Origin: Leucoraja ocellata
Taxonomy: Eukaryota
Assembly (NCBI GenBank): GCA_036785375.1
Contig: JAWMAR010001442.1
Coordinates: 1-64,000, forward strand
Reading direction: 5' to 3'
Length of the DNA: 64,000 nucleotides
Shown here: positions 1 to 64,000 of the stretch, piece after piece
How the letters are laid out: each line of letters opens with the position of its first letter
Numbering within the stretch: the stretch's first letter is position 1
Program-made: the position numbers and the translations under genes
Notes under the pieces: model-generated
Database searches by the model: none
What the model saw: only the letters and a program-made list of their open reading frames with translations
What the model was told of the DNA's origin: nothing

Positions 1-759
1 GGGCCTGTTTCTGTGCTGTGCTGTGCTCTAAACTAAACTAAATTAAACCTCCTCTGGGCCCTCTCCAATGTTGGCACATCCTTCCTCAGATATGGGGCCA
101 AAACTGCTCACAATACTCCAAATGCAGGTTCTCCATTCACTAACACAACCCTCCGGTGATACTTGATAAGAAATTTTATCTCAGGGAATATAAAACAAAA
201 TTAAAATTTAAAAAGCAGACCCTTAATTTTGTGGACAACACTCCCACCCAGTGGTGTAACGCCGCAATGACAGCTCCAGTTATTTTGTTGTCACCTTGAC
301 ATTCGCTCGACATCTGTATTTGGAAATCAGGACATTCTATGAATAAAATAGGTTTTAAAATCTAAAGCTAGTTTTTTTTGTGGATAAGCAGGCGGTGCTT
401 TGCTGTGATGCTGAGCCTTTGTGAATTGTGGACCCAGAGGTTACTTTATGAGTTTATTAAGTTCTAGGAGTGGATTCTTGATTAGCGCGGGTGTCAGGGG
501 TTATGGGACGAAGGCATGAGAATGGGGTTGAGAGGGAAAGAGACATCAGCCATGGTTTAAATGGCGGAGTACTCGATGGTCTTAATGGCCTAATTTTGCT
601 CCTATCTCTAATGGACATGAATTAAAGTTATGTGATAAAATACAGGGACCTGTCATAGTGGTGGAGTGTTGACCACAAAATAATGAAGGAGGGGCAACTT
701 TATATAGTCAATGGAGGGCACCATTAAATAGTTATTGGAGGGCACTATCAAATAGGAGT

Positions 760-1150
760 GAGAGAGTGAGAGAGAGAGACGGGGGGGGGGGAGTGAGGGA
801 GGGAGGGAGGGATGGGGCGAGAAAAGAGGAGGAAGAGATCTCTCTCCCTCAGTCACTCCTCTTTTCCGACCCTTATTCACTCCTCTACTTCACTACATTC
901 ACTCCCTTCCTCCACTCATTCACTCCATCCCCACCCTCTCTGAGATTTTCTCCCTCCCTAATCATTCTCTCCCTCATTCATTCCCTCCCTTCTCTCATTC
1001 ACACCTACCCCTCCCACCTCCCTCTCCCCCCTTATTCTCTCCCTCGCTCGCTCAGTCACACACTTTCTTTCACCCTTCAGCCCACATTCCCCTCCCTCTA
1101 TCCCATCTTCCCCAACCATTCCCTCTCACTCTCTTGCTCTCTTCTCTCTT
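760..1150. repeat. Low-complexity GA/CT-rich region
   Basis: Polypurine then polypyrimidine tracts. Overlapping ORFs are artefacts. Confidence 0.8.
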
Positions 1151-4015
1151 TTTTTTTTCTTTTTCTTTTTCAAAAACTTTATTCGACACAGTCATATGAT
1201 ACAACAGATCAAAACATAATCAGAAATTACACTATATCAAATAATCATTATAGTACAAATGTGCATTCATTGTTTACAATACTCTCAACCCCACGCGGTG
1301 CCCAGCGCCCACGGAATACCTCCAGAGTCCCCGTGGACACCGCGTGTTCCCTCTCCAGGGACACACGTGCACGGACATAGGCCCGAAAGAGGGGCAGGCA
1401 TCCGACTCTAGCCTGACCCTCGACCGCCGCTGCCTGGACCCGCCAATGGCCATCTTGGCCAGGCCCAGGAGCAAACCGACAGGGAAGTCCCACTCCACCC
1501 CCCCTACTTGGCTCTCCCCACACACTGCCTTGTGTCCAAACACAAGAATCGTAGGACTAAAATGTAACCAGAGCTTGAGGAACAACCCTTTCATATATAT
1601 AACAATAGGAACAAACTCTCTTCCTGGCTGCAGAAAATACAGGTGGTAGACGAGTCCGTGAACCGACTCTAAAGTTTATTACATGCCACCGCTCTATGCA
1701 GCACTCTCCACCCCAGGTCCCCAATGTAAAGGGGGACAACTCCCTTATAGATGGACCCCCACTGGGGACCTTTCCCACCTTTGGGTGGGAACACAGACTG
1801 CCATGGTGTGTCAGGGCGGGAGATGAAGGCAAGGAGGTGCAGAAAGTACAAGAACATTCTGTACAGTGAGCGTCTCTTCGCATCACGAAACGGCATGCTG
1901 GTCATCTCAGAGAGGTGGCTCAGGTTGTGTGGAGCCGGTTCCCAGAAATTCCGAATATCCAGAGTCGAAGGCCCGATGAGCAGATCTGATGATGCGGGTG
2001 AAAGCTCATTCAGAACCACTCTAGGCACGCGCCTCTCCTCGACACTCGCCATGACAGAGTGAGGACCGGCCACTCCCGCAGCCGCAACATCCCCTTCCCC
2101 TCGTGGAGTGACACGCTGGCTGAAAACAGCCAAATTCCTCACTCTTAGCACATCCCAGTAGAAAACAGGCAAGCCCCTTAGGGCGGGTCGACTGATGCCC
2201 GCCACCGGGAGCCGTGAGACCCCCCCCCCCCCTTTAGGCAACGACCCCGACGGAAACAATACGTGGCCAAAGCATGCGATCTGGGGGGGTTCTCTACATA
2301 CATGTACCTCCGCAGAGTCCTGAGATGGAGAGCCGCCCACCTGGTACGCACGCATACCAAGGACTGGCCGCCTCCTCTAACGGGAGACTCAGAACCGCTG
2401 CGGAAACCCAGTGCTTCCTATTTCCCCAAAAGAAATCCACCAGCTTCCTCTGTAAAGCAGTTACAAATATGGAAGGTGGACAAGAGTAGCATAGTACCAT
2501 AACAGGAAGCCACCAGCTGGTTTATGACCAACACCCTCCCCTGAAAGGGTAGAACTCCAAGCAAGCCTGACAAGCTGCCCCAGCCTGGCCCAGTTTCGTT
2601 CACTCCTGCCCAATTTACGGCCATCATTCTCAGTGGGACTCAGGTGCACCCCCAGATAGAGGAGGTGCGTGGTGCTCCACGCAAACATTGCCATCTCCTC
2701 TGGCAGGGAGTCCACTGCCACTGACCCACTAAAGTCCAGAGCACTTTGCTCCAATTAATCCTTGCAAGATGCATCCGAGAAAAACTTCCGGCAATCACGC
2801 ATCCCTCCGCAGGTCACCAGGACCGGTGAACATAAGGAATACATCATCGGCATAGCCCTGGGCCCGGTAGGGCCAGGCCTGTCAATCTCCACCGAAGACA
2901 CAGGAATGGCTCCACACAGACCGAGTACAACTGACCCGACATGGGGCACCCCTGACCCCCCTCCCAAAATGAAAGGGAGCCAACAACGCACCATTAACCT
3001 TCACAAGGCACTCCGCTGCAGCATACAAAAGCCAGTACCCGAGCCACAAAATGCCGTCCAAATCCAAACGCTTGCAACATCCCGAAGAGGTATTCATGCT
3101 CTACCCTATCAAAAGCCTTCTCCTGATCAAGAGACAGAAACGCAGCTGACTGACCAGTACCCTGGGCTAGATGAATCAGTCCCTAACCAGGTGGATGTTA
3201 TCCTGAATGGACCGGCCAGGGGCTGTGTAGGACTGGTCAGGGTGAATCAGTTGAGACAGCACAGTGTCCAGGCGATTTGCCATCGCCCGTGCAAAAACTT
3301 TGTACTCTATACATGGGAGGGAGACCGGGCACCAGTACTTCACCAAGCGGAGTTGCCCCTTCTTGGGCAGCAAGACAACAACTGCTCTACGCCACGAGAG
3401 GGGCATCTCCCCTGTCGCCAGGTTCTCCCCCAGAACCAACATGTTGTCACCCCCCAGGATATCCCAGAAAGTTCTAACATACTTTACCGTCAACCCATCC
3501 AGCCCGGGGGGACTTACCCCTCCTGAGCTGATGCAATGCACGAGTCAACTCCTCCAAAGATAAGGGGCCATCAAGAAGATCGGTCACCTCCCTTTCTACA
3601 GTTGGTGGACCCTCCCACAGGTCCTGCTGAGCCTCCCCGCTGAATCCACCTGCGGGGAACAGGGACCCGTAAAAGGACCTGACCAGGGCACTAATCCTCT
3701 CCGGATCAGTGACAGAGGAGCCATCGTCTGCGAGAATCTCTACGACCTGTTTGCGGGCTCCCCGCCCTTTCTCCAGAGAGAAAAAGAAAGGTGAAGCTCA
3801 GTTCAGATCGTGCAGCATCTGGACCCGCGCCCTCACGTAAGCGCCTCGGGACCGCTCAAGTTGCAGGTTCCTCAAGGCTTCCTTCTTCTCCTGAATTCCG
3901 CATTCACAGGAATCATCACTAAACTGACCCAGGCGAGACTCTGCGTCCAGTAGCTCCCTCTCAAGCCTCTCGACCGCAGAGTCCTGCCGTCCGGTCGACC
4001 CCCACGTATATTCCT
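1150..4015 (-). mobile_element. Tx1-type (L1 clade) LINE, 5'-truncated and frameshifted
   Basis: RT-region peptides such as PLSWRRAVVVLLPKKG..WCPVSL..YKVFARAMANRL..IHPDQSYTAPGRSIQDNIHLVRD. The 3' end has AATAAA (1178-83) and an A-rich tail on the minus strand. Confidence 0.85.
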
Positions 4016-4444
4016 TATGTGTATTCCTTACCTGAAATTGGAGAGTTCAATGTTCATACCGCTATTTCAGGAAGTCCTTGCTTTCTCACTCTTTCCCCTC
4101 CCCTTCCCAGCTCTCCCACAGCCCACAACCCACTGTCCCCGTCTCTTCCTTTCTTCTCCCCCCCCCCCCCCCACACATCAGTCTGAGGAAGGGTCTCGAC
4201 CTGAAACATCACCTATTCCTTCGCTCCGTAGATGCTGCCTCACCCACTGAGTTTCTCCAGCATTTTGTCTACCATTGGTGTCTAAACCCATGACTATAAG
4301 CTTCAGGGAAGAGCATCTGCTGACTTTACCTGGTCTTGTTATGTGACTCCAGGCCCCCAGTTATGTAGCCGACCCGTATCAGCTCTGAAATGGCCCTGGG
4401 AAACATCCAGTTCCAAGGCAGTTGTGGACGGGAAATAAATGTTA

Positions 4445-4750
4445 GTTCACTTCACTTGCACCTCCTCCAACCTCATCTACTGTATCCACTGTTCAAGGTG
4501 TGGACTCTTACACATCTGCGAGACCAAACGTAGACTGGGCGATCGTTTCGCTGAACACCTTCGCTCAGTCCGCCTGGACCAACCTGATCTCCCAGTTGCC
4601 AAACACTTTAATTCCCCATCCCATTCCCACACTGACCTGTCTGTCCTGGACCTCCTCCACTGTCAGAGTGAGATGAAACACAAATTAGAGGAACAGCATC
4701 TCATATTTCACTTGGACAGCTTACAACCCAGCAGTAGGAATATTGATTTC
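4445..4750 (+). mobile_element. Penelope-like element fragment (GIY-YIG endonuclease)
   Basis: FTCTSSNLIYCIHCSRCGLLHICETKRRLGDRFAEHL...VAKHFN...EQHLIF. Confidence 0.85.
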
Positions 4751-4759
4751 ATGAAATTG

Positions 4760-6310
4760 TTTCTATGTCCCAGCTACACTAGTCCCACCTGCCTGTGTTT
4801 GGCCCACATCCTTCCAACCCTGTCCTATCCATGTACCTGTCCAACTGTTTCTTAAATATTGGGATAGTCCCAGCCTCAACTACCTCCTCCGGCAGCTCAC
4901 TCCATACACCCACCACCCTGTGTGGAAAAGTTTACCTCTCAGATTCCTATTCAATCTTTTCCCCTACACCTTGAACCTATGTCCTCTGGTCCTCGATTCC
5001 CCTACTTTGGGCAAAAGACTCTATGCATCTACCCAATCTATTCCTCTCATGATTTTGTACACCTCTATAAGGTCACCATTCAACCTCCTGCGCTCCAAGG
5101 ATTAGAGTCCCAGCCTACGTAACCTCTCCCTATAGCCGACCCTGATATCCTGGCAACATCCTCATAAATCTTCTCTGTACCCTTTCCAGCTTGTTGACAT
5201 CTTCCCAATAACATTGTGCCCAGAACTGAACACAATACTCTAAATGTGGTCCCATCAATGACATATAATAGACAATAAACAAAAGGTGTAGGAATAGGCC
5301 ATTCGGCCCTTCGAGCCAGCACCGCCATTCAATGCGATCATGGCTGATCATCCACAATCAGTAGCCCGTTCGTGCCTCCTCCCCATATCCCCTGACTCCG
5401 CCATCTTTAAGAGCTCTCTCTTAAAAATATCCAGAGAACCTGCCTCCACCCCCCTCTGAGGCAGAGAATTCGAACATGACCTCTCAACTTCTATACTCAA
5501 TACACTGACTGATGAATCCAATGTGTCAAAAGTTTTTTTGACCACCCGAACTATCTGCGACTACACCTTCAAGGAACCATGCACCTGTAATCCTAGATCC
5601 CTCTGTTCTACAACACTCCCCAGAGGCCTACCATTGTCTGGTCATGCCCCAATGTCTTTTCCCCGAGGTGTGTTCCTCCAATACCTGGCCCCATGGGCTT
5701 TCCTGCAATGTTTGGCCCTCTGACCTATGCCATTTGGATCAGGTGCTGGAGTTGACTCTTCAGTATCAGTTGTATTCTTTTCGGAACCTGTTCATGTACT
5801 CCTCTCCTGATGCGTTTTAGCCCAGTATCTGGTGTATTTGGTGCACTCATAGAGTCATAGATTAATACAGTGCGGAAACAGGCCCTTCGGCCCAACATGC
5901 CCACACCGGCCAACAATGTCCCAACTACCCTAGTCCCACTTGCCTGCACATGGTCCATATCCCTCCAAACCTGTCCTACCCATGTACCTGTCCAACTGTT
6001 TCTTAAACGATGGACTATCTCCTCTGGCAGTTTGTTCCATACACCCACCAACCTCTGTGTGAAAATGTTACCCCTCGATTCCTTTTAAATCTTTTCCCCT
6101 TCACCTTGAACCCATGTCCACTGGTCCTCGATTCCCCTACTCTGGGTAAAAGACTCTGTGCACCCACCCGATCTATTCCTCTTAAGATTTTGTACATCTC
6201 TATAAGATCACCCCTCATCCTCGTACGCTCCATAGAATAGAGACCCACCCTGCTCAACCTCTCCCTGTAGCTCACACCCTCGAGTCCTGGCAACATCCTA
6301 GCAACATTCT
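4760..6310 (-). mobile_element. Nested CR1-type LINE 3' fragments
   Basis: RGDLIEMYKILRGIDRV...TSGHGFKVKG-type CR1 ORF2 C-terminal peptides and recurrent 3' UTRs. Confidence 0.8.
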
Positions 6311-6376
6311 CAGCTGAAGTCCCTAAAGTGATGAGTAAAATGATGATCAACTCCAAACATTTCATGTTTTTGTTAT

Positions 6377-6387
6377 TTTATTTTATT
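6377..6387 (-). terminator. Polyadenylation signal(s) of membrane IgW mRNA
   Basis: Overlapping AATAAAATAAA about 590 nt past the TM2 stop. Confidence 0.6.
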
Positions 6388-6972
6388 TATGCAAATGAAA
6401 ACATGCAGTTCAGCAGAAAAATTAAAAAATAAGCTGCAGACAATGAGTTAAACAACATCTGCTTTACAAAACCTGATTGAGAAAGTCCCCAAGCATCGTC
6501 CTCCCCCCCCCCCCCTCCCCTCCACCACATTGCTTCATGTTCCTTCTCCCCTCCCCATGCCCCCTTCTTGCTCCTAGGGCATCAGCGCATCCCTCCCCCT
6601 CCCACACTCCCCTCTTCTCCTTCACTCATCACATTCCCATCTGCTCCCCTTTCCCAAACATTAATCCTGCCTTCCTCTCCCACTCCTGAATGCCACCCAC
6701 TCCAGTGTCTTATACCCTGACATTTTCCCACTGTCATGTCCTATCCTGTCCTTCCCACCCCACACCCCCCCCCCCCCCACCCCCCTCAGTCCCAACCGGT
6801 TTCTTCCCCAGCATCCCCAGTGCATTTCCAAGTTTATCTCCTGTAATGAGCGTTTGCAGAGCAGTAGTCTAGGATTGCCGAGTGAGTGAGTGAAAGACAG
6901 GGAGACTCCATTTGTCAACGTCAACAGCTGCATGGCGATCTCTTGCGTGAAGGTGGCGTGTGTGTCGGCTGG

Positions 6973-6984
6973 TCATTGTTGCAC
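6973..6984 (-). CDS. IgW: IgW TM2 exon (cytoplasmic tail VQQ*)
   Basis: Acceptor ctttcctgtgtatattacag then GTG CAA CAA TGA, phase 0 matching TM1. It lies in unique sequence between repeats. Confidence 0.75.
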   Translation of the reverse strand: MQQ

Positions 6985-7299
6985 CTGTAATATACACAGG
7001 AAAGTTAGATATTGTGTGTGACAAGGTGCAGCACAGATGGTGACCTGCAGGGACAGGCAAACTAAATAACAGACAGTCTGTCCTTAACCTCAGAGATGGA
7101 CCCTCATGGACAGGGGGTCTGCAACATTTCTAGAACCCTCGAGGATTGGTGGTCTGTGCATGTGTGTAGGAGATGGACCCTCATGGACAGGTGGTCTTTC
7201 ATTAGTGGCCCAGGTCAACTCTAAGGGATACACAGTCTGAATGCCAGTTGTGGGCTGAAGAGAGGTCCCGTACTTGGGCACAGTTTCCAGATACGGAGT

Positions 7300-7620
7300 A
7301 CCCTGTTAGTTGTAGTTTAGTGATACAGCATCAAACAAGCCCTTCAGCCCAGGGAGACTGCGCCGACCAGCGATCCCTGCACATTAACACTACCCTACAC
7401 ACACTAGGGACAATTTTTTTACATTTACATCAAGCCAATTAACCTACAAACCTGTACATCTTTGGAGTTTGGGAGGAAACCAAAGATGTCGGAGAAAACC
7501 TACGCAGGTCACGGGGAGAACGTACAAACTCCATACAGACTGCACCCGTAGTCAGGATGGAACCCAGATCTCTGGCACTGTAAGGCAGCAGCTCTATCGC
7601 TGTGCCACCGTGCCGCCCAA
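7300..7620 (-). mobile_element. tRNA-derived SINE
   Basis: Head ggcggcacggtggcacagcgatagagctgctgcc..., box-B-like gggttccatcc and (taaac)-type tail. Related copies near 19100, 45095, 53400-53640, 54080 and 63360. Confidence 0.75.
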
Positions 7621-7779
7621 AATTTGATATGAATACAACGTTTGTTTGATTTCCTTGTTTGAGCCCAGGGTCATTGCCCCAAATACCCAACGTTCTATGA
7701 ATGTTTGCTGTATCAAGGCCCAGAGGACAGGAGTAAAGTGGAAAGGTTCAAAGACCAGGGGGATGTGAAGGGTCCCATA

Positions 7780-10760
7780 GAAACATAGAAAATAGGTGCA
7801 GGAGGAGGCCATTCGGCCCTTTGAGCCAGCACCGCCATTCATTGTGATCATGGTTGATCACCCCCAATTAATAACCCGTGCCTGCCTTCCTCCCATATCC
7901 CTTGATTCCACCAGCCCCTAGAGCCCTATCTAACTCTCTCTTAAATCCATCCAGTGATTTGGCCTCCTCTGTGGTAGGGACTTGCACAAATTCACAACTC
8001 ACTGGGTGAAAGAGTTTATTCTCACCTCAGTTACGGCCTCCCCATTATGGCCTCCCCATTATTCTCAGACTGAGGCCCTTGGGTCTGGACTCGCCCAACA
8101 TTGGGAACATTTTTTCCTGCATCTAGCTTGTCCAGTCCTTTTATAATTTTATATGTTTCTATAAGATCTCCCCCTCATCCTTCTAAACACCAGCGTCCTT
8201 CCTCAAATTAGGAGAACAAAGCAGTATACAATACTCCAGATGTGGTCTCACCAGAGCCCTAAACAACTGCAGAAGAGCCTCTCTACTCCTATACTGAAAT
8301 CCTCTTGTTATGAAGGCCAACATTCCATTAGCTTTCTTCACGGCCTGTTGTACCTGCCCACCAACTTTCAGTGACTGGTGTACAAGGACACCCAGGTCTC
8401 GCTGTACCTCCCCCTTACCTAACCTAACCCCATTGAGTTAATAATCTGCCCCCTTGTTTTTGCTGCCAAAGTGGATAACCTCACATTTATCTATATTATA
8501 CTGCATCTGCCACGCATCTGCCCACTCACTCAACCTGTCCAGGTTACCCTGCAACCTCCTAACATCCTCTTCACAGTTCACACTGCCACTCAGCTTTGTG
8601 TCATCCGCAAACTTGCTAGTGTTGCTCCTAATTCCCTCTTCCAAATCATTAATATATATGGTAAACAGTTGCGGCCCCAACACCGAGCCATGCGGCACTC
8701 CACTCGCCACTGCCTGCCATTCTGAAAAGGACCCGTTCTTTAATAGTCTTTGCTTCCGGTCTGCCAACCAATTTTCTATCCATGTCAACACCCTACCCCC
8801 AATACCATGTGCTCTAATTTTAGTCACCAGTCTCCCATGCGGGACCTTATCAAAGGCTTTCTGAAAGTCTAGGTACACTACCTCCACTGGCACTCCTTCA
8901 TCCATTTTACTTGTCACATCCTCAAAAAAATCCAGAAGATTAGTCAAGCATAATTTTCCTTTCATAAATCCATGCTGGCTTGGACTAATCCTTTTACTGC
9001 TATCTAAATGCCCCATTATTAACTCTTTAATAATTGACTCCAGCATCTTTCCCACCACCGAAGTCAGGCTAACTGGTCTGTAATTCCCCGTTTTCTCTCT
9101 CGCTCCTTTCTTGAAAAGTGGGATAACATTAGCTATCCTCCAATCCACAGGAACTGATCCTGAATCTATTGAACATTGGAAAATGATCGCCAATGCATCC
9201 ACTATTTCTAGAACCACCTCCCTGGGATGCAGACCATCAGGCCCAGGGGATTTATCATCCTTTAGTCCCATTAGCCTACCCAATACTATTTCTCACCTAA
9301 TGAAAATTTCTTTCATTTCCTCTACCCCCTTAGATCCTCTGTCCTCCAGTACTTCTGGGAGATTGTATGTGTCTTCCTTAGTGAAGACAGATCCGAAGTA
9401 CTTGTTCAACTCTTCTGCCATTTCCTTGTTTCCCATAATAATTTCACCCATGTCTGCCTTCATGGAACCCACATTTGTCTTTGCTACTCTTTTTCCCTTA
9501 ACATATCAAATAAGCTTTTACTGTCCTTCTTTATATTCCTGGCCAGCTTCCCCTCGTACTTCATCTTTTCAGCATGTATTGCCCGTTTTGTTTCCTTCTG
9601 TTGTCCTATGAAAGTTTCCCAATCCTCTGGCTTCTGGCTACTCTTTGCTGTGTTATACATCTTTTATTTTAATTTTATTCCATCCCCAACTTCTCTTGTC
9701 AGCCACGGTTGCCTCCTACTCCCCTTAGAATCTTTCTTCCTTTTTGGAATGAAATGATCCTGCATCTTCTGGATTATGCCCAGAAATTCCTGCCATTGCT
9801 GTTCCACCGTCATTCCTGCTAGGATCCCTTTCCAGTCTGAAGAAGGGTATCGGCCCGAAACGTTGCCTATTTCCTTCATTCCATAGATGCTGCTGCACCC
9901 GTTGAGTTTCTCCAGCATTTTTGTGTACCTTCGATCTTCCAGCATCTGCAGTTCCATCTTGAACCCTTTCCAGTCTACCTTGGCCAGCTCCTCTCTGATG
10001 CCTTCATAGTCCCCTTTGTTCAACTACATCACTGACACTTCCGATTTAACCTTCACCTTCTCAAATTGCAGATTAAAACTAATCATATTATGATCACTAC
10101 CTCCAAGCGGTTCCTTTACCTCTCGTTCTCTTATCAAATCTGGTTCATTAGACAACACTAAATCCAGAAATGCCTTTTCTCTGGTCGGCTCCATTACAAG
10201 CTGCTCTAAGAATCCATCTCGGAGGCACTCTACAAACTCTCTTTCTTGGGGTCCTGAACCTAGCTGATTTTCCCAGTCTACCTGCATATTGAAATCCCCC
10301 ATCACCACAGTGGCATTACCTTTGTTACATGCCAGTTTTAACTCCTGCTGCAACTTACACCCTACATCCAGGCTACTATTTGGGGGATCTGTAGATAACA
10401 CCAATTAGGGTCTTCTTGCCTTTGTAATTCCTCAACTCAATCCACAGTGACTCTACCTCATCAGTCCCTATGTCTTCCCTCACAAGGGACTGAATTCCCT
10501 CCCTCACCAGCAGAGCTACCGCCCTCCTCTGCCCACCTGCCTGACCTTTCTATAGGCTGTATAACCCTGAATATTAAGTTCCCAGGCCTGATCCTCCTGC
10601 AGCCACTTCTCAGTAATCCCCACCATGTCATATCTACCAACCTCTAACTGAGCCTCAACCTCATCTACTTTACCTCTTATACTTCGCTCATTGATATACA
10701 ATACTTACGCAAGTCACCTTTCACATCGATCCCTATTACACTTGGCCATACTCTCCTATC
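7780..10760 (-). mobile_element. Long CR1-type LINE ORF2 remnant (APE endonuclease + RT) in the TM1-TM2 intron
   Basis: Peptides [62 protein letters not shown], with stops and frameshifts. Confidence 0.92.
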
Positions 10761-10957
10761 CCTTTACTCCCTTTCCCTTTAACTCCGGCCCTGACTATCC
10801 CATTTGACACCCCCCCCCCCCCTTATTGTCCCAGACTGCATCATCTGTTGGCCGTGGTGTGGTGAGGATTGATGAGTCAGAGAACACAGTGTAGTGAGGA
10901 ATGGACGGTCACAGTGTGGGGGGGTCACAAAGTATCTTTGTCGTTGGTCATCGTTAC

Positions 10958-11097
10958 CTTGACAACAGTGACGAAGGTACTGTAGAGGAAACTGATAATG
11001 AACAGGAGGGCGAAGGCAGCAACTGTGAGCACATTGTCATCTCCATCCAAGTCCCCTGGCTCCACCTTCCCTTCCTCACCTGTCAATTCTGTGCCAG
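10958..11097 (-). CDS. IgW: IgW transmembrane exon TM1
   Basis: AGTELTGEEGKVEPGDLDGDDNVLTVAAFALLFIISFLYSTFVTVVK: acidic spacer plus the conserved antigen-receptor TM motif (FxxLFxxSxxYSTxVT), donor GTAACG. Confidence 0.94.
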
Positions 11098-12129
11098 CTT
11101 CAGGACAAATGAGAAGGTGAGACAGTTAGTTTGCCGCCGATGTTTTGTGAAGATCAACAACGTGTGAATAAAATGAAGGCAACAGGAGGACAGGAAGACA
11201 GGAGGCTTGGGTTAGTTCCACCGTTCAATGATATGTGGAGATCTATCACCAGCTCCACTGAGCTGACTTTCCCCCACATCCATTATCATCTCGTATAGTC
11301 AAACTCTGCAATCTCAGATATAAAATCACCTTCACACCTGGAACCAAATGCTAACTGTGGAAGGCAATTCCAAACTTCCATGAACCTCTGATAGACACAA
11401 AAAGCTGGAGTAACTCAGTTGCACAGGCAGTATCTCTGGAGAGAAGGAATGGGTGAGGTGTCGCATCGAGACCCTTCTTCAGATGCCATGACCCACTTCA
11501 TGTAGCATGGCTATCTCTAACTTTTAGACCCTGTACTTTGTATAGAGTTGGATTTCCATAAATCAGGGAGATCATTTGTAACCCAGGGAGCACTGTATAG
11601 AACTAAAAAATAATTCCTCCTCATCTAGTTAGTTTAGTTTATTGTCACGTGCACCAAGGTACAGTGAAATGCATTTGTTGCATGCTAACCATTCAGCGGA
11701 AAGGCAAAACATGATTACAAATGAGTCATTCACAGTGTATACATACATGATAAGGGATTAATGTTTAGTACAAGGTAAAACCAGTAAAGTCCAATCAAAG
11801 ATAGTCCAAGGGTCTCCAGTGAGGGAGATAGTAGTTCAGGACCACTCTCTGGATGTGGTGGGATGATTCAGTTGCCTGATAACAGCTGGGAAGAAACTGT
11901 CCCTGAATGTGGAGGTGTGTAAATAGATCTTCACAGGGTAATCTATTCTGTTAGCTCCCATTAACTTTGTGAAAACATCAAACAAAACTTCCTTTAGCCT
12001 TGTAAATGACAACTTGTTCAGCATCGTGAAAGTAAGCATGCAGGTAGGTACAGCAGGCAGTGAAGAAAGTGAATGGCATGTTGGCATTCATAACAAGAGG
12101 AGTTGAGTATAGGAGCAAACGTCCAGAAG

Positions 12130-12580
12130 CGAAAAATACTACAAAAAGTTCATTGCCCAGTTCATCGCTGGCATTGACCTCCCCACCGTCGAAGAGATCT
12201 ATCATAGTCGCTGCCTCAAAAAGGCAGCCAAAATCATCAAGGACCCACACCATCTTGGCCACACACTCATCTCACCATTGCCATCAGGAAGAAGTTACAG
12301 GAGCCTGAAAACTGTAACGTCCAGGTACTGGAACAGCTTCTTCCCTACAGCCATCAAGCTATTAAACACAATGAATAAGCTCTGAGCCCTGAACTGCAAA
12401 AGACTATATTATTGTTTGTTATTTGCACTATTTGTTATTTATTAAACTTTTTATTTTTTTCTCGTTCCCCGTTATGCACTATGTTTACATATTCACATAT
12501 TCTGTTGTGCTGCAGTAAGTAAGAATGTCCTTGTCCCGTCTGGGACATATGACAATAAAACACTCTTGACTCTTCTTGAC
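12130..12580 (+). mobile_element. Rex/Babar-type LINE 3' fragment
   Basis: Same sequence family as the 47742-47984 ORF (IIKDPHHPGH..LPSGRRYRS..RFRNS..PTAIRLLN) with (cttga)n tail. Related copies at 16750-17290 and 46840-48180. Confidence 0.75.
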
Positions 12581-12684
12581 TCACTCACACACTGCAACAC
12601 CTGTCCTTCAGTGCTAAACTTGCCTGGTCCTATTTTGTGACGGGGTAAAAGATGTGATGATTAGAGTGAATCCCAGCACCGTAC

Positions 12685-12954
12685 CTTGAAAGCTTTTCAC
12701 TTCCCGGCTGATACTGGTGTTCGAGGGGGGATGAGACACTGCACAGCCGAAGACTGAGCCTTTTTTCCAATCCTCTGAACTCACATTCAGGAAGTGGCTG
12801 GCACTGAAAGTCCCCCCTTGCTCCAGAGCAGTCGGTGTAGCGCTGGTGGTGGAGGAGATCGGGGCTCCGTCTTTCTCCCAAGTGACGTTTATGAGGTCCG
12901 GGTAGAAACCAGAGAGCACACACTCGAGGATGGCTGTGTGGCTGCGCTTGGTCT
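12685..12954 (-). CDS. IgW: Duplicated CH4-like exon (CH4'), 5'-truncated; pseudo-exon or used via a cryptic acceptor
   Basis: ETKRSHTAILECVLSGFYPDLINVTWEKDG...DWKKGSVFGCAVSHPPSNTSISREVKSFQ, donor GTACGG. The first ~13 codons and native acceptor of CH4 have no counterpart. The start given is an in-frame cryptic AAG acceptor at 12955-56. Confidence 0.7.
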
Positions 12955-12986
12955 CTTGGTGAGTAGATGTGAGAACCTCTTCCTCA

Positions 12987-13335
12987 AGGGCCTGTCCCAC
13001 ATACACAACTTTTTTGGCGACTGCCGGCACCCGTCATAGGTCGTTACAGGTCGCCGAAAAATTTAAACATGTTGAAAATCCAGCGGTGACCAGCACAAGG
13101 TATGACTATTTGACTCAAGGTACGACTACTCACGACCATACTGGCTTCACCCCGCTACATGTCACCAGGTTGTTGCCTCCATGGGCGTGAGTAGTCTCCT
13201 CAGTCGCCCAAGGAGTCGTAACGCCTTTCAGGTTGCCACTGAATTTTCAACATGTTGAAACTTTTTGGCGACCTACAATGACCTATGACGGGTGCCGGCC
13301 GTCACCGAAAAAGTTGCGTAAGTGGGAAAGGCCCT
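12987..13335. mobile_element. PIF/Harbinger-type MITE in the CH3'-CH4' intron
   Basis: TIRs agggcctgtcccac / gtgggaaaggccct, flanked by 3-bp TSD TCA...TCA. Confidence 0.85.
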
Positions 13336-13381
13336 TCATGGTAACTAATGTTGGCCGTATCATTGCCGATCTCTCGCCCAC

Positions 13382-13684
13382 CTTTGGCACTTTCTGTCCG
13401 TGCTGACACTGGTGAGGATGATGGAGATCGTTGGGCAGAGCACACAACCTCCACCCCGCTGGTCCACTCCTCCACACTGCTCCGGAGTTTACTGCTCACT
13501 CTGTCTTGGGTACTTTCTCCTCTCGGTTGGTGGGTCACAGCCCCTGTAGTTCTCTCCCTTCCGCTCACTTGCCAGTAGACTTGGACCTGGCTCAGATCAG
13601 CGCCCATTACCACGCACACCACAGTAGCGGTCTTGTTGATCCAAATCTCTTCAGTGGAGGGGTTTTGGATAAAGACAGACAATT
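13382..13684 (-). CDS. IgW: Duplicated CH3-like exon (CH3') downstream of the secretory polyA site
   Basis: ELSVFIQNPSTEEIWINKTATVVCVVMGADLSQVQVYWQVSG...EEWTSGVEVVCSAQRSPSSSPVSARTESAK, 303 nt (same length as CH3), intact AG/GT. Confidence 0.9.
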
Positions 13685-13956
13685 CTGCAGATGAGAAATA
13701 GGAAGCTTACAAACCGGACAAGGTCTGGTGTTGTCGTCACCGATCAACTGGACTCTGACGACTTGCATTCATTTTCCAGACTCACTTTATTGACGTGTGC
13801 ATAAGGAGAGCAGCACAGTCCCACTTACCTGCTGCTCTGTAATTCCATTCAGCATTTATACAGAGTTTGACCCTTGAAATTATGCGCACACTCTAATTTC
13901 TTATAATTGAACACAATACATTTTCCACAACACTTATACAAATACATTAACACTAA

Positions 13957-16703
13957 TGGCCCTGTCTCACGGTGTGAGTCCACCTACGAGTGATCCCGAG
14001 TGAAAGAAAAAATCAAACTCGTGGTTGTCTATGAGATTCCAAGTTTATTTTCACGAGTTTAAACGCGTTCCCACGTGTATGTCTAAGTTTGCCATTTACT
14101 TCTCATTTCTGCGATGTACCAAGTTACTCTCCCGAGTTACCAAGCTCCTCTCCAGAGTTACTCTTGAGCCAACAACGACTACCGACATGTGGAAAAATCA
14201 TCACATGGTAAAAATGATGTCATGCAGTTTTTTTCACTCTAAAAAGACCCAGCCAGAAGAACGACCTCGACCCGAAACATCACCTATTTCTTTTCTCCAC
14301 AGATGCTGCCAGACCAGTTGAGTTAGTCCATCATTTTGTGTCTATCTTTGGTTTAAACTGGTATCTGCAATTCCTTCCTTCAAACTTTTAGAGCAGTTTG
14401 TTTCAAGAAACAATCCTTCCAAAATTGCATTCAAAAGTCCACTTGAACAGCATTTGTCATTGAAAGGCAGAGGCTGTTTTGTGTCGGGAGGAACTGCAGA
14501 TGCTGGTTTACACCGAAGATAGATACAAAAAGCTGGAGTAACTCAGCGGGACATGCAGCATTTCTGGAGAGAAGGAATGGGTGACGTTTCTGGTCGAGTC
14601 CCTTCTTCAGACTGAAAAAACCTTTCGATCCTTCTCTCCACAAATGCTGCCGGCTTGGCTGAGTTACTGCAGCTTTTTGTGTCTAGTAAGATTATTTTAT
14701 TCCCTTAATTTATCTCTCATCAAAACGTTGGTAAACTTCTAACAAAAAGATTAGGTAAATTGAACTTTAACGTTATTTTTTCTCCCAACAGCAAGGTCCG
14801 TAGACCAGACGGATAGCAGTGTGTGTCTCTCTACTCACCCAGTATGTCCGTCAGAACAGGGATCCCACCATTGCAACTTAAACTGTATAAAAAGCAGCGG
14901 CTCACAACATTGCTGATTGGGCAGATCTGCTCAGAAACCACCCCTTTCACACTCACCCCAGCCCTGGAAAACAACATTTTCAGAGCTCTACAGTCACTCA
15001 AGCCCGCCAGCGAACCGCTGAATGAAAGACAAAGCTCAGATGTGCTCTTCAGCAGTGGCGTCCCAGAGTTTCCCAGCGCCTGGCCCAAGTTTCAATTTAC
15101 ACTCAGGTAAACTGATTTTTTATTTAAAACCCAAATACAATTGGACCTTAATTGTAAACATGAGAATGTTTTCCTATATTGTACGGTAGACTATCATCCA
15201 GTGTAGACACCATCATTTATTGGAAAAATATGAATATACAAAAACAGGGGTTAGTTAAAAATTGGAGTCATATCCCATCTACAGCTCACGTTCTCTTGCT
15301 GTGTTTCTAAGAAAGGTCATTAAGGACTTATGTTATGTGTTTTTGTTGGACTGAAACCAACCCATTTACAACATAAAGCTGTGGGTAACCTTTTAGGAGA
15401 ATACTTGTGATGTAACGAACCAGAAATTAATTTATTTTACATAACACACAAAAATAACTCTGGTCTTAATTACCAATGCAGCTTGTGAACTTATTTGCGG
15501 GTGCGGCAGCATCTATGGAGCGAAGGAAATAGGCAACGTTTCAGGCCAAATCCCTTTTTCAGACTGAAGAAGTGTTTCAGCCCGAAACGTTGCCTATTTC
15601 CTTCACTCCATAGATGCTGCTGCACCCACTGAGTTTCTCCAGCACTTTTGTCTACCTTTGATTTTCCATCATCTGCAGTTCCTACTTGAACTTGTGAACT
15701 TATTTTGTGAACTTCCCCACTGAATGCTTCCTATCTTTTGCAAGCATATTGCACGGGTTAGTACAAATACAGTTAAAACTCTGAATAACAACATGCCATG
15801 AAGGAGCTTCCAAAGATTCATTTATCAAGAAGCTAGAGTAACTAAGCACGACAGACGGCATCTCTGGAGAGAAGGAATAGGTGATGTTTCGGGTCGAGAC
15901 CCTTCTTCGATTTTAAACCTGCATCTGCAGTTCCTCCCCATTTATAATTTTGACATTTATAAAATTCCCATTTATAAAATTATAAAATAAAATCCCATTT
16001 ACAACATTGTTTTGAGCAATTGTTCCCTAACGTGGACAGACTGGATGGAAAGTGATGCCTGACAAAAATCCCCTGTATAACGCATCAGTCTTCAATAACT
16101 GATGTTAATGTGTCGGATATAAATCCTGAGATCGGACACCTGTCCCATATATATGCTTCTCCATAAAAAGTGCATTAACCCAACAGGGATTCATGGCACC
16201 GTTTCAATGTGAAAAGGTAAAGTTCTGAAGGGAACTAATTCACTCACAATACAGCTTTCCCAACACTGTATGGTTCATTCTTTTTACCACTGTTTCTCAG
16301 ATCACCGGTGAGTGCTTTTTGCTCTTTAACAGTGAATTATTAGATCACTGTAAAATGTTCCATTAAGATCTGACTAATCTTCAACATTTCACTTTTGGCA
16401 CTCAGGCCAAACCCACGAGTTACTCACGAGTCACTACAGTAAACTCACGGGCTACTACGGTATTACAAGGAGTTTAAAAGTTTCACATTTTTCCTTCAAG
16501 AGTAAATTTGACTCATGGACATCTTTCAAAATGTTGAACATTTTTCACGAGTTAACAAGTTTCCCGAGTACCTGCCGTTAGCGTTATGAGTCGCTAAGTT
16601 ACGTCCACGAGTTCCAACGTTCCCCCTACATTAATTCTACGTGATTACCACGAGTTTGATTTGTTTTTCACTCGTGGGTGGACTCGCACCATGGGACAGG
16701 GGT
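13957..16703. mobile_element. Larger Harbinger-like non-autonomous element with unique internal DNA and nested insertions
   Basis: Ends ggccctgtctcacggtgtgagtccac... and ...gtggactcgcaccatgggacagggg are inverted repeats, with subterminal cacgag repeats and TAA flanks. Confidence 0.6.
15497..15690. mobile_element. Penelope-derived short element with inverted arms and 15-bp TSD
   Basis: About 65-bp inverted arms centred on ttcagactgaa. The flanking direct repeat cttgtgaacttattt is at 15482-96 and 15691-705. Confidence 0.75.
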
Positions 16704-18219
16704 TTAACACAAATAAAAATACATGCTGTTCAATTCTTTATTGGTATTTAATTTTAGTGCACCATAGAAAGCATTTTATCAGGATGCATCACAGCATGGT
16801 TTGGAAAATAGCTCCATCCAAGAAATGGCAGCGAATTGTGGTTGCAGCCCAGATCATCACACAAACCAACCTCCCTTCCACTGACTCCATTTACATCTCA
16901 TGCTGCCTCGGCAAGGCCAGCAGCATAATCAAGGACCAGTTGCACCCTGGCCACTCTCTCTTCTCCCCTCTCCCATCAGGAAAATAGGTATTGAAGTGTG
17001 AAAACACACACCTCCAGATTCAGGGACAGTTTCTTCCAAGCTGTTATCAAACAACTGAACCATCCACTCACCAACTAGATCGCAATCCTGATATATCATC
17101 TACCGCACTGGAGACCCTCGCACTATGTTTAATCAGACATTACCTTGCACAAAACATTCTTCCCTTTATCATGTATTTGTATACTGTGGATGGCTTGATT
17201 GTAATTATATAGTCTTTCTGGTGACTGGTTAGCACGCAACAAAAAGCATTTTCACTGTACCTCGGTCTACGTGACAATAAACTAAACCAAACCAAACATC
17301 CCTCGGCCCACACATTGGGCATTGCATCCTCCACCATAGACCTTCCACCATCGACACTTCACGCTGCCTCAGGAAAGCAGCCAACATCATCAAGGAATCC
17401 TCACATCCCAGTCATTGTCTCTACTCCCCTCTCCAGAAGATACAAGAAGCTTGAATACACATAGCAGCAAATTCAAGGACAGATCTACTTTAAGCACCGA
17501 CAGGCAGATGTTTAATTGTAACATTGCAATAGAAGAGTTACCAATGATGAGTTGTCTCTTTTATTCAACATCATCCGTGCACACCCACTGAGGACAGAGA
17601 CTCCTCAAACAACCATCCCCCTTGTTGGACACAGATGTCATGTGTGGCTCAGTGGTGAGCAATGTCACCTCATGAAAGCTGCTGTCTTTGGGATGAGGCT
17701 TTAAGGAGGTGCTTCTCAGGTATATGTCAGCAATGCCACAACATGACCACAAGAGTTCTGCTCAGAGTCCTGAGCTAATATTTATCCTGAAACCAAACAG
17801 CTAAACACAGGTGGGCTGTGGGAGAGCTGGGAAGGGGAGGGGAAAGAGGGAGAAAGCAAGCACTACCCGACGCAGGAGATCTGCCCAGATTTGGTTTGCC
17901 GTGTGTGAGCTGGCATCAGGTACATTGTCACAGCTGGGCAAGGAAAGACCACGGACCAATCAGTTCACCTTGTGTCACCCTGACGGTCACACGGCACAGT
18001 GATAATGGAGTTAACGACCACAATCAATCTCTGTCTTCAACTGGTCCAGGCGTGGGTGTGAGAACACCCAATGGTGGAAGGTTTTGGACACATTGATCCA
18101 ACAACACCTATTTCTCCCAGAATGTGCTTCTCCTAGAATGTGCACACCTCACATCCCAAGCTACCCATGTACTGCCACCCAAAACACAGACACGCACACA
18201 AAATCTTTTTCACATCACA

Positions 18220-18225
18220 TTTATT
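18220..18225 (-). terminator. Polyadenylation signal of long secretory IgW mRNA
   Basis: AATAAA about 295 nt past the stop, followed by a GT-rich downstream element (tgtgtgcgtgtctgtgttttggg). Confidence 0.75.
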
Positions 18226-18517
18226 GAACTTGTATTGATACATTGACACATACATAGATTTAATATCTCGTGTGATCCCATACAGGGTTAAAATCTGTTC
18301 AAGCACGGCATAAATAGCTCTGTAAATGTATCCAGAAGCTCAGACATTTGTGGTAAATCATGGCTGTGGCTTCATTTGTATCTCGTGTGGCATTATGTTT
18401 TTAATGATTTACAAAGGTTCACATTTTGATGATGTATTAGGGAACTAACCCATCATCCTCTGGGTCAGTTAATACATCCAGAAATGAACAAAACAAGTGT
18501 CTGAGAAATGAATCATG

Positions 18518-18903
18518 TTACACACAAGATTTAAAGCTGTCAGTCAGAACAAGTGAGACATTGACCAGGGTGGGTTTGCTGTGAGATTTATTGATGCTTC
18601 TGAATAGACTGGTTGTGATGGATCCATGTCCCACAACACAGGAGAAGGTGGTGCCACAGTTCCAGTCCTCTGGAGAAACCTTCAACTGACTGGTCATGGT
18701 GTTCCACCCATTCCTGGTGTCCTTGGTCACGGGCTGGTTCACGATCCCTGTCTTCAGAAGGGTGTCGTTGGCCATCCAGGCCACATAGATGTCTGCAGGA
18801 GAGAATTTGGTGACCAGGCACGTCAAGGTGGCCGTCTTATCCGTCTCCACCTCATCCAATGAAGGGGGGAGGAGGTAGACTTGAGGACGTATCTCAACTC
18901 CAT
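18518..18903 (-). CDS. IgW: IgW CH6 exon with secretory tailpiece
   Basis: DGVEIRPQVYLLPPSLDEVETDKTATLTCLVTKFSPADIYVAW...FSCVVGHGSITTSLFRSINKSHSKPTLVNVSLVLTDSFKSCV*. IgM-type tailpiece with NVS sequon and penultimate Cys. Confidence 0.95.
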
Positions 18904-20304
18904 CTGGGAACAGAGAGAACCTGAGTTAGACTGAATCTGTCGATAATTCTGTACTTACACAATACATTCCAATCTTATACTGACATGGACCCCGTTTACA
19001 TCCTGAGGGACCTCAGTTCACCTGAAACTAAAGGCTTTTCCTTTCTGTTCATTGTAGGGATGTATGGAATAGAAATCATGCCTCTGGTGCATTTTACAGG
19101 GCAGCATGGTGGCGCAGCGGTAGAATTGCTGCCTACAATGCAAGAGACATGGGGTTTGATCCTAACTATGGCTGGTGCCTGCATGGAGTTTGTACGTGAC
19201 CGTGTGGGTTTTCTCCGGGTGCTCAGGTTTCCTCCCACACTACAAAAATGTACATGTTCTCTGTATGGCGGGACTGTCATATGCTGAGAGAATGGAGCGG
19301 CTGGGCTTGTATACTCTGGAATTTAGATGGATGAGAGGGAATCTGATCGAAACATAAGATTATTAAGGGTGTGGACACGTTAGAGGCAGGAAACATGTTC
19401 CCGACGTTCAGGGAGTCCAGAACCAGGGGCCACAGTTTAAGAATAAGTGTTAAACTATTTTAAACAGAGATGAGGAAACATTTTTTCACACAGAGAGTTG
19501 TGAATCTGTGGAATTCTCTGCCTCAGAGGGCGGCGGAGGCCGATTTTCTGGCTACTTTCAAGAGAGAGCTAGATAGGGCTCTTAAAGATAGCGGAGTCAG
19601 GGGATATGGGGAGAAGGCGGGATCGGGGTACTGATTGGGGATGATCAGCCACGATCACATTGAATGGAGGTGCTGGCTCGAAGGGCCAAATGGCCTACTC
19701 CTGCACCTATTGTCTATTGTCTATTGTTTGTAGGCTAATTGACTTGGTTTAATTGTAAATTGTCCTTGGTATGTGCTGGGTAATGTTAGTGTGCGGGGAT
19801 CGCTGGTTGGCGTGGACTTGATGGGCCGAAGGTCGCTGTATCTCTAAACTAAACTGAACTATAGCTTCCAGTGAGTTTAAATTGGTTAGTTAATCAACAG
19901 GAGCCACTGAATGCTGAGACTCTACAGAAAATGGAACTCAGTCCTTGGACCAGTCTGTTTCTGCGCTGTCTGTTCCATCTCCCCTTCTGCTTAAATGATT
20001 GGCTGGTGTTTGCCTCAAGGTCCCTGCCCTTCCAGTCCTGACTCAGTCTGTATCTCGGCTTGTGAAAGTTGCAATTCCCTCTCCCTCGATTCTATCTAAG
20101 CAACTCACGCTGAGGGAATAAGTGTGGTAATGGGCGAGGTTGTCGTGGTGACTTGGGATATTAATGATGTGGTTATTCAGCTGAGTTTAATCTTATTTTC
20201 ACACTCTCTGACCATCTGTAAGTCCACCCAATATCCATTAGATATCCACTGGAGATCAGAAAAATCCAAAAGAATCTGAGAAAAACTATGAAATTCTTAA
20301 TCGG

Positions 20305-21845
20305 ATTGATGAAGGGGAGCCAGTATATGTATTGTATCTAGACTTTCAGAAAGCCTTTGATAAGGTCCCGCACGGGAGACTGGTGACTAAAATTAGAACA
20401 CATGGTATTGGGTAGGGTGTTGCCGTAGATAGAAAATTGGTTGGCAGGCAGGAAGCAAAGAGTAGGAGTGAACAGGTCCTTTTCAGAATAGCAGGCAGTG
20501 GCGAGTGGAGTGCCGCAAGGCTCGTTGCTGGGGCCGCAACTGTTTACCATATATATTAATGATTTGGAAGGGGGAATTAGGAGCAACACTAGCAAGTTTG
20601 CGGATGACACAAAGCTGGGTGGCAGTGTGAACTGTGAAGAGGATGTTAGGAGGTTGCAGGGTGACCTGGACAGGTTGAGTGAGTGGGCAGATGCAGTATA
20701 ATATAGATAAATGTGAGGTTATCCACTTTGGTGGCAAAAACAAGGGGACAGATTATTATCTCAATGGGGTTAGGTAAAGGGAATGTACAGCGAGACCTGG
20801 GTGTCCTTGTACAACGGTCACTGAAAGTTAGCGTGCAGATACAGCAGGCAGTGAAGAAAGCTAATGGAATGTTGGCCTTCATAACAAGAGGATTTCAGTA
20901 TAGGAGTAGAGAAGTTCTTCTGCAGTTGTACAGGGCTCTTGTACGACCACATCTAGAGTATTGAGTAGAGTTTTGTCTCCTAATTTGTGGAAGGACATCC
21001 TTGTGATTGAGGCAGTGCAGTGTAGGTTCACGAGATTGATCCCTGGGTTGGCGGGACTGTCATATGAGGAAAGATTGAAAAGACTAGGCTTGTATTCACT
21101 GGAGTTTAGAAGAATGAGGTGGGATCTTATAGAAACATATAAAATTATAAAAGGACTGGACAAGCTAGAAGCAGGATAAATGTTCCCAATGTTGGGCGAG
21201 TCCAGAACTAGGGCTCAGTCTTAGAATCAAGGGGAGGCCATTTAAGACTGAGGTGAGAAAAAACTTTTTCATCCAGAGAGTTGTGAACTTGTGGAATTCC
21301 CTGCCACAGAGGGCAGTGGAGGCCAAATCACTGGATGGATTTAAGATACAGTTAGATGGAGCTCTAGGGGCTAGTGGAATCAAGGGATCTTGGGAGAAGG
21401 CAGGCATGGGTTATTGATTGGGGACGATCAGCCATGATCACAATGTATGGTGGTGCTGGGTCGTAGGGCCGAATGGCATCCTCCTGCACCTATTTTCTAT
21501 GTTTCTATGAACAGGTGAGGCAGAGGAAGAATGTTTCAGATATTGGGGAATCCAGGCCAGGAGATGACAGTCTGAGGTGAAGGTGTGTAGGTGTGAGAGG
21601 GGGAGAAATGTCTTCACACAGATAGTGGTGAACCTGGACATTCTCTGCCACAGACAGCATTGAAGCCCAATTATTAGATATATGCAAGAATGAGTTGGAT
21701 CCAGTTCTTAGGGTAAAGGGATCAAGGGATATGGAGAGAATGCAGGAAGAGAGTACTGAATATGGATGATCAGCCGTGCTCATATTGAATGTCTGTGCAG
21801 GATTGAAGGGCTGAATGGCCTGCTCCTGCAATTATTTTCTATGCT
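20305..21845 (+). mobile_element. CR1-type LINE fragments in the CH5-CH6 intron
   Basis: [33 protein letters not shown] peptides and 3' UTRs. Confidence 0.88.
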
Positions 21846-21907
21846 GGATGTGATAAGTGTGTCCATTTGCTCAGATCAGACTCGCACCAACCTCTGTCAA
21901 CACGTAC

Positions 21908-22228
21908 CTGTCAGCTTCTTCAAAGATCTGCTCTCCGGTGTTGGCAAACTCTTGTCCTCCACAACACAGGTGTACAGAGCCCCACTCTCCCACTCTGCAG
22001 CGGGGACCGTCAGTCCGCTGGTGATGGTGTCTGTACCTCCGATCCTCTCTACACCACGAGTTGTCACCCCGTCTTCTCTCTTCATTTCATTCACTTGCCA
22101 GGTGACCCTGAATCCCTCTAAATCACCGTGAACCACCTTACACAGAATGGTGGCTGTCTTGTTGATCCAGATCTCTTCGAAGGAAGGTTTGCTTAAAGTG
22201 ACCGAGGGGCGGGTATCTGAACATTCAT
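21908..22228 (-). CDS. IgW: IgW CH5 exon
   Basis: DECSDTRPSVTLSKPSFEEIWINKTATILCKVVHGDLEGFRVTWQVN...EWESGALYTCVVEDKSLPTPESRSLKKLT, 321 nt, AG/GT, phase 1-1. Confidence 0.93.
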
Positions 22229-22896
22229 CTGGGAGAAATCACATTTATTATGTCATCGTTCCCTGATGGAGCAGCTTGCCACTGAAGTATTTTGTGCACA
22301 TCTCCACTGAATGATATGCTGGTCCCATCAACATCAGGGAGATTTATCTACATTGGTGTAGGAATGAAGCTTCCTATTGATCCCACAAGGAAACCGTGCT
22401 AAACAATGTGAATTAACAAGTTGACATTTACATTATTTGACAGTTTTGTGATCACTGAACCTGCTACCAGCTATTTACTGAATCAAATGTATAAAATTCC
22501 CTCTGAGGAGAGGCAAATCGAGCTAATGTATGAGGTCAAAATGTTCAGTTCAGTTTAGTTTATTGTCACGTGTACCGAGGTACAGTGAAAAGCTTTTGTT
22601 GCGTGCTAACCAGTCAGCGGAAAGTTCTTCACTTTATATTATAAAATAGAAGCAGCGGCATTATTTTATTTAGTCGCGAGTGGACCGGAGTAGGATGAAG
22701 AAAGGTCTCGACTCGAAGCCTCACCTCCCCATGTCCACCAGGGATGCTGCCTGACCTGCTGAGTTACTCCAGCATATTGTGTCCTTTCATTTAGTCACAA
22801 CTGTTTAAATGCATTTTGTATCCATGAGGTGTAACTAAACTCTCCTGCTGCTTTGTCAGAATGTAGTGTGTTGCAGCCGGCCTGTTCCAGAGGCTG

Positions 22897-22982
22897 CTAC
22901 ACATTGCCCAGACTGACTGTAGCCACTCTGGGGCAGGGAGAGAGCTGCTCTGCTGGACACCCTGTCACAGCTGAGGCACCCA
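22897..22982 (-). CDS. Candidate secretory tail exon between CH4 and CH5
   Basis: Strong acceptor tctttccctctgcctttgtacttaatgccag, phase 1 reads VGASAVTGCPAEQLSPCPRVATVSLGNV*. AATAAA at 22665-70. Confidence 0.35.
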
Positions 22983-23226
22983 CTGGCATTAAGTACAAAG
23001 GCAGAGGGAAAGACCGTTTTGAAGAAGAGTATTGTGGATCTCCACCGTGTCTGGCCTGTCGACTGGCTTGGATTGCCCTCAAGTTACTAAAGCAATGTCA
23101 AAGATACAATTATTTCTGTGGCCAGATTCACTTACAAGCCCACAACAGGACTGCACCATGTTACAATGCTGCCCATGTGTGACACAGTTTACAATGTGGA
23201 GAATGGAGTGAATCCCAGGAGCCTAC

Positions 23227-23544
23227 CTTGGATGTTCTTCACATCCTTCGTGATGATGGTGTTGGAGGCGCGATGATACACTGTACAATTGAAACGTGAG
23301 CCTGACTTCCAATCCTCTGTACTCATGGTCAGGAAGTGGCTGGCACTGAAAGTGCCCCCCTGCTCCAGAGCAGTTGGTGCAGCGCTGGTGTTGTTGGAGA
23401 TCAGGGCACCGTCTTTACTCCAAGTGACGTTGATGAGGTCTGGGTAGAATCCAGAGACCACACACTCGAGGGTGACCTTGTGGCTATGCTTGGTCTCTTC
23501 GTGTGTTTGAAGCAGCAGTCTGACTTCAGGTTTATTTGGCTCAA
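23227..23544 (-). CDS. IgW: IgW CH4 exon
   Basis: Acceptor ttttgctctgttccag, VEPNKPEVRLLLQTHEETKHSHKVTLECVVSGFYPDLINVTWSKDG...DWKSGSRFNCTVYHRASNTIITKDVKNIQ, 318 nt, donor GTAGGC. Confidence 0.93.
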
Positions 23545-24090
23545 CTGGAACAGAGCAAAATAAATGTTAAACTCTCTCATAGAGACATAGAGTGATATAG
23601 TGTGGAAACAGGCCCTTCAGCCCAACTTGCCCACCCCGGCCAACATGTCCCAGCTACATTAGTCTCTCCCGCCGTGCTTGGTACATGTCCCTCAAAACCT
23701 GTCCCTGTCTGTTTTTTTAATGTTAGGATAGTCCCTGCCTCAACTACCTCCTCTGGCAGCTTGTTTCATACATCCACTACCCTTTGCATGAAGAAGTTAC
23801 CCCTCAGATTCCTATTAAATCTTTCCCCCTTCACCTTAAACCTATGTCCTCTGGTACTCAATTCACCTACTCTGGGCAAGAGACTCTGTGCATCTATCCA
23901 ATCTATTTCTCTCATGATTTTATACACCTCAATAAGATATTCCCTCATCCTCCGACACTCCAAGGAATAGAGTCCCAGCCCACTCAACCTCTCCCTATAG
24001 CTCTCTAGCCCTGGCAACATCCTTGTAAATCCTCTCTGTACCCTCTCTCTCTATCTGTCACACCCATTTAATCACTGATCTGTTGCCCAC

Positions 24091-24393
24091 CTTTGTTATG
24101 GTTGGTCCGCGCTGACACTGGTGAGGATGATGAAGATTGTTGGGCGAAGCACACAAACTCCACCCCGCTGGTCCACTCCTCGACGCTGGTCCGGAGTTCA
24201 CTGGTCACAGGGTTTTGGGTGCCTTCATGGCTCGGTGTACGGGTCACAACTCCTTCACTTCTCTCCTTTCCTCCCACCTTCCAGGTGAGATGGACCTGGC
24301 TCGGATCACTACAGATCACTGAACACACCAGCGTAGCGGTCTTGTTGATCCAAATCTCTTTCATGCCAGGATTTTGAATGAAGACGGCCAATG
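24091..24393 (-). CDS. IgW: IgW CH3 exon
   Basis: ALAVFIQNPGMKEIWINKTATLVCSVICSDPSQVHLTWKVGG...EEWTSGVEFVCFAQQSSSSSPVSARTNHNK, 303 nt, AG/GT, phase 1-1. Confidence 0.93.
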
Positions 24394-24449
24394 CTGTGGA
24401 TCAGAAATGGAAAAGTTCAGAATTTTAGTTGAGACTCATCTGTTACTAA

Positions 24450-24786
24450 AGGGCCTGTCCTGTCCCACTTACGCAACTTTTTCAGCGACTGCCGGCACCC
24501 GTCATAGGTCGTTGCAGGTCGCCCAAAATTTTCAACACGTTGAAAATCCAGCGGCGACCAGAGCAAGGTACGACTCATTGGGCGACTACTCATGACCATA
24601 CAGGCTTCACCTATGTCGGCAGGGTGTCACCTGTATGGTCGTGAGTATTCTCATCAGTTGCCCAAAGAGTCGTAGCGCCGGTCTGGTCGTAGCTGAATTT
24701 TCAACGTTAACATTTTTCAGTGACCTGCTGCGACTATGACAGGTGCTGGCAATCGCAGAATAAATTGCGTAAGTGGCTCAGGCTCT
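24450..24786. mobile_element. PIF/Harbinger-type MITE, same family as 12987-13335
   Basis: agggcctgtcc...cccact TIR and shared internal sequence gactgccggcacccgtcataggtcg. Confidence 0.8.
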
Positions 24787-27062
24787 TTATGGAAAGGCAG
24801 GGCAGAAATCCAAACAGGTGTCTCATAAAAGAACTTTAGATGTTTATGACATCACATAAAAGACTGATCAATGGCAGATCAAACTATAGACTGGCTAGAT
24901 TTATTGCAAACAGAATAGTAGAAAAACTTGTGTTAAATAGCAGGTTGAGTGTTTTGACTGAAAAAAAACAGAACAAAGGATCCGTCAACTGGGATTTGAC
25001 TCTCTTTCCCATCACCATGATCAGCTGGTACATTACAAGATACAAGATACAAGATACATTTAATTGTCATTTGGACCCCTTGAGGTCCAAACGAAATGCC
25101 GTTTCTGCAGCCATACATCGCTGTGATGGAAGGCCAAATAAACTTATCTCTCCACTGCACTCCCCCCCCCCCCCCCCCATGTCAGAGTCAGAGTCAAAGC
25201 CCCCGGCTGGCGATGGCGATTGTCCCGCGGTCATTAAAGCCACGCCGGGTGATGCAAGGTCGCACACCGGGTCTTGGTGTTAGAGCCCCCGGCGTGCACT
25301 CGCAGAGTCCCGCGGCCATTCCAAGCCGCGCGGGGCAGTGATGTAGGCCCCGCTCCAGGAGCTCTTCAACCCCGCAACTCGGGCGGGGGAAGTCGCTGTT
25401 GCGAGAGCCCTGAAAAGCGGTCTCCCTCCAGGGACCCGCGGGCTCCTGGTGCCGCCGTCCACAGACCCGCAGTTGGAGCCTCCGACTCTCCGGTCGGGCC
25501 GCAGCAGCAGCAGCAGCAGCAGCGCTCCTCCACCGCTCCACCCGCTCCGGACTCGGCCAGCCCCGCGACAGTGACGGTGAGTCGTAGCACCAGAGTCCCC
25601 GGTCTCTTCCTGTTGGAGGCCGCTCTTCGTTGCGGCCCCAACGACAACGGAAACCCGACAAGAAAAGGTCGGGTCTCCCGTGCAGGGAGAGATTTAAAAA
25701 GTTCCCCCCCCCCCCTCCCACCCCACCCCCGCCCCCCCACACACACACCCCAACAAAAAATAACAAAAACTACATAAAAACACAGACAGAAAATAATAAA
25801 ACGCGGACAGACTGCAGAGGCCGCTGCTGACCAGAGTCGCGCCGCCCACCGGACGGCATTACAGGGGCACAATTTGATATGTGCTTTGCTTGGAACCCCT
25901 GCTGCATCGATTAGTAATACTGAGCAACATGAATGAGAAAAGCAACTTTTTTCCCTGTAGGCCAAGCCTGTGATTCCCTCAGTTTAAAGAATGTCACATG
26001 CTGATATCACAGCCTTACTCTGACCATGTGTCTCACCATCTCTGAAACCTTCACCACAACACAACCTTCAGTAAAGGTGTCATTCTTCCAGCTCAGGGCA
26101 CTCGTAAACCTGCACTCCTTTCACCTTTGTACCACTTGCTGTGTCATGTTGCAGTGTTGCCCACAAACACCAAAACTCACTCAGCCACAGACTAGTGTCA
26201 GTTTAGTGTGACTGTGCTCCAGTGAAGACTTTGAGGCGTTTCAGTAATTGATAGAAATGATCAGAAATAAATTAGTGGCTGACTCTCCAGTGACAGCAGA
26301 GCAAATCATAAATGGTTAGAAGTATCAAGGTCCCTCTCCTGCTGCAGATTGGGATGAAATTCTGCATTAGATGTATTTTCCCGTTTCACATCAGAATCAT
26401 TGGGCGAGGAAGAGAATGATTTATTCATTCATTGCCCCTGACTGGCCTGCACTGCCACTTGTCTTCTGAAGCAGCATCATGAGTCTAATTGCACTCAGCT
26501 CACTCTTGTGTGTGCACTGTTTACACACTTAGTCACTTGGACCACATGAGCTAATTTTGCTCTCAAACACTTATTGTGGAGTGTGATTAGGTTTGTGTCA
26601 GAATTGAAACTTTCAGTGAGCCTGGAGATCAAAGCCTTCAGCTGCGTAGAAAGCAGAGTCTGTCTGACAGGAGACATAACATTTGTCAATGTAAGATGTT
26701 GTCTATTTCACAACCCCTCCTTCTTTAAGCAAAATGGTGAGCAAATTCCTTTCAAAAATAGTTATGTGCATGGTATTAGTGTGGATGACAGTGGTTGCAG
26801 AGTCATCAGAAATTTATAAGCCTAGTTTAACAGTGTGCAATGTTTTTGCTTTGTGAATCTTGTTTTAATCAGCAATGTGATATTGTTAAACATGTGTGTT
26901 TGCAAGATGCTCAATCCCGTCCCATATCAGTGACAGTCGTGTAGTTCCAGCATCGCGGTGTCGGGGGGAAACCGCCTCCTATGAAACCTGGCAGAGTATG
27001 GATACTCTCCATCCTGTCAAATGCTGGTATCTTCCACAAGAGACATTTTGTCTTGCTCATCC

Positions 27063-27166
27063 TTAGATGATTATAACCAAACACGTCCATTCCTTGCAAC
27101 ATTCCTTGCATTCCCTGAGTTTCTCCTTTGGACTGAGGTCTGTGTCCGGGAGGTGGGTTAATAAAT
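27063..27166 (-). CDS. Candidate second Cys-rich secretory tail exon
   Basis: After ccacag, phase 1 reads DLLTHLPDTDLSPKEKLRECKECCKEWTCLVIII*. ATTAAA at 26864-69. The polypyrimidine tract is weak. Confidence 0.3.
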
Positions 27167-27259
27167 CTGTGGCAATTTGTGCTAACTACAGTTTTCACCC
27201 AAAGCCAGTATAGGACAGGAGACCGGTTAGAGCCCTAGATCTTGCCTCACCAGTTTGCA

Positions 27260-27265
27260 TTTATT
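27260..27265 (-). terminator. Likely polyadenylation signal of short secretory IgW mRNA
   Basis: AATAAA on the minus strand about 320 nt past the tail stop codon. Confidence 0.55.
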
Positions 27266-27587
27266 ATAGGGTCACCCTATTTTTTACTGAGCCACTTTGA
27301 CATTTCACACCGTTTACCTTAAACATCTCCTGCCTTTCGATCTCTGGGTGGTCCTTGCTGACTAGAGTCTGAGCATGAATAAATCTGGCCAGTGGCACTG
27401 GGATGTGAAGCAACAATGTCTGCAAATGAATGAATACACAGGCAACTAGTGGAAGGGAGAGGGAGACAGCTTGAATTGGGTATTTCCCACACTCTGGTAC
27501 ACTTTGATCCCAGTAGATACCAGGGGTTGGATTTGAATCTTATAAATGGGTAGTAATAATAGAATGACAAATTCCATACGCAGCCAA

Positions 27588-27715
27588 CTACTTTATTTCA
27601 CACTTTCCTGCCCAACAATGATACTGCTGGGTAGAACCATCTGAGAATGACACATTGAGATTACTCTGGTAGATGAACTTCGGCAGACACTTCGAACAGC
27701 CGGGACATTTTCCAC
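27588..27715 (-). CDS. IgW: Cys-rich secretory tail exon of short IgW
   Basis: Acceptor cttccatttccag, phase 1, GGKCPGCSKCLPKFIYQSNLNVSFSDGSTQQYHCWAGKCEIK*. This matches the C-terminus of skate short IgX as I recall it. Confidence 0.9.
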
Positions 27716-27942
27716 CTGGAAATGGAAGATTAATTGATTTAAATGTTAAGAGATTTTTACCTCCCGTGTTGAGGTTCACATATTCCCAGTCTGTGTCCTC
27801 AGTATTTATCAGCATATGATTATGCCGACCACGATAAACTGCTTCACTTTATCCAGGATCAGACAACACTTTAAAGAGTGTGGAGATGAGTTCAAAAATA
27901 ATCCAGGCACTGACATTTCAATGAAAGGGAAAGGGCAATCTA

Positions 27943-28453
27943 CAGGTGAGTTGGACAGTTTGGGTGAGTGGGCAGATGCATGGCAGATACAGTTTAATGT
28001 GGATAAATGTGAGGTAGCAAAAATAGGAAGGCAGATTACTATCTTAATTGGGTCAAGTTGGGAAATGGGGAAGTACAATGGGATCTTGGGGTTCTTGTTC
28101 ATCAGTCAATGAAAATAAGCATGCAGGTACTGCAGGGAGTGAAGAAAGCGAATGGCATGTTGGCCTTTATAACAAGAGGAGTTGAGTATAGGAGCAAAGA
28201 AGTCCTTCTGCAGTTGTACAGGGCCCTAGTAGAGACCACACCTGGAGTATTGTGTGCAGTTTTGGTCCCCTAATGCGTGGAAGGACATTCTTGCTATTGA
28301 GGGAGTGCAGCGTAGGTTCATCAGGTTAATTCCCTGATTGGCGGGACTGTCATGTGCTGAGAGAATGGAGCGGCTGGGCTTGTATACCCTGGAGTTTAGA
28401 AGGATGAGAGGATATCTTATTGAAACATATAAGATTATTAAGGGTTTGGACAC
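27943..28453 (+). mobile_element. CR1 fragment truncated at its 3' end, 48 bp from the CH1 donor
   Basis: CR1 ORF2 sequence stops abruptly at ...aagggtttggacac, whereas other copies (19380, 46260, 59380) continue gctagaggcagg... Confidence 0.85.
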
Positions 28454-28501
28454 TTTAGTTCTATCATCAGCTTTAAATGGACAACAAAATCTCACACTAA
28501 C

Positions 28502-28807
28502 CTTGAGGCTTCGGGAACGCCGTTATTACCATGTTGTCCAGCTTGGATCCTGCCATGCAGTAGTAGGTTTTCCTGTTCCAATCTGCTACAGAGACTCGCA
28601 GCAAGCTGCTCATTGTGTACTTGTTGTTTTGTCCCAACACTGGTGGGTACTTTGTGATTCCATTGTTGATGACCCCACTGCTGGTGGACCATGTCTGACT
28701 GATGACCTCAGGCAGGTAGTCCTTGACCAGACAGAGGATGCTGATCTCTTGGCCAGATTCGGTGTTGCAGGAAGAGGTTATGTGGACTGAAGGCAAAACC
28801 ACATCCT
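28502..28807 (-). CDS. IgW: IgW CH1 exon
   Basis: Acceptor tttccatttcag, EDVVLPSVHITSSCNTESGQEISILCLVKDYLPEVISQTWSTSSG...DWNRKTYYCMAGSKLDNMVITAFPKPQ, donor GTTAGT. C1-set domain, 306 nt, phase 1-1, with an extra N-terminal Cys suited to light-chain bonding. Matches skate IgX CH1 as I recall it. Confidence 0.95.
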
Positions 28808-29286
28808 CTGAAATGGAAATAAATTAACAGTTGGTCCTATAGTAAATGGATTATTACCAGCGCATGCAACAGGTTCATGCTGATTGCTGAGTGAATGCAG
28901 GTGATTCAAGCTGAGAGAAGGCCAGGCAGAGCAGACAAATAGTTTCTTTCCCAATCCCTTTCACACCGTGCATGACCAAGCAGTGAAATGCTGATCTCAC
29001 ACTGGGGAAGCAACATCTGCCAACCAGAGGGACAAACCGGCCTGTGCTCTGGGTGATGTGTCCCAGGTCAGGAACCACATGGTATGGTGCCAGATGGACC
29101 ATATCTATAACCACCGGGCCAAATGGTGCTGGATCTGGCCTGTTGTGGAACTCCTTCAATGCTGGGCCTCGGGGAGTGTTGTACAACTAAGGGATCTTGG
29201 AGAACAGCTACACAGATCCCAGGAAGCGTTGTCACAGGTAAATAGGTTGGTAAACAAAGCTGTTCATGAATCAGGGAATTTATATA

Positions 29287-29856
29287 CAGTAACCCCTCGT
29301 TTTAACGGACCACTTTATAACAGATTTTGGATGTAGCGGACGGACCTGCCGACACCACCCTTGCACGCATGGTCCTTGGAGTCACCAACATACTGCACCT
29401 TGGAAGCAGCAGCTGGTGAGAGGAGAGGGTGCCCCATGGTGAGCATGCACCTTGTCAGTGGCCTGAGGAAAGCACTGCCAGTCAGAAGCTACATTGTGAG
29501 CCACAACCACAGCCGTGTCACCGGACCGTGCGGTGGATGAAGAAGGACTCGCTGGTGCAGAGCAGAGACAATGGCGCCTGGTTTTAAGTTGAAATAACAC
29601 AAAGTATTTGAGTAACCCAGCAGACTGAATCAGTCTGAAGAAGATTCCCCACCTCACCTATTGATGTTCTCCAGAGATGCTCCCTGACCAGTTGAATTAC
29701 TCCAGCACTTTGTGTCTTTTTGTGTATTAACCAGCATCTGCATTCTTTGTTTCAACTACATATACGGGTAATACCTTTCTTGTTTAAAGCTAACATTCGG
29801 CAATAATGGATACTATCCCCCCCCACACCATGGTCCGTTATAATGGGGGTTTACTA
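29287..29856. mobile_element. Tigger/pogo-like non-autonomous DNA transposon
   Basis: TA|cagtaacccctcgttttaacggacc ... ggtccgttataatgggggtttact imperfect TIRs. Confidence 0.6.
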
Positions 29857-30794
29857 TTCAGAAGTTGGATGTTATACTAGAATGTTACAAGAAATCGGTG
29901 AGGCTGAATTTGGAATACAATGTTGAGTTTTCATCAAGCTACTCTCGGAAAGATATCATTAGGCTAGAAGAGTGCTGAGAAGATACACAAGTATGTTGCC
30001 AGGACTCAAGGGCCTGAGCTGGAGGGAAAAGTAGGGCAGGCTCGGACTTTACTCCTTTATACCTCTAGAAGGCAGAAGAGTGATCCTATAAAGGTGTATA
30101 AAATCATGAGGGGAATAGATAGGGTGAATGCACAGTCTATTACACAGGATAGGGGAATCAAGATATAGGTGTAAGATGAGAGGAACAAGATTTAATGGGA
30201 ATGTGTGGGGAACTTTCTCATACACAGGGTGGTGGATATATGGAACAGGCTGCCAGATGAAACAGTTGAGGCAGGTACGATAACAGCATTTAAAAGACAC
30301 TTGGACAGATACATGGATAGGAAAGAATTAGAGGACATGAGGTAAACATGGGCAAGTGGGACTAGCATACATGGAACATCAGGCTGCCTTGCACAAGTTG
30401 AGCTGAAGGGCCTGTTTCCGTGCTGTATGACTCCATGTCTCTGAGTTATTAATGGGCTGGGAAATGCTTTGAGATGTCCTGGGGTTGTGGAAACCTTCAA
30501 CAAAATAAAAAAACATCAAATAAAAGTGGAAATAGTGGTTGTCAGATACTGTACTGAAAGAGTTTGATGATAGAGCACTGAAGTGAAAGGGTGATTCTGC
30601 TTCTCTCCCCACAGATGCTGCCTGAGCTGTCGAGTGTTTCGTGCAGGAGGATCAATGATATCAGGCGGCGAGACTTGTAGCTCACAGTGTTTTCCATCCC
30701 GGGATCAGCAGGTGGTGAGTGCAGTTTAATTTGGATCAATGTTCCTAATGTGGTCAGGAGGTGGGTCAGAGACAGGAAAACACATCATACTAGC

Positions 30795-31314
30795 AGCTGG
30801 GGGGAGGAGCTGGGTGCTGGGGGGAGGAGCTGGGTGTTGGGGGGAGGAGCTGGGTGTTGGGGGAGGAGCTGGGTGCTGGGGGGAGGAGCTGGGTGCTGGG
30901 GGGAGGAGCTGGGTGCTGGGGGGAGGAGCTGGGTGCTGGGGGGAGGAGCTGGGTGCTGGGGGGAGGAGCTGGGTGCTGGGGGGAGGAGCTGGGTGCTGGG
31001 GGGAGGAGCTGGGTGCTGGGGGGAGGAGCTGGGGGGAGGAGCTGGGTGCTGGGGGGAGGAGCTGGGTGCTGGGGGGAGAAGCTGGGTGCTGGGGGGAGGA
31101 GCTGGGTGCTGGGGGGAGGAGCTGGGTGCTGGGGGGAGGAGCTGGGTGCTGGGGGGAGGAGCTGGGTGCTGGGGGGAGGAGCTGGGTGCTGGGGGGAGGA
31201 GCTGGGTGCTGGGGGGAGGAGCTGGGTGCTGGGGGGAGGAGCTGGGTGCTGGGGGGAGGAGCTGGGTGCTGGGGGGAGGAGCTGGGAGCTGGGGGGAGGA
31301 GCTGGGTGCTGGGG
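30795..31314. repeat. G-rich 20-bp minisatellite (GAGCTGGGTGCTGGGGGGAG)n, about 26 copies, in the JH-CH1 intron
   Basis: Near-perfect tandem array visible directly in the sequence. Confidence 0.97.
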
Positions 31315-32231
31315 TGAGAAGGGGCAATAAACTGCCCGTCTGGGTTGCCATCCTGGGGGCATTTAGTGCCAATTGCATTGCTGGGTCAGGGGTCAGAAAT
31401 AGGCTCGACTGGGTAAGGACAATAGATCTCCTCCTCTGAGGGACAGCGGGGAAACTGAGAGGTCATCATTACTGTGGATTTGTGCACAAAATCCAGTTTA
31501 CTAGCAAAAGAAAATCTGACACTGGTCCAATCTGTCCCAGATTATGAACAAAGTTTAAATTCCACAGCTGTTACGGAATTAAACTGGGGTCTGATTGTAG
31601 CCTGATGCCCGTCCATTGGATCACTGTAACTGTGGTGTTTCGGACAACATTTTCCCCTCACCAGCGGTATGCCGATTCTGCTGTGTGCAGAGTGGATCCA
31701 CAGTCCCTCCTTTACAACACTGCTCTATTGTGAACATGCCTCACTGCCTGTGAAGCGCTCGGGAACACCATGAAAGGTGCTCTGTCAATCACTGAGATTC
31801 ACTGAGACACCAGCAGCCCTGGTTAATGGAACAAAGCACGTGTTGGACAAACCCAGTCAGTCGGCTGGCGGAGGAGGGCAGCAAATTAGAGCCGTGCCTC
31901 CATCTGTGAACTGGGAAAAAGCAGCTCTTTTGTGCAGCAAAACCCACGTCAAAAACACCAAGCAACTTGACTCAGAATCTAAACTATCCGCATCAGTGAA
32001 TTCACAATGAAGAATAAAAGGTATTGACTTACTAAGGATCTCTAAATGTTGAAATTCAATACTAGACGCAACGAAAACCTGGTGTACTAAACCCCACATC
32101 TACAGTAGAACCATGTACAACATTCTCTCATTACTTTCAAATCATTCATTATTGTGAACCTTTGTTTTTGAACCAGCATCAATGTGTTTTACAATCTAGA
32201 GAATGTTCTGTGTTCTGAAGCATTTACACAA

Positions 32232-32530
32232 GGAGTGTTTGACAGAGCAATGTAGAGGGAGCTCGACTCTGTGTCAAACACACTGTCCCTGCACTGGGAG
32301 AGAGTGTAGAGGGAACTTCACTCAGTGACTAACCCGTACCCTGGGTGTGTGTGGAGACAGGTTGGATGGAGCCTCACTCCTTGTCTAACCTGTGCTGTCC
32401 CTTCCCTGGGAGTGTTGGGACAGGAAGATGGAACTTTGTATCTAATCTGTAGCTGACAGCACAGTGACACGGGGAGATTTATTCTGCATTTGACTCATGC
32501 TCTGTCTGACCTGGATGTGTTTGATGGGAT
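32232..32530. repeat. Degenerate ~65-bp tandem repeat in the JH-CH1 intron
   Basis: Recurring gtgtagaggga..act..tctaacc.gtgctgtccct..ctgggagtgt motif, 4-5 decayed copies. Confidence 0.55.
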
Positions 32531-32599
32531 CGCTTTGCGGGAGCAGGTACTGGAGTCATAGCGTCATAGATTAATAGTGTGGAAACAGGCAGATTAATC

Positions 32600-33870
32600 T
32601 CCAAAAGACTGGAGGGTGGCTGATACTGACGCGTAATTGAAGAAGGACATTAGGGCCAAGCCAGGGATCTACACCAGTGAGCCTGACGTCATTGGTGGGA
32701 ATGTCCTTAGGGATAGGAACTACCCGTATTTGGATAGACACGGACTGATTAGGGATAGTCCTAAATGTACAAGATCTAGATCATTTGGGAGGGTGGGCCA
32801 AGGATTAGGGACAGCATGGCTTGTGTTGGGAAAATTGTGCCTCATGTACCTGATAAGGTTCAATAAGGTCTGGCATGGTGGGCTGGTGTGGAAGGTTAGA
32901 TCTCATGAAACCCAACATGAACTAAATTAGCTTGGAGGAAGTGGACTACTGCAGGGGTCAGTGCTGAGACCACTGTTGTTGGTTATCTACATTAACAGTT
33001 TGCCATACAATATAGTGGACATTGATAGTAAGTTTGCAGATGACACCAAAGTCAGAGCATGAGTGGACAGTGAGAGGGATAAGTTTACAATAAGATCAAG
33101 ATCAGTTGGGAAAGGGAGCCAAGGAATGCCAAATGGAATTTAACTCTGACAAGTGAGGGAGTGTTGAACTGTGGTAGATCAAACCAGGGCTGGACTTACA
33201 CAGTAAATGGTAGCGCCTGAAGAGTGTTGTAGAACAGACAGATGTGGAAATGCAGAGGCATGGTTCGCTGAGAGTGGCGAGTTAGGTGGATGGGGAGCTG
33301 AGGTGGCTTTTGGCAGACTGCCTTCAATGGGAAGGGTACTGAGTATAAAAGTTGGGACATGATGATGCAGCTGTATAAGTCATTGGTGAGACCACGCTTG
33401 GAGTAAGTACTGTGTGTAGTTCTGGTCACACAGCTACAGGATGTCATTATATTGGAAAGGACTTGGAAAAGATTCACCAAGATATTGTCTGGACATGTGA
33501 GGTTCTGTTTTAGGGAGAGGGAGGATAAGGTGGGTTTTTTCCCCTTTGGGGCAAAGGACACTGGGCAGTAACGTTATTGAGGTGAACAAGATCATGAGGG
33601 GCATGGATAAGGTGCACGCTCACAGGTTTTGCCCCAGGATAGAGGTTTCTAAAACAAGAGGGCACAGGCGTAAGGTGAGTGGGGAGAGATTTAAAAGGGG
33701 ACTTCAGGGGCATTTTTATTCACATTGGGTAGGCAGTATCTGGAATGAGTTGCCAGAGAAAACTATAAAAGCAGATAGAATTACGAAAAATCCGGTATAT
33801 GGATGAGAAGGATATGTGGCCAATGGGCCGAGCCCAGAAAGCCAGCTTGGTCGGCATGCACAAGATGGAC
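32600..33870 (+). mobile_element. Old CR1-type LINE fragment in the JH-CH1 intron
   Basis: Decayed [18 protein letters not shown] and TRGH peptides. Confidence 0.75.
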
Positions 33871-34096
33871 TGAAGGCAGATGATGGCGAGACTCAGGGAA
33901 AGAACAGCCTGTGGGGCAATTCAACGTGGTGGGAAATGTACTGTTGCTGGGTAGATTCTAACTCTGGAGAAACCCGCCTGTGTCCGGGAAATCCGTTCCA
34001 AATATCACACCGAGTTCAGGTCAATTACAGAATTGGCAAAGACCATACATTAATAAAACACAACTGGGTAAAATGGAATTGAGGAATTGGTCTTAC

Positions 34097-34144
34097 CTGA
34101 AGTCACTGTCAGCGAGGTTCCTGCACCCCAGTATTCAAGATAGT
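34097..34144 (-). CDS. IgW: IgW JH segment
   Basis: YLEYWGAGTSLTVTS with the WGxG motif, followed by phase-1 donor GTAAGA. Confidence 0.96.
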
Positions 34145-34183
34145 CACACTGATTCATTTTCCCACTCAGTCAGTACAATAACT
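34145..34183 (-). other. J 5' recombination signal sequence (23-bp spacer)
   Basis: CACACTG (34145-51), 23 nt, ACAATAACT (34175-83). Confidence 0.9.
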
Positions 34184-34509
34184 CCACTCGCCCTCCACAT
34201 CCAATAATCTCAGCAAAGTGTCAACGTGAACTCTGCCCGGACCAGGAGCAGCCGTTTCCTGCATTTCCATCCCAATCTCCGTCCTTGTTCAACCTCTGGT
34301 GTGAATAAAAGTGGCATTTTTGCCGTCTGCTGTCACCGGCTCTGGCCGTCCCTCACAAACACAATCGCCTCCTTTCGGGCTTTTAACCGGCCAGAAATGG
34401 ACATTTCTTCCCTGCAGTGCGAGCCAGGCTTCAGGGATTTGACTTTGGCAAGCAGCAATGTTCAATGGATGGAGACAGATTGCGCTGCGGACGCTCATTT
34501 GTCGGGGGC

Positions 34510-34575
34510 AGTTTTTGTTCAGCTCTCCACCGCCGTGGGCCAGTATACACGGTGATTCACCGCCGCTCACAAACT
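34510..34575 (-). other. IgW: DH2 segment (TATACTGGCC, 34538-34547) with RSS-12 on both sides
   Basis: CACGGTG (34548-54), 12 nt, TCACAAACT (34567-75). On the other side CACGGCG (34537-31), 12 nt, ACAAAAACT (34518-10). Confidence 0.9.
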
Positions 34576-34902
34576 GCGCTACCACATCCAGCCCGAAATC
34601 CAACACTGGCCAGAGTGGACAACGGTTTAATTAAAGCCCCGTCCATGTGTGTCCATGTGTCCCACACAGCAGTGTCCAGTCTCGGCCATTGCAGCCCTGT
34701 AGTGGACAGGAGATAACCCACCGCGACTGTCACCGTGACTCGACCCACAGCGGCTCCTCGCTGTTTGTGTTCCCACATCTCCAGTGGAACTTGTTCCCTG
34801 TGCCAGATGATGCACTCTGGATCTGGTTTATATCCACGGGTCCCGAGGAAAGGCGGCGGCGGCAGCGCCCAGAGACGTGATTTAAAGCGTTTGGCTGCGG
34901 CA

Positions 34903-34981
34903 GGTTTTTGTATTGAGGAAGTCCCATCTCTCACACTGTGCCCCCCGTATAGTCACAGTGATTCACCGCCGTACAATAACC
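34903..34981 (-). other. IgW: DH1 segment (ACTATACGGGGGG, 34941-34953) with 5' RSS-12 and 3' RSS-22
   Basis: V-facing RSS: CACAGTG (34954-60), 12 nt, ACAATAACC (34973-81). J-facing RSS: CACAGTG (34940-34), 22 nt, ACAAAAACC (34911-03). No stop codon in any sense frame. Confidence 0.95.
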
Positions 34982-35189
34982 CACATCCTCTCTCACTGTC
35001 TCCGAGCCCAGTCACTCCGCACGTCCGACTGTCAACTTGGAGCCCAAGGTCTCTCTCTGTTCATCGATGTTCCTTCTCGCCCAACCATTGACCGTGTGTC
35101 AGAGACGGACACCGGTTCTGATCGACCCGTGACTCCAGATCCACCCACGGCGCTTGGCTCCGAGCTGACGGCAGGTTCTCTCTCCCCTG

Positions 35190-35228
35190 GGTTGTTGTAC
35201 CGGCCCGGCCCCGCTTCCTCTCACTGTG
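35190..35228 (-). other. V 3' recombination signal sequence (23-bp spacer)
   Basis: CACAGTG (35228-35222), 23-nt spacer, ACAACAACC (35198-35190). Confidence 0.95.
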
Positions 35229-35526
35229 TCTCTCGCACAGTAATAGGTAGCCGTGTCGGCCAGACTCAGGCGGGTCATTTGGAGATAGACATTGCTGCTG
35301 TCCTTGGAAACAGTGAATCGGCCGCTGAAGGCGGGCGCGTAATCTTTGCCACCACCACTCCATATCACCGCCACCCACTCCAGCCCTTTCCCGGGGACTT
35401 GTTTCACCCAGCTCACGCCGTAGTCGCTGAGGCTGAACCCGCTGGTTACACAGGTCAGTTTGAGGGACTCTCCAGACTTTGCCGCCTCGGTCGGTTTCTG
35501 ATTCAGCACGACCGCGGATCGAACGC
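35229..35526 (-). CDS. IgW: IgW VH segment (unrearranged, open frame)
   Basis: Acceptor ttttattggcag, then [99 protein letters not shown]. Canonical Cys, Trp and YYC present. Confidence 0.97.
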
Positions 35527-35660
35527 CTGCCAATAAAAGAGAAACAAAGTTGAATAAACAGTTGAAGAGGCAGAGGGTCAAAGAGTGTCCGAGAAGCAGC
35601 CCGGCCCCGAGTGGGGGTGACGCCCGCCCGCCCGCCCGCCCGCCGCGGGGGGACACCCAC

Positions 35661-35706
35661 CTGGCAGACAGGACAGAAGGAGACAGAGATAAGCAGCGAC
35701 CCCCAT
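35661..35706 (-). CDS. IgW: IgW heavy chain leader (signal peptide) exon
   Basis: ATG at 35706-35704 gives [15 protein letters not shown](G), 46 nt, phase-1 donor GTGGGT. The intron to the V exon is 134 bp. Confidence 0.93.
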
Positions 35707-35795
35707 CACTCTGAGCACTGACACACACTTGGACACTCCAGGAATGGGCGGCTTCAGCTCAAGGCCGGCTTTGTCGGGAGCAGCAGTCAGCGCTG

Positions 35796-35803
35796 TTTAA
35801 ATA
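35796..35803 (-). promoter_or_regulatory. Putative TATA box of the IgW VH promoter
   Basis: TATTTAAA on the minus strand about 90 bp upstream of the leader ATG, next to a GGAAGT Ets-like core. No ATGCAAAT octamer nearby, consistent with cartilaginous fish VH promoters. Confidence 0.6.
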
Positions 35804-36064
35804 GGGAAGTGAGCTGTGAGTGAGAGACAGAGAGAGAGGTAGCCGCGGTTTCCCCACCCACTGAAACCAGAGGCGCGGCTTCCTGTCCCTGCCCCCAGCA
35901 CCCAGTTCAATTCCCCAAAAGGTGTTTGTCTCCACAACAGGTGGAGGGGCAATGATGAGATCCGGATTAAAGATTGATCCCACTCTGCTCCATCCACTCA
36001 TTACAATGATGAACACTTTGTGGAGCAAGAGGTCACTCAGATCCCCAGTGAGGGGCTGAGTTAA

Positions 36065-36300
36065 AAGTCGGTGTACAGATATCCCCCTGAGAGAGTGGGA
36101 CATCTGTCAATGTAGATATCCCCTGCCTTGGGAGAGAGGGGCTAAATTTCACCGGTCAGTGAACAGATATCGTGGTGAGAGAGAGGGACTGAGAGAGACC
36201 GGTCAGTGTACAGATATCGTGGTGAGAGAGAGGGACTGAGAGAGACCAGTTAGTGCAGATATCCACATCAATGAGAGGGACTGAGAGACACCAGTCAGTT
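36065..36300. repeat. Short tandem repeat (cagtgtacagatatc...gagagagggactgagagagacc) upstream of VH
   Basis: Several ~40-bp copies. The same motif recurs at 37640-37990 and 38200-38270, next to (GA)n tracts. Confidence 0.65.
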
Positions 36301-36519
36301 TGAGTTGAGTTTATTGTCACATGTACCGAGGTACAGTGAAAAGCTTTAGTTGCATGTTAACCAGACAACAGACGGACAATACATGATTACAATTGAGCAC
36401 AGTGAGCAAAAACATGATGAAGGGAATAACATGAATAAAGTTCAGTGCAAGATAAAACCAGTAAATTCTGATCAACGATAGTGCGAGGATCTCCAATGAG
36501 GTAGATAGAGCACAGAAGT

Positions 36520-37413
36520 CAAGCTACAACAGCCAGTCGTGATGCTATGAATGAAGTCCATCTACGCCTATATCAGCGACAATCTACAACAATGTATGAC
36601 CATACCGGCGACATGCAACGACCATACTAACGACATGCTACGATCATACCGGCGACATGCTATGACCATACTAACGACATGCTATGACCATACCGGTGAC
36701 ATGCTACGACAGCTGGCAACCATCGGCAACAGTTGACGTGACTAGCTACACCAGGCTACGATAGTGGCTCCTTCATGAGTCTCCTTTTTCTCCAGGAGAC
36801 GGCCCACCCAGTGTCTTTGGCTCCTGAAACAGCTCAGGGGGAAGCCTGGTGAAGTGTCTGAAGGCAGCCTCATCTTCTTGCTGGAGCTCAGTCATCAGGT
36901 TGTCATACTGGCCCTGGGTCTCGACAGGGACAAGGGCATCAACCACACACACACCTCTACTTGGACTTCCTCTTACCCATTCTTCTTGTCCTTCTGTCTT
37001 GCTGATCTTTAAGCATGAGGGCTGCTGCAAGCAGCAGGGCTTCTTCATGTGAGAGCAATGTCCTCAGATGTTGGAAACAATACATCCCCTTTTGTAACTG
37101 GGTGATTCCATTGTTTTGGAGGCCAAAATGACATGAATTGTCTTCAGTTGTCTCCGACAGTCGTAACTTGTCGTGGACGTAGGTTGACTTCGGTTGTCGC
37201 CTGTGTGGTCGTAGATTGTCGTAGGTGGACGTCCCAAGTCACGACGATTGGGTCGCCGGTTGTCGGTAGCTTGCGTTAGCTTGACTTCGACTCGGTGGTA
37301 TGTTGTTGGAGTTTGTCGTAGACATTGTTGTGGGGGGGTCAAGTCGCCGGTTTTTCGGCTGCATTCTACGACTATGACAGTTGCAGGCAGTCGCCTAAGT
37401 GGGACATGCCCTT
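36520..37413 (-). mobile_element. Harbinger transposon remnant with transposase N-terminal fragment
   Basis: GQYDNLMTELQQEDEAAFRHFTRLPPELFQE resembles the Harbinger transposase N-terminus. End aagtgggacatgccct-taa. Confidence 0.7.
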
Positions 37414-37801
37414 AAATGGCTTAAATGTAATCATGCATTGTCCTTCTGCTGACAGATTAACACACAACAAAGGCTTTTCACAATGCCTCTGTACAATGAG
37501 AATAAACTAAACTGAACTGAACTGAAGTCAATGATGCAGTTGCAAAGGTGAGTACTGACTCCAAGTCCCTCGAGTTTGGTGATGAGCTTGGCTGGTATAA
37601 TGGTCTTAAATGAGCTTGGCTGGTATAATGGTATCAGACTGTAGATATCCCATTAATGAGTGTACAGATATACCCCTGACAGTGGGACAATGTCCCAAGA
37701 GAGAGGTAATGAGGGAGACCGATCCGTTTACAGAAGGTAGAGGGAGCGAGGGAGAGAGGGGGAGAGGGTGAGAGAGGGGGGTGAGGTGGAGAGGGCGAGA
37801 G

Positions 37802-37839
<38 letters not shown>

Positions 37840-38265
37840 CGAGAGAGAGAGAAACGAAGGGGGAGAGGGAGAGAGAGAGAGAGCGCTAGCTGTCAGTGTA
37901 CAAACATGCCAAGAGAGAGGCATTGAGAGACACTGGTCAGCGTACAGATATCCCCATGAGAGAGAGGGATTGGGAGACACCAGTCAGTGTAGAACAGAAA
38001 CATAGATAAATAGGTGCAGGAGTAGGCCATTTGGCCCTTCTGATCATGGCTGATCATCTAAAATCAGTACCATGTTCCTGCTTTTCCCCCATTATCCTTG
38101 ATTCATTTAGCACTAAGAGCTAAATATCTCTCATGAAAACATCCAGTGAATTGGCCTCCACTGTTGTCTGTAGCAGAGAATTCCACAGATTCACAACTCA
38201 GTGTACAGATATCAAGCTGAAAGAGAGGAAGTAAGGTTCACCGGTCAGTATACAGATAACCCTCT

Positions 38266-38297
<32 letters not shown>

Positions 38298-40204
38298 GAG
38301 AGAGATAGAGAGAGAGAGACAGAAAGCTGCAGAGAAACTGTAAGCAGTGTAAAGTTAGCCCCCTGAGAGAGATTGACAGGGAGAACCCATGCAGTGAGAG
38401 AAAGGGACTGAATTGATAAAACTTATTTGCACAATCTTCTGCCTCCACTAACATTGGAAGAATCAATGTGAACCAGACTATCTTGTGTGGAAGGAGGATT
38501 ATACATTGGTGAGGAATTTTCTCTCCCAGAGATTAAAACTGAGTTTCACTCCTGGACAGGTGTCCCCTCACTGCTTAGAAAACCCTTTGATCTGTGTCAG
38601 CTATGGGTCTTTTGATCCATGTTTTCAAGAACAGGAAGTGCAACACTAAGAGAAGCAGTCGCACTGAGAAACAGGAGGCTGCCCAGTCAAGGGAGCAGCC
38701 AAGTGCTCAATGGCAGGAAATCCCAGGGAGAGACATTCTGTGGAGCATCTGTTGCTACTTCAGAATGGTCTCACAACAGTTCTAAATCATGCAGCTCCAA
38801 CAGACATAGAGCAACAAACACAGCTCAATCCAACTCCCATGGCAGCTAAACAGATGTCCTGTTACCCTTTCAACCTCACTTTTACCATTGCCATTTGTCC
38901 TTTTACAGGAACTTGGGACAGTTAATGGAGATGTCTTGAGGACAGTGTGTATTATGGACATGGAGGTGGTCGATGTCCTCAGGCGTATGACAGTAGATAT
39001 GAAGATTGTACAAAACATTGATGTTTGGAATGCATTACATGGGGACGTTGTGGAAGCAGATACGACAGCAATGATTAAAAGGCATTTAGAGATAGATTAG
39101 ACATTCAGTATTTTCTTTCTCTCGGGGTATGAATGTTTTGGTTCCACTTGTATTCCAAAGTATGTTTCGCATCACATCAGTGGTAGGAATGTAATTGGAG
39201 AGGATTCTTTGGGATAGGATTTACTACCATTTGGAAGCCAATGGGCTAGTAAGGGACCATCAGCATGGCTTTGTACGCCACAGATCATGTCTTACTAACT
39301 TGAATGATTTTTTTGAGGAGGTGACAAAGGTGATCCATGAAGGTAGGGCAGTGGATGTTGTCCATATGGACCATAGTAAGGCATTTGAGAAAGTTCTCCA
39401 TGGTTTGTTGTCCAAGAAGGTCAAAATGCACGGCCTTCAGAGTGATTTTGTCATCTGGGTCAATACCTGTTTACTGATAGAAGACAGAGGGTTGTGGTGA
39501 AGGTCGTTATTCAGAGTGGAAGTCTGTGACCAGCTGAGCTCTGCAGGGATCTGCGGACAGTGAGCAAGGATGTTAAAGTATAGATCTGCGAGGAGGATGC
39601 TATGAGGCTGCAGGATGACTTGGATTGGTTGGGTGAGTGGGCAGATGCACTCTAAAGTATAGTCGATATATATCAGCTCAGAAATGGGCAAAGAAATGGA
39701 AAATTAGGTTTAATCCGACTAAATGCTGTTGTTTTTCTAAAAATGACCGATATTCTCCACACTTGCATGAAGCACATCTCTGTCTTCAGACTCAGTCCTA
39801 TTGGTCAGTTATCTTTTCAGTAACGTAAGAATTGTTTATAGGTGTTGGTCTTTAAGTCAGGGACATATTTCCATATGTCAAGCAGCCTGCTTGTTCTTTT
39901 TAGCAAGTCTGTTCCCTGTGGGATTCCCCCTGTTCAGATTAAGACAAGCTGCCATCTCCAACAGGAAATCTGAGGTGAAGGAAATAGTGCCCACATCACT
40001 GTCCAGTTTCACACACCCATCAACAGTCAAAATATGAAACATGTTTCTGGTAAATCAACAGCTGCATGCAGAGATTGTGTTCAAATTTGTCCCATGCATA
40101 GAGGATCATTAAAAAGGTTCTTCACCCCTACAGCCCATCCCCACTCTCTGCTGATCTGTGTTTGAACTCCATTTATCCACCTTGGATAAATGGAGTCCTT
40201 TAAT

Positions 40205-43200
40205 CACCAAAGAAGGTGGCTCAACTGTGGCTAACAAGGAAAATGAGGGATAGTATTAAATCCAAGGAAGAGGCATATAAATTGGCTGGAGGAAGCAGCA
40301 AACCACAGGATTGGGGGAAATTTAGAATTCAGCAGAGGAGGACAAAAGGGATTAAATAAGAGGGGAAAAATAGTATGAAAGAAAGCTTGCGGGGAATATC
40401 AAAACTGACCGTTAAAACATTTTTTGATACTGTACTGTATGTGAAGAGGAAAAGATTAGTGAAGACAAATGGAGGTACCTCAAAGTCAGAAACAGATGAA
40501 TTTATAATGGGAAACAAGGAAATGGTAGACCAGTTAAACAAGTACTTTGGTTCTGTCTTCACTAAGGAAGACACAAACAATATCCCAGAAATACTAGGGG
40601 ACTGAGGATCTGGCGTGATGGAGGAACTGAAGGAAATTGATATTAGTCATGAAATGGTGTTGGGTAAACAGTTGGGACTGAAGGCCGATAAATCCACAGG
40701 GCCTGATGGTCTGCATCCCAGAGTACTCAAGGAGGTGGGCATAGAAATTGTGAATGCATTCGTGATCATTTTCCAATGTTCTATAGGCTCTGGATCAGTT
40801 CCTGAGGACTGGAGGGTAGCTAATGTAACCCCACTTTTGAACAAAGGAGGGAGAGAGAAAACAGGGAATTATAGACCAGTTAGCCTTCCATTGATAGTGG
40901 GGAAGATGCTTGAGTCGATTATTAAATATGTAATAGCAGCGCATTTTTAAAGCAGTGACAGGATCGGTCAGTCAGCATGGATTTATGAAGGGGAAATCAT
41001 GCTTGACTAATCTTCTGGAAATTTTTGAGGATTTAACAACTAGAATGGATACGGGAGAGCCAATGGATGTTGTGTATCTGGACATTCAAAAAGCCTTTGA
41101 CAAGGCCCACACAAGAGATTTGAGTGCATAATGAGAGCACACAGTATTGGGGGTAGGGTACTGACATGGATAGAAAACTGGTTGGCAGACAGGAAGCAAA
41201 GAGTAGGAATTAACATGGCCTTTTCAGAATGGCAGGCAATGACAAGTGGGGTGTCGCAAGGCTTGGTGCTGGGACCCCAATTATTTACAATATAGATTAA
41301 CAATTTAGACAAGGGAATCAAATGTAACATCTCCACGTTTGCAGATGATACAAAGCTGGGTGGCAGTGTGAGCTGAGGAGGATTCTAAGAGGCTGCAGGA
41401 TGACTTGGATAGGTTGGGTCAGTGGGCAGTTGCATTGCAGATGCAGTATAATGTGGATACATGTGAGGTTATCTACTTTGGTGGTAAGAACAGGAAGGTG
41501 GATTATTATCTGAATGGTGTCAGATGAGGAAAAGAGGAAGTGCAGCGAGACCTGGGTTTCCCTGTACATCAATCACTGACAGTAAGCATGCAGGAACAGC
41601 AGGCAGTGAAGAAAGCTAAAGGCATTTAAGCCTTCCTACCGAGTTGATTTGAGTAAATGAGCAAGGAGGTCCTACTGCAGCTGTGCAGGGCCCTGGTGAG
41701 ACCGCACCTGGAGTATTATTGTGTGCAGTTTTGGTCTTCTAATTTGTAGAAGGACATTCTTGCTATTGAGGGAGTGCAGAGTAGGTTCACCAGGTTAATT
41801 CCCAGGATTGCGCGACTGACATATGATGAAAGAATGTGTCGACTGGGCTTGTATTCACTGGAATTTGGAAAGATGAGAGGGGATCTTATAGAAACATATA
41901 AAATTCTTTAGGGATTGGACAGGCTAGATGCAGGAAAAATGCTCCCGATGTTGGGGGAGTCCAGAACCAGAGTTTCAGAAAAAGGGGTAGGCCATTTAGG
42001 ACTGAGATGAGGAAAAACTTTTTCACCCATCAAGTTGTGAATCTGTAAAATTCTCTGCCACAGAAGGCAATGGAGCCCAAATCGCTAGATGTTTTCAAGA
42101 GAGTTAGATACAGGTGCACAACCTTTGATCCGAAAGCCTTGGGACCAGACACTTGTCGGATTGCGGACATTTTCGGATTTCCGAATGGAAGATTTTTACC
42201 GTAGATTAGGTAGGTAGCGCGGGCGGCTTGAAAAGTCTGGAGCGACTGCCTCCTCCCCGGACACCGGGGAATCATTGTAAATCATTGCATAAATGTTAGT
42301 CAGTTAGTTTGGAGGGATTTTATGTGGTGGTGGTGGTGGTGGTGGTGGTGGTGGTGGTGGGGTGGGTGGGTGAAGGGGGAAACTTTAATTCTTAGTCCCC
42401 TACCTGGTCGGCGACTCGCAACATCGCGGAGCTGGGGGCTCTGTCCGGCCGCGGGCAGCGCCGGTTGTAGCTCCGACCCCGGCAACTCTACCCCTGGCTG
42501 CGAGGCGCTCCAAATCCAGCGTCGCCCGCGGTCGGACGCCCGCAGCCCCAGCTCCGTGAATGTTGGGAGAAGGCGGCCTCAGCGCCCTGGAGCTTACCGC
42601 ACAGCATCCCGGTAAGGCATTGCCCGCTTCCCGCTGGTATCCCAGCGCTGCGACGCCGCCGACTCCCAACATTTGCGGAGCTGGGGTGGGGGGCGTCCGG
42701 CCGTGGACGGCGCTGGATTTGGAGCGCCTCGCAGCCAGGGGTAGAGTTGCCGGGGTCGGAGCTACAACCGGCGCCGCCCGCAGCCCCACCGGCCACAACG
42801 CTGCGGAGCTTACTGCACGGCGACCCGGTAAGGCATTGACCGCTCCCCGTCTCTCCGACCAGGTAGGGGACTAAGAATTAAAGTTTACCCTTTCAACCCC
42901 CCCTTCACATAAAAGCCCTCCAAACTAACTGACTAACATTTAAGCAATGATTTACAGATGTTTAAGTGTCTCCCCAGTCTCCAGGGAGGAGGCAGCCGCT
43001 ACAGTAGTACAGACCTGGGTTGACCGTGGGTCGTTTCGGGTCAAGTTTGGCGCCAAACGCGAGCTTTGGTGTGCAGGCGACATCCTGGAAAAAATGGCCG
43101 GTTTTCGGACTTTTTCGGTTTCCGGAACACCGGATAAAAGGTTGTGCACCTGTATAGCTCTTTGGGCTAACGGAATCAAGGGCTATGGGGAAAAACAGGA

Positions 43201-43310
43201 ACAGGTTACTGATTTTGGATGATCAGCCATGATCATATTGAATGGCAGTGCTGGCACAAAGGGCTGAATGGCCTACTCCTGCACCTGTTTTCTATGTTTC
43301 TATGTTTCTA
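40205..43310 (+). mobile_element. Long CR1-type LINE remnant interrupted by a DNA transposon
   Basis: KSTGPDGLHPRVLKE, NYRPVSL, FADD-type peptides through to the 3' UTR tail (tttcta)n. Confidence 0.88.
42111..43152. mobile_element. Tc1/mariner (Tigger-like) MITE with long internal inverted repeats
   Basis: TA|caggtgcacaacc ... ggttgtgcacctg|TA. Internal arms at about 42290-42540 and 42700-42945 are reverse complements. Confidence 0.85.
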
Positions 43311-44183
43311 ACATCCTGTCCATGTGGAAACTTTCAACTGAACCCAGTCTTGACAGCTTCCAGGGGCAGTTCTGGGTTACCAATATCCTGGATGCCATGT
43401 TTATGTTTTTGTCCTTGTTTGGATCCACGGCAGAGGAAGCAGATTCTTCGTCTGCTCCAGTGCATCCAGTGATTATTTTAATCTCCCCAATTACACCTTC
43501 AATTCTCCTCACCTCAGGGAGCATAGAACCAGACCTGATATTCCAGCCACTTCTCTCCCACTGTCACTGTCCCTGGAGGGGATGCACCCACTGCACCACC
43601 ACCAAGGACACACATCCGTCTTCACTAAGGAGGACACAAACAATCTTCCTGATGTACTAGTGGCCAGAGGATCTGGGGTGACGGAGGAACAGAAGGAAAT
43701 CCACATTAGGCTGTAAATGGTGTTGGGTAGACTGCTAGGACTGAAGGTTGATAAATCCCCAGGGCCTGATGGTCTGCATCCCAGGGCACTTAAGGACGTG
43801 GCTCTAGAAATCATGGACGCATTGGTGTTCATTTTCCAATGTTCTATAGATTCAGGATCAGTTCCTGTGGATTGGAGGGTAGCTAATGTTATTCCACTTT
43901 TTAAGAAATGCGGGAGAGAGAAAAAAGGAGTTTAGTTTCTCCCGTGCAGATGAGGTGAGAAACGACGGTGGTCCCAGCACCAACCCCCCTCCCTTTTCCC
44001 CCCCAAGGCACGGTACACTTCTCCCACCCTCACCACCGGCGGCTCTATGTCCGTCGGCCGTTCTGTCCACACCCCATGGAGTTTTAACCCCGGCCCGTAG
44101 CCAGGAACTGACCGGGTGAGTGGGGGCGTCGGTGCCTCATCCGGGGATGAATCTCGGGCTAAGGGTCCGTTTTGATGCCCGAC

Positions 44184-44378
44184 ACCCGGGTCACTGACCC
44201 TCACCTCCCCCGGACCCCCGGGTCACTGACTCTCACCTCCCCCGGACCCCCGGGTCACTGACCCTCACCTCCCCCGGACCCCCGGGTCACTGACCCTCAC
44301 CTCCCCCAGACCCCCGGGTCACTGACCCTCACCTCCCCTGGACCCTCGTGTCACTGACCCTCACCTCCCCCGGACCCC
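44184..44378. repeat. ~30-bp GC-rich minisatellite (cccgggtcactgaccctcacctcccccgga), about 6 copies
   Basis: Tandem array visible directly in the sequence. Confidence 0.9.
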
Positions 44379-46337
44379 AGCTGGACAAGGAGCACCTGGG
44401 CCAGCCCGCATTCCCGGGAGGGAAATGCTCCTCGGGCATCGCCAAGTCTCCGCTCACTCCGGATGTTTTCACCGCTTCACTGACTCACACACACACACAC
44501 ACACACACACTGGCACACACAAGGTTTAAAGGGATGTAGGCCAAAAGCGGATAAATGGGACTAGTTTAGATGGGGCATCTTGATCTGCATGAACAAGTTG
44601 GGATGAAGGGCTTGTTTCCATGCTGTAAGACTATGACACATTGTAGAAAGGGTGTAATTGCTCTGGAGAATATCCAGGGGTGATTTATGAAGATGTTGGC
44701 AGGGCTGGAATTTTTTGTTTCATTTTGGAGAAAGATTTGATAACTGGGATTGTATTCTCTGCAGTAACGGAGATGAAGGAAAAACTTAGTTGAGGTGAAA
44801 GATATTATGAGAATCGGAACTATTTTGCTTAACAAACAGTGTAGGAAGGAACTGCAGATGCTGGTTTAAACTGAAGATAGACACTAAAAACTAGTAAAAC
44901 TCAGCAGGACAGGCAGCATCTCTGGAGCGAAAGAATGGGTGATGTTTTGGGTCGAGATCTTCAGACTGAAGAGGTTGAAACGCAATGATTTGAGATGTGT
45001 GTTATCCAGCTAAGGGCAGAAATCAGAATCACATGTTCATCTTTATTGACGTGGCACCATAAAAAATATATTACAGAAAAAATAATTTAATGGTGTGGCA
45101 CGGTGGCGCAGCAGTAGAGTTGCTGCCTTACTATTACATGGGTTTTCTCTGGATATTCCAGTTTCTCCCATATCTGAAAGAAGTGCTGGTTTGTAGGTTA
45201 ATTGGCTTCTGTAAATTGTCCCTGGCGTGATGGACGTAACTGGTATATGATAGATTGCTGGTCAGTGTGGCCTTGGTGGGCTGAAGTGCCTGTTTCCATT
45301 TATATTTTTTACATATATATCTTAATTTCATTGAACCATATGTGATTGAATATGCGGCATTATTTTAAACTTGTTTCTAAATTCAAAAGGTAAGGATGAT
45401 TGATTTGTTTGTACAGACAGTGGTGGAAGTCCGACTCTTGCCTTAGTTCTCTGTGTTTTTCTCTATATATATATACGCATAACAGCATGAATATAATCTG
45501 ATTTCCATACATTAATATAATCATTCATGTGCTGCACCATGTGCTGTTGATCAGAGCCTGGCTCTATTGTCGAATGTAATCAGGAATGCAATTCAGCCTA
45601 ACCTTATTCATACCTAATCCAATTTAAAGCATAAATGTTGCATTCAAGTGTAAGTTAAAAGACTCACTACAGTATGCACCAGATTGCACAATTTAAAGCT
45701 GAAAAATGCGAAAGCTCCCTACCGTGGGAGAGGGGGGGGGGGGGGGGGGGGCAATTTCTCACTCTCAACTCTCACCCAATGTTGGCAGCCCTAATAAATG
45801 TGAGGTTATCCACCTTGGTGGCAAAAACAGAAAGGCAGAGTATTATTTGAATGGTGTCAAGTTGGGAAAAGGGAAAGTACAATGGGATCTGGGGGTCCTT
45901 GTACATCAGTCAATGAAAGTAAGCATTCAGGTACAGCAGGCAGTGAAGAAAGCGAATGGCATGTTGACCTTCATAACCAGAGGAGTTGAGTATTGGAGCA
46001 AAGAGGTCCTTCTACAGTTGTACAGGGCCCGAGTGAGACCACACCTGGGGTATTTTGTGCAGTTTTGGTCCCCTAAATTGAGGAAGGACATTCTTGTTAT
46101 TAAGCCAGTGCAGCGTAGGTTCACAAGGTTAATTCCCAGGATGGTGGGACTGTCATATACTGAGAGAATGGAGCGGCTTGGCTTGTATAATCTGGAATTT
46201 AGAAGGATGAGAAAGGATCTTATTGAAACATACAAGATTATTAAGGGTTTGGACACGCTAGAGGCAGGATATATGTACCTGATGTTGGAGGAGTCCAGAA
46301 CCAGGGGCCACAGTTTAAGAATAAGGGGTAAGGGATT

Positions 46338-47694
46338 TAGAATGGGATGAGGTAACATTTTTAACCCAGAGAGTTTGAGTCTGGGGAATTCTCTGCCTCA
46401 GAGAGCGATGGAGGCCGGTTCTCTGGATACTTTCAAGAGAGAGCTAGATAGGGCTCTTAAAGATAATGGAGTCAGGGGATATGGGGAGAAGTCAGGAACG
46501 GGGTACTGATTGTGGACGATCAGCCATGATCACAGCGAATGGCGGTGCTGGCTCAAAGGGCCGAATGGCCTACTCCTGCACCTATTGTCTATTCTTCCTG
46601 AGCGGTGCTGCCCGGAATCACACCCAGAGCTCCAGATGTGGTCTAATTCTATTAAACAGCTGTTTAAACCCCACCCCCTTTGTATCCCAGTGATTCCCAT
46701 CAACTGAGGCACGTTAAGAGCGTTACTTTAAATTCAAGCTCAGGATTAAACCAAATCTACCAGTGGTCTCTCAACACAAAGCAAACCTTCCTGCTTTGTT
46801 CTTGTGCCCAATGCAATTGGTCATTTCCTTATGGAATCACAGACAGCTGGCATGCATATTTCCGAAGATCTTTCCTGGTCCCAGCACACTGATGCAATCA
46901 TAACGAAGGCACATCAGCTGAGAAGATTACGGAGAGTCGGTTTGTCAAGGAGGACTCTCTCAAACTTCCACAGGTACACAGTAGAGAGCATACTGACTGG
47001 TCATAGAACGGGATGAGGGAACACTTTTTCACCCAGAAAGTTGTGAGTCAGTGGAATTCTCTGCCTCAGATGGTGGTGGAGGCCGGATGTCTGGATACTT
47101 TCAAGAGAGAGCTAGATAGGGCTCTTAAAGATAATGGAGTCAGGGAATATGGAGAGAAGGCAGGAACGGGGTACTGATTGTGGATGATCAGCCATGATCA
47201 CAGCGAATGGCGTTGCTGACTCGAAGGGCCGAATGGCCTACTCCTGCACCGATTGTCTATTGTCTATCCTTCCAGATCGGTGCTGCCCGGAATCACACCC
47301 AGAGCACCAGATGTGGTCTAACCAGAGCTCTATTAAACAGCAGCATAAAGCCCACCCCCTTTGTATCCCAGCGTTTCCCATCAACTGAGGCACGTTAAGA
47401 GCATTGGTTTAAATTCAAGCTCAGGATTAATCCAAACCTAGCAATGATCTCTCAACACAAAGCAAACCTTCCTGCTTTGCTCTTGTGCCCAATGCAATTG
47501 GTCATTTCCTTATGGAATCACAGTCAGCTGGCTTGCATATTTCCGAAGGTCTTTCCTGGTCCCAGCACACTGATGCAATCATAATGAAGGCACATCAGCG
47601 CCTCTACTTCCTGTGAAGATTACGGAGAGTCGGTATGTCAAGGAGGACTCTCTCGCACTTCTACAGGTGCACAGTAGAGAGCATACTGACTGGT
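46338..47694. repeat. Tandem duplication of about 670 bp (46338-47001 vs 47004-47694)
   Basis: Same CR1 3' end, unique spacer and Rex fragment in the same order in both copies. Confidence 0.85.
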
Positions 47695-50600
47695 TGCATC
47701 GTGGCTTGGTTCGTTAGGAGCGGAAAAGAATACAGAAAGTTGTGACCACTGCCCAGTCCACCATCGGCTCTGACCTCCCCACCATCGAAGGGACCTATCG
47801 CAGTCGCTGGCTCAAAAAGCCTGCCAACATCATCAAGGACCCACACCATCCTGGCCACACACTCATCTCTCCGTTGCCATCGGGAAGAAGGTACAGGAGC
47901 TTGAAAACTGGAACATCCAGGTTCAGGAACAGCAACTTCCCCACAGCCATCAGGCTATTAAACACGCCATCAAACAAACTCTGAACAATAGCAGCCTATT
48001 GCAACATATCCGGTTATTTATTGTGTATATATATGGTCTATGGTCTACAGACACTGAACTTTTATCTCCTTTTCTGAAACATGTTTACATATTCTGTTGT
48101 GCTGCAGCAAGCAAGAATGTCATTGCCCTATCTGGGACACATGACAATAAAACTCTCTTGACTTGACTGGACTTGACTTGAGTGACTACTGCATCTGCCA
48201 CGCATCTGCCCACTCACTCAACCTGTCCAGGTCACCCTGCAACCTCCCAACATCCTCTTCACAGTTCACACTGCCAGCCAGCTTTGTGTCATCCACAAAT
48301 TTGCCAGTGTTGCTCCTAATTCCCTCTTCCAAATCATTAATATATATGGTAAACAGTTGCGGCCCCAACACCGAGCCTTGCGGCACTCCACTCGCCACTG
48401 CCTGCCATTCTGAAAAAGACCTATAATTTCATCAGTGTGCTGGGACCAGGAAAGATCTTGTTATAATATGGCAGAAACTCTCCTCTGTACTGATCTGTGC
48501 TGCATCTGCTATGGAGTGCTGATGGGAAAGTGTTCAGGACCCATTACAAATAATCTGCTCCAATGTGATAATTGTGTTCTGAAGAAGCTTCATGTTGTAC
48601 AAAATCACTTTGTAAAGACAATGATACCAATGGGGGAAAGGAGGCTTCGGGGCTAAAGTGTTTCAGATTCGCAATAAGAAAGTTACTTTTCCCACAGGAT
48701 TTTAAAAATAAAGGTATTTTCAATATCTATAATATCTTTCTTTTGGTACCTCAAACTAAAAATACTAAAGGCACCACTACAAAATAAAGTGCTGGAGTAA
48801 AAATGGGTCAGGCAGCATCTCTGGAGAACATGGTTGTGATGTTTCAGGTTGGGATTCTTCTTCATTGATTGTGGTGGTGGAGTGTGTGTGGGGTGTGGGG
48901 GGGGGTAGTACAAAACCTGGCAAGTGATAGGTAGATAGAGGTGAGGGAGATTATCGATAGGAATTGCAGATGCTAGTTTACACCGAAATAGGCCCAAAAT
49001 GCTGGAGTAACACAGCGGGTCAGAGAGCATCTCTGGAGAAATTTCGGGTCAAGACCGTTCTTCAGACTGAGTCAGGGGAAAGGGAAACTAGAGATATGAA
49101 AAGGTACAAAATAAATGAGAGCCATCATCGATGACTCAGGAAAGGTAGAGCCCACAATGGTCTATTGTTGGCTGTGGATGAAGTGATAATAAAGGGATAC
49201 GAACCATGAAACTAGCAAGTTGTCTCGGGTGGTGGAGGGAGGGAGAGATAGGGATTGCAAGGGACCCCGACAGTCCTCTTAGGTGAGGCAGAGGTTCACG
49301 CACCTCCTCCAACCTCCAATGTATCGGCGAGACTAAGCACAGACTGGGCGATCATTTTGCTGACACACCTAGGCTCAGTCCACCTTGGCCTACGAGACCT
49401 ACCAGTTGCCAAAGATGTTAACTCCTCTTCCCATTCCCACATTGACCTTTCCGTCCTGTGCCTCCTCCACTATCAGACTGAGGCCACATGCAAATTGCAG
49501 AACTAGCACCTCATATTATGCTTGGGCAGCTTACAACCCAGCGGTATGAATATTGATTTCTCCAACTTCAAGTAACCCTTGCAATCCCTCTCTCGCTTCT
49601 CTCCTCAGACTGAAGAAGGGTCCCAAGCTGACACTTCCCCTACCCATTTTCTCCAGAGATGCTGCCTGACCTGTTGAGCTACTCCAGCATTTTGTGTCGA
49701 TCTTTGGTACAAACCAGCATCTGCAGATCATTTTTATTATATTCTGTAATACAATATCATGACTGCTAATGGCAGACAAATTGAACCTGCAGAAATTAAA
49801 TAAACACATTGAACAAATCAACACCTCACAATACCATCCATGGGCCACAGACTGCCACATGTTTATCTGGGCTTTAAGAGGAGGGAGATCCACTTCATTA
49901 AATTTCATTACATTATCATTTGCATTAACGTGGATGAAAACTTCATGAGGTATCAAAGACAGCCATTGATTTACTTGAATCGCAGCAATCATTTGTTATT
50001 AATAACTGCCAGATGTCTGAAACTCTGATAACATTTCGACCCAGTCCTTCTCCTTATACTTCCTCATAGGTTGCACAGGCAGGTTTAATTTGAGCAGGGG
50101 GCCCTCCCAGCAGAGCTGTTACTACAAAGAATAAGCATACTGCTTTACATATGAAAAAAATAATTCTGATGCTGTGTTTTTCACTAACAGGTTCATGTTT
50201 ACCCCACGAAATGGGGCTGAAAGAATTAAAACCAATGGGCAATGAAGACCCTCTCCGCATTTCAGTAAATTTGCCACGTTTAGAAATGGGCTCAAAGTGC
50301 TGGTGATTTTCATTGATCATGATTACACTGATTAATGGGAACGAGCTGTCCAGATGTACGTACACCTGCATTTTAGGTTCTGATGGAGCTGAGAGACTCC
50401 CACCAGCAACTTATTCTGTGTTTACTCGAGCTGATCATAGAGATCCACCCTGATGACTGTAGTTAAAGTGATCGGGTAGATGGGAATTGGCAGCATCAAA
50501 GCAATAAACTAAGGACAAACTAAAAAGTTGTGACAAGCTGCATTTACAGCATTACAAAATGCCGTGGGCAGAATCCCTGCAGAATGTGTTTCAGCTGATG

Positions 50601-52059
50601 AGAACCAAGGCTGCTCAGTGAATCAGGTTTAAGACTGAAACAGCAGCCAGGGCCACAATCAATAGACAATAGACATAGACAATAGACAATAGGTGCAGGA
50701 GTAGGCCATTCGGCCCTTCGAGTCAGCACCGCTATTCAATGTGATCATGGCTGATCATCCCAAATCAGTACCCCGTTCCTGCCTTCTCCCCATATCCCCT
50801 GACTCCACTATCTTTAAGAGCCCTATCTTGCTCTCTCTTGAAAGTATACAGAGAACCGGCCTCCACCGCCCACTGGCAGAGAATTCCACACTCACAACTC
50901 TCTGTGTGATAAAGTGTTTCATCATCTCCGTTCTAAATATCTTACCCCTTATTCTTAAACTGTTGCCCCTAGTTCTGGCCCCAACATTGGGAACATGTTT
51001 CCTGCCTCTATCATGTCCAAACCCTTAATAATCTTATATGTTTCAATAAGACGCCCTCTCATCCATCTGAACTCCAGAGTATACAAGCCCAGCCTCTCCA
51101 TTCTCTCAGCGGAGGTGCTGGGGGAGAACATGAAGCAGTGAGTGGGGGCGGGAGAGGGAGAGGGGGAGGGTCGGAGCCGCGTCTGGGTTGTCAATGTGAT
51201 CGGGACAGAAAGGACAGTGTGGGAATGGGAGGGGTAGTTAAAGCGTTTCGCAACCAGGAGGGTCTGATACAGTGCTGCATCTATAAACTAAACTAAAAAA
51301 GGTTTTGACTGTCTGGTTAAGAGATGAGCCCATGGGCTCACTGGTCTGAGGGCTATAGAAAGAATCTTGCACTTTGCTGACTTTCACAAGCAATGTTAAA
51401 CTGAGACCAACGAGGTAACGACAATAGTTTGTTTTAGAGAGATGGCATGAAAACAGGCCCTTCAGCCCACCGTGTCCACACCAACCAACGATCACCCATA
51501 CACTAGTCCTATATCCTTATAGGGCAGTGGAGGCCAAATTACTGGATGGATTTAAGACAGAGTTAGATAGAGCTCTAGGGACTAGTGGAATCAAGGGTTA
51601 TGGGGAGAAGGCAAGCACAGATATTTGGCTTAAAACCAGAGATGGGATGAGGCTGGAAATGTTCAAGTGAGCAGGTGGGGCAATTTACGGCAAAAATCTT
51701 TCCTGTTACCTGATGTTGCTCAATGTACTGCGGGTTTCTTATTTTAGTTCCTGATCTAACGAGGAGCAATAAAGTGCAGTCTGGTCCTAGTCTCTTCCAC
51801 TAGTGGAAACATCCTCTCCACATCCACTCTATCCAGGCCTTTCACTATTCGGTAAGTTTCTATGAGGAGCCCCCCTCATTCCTCGAGGCAAGCAAGGTCC
51901 TTTACGGGCTGAGGTCCTTTACAGTTTGTAGAAAGGGAACATAAGTCCTATTTTCCCATATAGTGTCTTAAACTGATCATTGTCTGCTGCCTCTGCAAAT
52001 GGTATGTGCTTATTAGTATCATGAGGGAATGTGGTTCACATACATTGACAGTTGTGCAG

Positions 52060-52795
52060 GAAGGAACTGCAGATGCTGGTTTACACCGAAGATAGACACA
52101 AAATGCTAGAGTAACTCTGCGGGTAAGGCAGCAACTCTCGAGAGAAGGAATGGGTGATGTTTTGGGGTGAGACCTTTCTTCAGACTGGGAGGGGGTATAG
52201 AGATATGGAGGGGAAAGGTGTGAAAAGGATAGATCAAAGCAGATCGTGATAAGGAAAGGTAGAAAGGTTCATTGTTAGCTATGGGGAAGGTGACAACGAG
52301 GCACACAATCAGTAATATTTAATCAGGAGGACAGTGAAACTGGTCAGAGAACTAGGGTGGGGGAGGGATGGAGAGAGAGGGAAAGCTAGGGTTACTTGAA
52401 GTTAGAGAAGTCAATAGTGATACCGCTGGGGTGTAAGCTGCCCAAGCAAAATATGAGATGCTGTTCCTCCAATTTGCGCTGGGCCTCACTCTGACAGTGG
52501 AGGAGGCCCAGGGCAGACAGGTCAGTGTGGGAATGGGAGGGGTAGTTAAAGCGTTTAGCAACCAGGAGATCGTGTAGGCTTAGGCAAACTGGGTGGTGGT
52601 GTTCAGCAAAGCGATCATCAAGCCTGTGCTTGGTCTCGCTGATATAAAGGAGTTCAAACCTGGAACAGCGGATACAGTAGATGAGGTTGGAGTAGATGCA
52701 AGTGAACCTCTGCCTCACCTGAAAGGACTGGCCTGGTCCTTGGACGGAGTCGAGGGAGGAGGTGTAGGGACAGGTGTTGCATCTCTTGTGGTTGT
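52060..52795 (-). mobile_element. Penelope-like element fragment
   Basis: RQRFTCIYSNLIYCIRCSR..YISETKHRLDDRFAEH...EEQHLIFCLGSLHPSG. Confidence 0.85.
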
Positions 52796-55419
52796 AGGGG
52801 AAATTGTGTGATGTGGTTGCTTAGATCCAAGAGTTATGCTCAAGCCAAGGGTCTTGTGCTGTGAGCCAAGGTTCAGTGAAAAAGTAGTTACACTCAAAGT
52901 TTCTGTGTAAGTGACAGATGTTTTTAAGAAGACAAAACTCCCAAGTGAAGTATGCAGCCATTAGTGAATAATACAGGATTAATCCTAGTTCAGATTTATA
53001 GTTTTCCACTTAAACCACCCACATTGAAGAATGCAGGCTTATTTTAAAATCTAGCTGGGTGAGACATTTAGACAAGTAAAATACCTTCTGGTTTTTGCTT
53101 TGTGGATTAATTGGCTTGATATAAATGTAAATTGTTCCTAGTGTGTGCAGGGTAGTTAATGTGTGGGTATCGCTGGTTGACGTGGACTCAGTGGGCTGAA
53201 GGGCCTGATACAGTGCTGTATCTATAAACTAAACTAAAAAAGGTTTTGACTGTCTGGTTAAGAGATGAGCCCATGGGCTCACTGGTCTGAGGGCTATTGA
53301 AAGAATCTTGCACTTTGCTGACTTTCACAAGCAATGTTAAACTGAGACCAACGAGGTGAAGGCAATAGTTTGTTTTAGAGAGATGGCATGAAAACAGGCC
53401 CTTCCGCCCACCGTGTCCACGCTAACCAACAATCACCTGTACACTAGGCCTATATCCTACACAATAGGGGAAATTTACAGAAGTCAATTTACCTACAAAC
53501 CGGCATATCTCTGAAATGTGGGTGGAAACCCATGCAGGACACAGGGAGAACATACAAACTCCGTCCAGATAGCAGGCATAGTCAGGATCGAACCCGGGTC
53601 TCTGGCACTGTAAGGCGGCAACTCTACCACAGTGCCACCGTGCTGATCAATTTACTTGATGCTAAGGGAGTTGTATGTTAGCCCTCTGCAAACTTTGAAA
53701 CCCAATGATTGTTCCTTCTCCTTTTGGCACATCAAGTCCTCTCCGTCATTCAATCATATCTGGATTGGCATGGCTTAGAACATCAGAACAACCATCTGCC
53801 ACTGCCACTGATTTCTCAGGGACTACAAATGGAAAATGCACTCCAGTAATCCCTCTGTGTGCTTTATATCTGTCTGTTACTGTGTTCAGATTTGTCAAAT
53901 ATTGAATTGCATTTCAACAGTGGAGTCTTTAGGTTTAAAGAGTTAAGCGTGAAACTGTTAAAGCGGAAGTATTTTCATGCCAGGAACTAGCTACACATGC
54001 TTTGACTGTAGACAACTCTCATTTGGTAAATGTCAAAAATATTCTGCTACTTTTTAAGTATTTTGCCCCAACAAGGTAGGGTGGTGCAGCGGTAGAGTTG
54101 CTGCCTCACAGCGTCGGGTGCTGTCTGTACAGAGTTTGTACGTTCTCCCCGTAACCCGTGTGGGTTTTCTCCAGGTGCTCTGGTTTCCTCCTACACTCCA
54201 AAGACGTACAGGATTTTAGGTTAATTGGCTTTGGTAAAAAGCGCCCAGTGTATAGGATAGTGCTGGCATACAAGTGAATGCTGGGCGGCATGGACATGGT
54301 GGGCCAAAGGGCCCGTTGCCACACTGTATGTGAAAATGAAAATACTTGAGATTGAATAGTGTTTCACGTTTATTCCTTGACAGATCAAAGTATGATTAAG
54401 CCAAACCCTTATCCCTTGTGTTGATCAAATGAAGGGGTGCCTAAGACCCTCCCCCACCTGCCCTTCACTTCTGGAGTAATAGAATCAAGCTCATAACTTT
54501 TGGAAACATCTTCCTTTAGTTCAGTTTCTACATGTGGGGTTTAATTCAATGCAGATTTAACTTTCTCCTGTGAATCATTATCTTGTCCATCACTCGGGTT
54601 CCATCAACGTATTTCATTTATTGAACTGTCAACAATTTCATGTTGACGGCAAAGTTGGAGCTTGTGTGCATTGGCAATGTAGCTCTTTCATATAAGCAAG
54701 ACACCAGCCAGACTATGAAAGAACAGAGTGCTGGAGTAACTCAGCGGTTCGAGTAGCATCTCTGGAGAACATGGGTGGGTGACATTTTGGTACAGTACCC
54801 TTCTTCAGGACCAGACATCAACGAGTGCTGGACTCACCACGACATAGAAACATAGAAAATAGATGCAGGAGTTGGCCATACACCCTTCGAGCCAGCACCG
54901 CCTTTCAATATGATCATGGCTGATCATCCAAAATCAATACCCCATTCCTGCTATCTCACCATATCCCTTGATTACGTTTATCCATAAAAGCCACATTCAA
55001 CTCTCTCTTGAAAACATCCAGTGAATTGGCCTCCACTGCCTTCTGTGGCAGAGGATTCCACAGATGTTCTGCGTGAAGGTTTTTCCCTCACCTCAGTCCT
55101 AAATGGCCTAACCCTTATTCTTAAACTGTGACCCCTGGTTCTGGACTCCCCCAACATCGGGAACATTCTTCCTGCATCTAGACTGTTCAATCCTTTAAGA
55201 ATTTTATGTGTTTCTATAAGATTGCCTCTCATCCTTCTCAATTCCAGCGAATACAAGCCCAGTCGACCCATTCTTTCATCATATGTCATTCCCGCCATCC
55301 CGGGAATTAACCTGGTGAACTTACGCTACAATCCCTCAATAGCAAAAATGTCCGTCCTCAAATTAGGAAAGGTGCAGAAGTTTGAAAACGCACACCTCCA
55401 GATTCAGGAACAGTTTCCT

Positions 55420-56320
55420 CCCTGTGTCTCTTCCATACCCCGCAACACTGCTCTCTCTCCCCATCCCCGCACTCGCAACAAGGGCAGAGTCCCCCTAGTC
55501 CTCACCTTTCACCCCACCAGCCGGCAAATACAACAAATCATCCTCCGCCATTTTCGCCACCTCCAACGTGACCCCACCACTCGCCACATCTTCCCATCTC
55601 CCCCCATGTCTGCCTTCCGCAAAGACCGCTCCCTCCGCAACTCCCTTGTCAATTCTTCCCTTCCCTGCCGTACCACCCCCTCCCCGGGCACTTTCCATTG
55701 CAACTGCAAGAAATGCAACACCCGTCCCTTTACCTCCCCCCTTCAACTCCATTCAAGGAGCCAAGCAGTCGTTCCAGGTGCGACCTGTATCTCCTCCAAC
55801 CTCATCTACTGAATCCGCTGCTCTAGCTGTCAGCTGATTTACATCGGTGAGACTAAGCGGAGGTTGGGCGATCGTTTCGCCGAACACCTCTGCTCAGTCC
55901 GCAAGACTACCTGAACTCCCGGTGGCTCAGCACTTCAACTCCCCCTCCCATTCCCAATCCGACCTCTCTGTCCTGGGTCTCCTCCATTGCCAGAGTGAGC
56001 AACACCGGAAATTGGAGGAACAGCACCTCATATTCCTGGGTAGCCTGCGTCCGTCGGGCATGAACATTGAATTCTCCCAATTTTGCTAGCCCTTGCTGTC
56101 TCCTCCCCTTCCTTAACCCTTGAGCTGTCTCCTCCCATCCCCCCGCCCTCGGGCTCCTCCTCGTCCCTTTTTCCTTTCTTCTCCCCCTATCGGTCTGAAG
56201 AAGGGTTTCGGCCCGAAACGTCACCTATTTCCTTCGCTCCATAGATGCTGCTGCACCCGCTGAGTTTCTCCAGCATTTTTGTGTACCTTCGATTTTCCAG
56301 CATCTGCAGTTTCTTCTTGA
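55420..56320 (+). mobile_element. Penelope-like element 3' part (linker, GIY-YIG, terminal repeat)
   Basis: RVPLVLTFHP...AFRKDRSLRNSLV...CNCKKC...SSNLIY...YIGETKRRLGDRFAEH. Confidence 0.9.
56192..56225 (+). ncRNA. Minimal type I hammerhead ribozyme motif of a Penelope-like element
   Basis: GGT-CTGAAGA-A-GGGT-TTCG-GCCC-GAAAC-GTC-ACC: CUGANGA and GAAA cores, stem II, palindromic ACGT stem III, GUC cleavage triplet, and GGT/ACC stem I. Confidence 0.65.
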
Positions 56321-57803
56321 ACACAGTTTCTTCCCTGCTGTTATCAGACAAATGAATCATCCTACCACAACCAGAGAGCAGTGCTGAACTACTATTGACT
56401 TCATTGGTGACCCTCAGACTATCCTTGATCGGACTTTGCTGGCTTTATCTTGCATTAAACGTTATTCTCTTACCATGTATCTATACACTGTAAATGACTC
56501 GATTGTAATCATGCATTGTCTTTCTGCTGACATGCGATAAAAAGCTTTTCTCTGTACACGTGACAATAATCTCAACTGAACTGAATTCCTTCTATCTAAC
56601 ACTTGAGTCCAGTAGCTTTTTACCACTGTGATGGTCATATGGTGATGTGGTTTATTCCCTTCTGGGCCTGCCTTCCATTCGTAAGATCGCAAGTTTGTAA
56701 ACCATCATATTCAGAGGTGACCTCATAATGTGCCTAGCTGGTGACCTCACAGTGAACTGCATCCGTAACCATGAGAGACGGGCTCCATTTCATCTGTCAA
56801 CTTGGCAAACTGGCTCCATTTCATCTGTCAACTTGAATTGGGTACGCAATAATCCTATTGCCAGGCATAGAAATAACCGGCAGCTACTAGAGGTGGAAAC
56901 TCTAACCTTCGCGGAGTTGATCAATAACCCAAGCAAGGAGTTTCGAGAATGCCGGAGACAAAGGACAGAGCCACGCAGACTTACAAGAGGAGATCTAAGG
57001 TAGATCTGAATCTGTTAATAGACCTAGATAAAAGGTGGAGTGACTCAGCGGGTCTTATTCTTAAACTGTGACCCTGGTTCTGGACTCCCCTACAGCGGGA
57101 ACATAGGGACATAGGGGTCTTCTGCCACCTCTAAGCTTTTTTTTTATGGGAGAGAATCGTATCCATCCAGTGACAACCCTGTCTCCTGTCTCCAACATTC
57201 CCCTACCTCTTCCCACCCCACATCTTCCCCCCCACCCCCCTGCCCCCAGTCCCTACCCAGCTTTCTACCCTCTCTGGACCTTTTTATATCCACTGTGGGT
57301 GCAACAACTGTCTTGGCTTCTCTACTCCACTGTCCCACTCAAACCGGAAGGGTCCCGACCTGAAACAACAAATGTCAAGGAGCATCTCTGGAGAACATGG
57401 ATAGGTGACATTTCACAAAGTACTGGAGTAACTCAGCGGGCCAGGCAGCATCTCTGTCAACTTGGATAGGTGACGTTTCACAGGACAATGAAGCTAGTTG
57501 GAGAACTAGGGGGGGGGGGGGGGGGGGGAGGGAGGGTTGGAGAGAGAGGGAAAGCAAGAGTTACTTGAAGTTGGAGAATCAATATTCATATCGCTGAGAT
57601 GTAATCTGTCTGTCCCGCTGAGTTTTTCGAGCAGTTTGTGTCTATCTTTAGTGTAAACCAGCATCTGCTGTTTCTTCACATTTTGTCTTGCCCACATTTA
57701 CAAAGATGCTCCATCAACACCAGTCCCACCTCCCTTCACTTGCTCCATATCTATCCATACCCATCCTATCCATGTCAAGAGTCAAGAGTGTTTTATTGTC
57801 ATA

Positions 57804-58290
57804 CTAGACTAAGTGGACCCGTTGGGTCCCAGTCACACGGGAGGCCTGGTCCCCCAATGCAATACTCCACCACTCACCTGTTCCCCATCGCAATGGCGGA
57901 GCGTTCTGTAGCGGGGGGACAGGGCCGACCTCAGGCGGGGAGCGTCTGCAGCCAGGGAGGGTGACGGCTTCAGGCGGGGCCTGTCGGGGGGGGGGGTGGG
58001 TGGGGGGGAGAGAGGTGGGAGGGGGAGAGGGGTTGGGAGGGAGAGGGGTTTGGGAGGGAGAGGGTGGTTGTAGGATGTGGGTGGGTGGGGGGTGGGGGTA
58101 GGGGGTTGTGGGGGTGGGAGGATGGTGGGGGGAAAAGGGGGGTAGGAGGGATGTGGGGCAGGGGGGTTGTGGGTGTAGGAGAGGGGTGCGTGGTCGGGGG
58201 GAGTGTGGGGTAGTGTGGGGGAGGGGGGTGTGGGTGAGGGCAGGGAGGGGGTGTAGGGGAGGGGGATGCAGGGGAGGGAGGGTTGTGGGG
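57804..58290 (-). mobile_element. Helitron-like 3' terminus followed by G-rich low-complexity tract
   Basis: On the minus strand, hairpin GGACCC-aac-GGGTCC, then 7 nt, then CTAG|T. Confidence 0.6.
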
Positions 58291-60270
58291 GTGAATTTAT
58301 TATGAGGAATAAGGAAATGGTAGATGAGTTGAATAGGTACTTTGGATCTGGCTTCACTAAGGAGGACACAAACAATCTTCCTGATATAGTAGCAGCCAGA
58401 GGATCTGGGGTGACGGAGGTACTGAAGGAAATCTACATTGGACAGGAAATGGTGTTGGGTGGACTGATGGGACTGAAGGCTGATAAATCCCCAAATGGGC
58501 AAGGGAGAGCCAGTGGGGAGGATCTGCATCTAAATGTAGAGCAGACAAAATGTAACCAAGGCAGGAACGGGACCCAGACATGTAGTGTACCTGGACTTTC
58601 AGAAAGCATTTGATAAGGTCCCACATAGGACAGAATTAAGGCACATGGTATCGGGGGTAGAGTGCTGACATGGATAGAAAATTGGTTGGCAGATAGGAAA
58701 CAAAGAAGAGGGATTAACGGGTCCCTTTCAGAATGGCAGGCAGTGACTAGTGGGGCACCACAAGGCTCGGTGCTGGGACTGCAGCAATTTACAAAATACA
58801 TTAATGATTTAGATGAAGGGATTCAAAGTAACATGAGCAAATTTGCAGAAGTCACAAAGCTGGGTGACAGTGTGAACTGTGAGGAGGATGCTATGAGAAT
58901 GCAGGGTGACTTGGACAGGTTGGGTGAGTGGGCAGATGCATGGCAGGGAGGCAGGGAGGCAGATTATTATTGACTAAATGGTGTCAAGTTGGGAAAAGAG
59001 GAAGTACAACGGGATCGGGGGGTCCTTGTTCATCAATCAATGAAAGTAAGCATGCAAGTACAGCAGGCAGTGAAGAAAACGAATCGCATGTTGGCCTTCA
59101 CAACAAGAGGATTTGAGTATAGGAACAAATAGATCCTTCTGCAGTTGTACAGATCCCGACTGAGACCACATCTGGAGTATTGTGTGCAGTTTTGTCCCCT
59201 AATTTGAGGAAGGACATGCTGGCTATTGAGGGAGTGCAGCGTAGGTTTACAAGTTTAATTCCCGGGATGGCGGGACTGTCATATGCTGAGAGAATGGAGC
59301 GGCTGGGCTTGTATACTCTGGAGTTAAGAAGGATGAGAGGATATTCTTGAAACATATAAGATTATTAAGGGTTTGGACATGCTAGAGGCAGGAAACATGT
59401 TCCCGATGTTGGGGGGAGTCCAAAATCAGAGGCCACAGTTTAAGAATAAGGGGTAATCATTTAGAACGGAGACGAGGAAACACTTCTTCACACAAAGAGT
59501 TGTGAGTCTGTGGAATTCTCTGCCTTAGAGGGCAGTGGAGGTCGGTTCTCTGGATACTTTCAAGAGAGAGCTAGATAGGGCTCTTAAAGATAGCGGAGCC
59601 AGGGGATATGGGGAGAAGGCAGGAACGGGACCCAGACATGGCGTCGAAGGACAAGAAGCCGAAGCAATGAAGTGTAACCTAAATAACCGAACGGAAACGA
59701 AGCTGAAACGCCAACTAACCGAAAGGGTGGGACACCTAAAAGCAAACTAACCGAACGGACACGATGCTGCCGGGGGGGGGCGGAACGGGACTGTACAACT
59801 TGGAGCTCGGGATCAGAGTGCCCAGTCACCTATGGCTTGTGTGGGAACATGATCCCCACCCTCCCGTCTCCATCGGCCAGTGATATGATGGACACGTGGG
59901 TCTGGACCAATCGCTGACATGTCCCGCCCCCGGCCGTTATTTGACTTTTCGGCAGAGCAGCCATTCGGTGAGTTGGCATTTCGACAGAGCGACCTTTCGG
60001 TGAGTTTGCTTTTAGGCATCCTACCCTTTCGGTTAGTTGGCATTTCGGCTTTGTACCCTTTTGGTTCTTTGGTGTTTTGGCTTTGTTTCCATTCGGTTAT
60101 TTGGCTTCCACTTCTTTGGTTCAGCTTCTCGTCCTTCGATGCCACGTCCACACACAGGCAGGAACAGGGTACTGGTAGGGGATGATCAGCCATGATCACA
60201 TTGAATGGCGGTGCTGGGTCGAAGGGTCAAAAGACCTACTCCTGCACCCATTGTCTATTGTCTATTGGCT
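58290..60270 (+). mobile_element. CR1-type LINE remnant with internal deletion and nested insertions
   Basis: FIMRNKEMVDELNRYF, YLDFQKAFDKVP, GAPQGSVLG peptides through to the 3' UTR. Confidence 0.85.
59627..60155. mobile_element. Mutator-like TIR element with 10-bp TSD
   Basis: Long imperfect TIRs gacatggcgtcgaaggac.../...gtccttcgatgccacgtc. TSD aggcaggaac at 59617-26 and 60156-65. Confidence 0.65.
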
Positions 60271-60574
60271 CATCCCTGGATTGTGAATGGGGTCTCTTCC
60301 CGGGAGCTCTTTGTAACCCGAACAGTTTGCAAATGAGAAATGCAGGTACGGGTCATTTTCCCACTTGGTAAAAGATGCCTTCAGTCCCATAGCAATCGCC
60401 AAGTCCACCCTCTGGTGTCCCAAACACTCTACTGGATGGATGGGCTGTAAGTAAAGAGGGTGACTGTGCAGTGGGGAGGATCTGCATCTAAATGTAGTGC
60501 AGACAAAATGTAAAGTAAGAAACTGCAGATGCTGATTTACACCAAAGATAAACATAAAACGCTAGAGTAACTTA

Positions 60575-60925
60575 AGGGCCTGTCCCACTTTCCCAAATTA
60601 TTCACAAATTTTCCTGAATTATTCATGATTTCTTCCGAGTTTTCAAACTCGCAGAATGTCCGTAGTGAGTCCGTTGGAGGCGGTAGGAGTCTGTCGATAT
60701 ATTGTAGCGGCTCGGTATGCCAGCCGTAGGTACTCGGGACATCATGTAAGTTTTTTCAGCATGATGAAAAATGTTCACGAGTGAAAAGTTAGCCCTGAGT
60801 ACCTAAGGCTGGCATAACGAGCCACTACGATATATCATGGCCTCCTACGGACTTGTTACGAATATTCTGCGAGTTTGAAAACTTGGGAGAATTTGTGAAT
60901 AGCTTGGGAAAGTGGAACAGGCCCT
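60575..60925. mobile_element. PIF/Harbinger-type MITE
   Basis: TIRs agggcctgtcccactttccca / tgggaaagtggaacaggccct. Confidence 0.8.
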
Positions 60926-63900
60926 ATAGTGGGACAGGTGGCATCTTTGAATAGAAGGAATGGGTGACGTTTCGGGCCTATCTTTGGTGTAAACCAGCAT
61001 CTGCAGTTCTTATATCACCCTCTCTATTTCTCGATTGCCTCACCCCAGACTCTCAGTCTGAAGAAGGGCCTTGACCTAAAACATCACCTACTCCAGCATT
61101 TTGTGACTATCTTAAATGTAGAACAAGATGGGGGCAAATAGGCTGGAAGAGTGACCAGAGTAAGACGCAATATATCAAATTCCCATCTACAGTGGATCAG
61201 TTCTTCTCATTATGGTGGTGTTTAGTTTGTACACAGTCTGTATTGGAGAACTTTATGCCTAGGCTTATTATTGTCATGTGTACTGAGATACAGTGAAAAG
61301 CTTTGTTTTTAGATACTTTTATTGTCTTTTATTGTCACCTGTACCAATTAAGGTCCAGTGATATTCGAATTACCCATACTAAAAAAGTAACAAGACACAC
61401 AACTACATGAAAGTTAACATAAACATCCACCACAGCAGATTCCCCACATTCGTCACTGTGATGGAAGGCAAAAGAGTAACCTCCTTCCCTGCAGTCGGAG
61501 GAGTTGAACCATGTGTCGGGGGCAATCGGAGCTCCCGCAGCCGGCGGTCGAAGCCCCTGCGTCAGGACAATCAAAGCTCCCGTGTTGAGCCGATCCAAGC
61601 TCCTGTGGCTTGGAGTTCCCGATGTCTGTCTCTGACCAGAGACTGCGGGCTCCGCGATGTTAAGTCCCGCAGGCTGCTGTGGTGAAGCCGCTATGTCACG
61701 AGCCATGTTCTCTTGCCAGAGAAATAAATACCTCCCGGCCAAATGATCTTTGGTGCAAGCATTGAATTTCGCAGAATAACTGCATTAATTTGTCCAACTT
61801 GTGTTTGTTTGTTTGCCACTCTGTAGCAACAACGTGCCGATACAAGTCGCACATCCTCAATTCCCAGGAAGAGCATGGTAAAGTGGCTCAGTCGGTGAGT
61901 AGAATAAAATAACACTGCATCTGGTTAACCCAGGGAGCATGGTCCCTCATTGATGTGTGGGAAGGAGCAGAACTGCAGATGCTGGTTTAAGCCGAAGATA
62001 GACACAAAAAGCTGGAATAACTCAGTGGGTCAGGCAGCATCTGTGGAGAAAAGGAATGGGTGACGTTTAGGATTGAGACCCTTCTTCAGACCGAGAGTCA
62101 GGGGTGAGGAAAACGAGAGATATGGAAGACATTTGAAAGCAGAGGTGCTGTTTGTCCCGCTGAGTTCCTCCAGCCTTTTGTGTCTATCTTTGGTTTTTCA
62201 TTGATCTTTGACATTGCCCTCCATGGTGAGTAGAGCCTTTTGGTTCCAGAGCCTTTCTGGATTATCCTCCGAGACTTTACTGGAGAACCTACCTGATCTC
62301 CCGGTTGCTCAACACTTAATTCCCCTCCCATTCCCACACTGACCTTTCAGTCCTGGGCCTCCTCCATAGTCAGAGTGAGGCCCAGAGGTTTGGGCGATCA
62401 AATTGAAATTAGCTTCCTTGAATTTGATGCCAGGAGATCTATTTAAAGAAGATTAAATCATTTAGTGGTTTAGCATGAGCATTGGCTGCAGCTCACTGCA
62501 TTGGACATAATTAGCAATGTTGGATACATGTAAACATGTATGACTCCAGACGCCTGACATTAGGGTGGTTGGAGGTACCCAGTTGTCTGAGACTGGTTTC
62601 ACAATTGCTGCTAGTCAGAGGGTGGTGATTGTGTGGAATTCTTTGCCACAGAAGGCTGTGGAGGCCATCAATGGATATTTCAAAGGCAGAGATAGATAAA
62701 TTTTTGTTTAAGAAAGAAACTGCAGATGCTGGAAAAATCGAAGGTAGACAAAATGCTGGAGGAACTCAGCGGGTGAGGCAGCATCTATGGAGCGAAGGAA
62801 TAGGTGACATTTAATGTCGAGACCCTTCTTCAGACTGACAGAGATAGATAGATTTTTGATTAGTGCGGGTGTCAGGGGTTATGTGGAGAAGGCAGGAGAA
62901 CTGGGTTAGGAGGGAGGGATAGATCAGCCATGATTGAATGGCGGAGTGGATTTGATGGGCCGCATGGTCTAATTCTGCTCCTATCACTTATGAACTTATG
63001 AATAGAACCTCAAATTTTGCTTGGGCAGCTTACACCCCAGTAGTATAAACATTGACTTCTCTAACTTCAAGTAGCTCTTGCTTTCCCTCTCTCTCCAACA
63101 CCCCCCCTTCCCAGTTCTCCCACTAATCTTACTGTCTCTGGCTATGTTTTATCTCTGTGCCTCCCACTCCCTGTCATCAGTCTGAACAAGGGTCTCAACC
63201 CGAAACGACACCCATTCCTTCTCTCCAGAGATGCTGCCTGTCCCGTTGAGTTACTCCAGCATTTTGTGTCTTTTCTTCGATTCAAAAGACATTTTGACAG
63301 GTTCGGAAGTAGGAAAGGTTGAGAGGGATATGGGCCAAGTGCAGGCAGGTGGGATTAGAGTTTTTACGTTCTCTCTGTGACTGCGTGGGTTTTCTCCAGG
63401 TGCTCCGATTTCCTCCCACATTCCAAAGACGTGCAGGTGTGTAGTTTAGTTCTGAAATTTGCCCCCAGTGAGTAGGGTAGACCTAGTGTACAGGTGATCG
63501 CTGGTCAGCGTGTACTTAGTGGGTGGAACGGCCTGTTTCCATGTTGTATCTCTAAAGGAAGCTTCTATGGAATGACAGTCTATCATTTCACCACATTGAG
63601 CAATACTCTCTGTATCCTGGACATCACCACAATCCCATTTACTTGTCCATCATATGTTAACAGCTCAGTTAACATTGAACCCTCACTCTTAAATGACAGG
63701 AGCAGAAGTAGACCATTCTGCCCATCAGGTTTACTCCACCATTCAATTAAGGCTGATCTATCTTTCAGTCTCAACCTCATTCTCCTGTCTTCTCCCTATA
63801 ACCCCTGACACTCGTTCTAATCAAGAATCTATCTATCTCCGCCTAAAAAATATCCAATGAGTTGGCCTCCACAGCTGCCTGTGGCAATGAATTCCGCAGA

Positions 63901-64000
63901 TTCACCTTCTGGCTAAGGACATTCCTCCTGGTCTCCTTCTTAAAGGAATGTCATTTAATTCTGAGGTTCTGGTCCTTGACTAGGGGTTGCCAACCTTTTT

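Follow-up and report, generated by a model that had tools for sequence, protein, structure and literature searches.

In the textbook scheme, the B-cell receptor and the secreted antibody share their constant domains and differ in the tail or through the skipping of domains. In the immunoglobulin heavy-chain genes the secretory polyA site competes with splicing to the transmembrane (TM) exons, and exons lying past that site enter read-through transcripts only; the mammalian M1 spacers and the long EMPD of IgE are extracellular segments that, being chosen by the polyA site, belong to the receptor form alone. Among the systems closest to the locus considered here, the pertinent papers describe the alternative splicing of shark IgW into membrane forms of 2 or 4 CH domains (PMC4279169; PMC5192425), nurse shark IgW clusters of six to eight CH exons along with C2-C3 tandem repeats in UrIg2 (PMC6795676; PMC12227049), and the coelacanth IgW1, in which four C3-C4-C5 units are located between the secreted exons and the TM (PMC5192425, citing Saha et al., 2014); bioRxiv 10.1101/2022.06.22.497154 belongs to the same set of sources on shark IgW TM forms, multi-CH clusters, and coelacanth IgW1. 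The function of IgW is called unknown in the reviews consulted.

The DNA that we analyzed, a stretch of 64 kb from Leucoraja ocellata (hereafter the window), contains a single Ig heavy-chain cluster, which lies on the minus strand amid LINE/SINE-type repeats. We assign the cluster to skate IgW because its C exons are 93–99% identical to the IgW gene model XP_055522228 of Leucoraja erinacea; shark IgW cDNAs also gave clear matches to the C domains of the window. The variable part comprises a leader exon (35661..35706, with the ATG at 35706 and a GT donor), a VH exon (35229..35526; 96% to XP_055522228) followed by a 23-RSS with 0+1 mismatches, D1 (34941..34953; 12/22 RSS), D2 (34538..34547; 12/12 RSS, weaker), and a JH with a 23-RSS and a GT donor (34097..34144), all of them open and with recognisable RSS; this composition, before one C region, is that of an IgW cluster, with its one V, 2–3 D, and one J. 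There follow CH1 (28502..28807; 93% to the XP_055522228 CH1), a Cys-rich short secretory exon of the IgW-short type (27588..27715), whose tail matches those of the nurse shark secreted IgW (P0052, P0054) and of Hemitrygon P0058, CH3 (24091..24393), which has the extra Cys27, CH4 (23227..23544; 318 nt), CH5 (21908..22228), and CH6 (18518..18903), which exon carries the canonical secretory tail and a stop; the polyA signal of the long secreted form, with a GT-rich tract after it, is at 18220..18225. Beyond that signal are a second CH3-CH4 pair (CH3' and CH4'), TM1 (10958..11097; intact and starting with AGT, as in Rhinoraja), TM2 (6973..6984), whose VQQ-stop agrees with the C-termini of related models, and a last polyA signal at 6387, so that the IgW-orthologous C domains, the canonical tail on CH6, the Cys-rich short secretory exon, and both TM exons are present. 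No further V, J, CH1, CH5, CH6, or TM occurs in the 64 kb, which result rules out that the second pair is the remnant of a second cluster, and no second Cys-rich secretory exon was found near CH4 or CH4' in the window.

The CH1–CH6 set is nevertheless incomplete: CH1 is not followed by CH2, and a tblastn search with the Leucoraja CH2 found no such exon in the window cluster, returning only paralogous domains at ≤35%, the top match being CH4' itself at 35%. The interval that separates CH1 from the Cys-rich secretory exon (27716–28501), where CH2 is missing, contains a LINE-like fragment (27940–28452). The Triakis IgW sequence P0049 is likewise devoid of CH2, and we therefore regard the window cluster as an aberrant cluster and not as a separate isotype. 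As there is no CH2 exon, the window cluster would encode its short secreted product as V-CH1-tail; and, with CH2 missing as well, the cluster may be decaying as a whole.

Some other features of the window are recorded in their own right. The J-CH1 intron harbors a 20-bp minisatellite of 26.5 copies (30796–31318) with switch-region-like words and an AGCT density of 53 per kb versus 4 per kb window-wide, whose G-rich strand is the antisense one, which orientation we take to be opposite to that of the mammalian S regions. CH4 reads LLLQTH at 23505–23510, in place of the LLPAH or LPPPH of most relatives, and the same variant is found in one of the two CH4 copies of L. erinacea XP_055522228. Decayed ORF fragments on the minus strand at 1250–3800 are presumably reverse-transcriptase-like and derived from a non-LTR retrotransposon. 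The start of TM1 (11097–11080) is without Cys in the skates (the window and Rhinoraja), the Cys being present in Pristis, Mobula, and Hemitrygon, so that a possible membrane-proximal interchain link would be missing in skates. Damage to the TM1 acceptor, which the ray sequences had led us to suspect, was discarded because the Rhinoraja TM1 begins at the same residue.

The pair beyond the tail, whose domains we designate B (3B, 4B) as opposed to the A type of CH3 and CH4 (3A, 4A), is located 4541 nt past the CH6 polyA signal (18225) and 1588 nt ahead of TM1. CH3' (13382..13684, minus strand) is an intact phase-1 exon with a Pfam C1-set domain, an open frame, AG/GT ends, and a pyrimidine tract of 15/20; of 300 nt, 230 are identical to CH3, and at position 27 the extra Cys is replaced by a Gly, which we take to be that of the common C-x-V-x-G-F-x-P motif. 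The similarity of the pair to CH3 and CH4 exceeds by far what chance would give (blastn E 1e-68 and 5e-80). The first-pass annotation had considered the two exons paralogues of CH3 and CH4, with CH3' equal in length to CH3, with similar donor-side introns after both members of each couple, and with the pair lying between the CH6 polyA signal and TM1. The exon ends (13684–13382 and 24393–24091, 303 nt each), the sequence comparison of the introns, and the mapped coordinates bear out the last three points, and the reported absence of the extra Cys from CH3' (VCVVMGAD versus VCSVICSD) is correct; the paralogy stands in full for CH3', but CH4' is 5'-truncated and thus not a complete exon. Just past the donors of CH4 and CH4' (23207–23226 and 12665–12684), a 13-nt intronic motif is identical despite a dS of about 0.38 between the coding copies, and the motif past the donor in the read-through of the ray CH4B contig P0059 looks similar; that motif is a possible splicing element.

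We propose that CH3' and CH4' represent an old batoid duplicate whose likely role is that of a membrane-proximal module in the IgW receptor, and whose CH4' is broken in the window copy, a reading to which we assign a probability of about 0.6. The position of B, the paralogue clade that it forms, its conservation, and the lesion in CH4' were observed directly.

Relatives were collected as 61 proteins by protein searches plus a cluster look-up. The CH3 tree was built from 49 distinct domains, each species being represented by one protein or a few; this tree did not include Pristis P0002 or most of the isoforms, and an earlier tree with P0002 gave the same B clade. The sharks are separated from a batoid clade (99/96) with two subclades, A of 22 rows (support 89/78) and B of 13 rows (99/97), the window CH3 falling into the former and CH3' into the latter. 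Clade B spans four batoid orders, with skates, Narcine, Pristis, and Mobula, and includes none of the 14 shark rows among the retrieved sequences, from which topology we date the duplication to the interval between the divergence of sharks from rays and the radiation of the batoids. A recent local duplication restricted to skates was rejected in the AU test, where forcing all the skate CH3 together (32 rows) resulted in a p-AU of 0.001; the A–B dS mentioned above also argues against such an event. In the CH4 tree the batoids are set apart from the sharks, and B is not resolved as one clade. The extra Cys occurs in 20 of the 22 A rows and in 17 of 18 distinct shark IgW CH3, is also gone in the Narcine A domain, and is missing from all 13 B rows; since most A and shark CH3 keep that residue and every B row is without it, the loss is a derived trait of B.

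Regarding the architecture of the TM forms in other batoids, the evidence consists of automated RefSeq gene models, and 37 batoid proteins were tabulated. Rhinoraja XP_078251664 (P0028) is arranged as CH1-CH2-3A-4A-CH5-CH6-tail-3B-4B-TM, and in Pristis XP_051882932 (P0001) two B pairs separate the CH6 tail from the TM; CH4B is intact in both, and both models read through the CH6 tail, so that two batoid orders share the post-CH6 position. With CH exons situated between the secretory polyA site and the TM in the window and in these two models, the post-tail CH3-CH4 arrangement is real and appears to be a conserved batoid feature. Among the batoid models with CH and TM, 13 of 16 end in 3B-4B-TM, two in 4A-TM (P0012, P0016), and one in CH2-TM (P0011); because Mobula birostris alone contributes 10 of those 13, as isoforms belonging to three accession blocks, the figure stands for about four species and not for 13 events. 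In the M. birostris set of 14 isoforms, B is present in 10 of the 11 TM forms and in none of the three secretory ones, the A pairs being kept in both. Models ending in CH5-CH6-tail are without B in 10 of 12 instances (the other two being Pristis P0004 and Rhinoraja XP_078269577), and the one spliced transcript contig recovered from a skate, P0008 of 2252 nt, represents a secretory form devoid of B; no transcript of the window cluster itself was encountered among the sequences retrieved. The protein and transcript sequences searched included no batoid TM cDNA and, likewise, no B-containing cDNA; a whole-library search gave four matches, one of them a 1628-aa multi-stretch protein at 36%, which was set aside. 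The CH3-CH4 pairs number up to 6 in Mobula and Pristis and 3 in Chiloscyllium, the extra pairs of the latter lying before CH5. The batoid models P0001–P0004 and P0012–P0026, with up to six such pairs in 1200–1700 aa, are annotated as "titin-like" or uncharacterised and exceed the forms of 2–8 CH named in the IgW reviews consulted.

That the exons would serve transcripts reading through to the TM, as the first-pass annotation had inferred, is thus favored by the order kept in Rhinoraja and Pristis and by the predominance of B-to-TM endings, but four models run counter to that proposal: B is upstream of CH5-CH6 in Pristis P0004, in Rhinoraja XP_078269577, and in the first half of Pristis XP_051882932 (three CH3B), and is interleaved with A pairs in Pristis P0002. 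These models may represent real exon orders or sequences stitched across tandem clusters. If the orders are real, B might be a general-purpose CH3-CH4 cassette derived from tandem expansion and used in secreted and membrane forms depending on the cluster, with the post-polyA position being one arrangement among several, an explanation that we consider rather unlikely. Besides the four models (P0001, P0002, P0004, P0005), the free expansion of CH3-CH4 pairs in elasmobranchs is compatible with that explanation, as is Narcine P0007, whose read-through ends after 4B; furthermore, a secreted read-through form could be terminated by the AATAAA motifs at 12455 and 12443, which follow the CH4' donor by about 230 nt, but both hexamers are within a dispersed repeat (12125–12571). 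A cassette of general use is, moreover, difficult to reconcile with the finding that a B-type CH4 directly precedes CH5 in none of the 14 batoid models with CH5, with the scarcity of B in the CH6-tail models including the contig P0008, and with the post-CH6 position common to two orders.

The comparison of A with B in the window by the Nei–Gojobori method with bootstrap, which averages both branches, yielded a dN/dS of 0.64 (0.34–1.11) for CH3, an interval that includes 1, and of 0.49 (0.26–0.93) for CH4, the pooled value being 0.57 (95%, 0.37–0.87). Neutral evolution of the copies, which the first-pass annotation had named as one outcome that would speak against its proposal, is accordingly disfavored by the pooled estimate but not by CH3 alone. 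With respect to Rhinoraja XP_078251664, the identities of the window domains are 83% for 3A, 88% for 4A, 92% for 3B, and 88% for 4B, against 74% for CH1, 87% for CH5, 94% for CH6, and 91% for TM1; the identities of the B pair, together with the pooled dN/dS below 1, point to purifying selection on the duplicate. The ratio of window-derived to Rhinoraja-derived changes is 9 to 4 in B (not significant) and, similarly, 13 to 8 in A. Judged from these sequences, then, the constraint on B has been no weaker than that on A.

This conservation bears on a second alternative, which we hold to be improbable: that B is hardly or never spliced in, its exons being relics that gene conversion keeps alike and that homology-driven prediction adds to the models, and that membrane IgW is CH2-TM or 4A-TM as in sharks. 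The tolerance of the window copy to the loss of the CH4' acceptor, the existence of the 4A-TM and CH2-TM models (P0012, P0016, P0011), and the lack of B-containing cDNAs among the sequences searched would fit with such relics. The sharks would fit as well, since the retrieved TM forms (Squalus, Mustelus, Chiloscyllium, and one more) have ordinary CH3/CH4, and the TM and secreted forms of Mustelus (P0044/P0048) share those domains. In opposition stand a conservation of B not inferior to that of A between two skate genera, the pooled dN/dS, and the open CH3B frames in 17 of 17 distinct sequences from four orders, the latter count being biased in that only predicted proteins are visible.

In the window copy, CH3' is intact but CH4' (12685..12961, minus strand) is not. 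The latter retains an open frame, both canonical Cys, and an intact donor at 12685, but its identity to CH4 is clear only from about 12964, so that CH4' has lost its acceptor along with some 41 coding nucleotides, namely the first ~14 codons, corresponding to strand A; in an alignment to solved chains, the lost residues match the first strand (A) of IgG CH3 and CL domains. From the CH3' donor to the start of CH4' there are 68 nt of other sequence plus a 349-nt MITE, and the intact exon alone would need 41 nt there. That space is occupied by a 46-nt 5' remnant of the CH3'-CH4' intron (13336..13381), the MITE (12987..13335), which is palindromic and has terminal inverted repeats, a short non-coding body, and an exact 3-bp flanking target duplication, its family being presumably PIF/Harbinger-like, and a 25-nt 3' intron remnant (12962..12986) that is probably the old branch-point region. 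Of this last remnant, 20 nt align (13/20) to the CH3-CH4 intron just ahead of its pyrimidine tract, with a shuffle p of 0.026 for the 20 nt and of 0.09 for all 25, which resemblance suggests that a deletion of ~55 nt removed the tract, the AG, and the 41 nt of the CH4' exon; an origin of the remnant in another repeat was rejected, as there is no match in the window. The lesion is most simply explained by that deletion and an independent insertion of the MITE, and, since the window copy exhibits no significant acceleration, either the lesion probably arose recently or homogenisation between clusters has acted on the exons. Related MITE copies are found at 24456–24795 and 60576–60924, with one repeat end at 37411, and one copy of the family reaches to within about 60 nt of the CH3 acceptor on the upstream side.

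Five in-phase AGs keep the CH4' frame open, four of them preceded by 7–9/20 pyrimidines; the best one, at 12956–12955, has 14/20 pyrimidines with 6 T, as against 11–16 pyrimidines with 8–13 T in the native acceptors, and would yield a 270-nt exon without strand A, which probably would not fold. There is very little chance that the deletion once created a working fused CH3'-linker-CH4' exon, or that splicing at the cryptic AG saves a shortened CH4' as an altered but functional membrane module: although the 68-nt gap, minus the MITE and one copy of the 3-bp duplication, is in frame and stop-free, this AG is the first past the putative branch point and in phase, and TM1 here also has an AAG acceptor, such a gap would, by our estimate, be expected in about 1 of 8 cases by chance, read-through from CH3' into the present MITE stops after 26 codons, the cryptic tract is poor in T, and the product would be without the strand matching strand A of IgG CH3. 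The window copy is partly decayed and exhibits the B module in the process of being lost.

Under the proposal that B is the membrane-proximal module of the receptor, cleavage at the CH6 polyA site in the plasma cells would generate, from intact clusters, V-CH1-CH2-(3A-4A)n-CH5-CH6-tail, and in the B cells read-through would be followed by the skipping of CH5-CH6 and the splicing of 4A (or CH2) to 3B-4B-TM1-TM2, with B replacing CH5-CH6 beside the membrane. In the window copy CH4' would likely be skipped, or else included through the weak cryptic AG; since all the exons are in phase 1, the splicing of CH1, CH4, or CH3' to TM1 could still produce an in-frame membrane mRNA, but the clean two-domain membrane Fc that had been described is impossible there, the CH4' acceptor and strand A being lost. 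The further claim that the receptor and the secreted antibody would use Fc domains with different disulphide patterns is right in that CH3' is without the extra Cys, but the A pair remains upstream of B in the Mobula and Narcine models. With CH5-CH6, and not CH3-CH4, being the domains that B replaces, the receptor would retain the extra Cys unless CH2 were spliced to CH3'; a different disulphide pattern would follow only from direct CH2-3B splicing, a junction present in three gene models. In a broader formulation, to which we would give slightly less than even odds, each IgW cluster has encoded since the origin of the batoids a receptor-only, Cys-free CH3-CH4 pair chosen by the polyA site—in the boldest version joined as CH2-3B to constitute a separate Fc—so that the two products of one gene would terminate in different whole Ig domains. 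Such a pair would be convergent with the coelacanth IgW1, and some clusters, the one in the window among them, would have lost it or be in the course of losing it.

Were B reserved for the receptor, selection on the B-cell receptor (CD79 coupling, spacing, dimer geometry) would be separated from selection on the effector Fc, and B would provide a primer or antibody handle for distinguishing membrane from secreted IgW. The pair also points to very long IgW chains of batoids unrecognised under the above annotations. The window copy, a module loss in progress, matters less here than the layout across the lineage. In the titles and abstract openings of the literature consulted we found no batoid post-tail CH3-CH4 pair, but Zhang 2013, Rumfelt 2004 (J Immunol), Anderson 1999, and Saha 2014 could describe the layout, whose novelty is therefore provisional and whose precedent is the coelacanth IgW1.

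The mammalian M1 spacers and the IgE EMPD are short, whereas B consists of whole Ig domains. The shark IgW membrane forms (Squalus P0045, Mustelus P0048) resemble those of the batoids in that the TM comes after a CH4-type domain and CH5-CH6 are skipped, and shark IgW shares with the window cluster the Cys-rich short secretory exon and the canonical long tail; but in sharks a single CH3/CH4 pair serves both forms, whereas batoids possess a separate pair past the secretory tail. The nurse shark IgW and UrIg2 have in common with B a tandem duplication of two CH exons in an elasmobranch antigen-receptor gene, although in the accessible text of PMC6795676 and PMC12227049 the duplicates are not placed past the secretory tail. 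Closest is the coelacanth IgW1 as described in PMC5192425: there, too, duplicates of the gene's own middle CH domains lie after the secreted exons and before two TM exons, but as four tandem C3-C4-C5 units in a bony-fish locus with many V and J, in contrast to the one or two C3-C4 pairs of a single-V cluster in batoids; and, since the duplication in batoids is younger than their divergence from sharks, the two arrangements likely originated independently.
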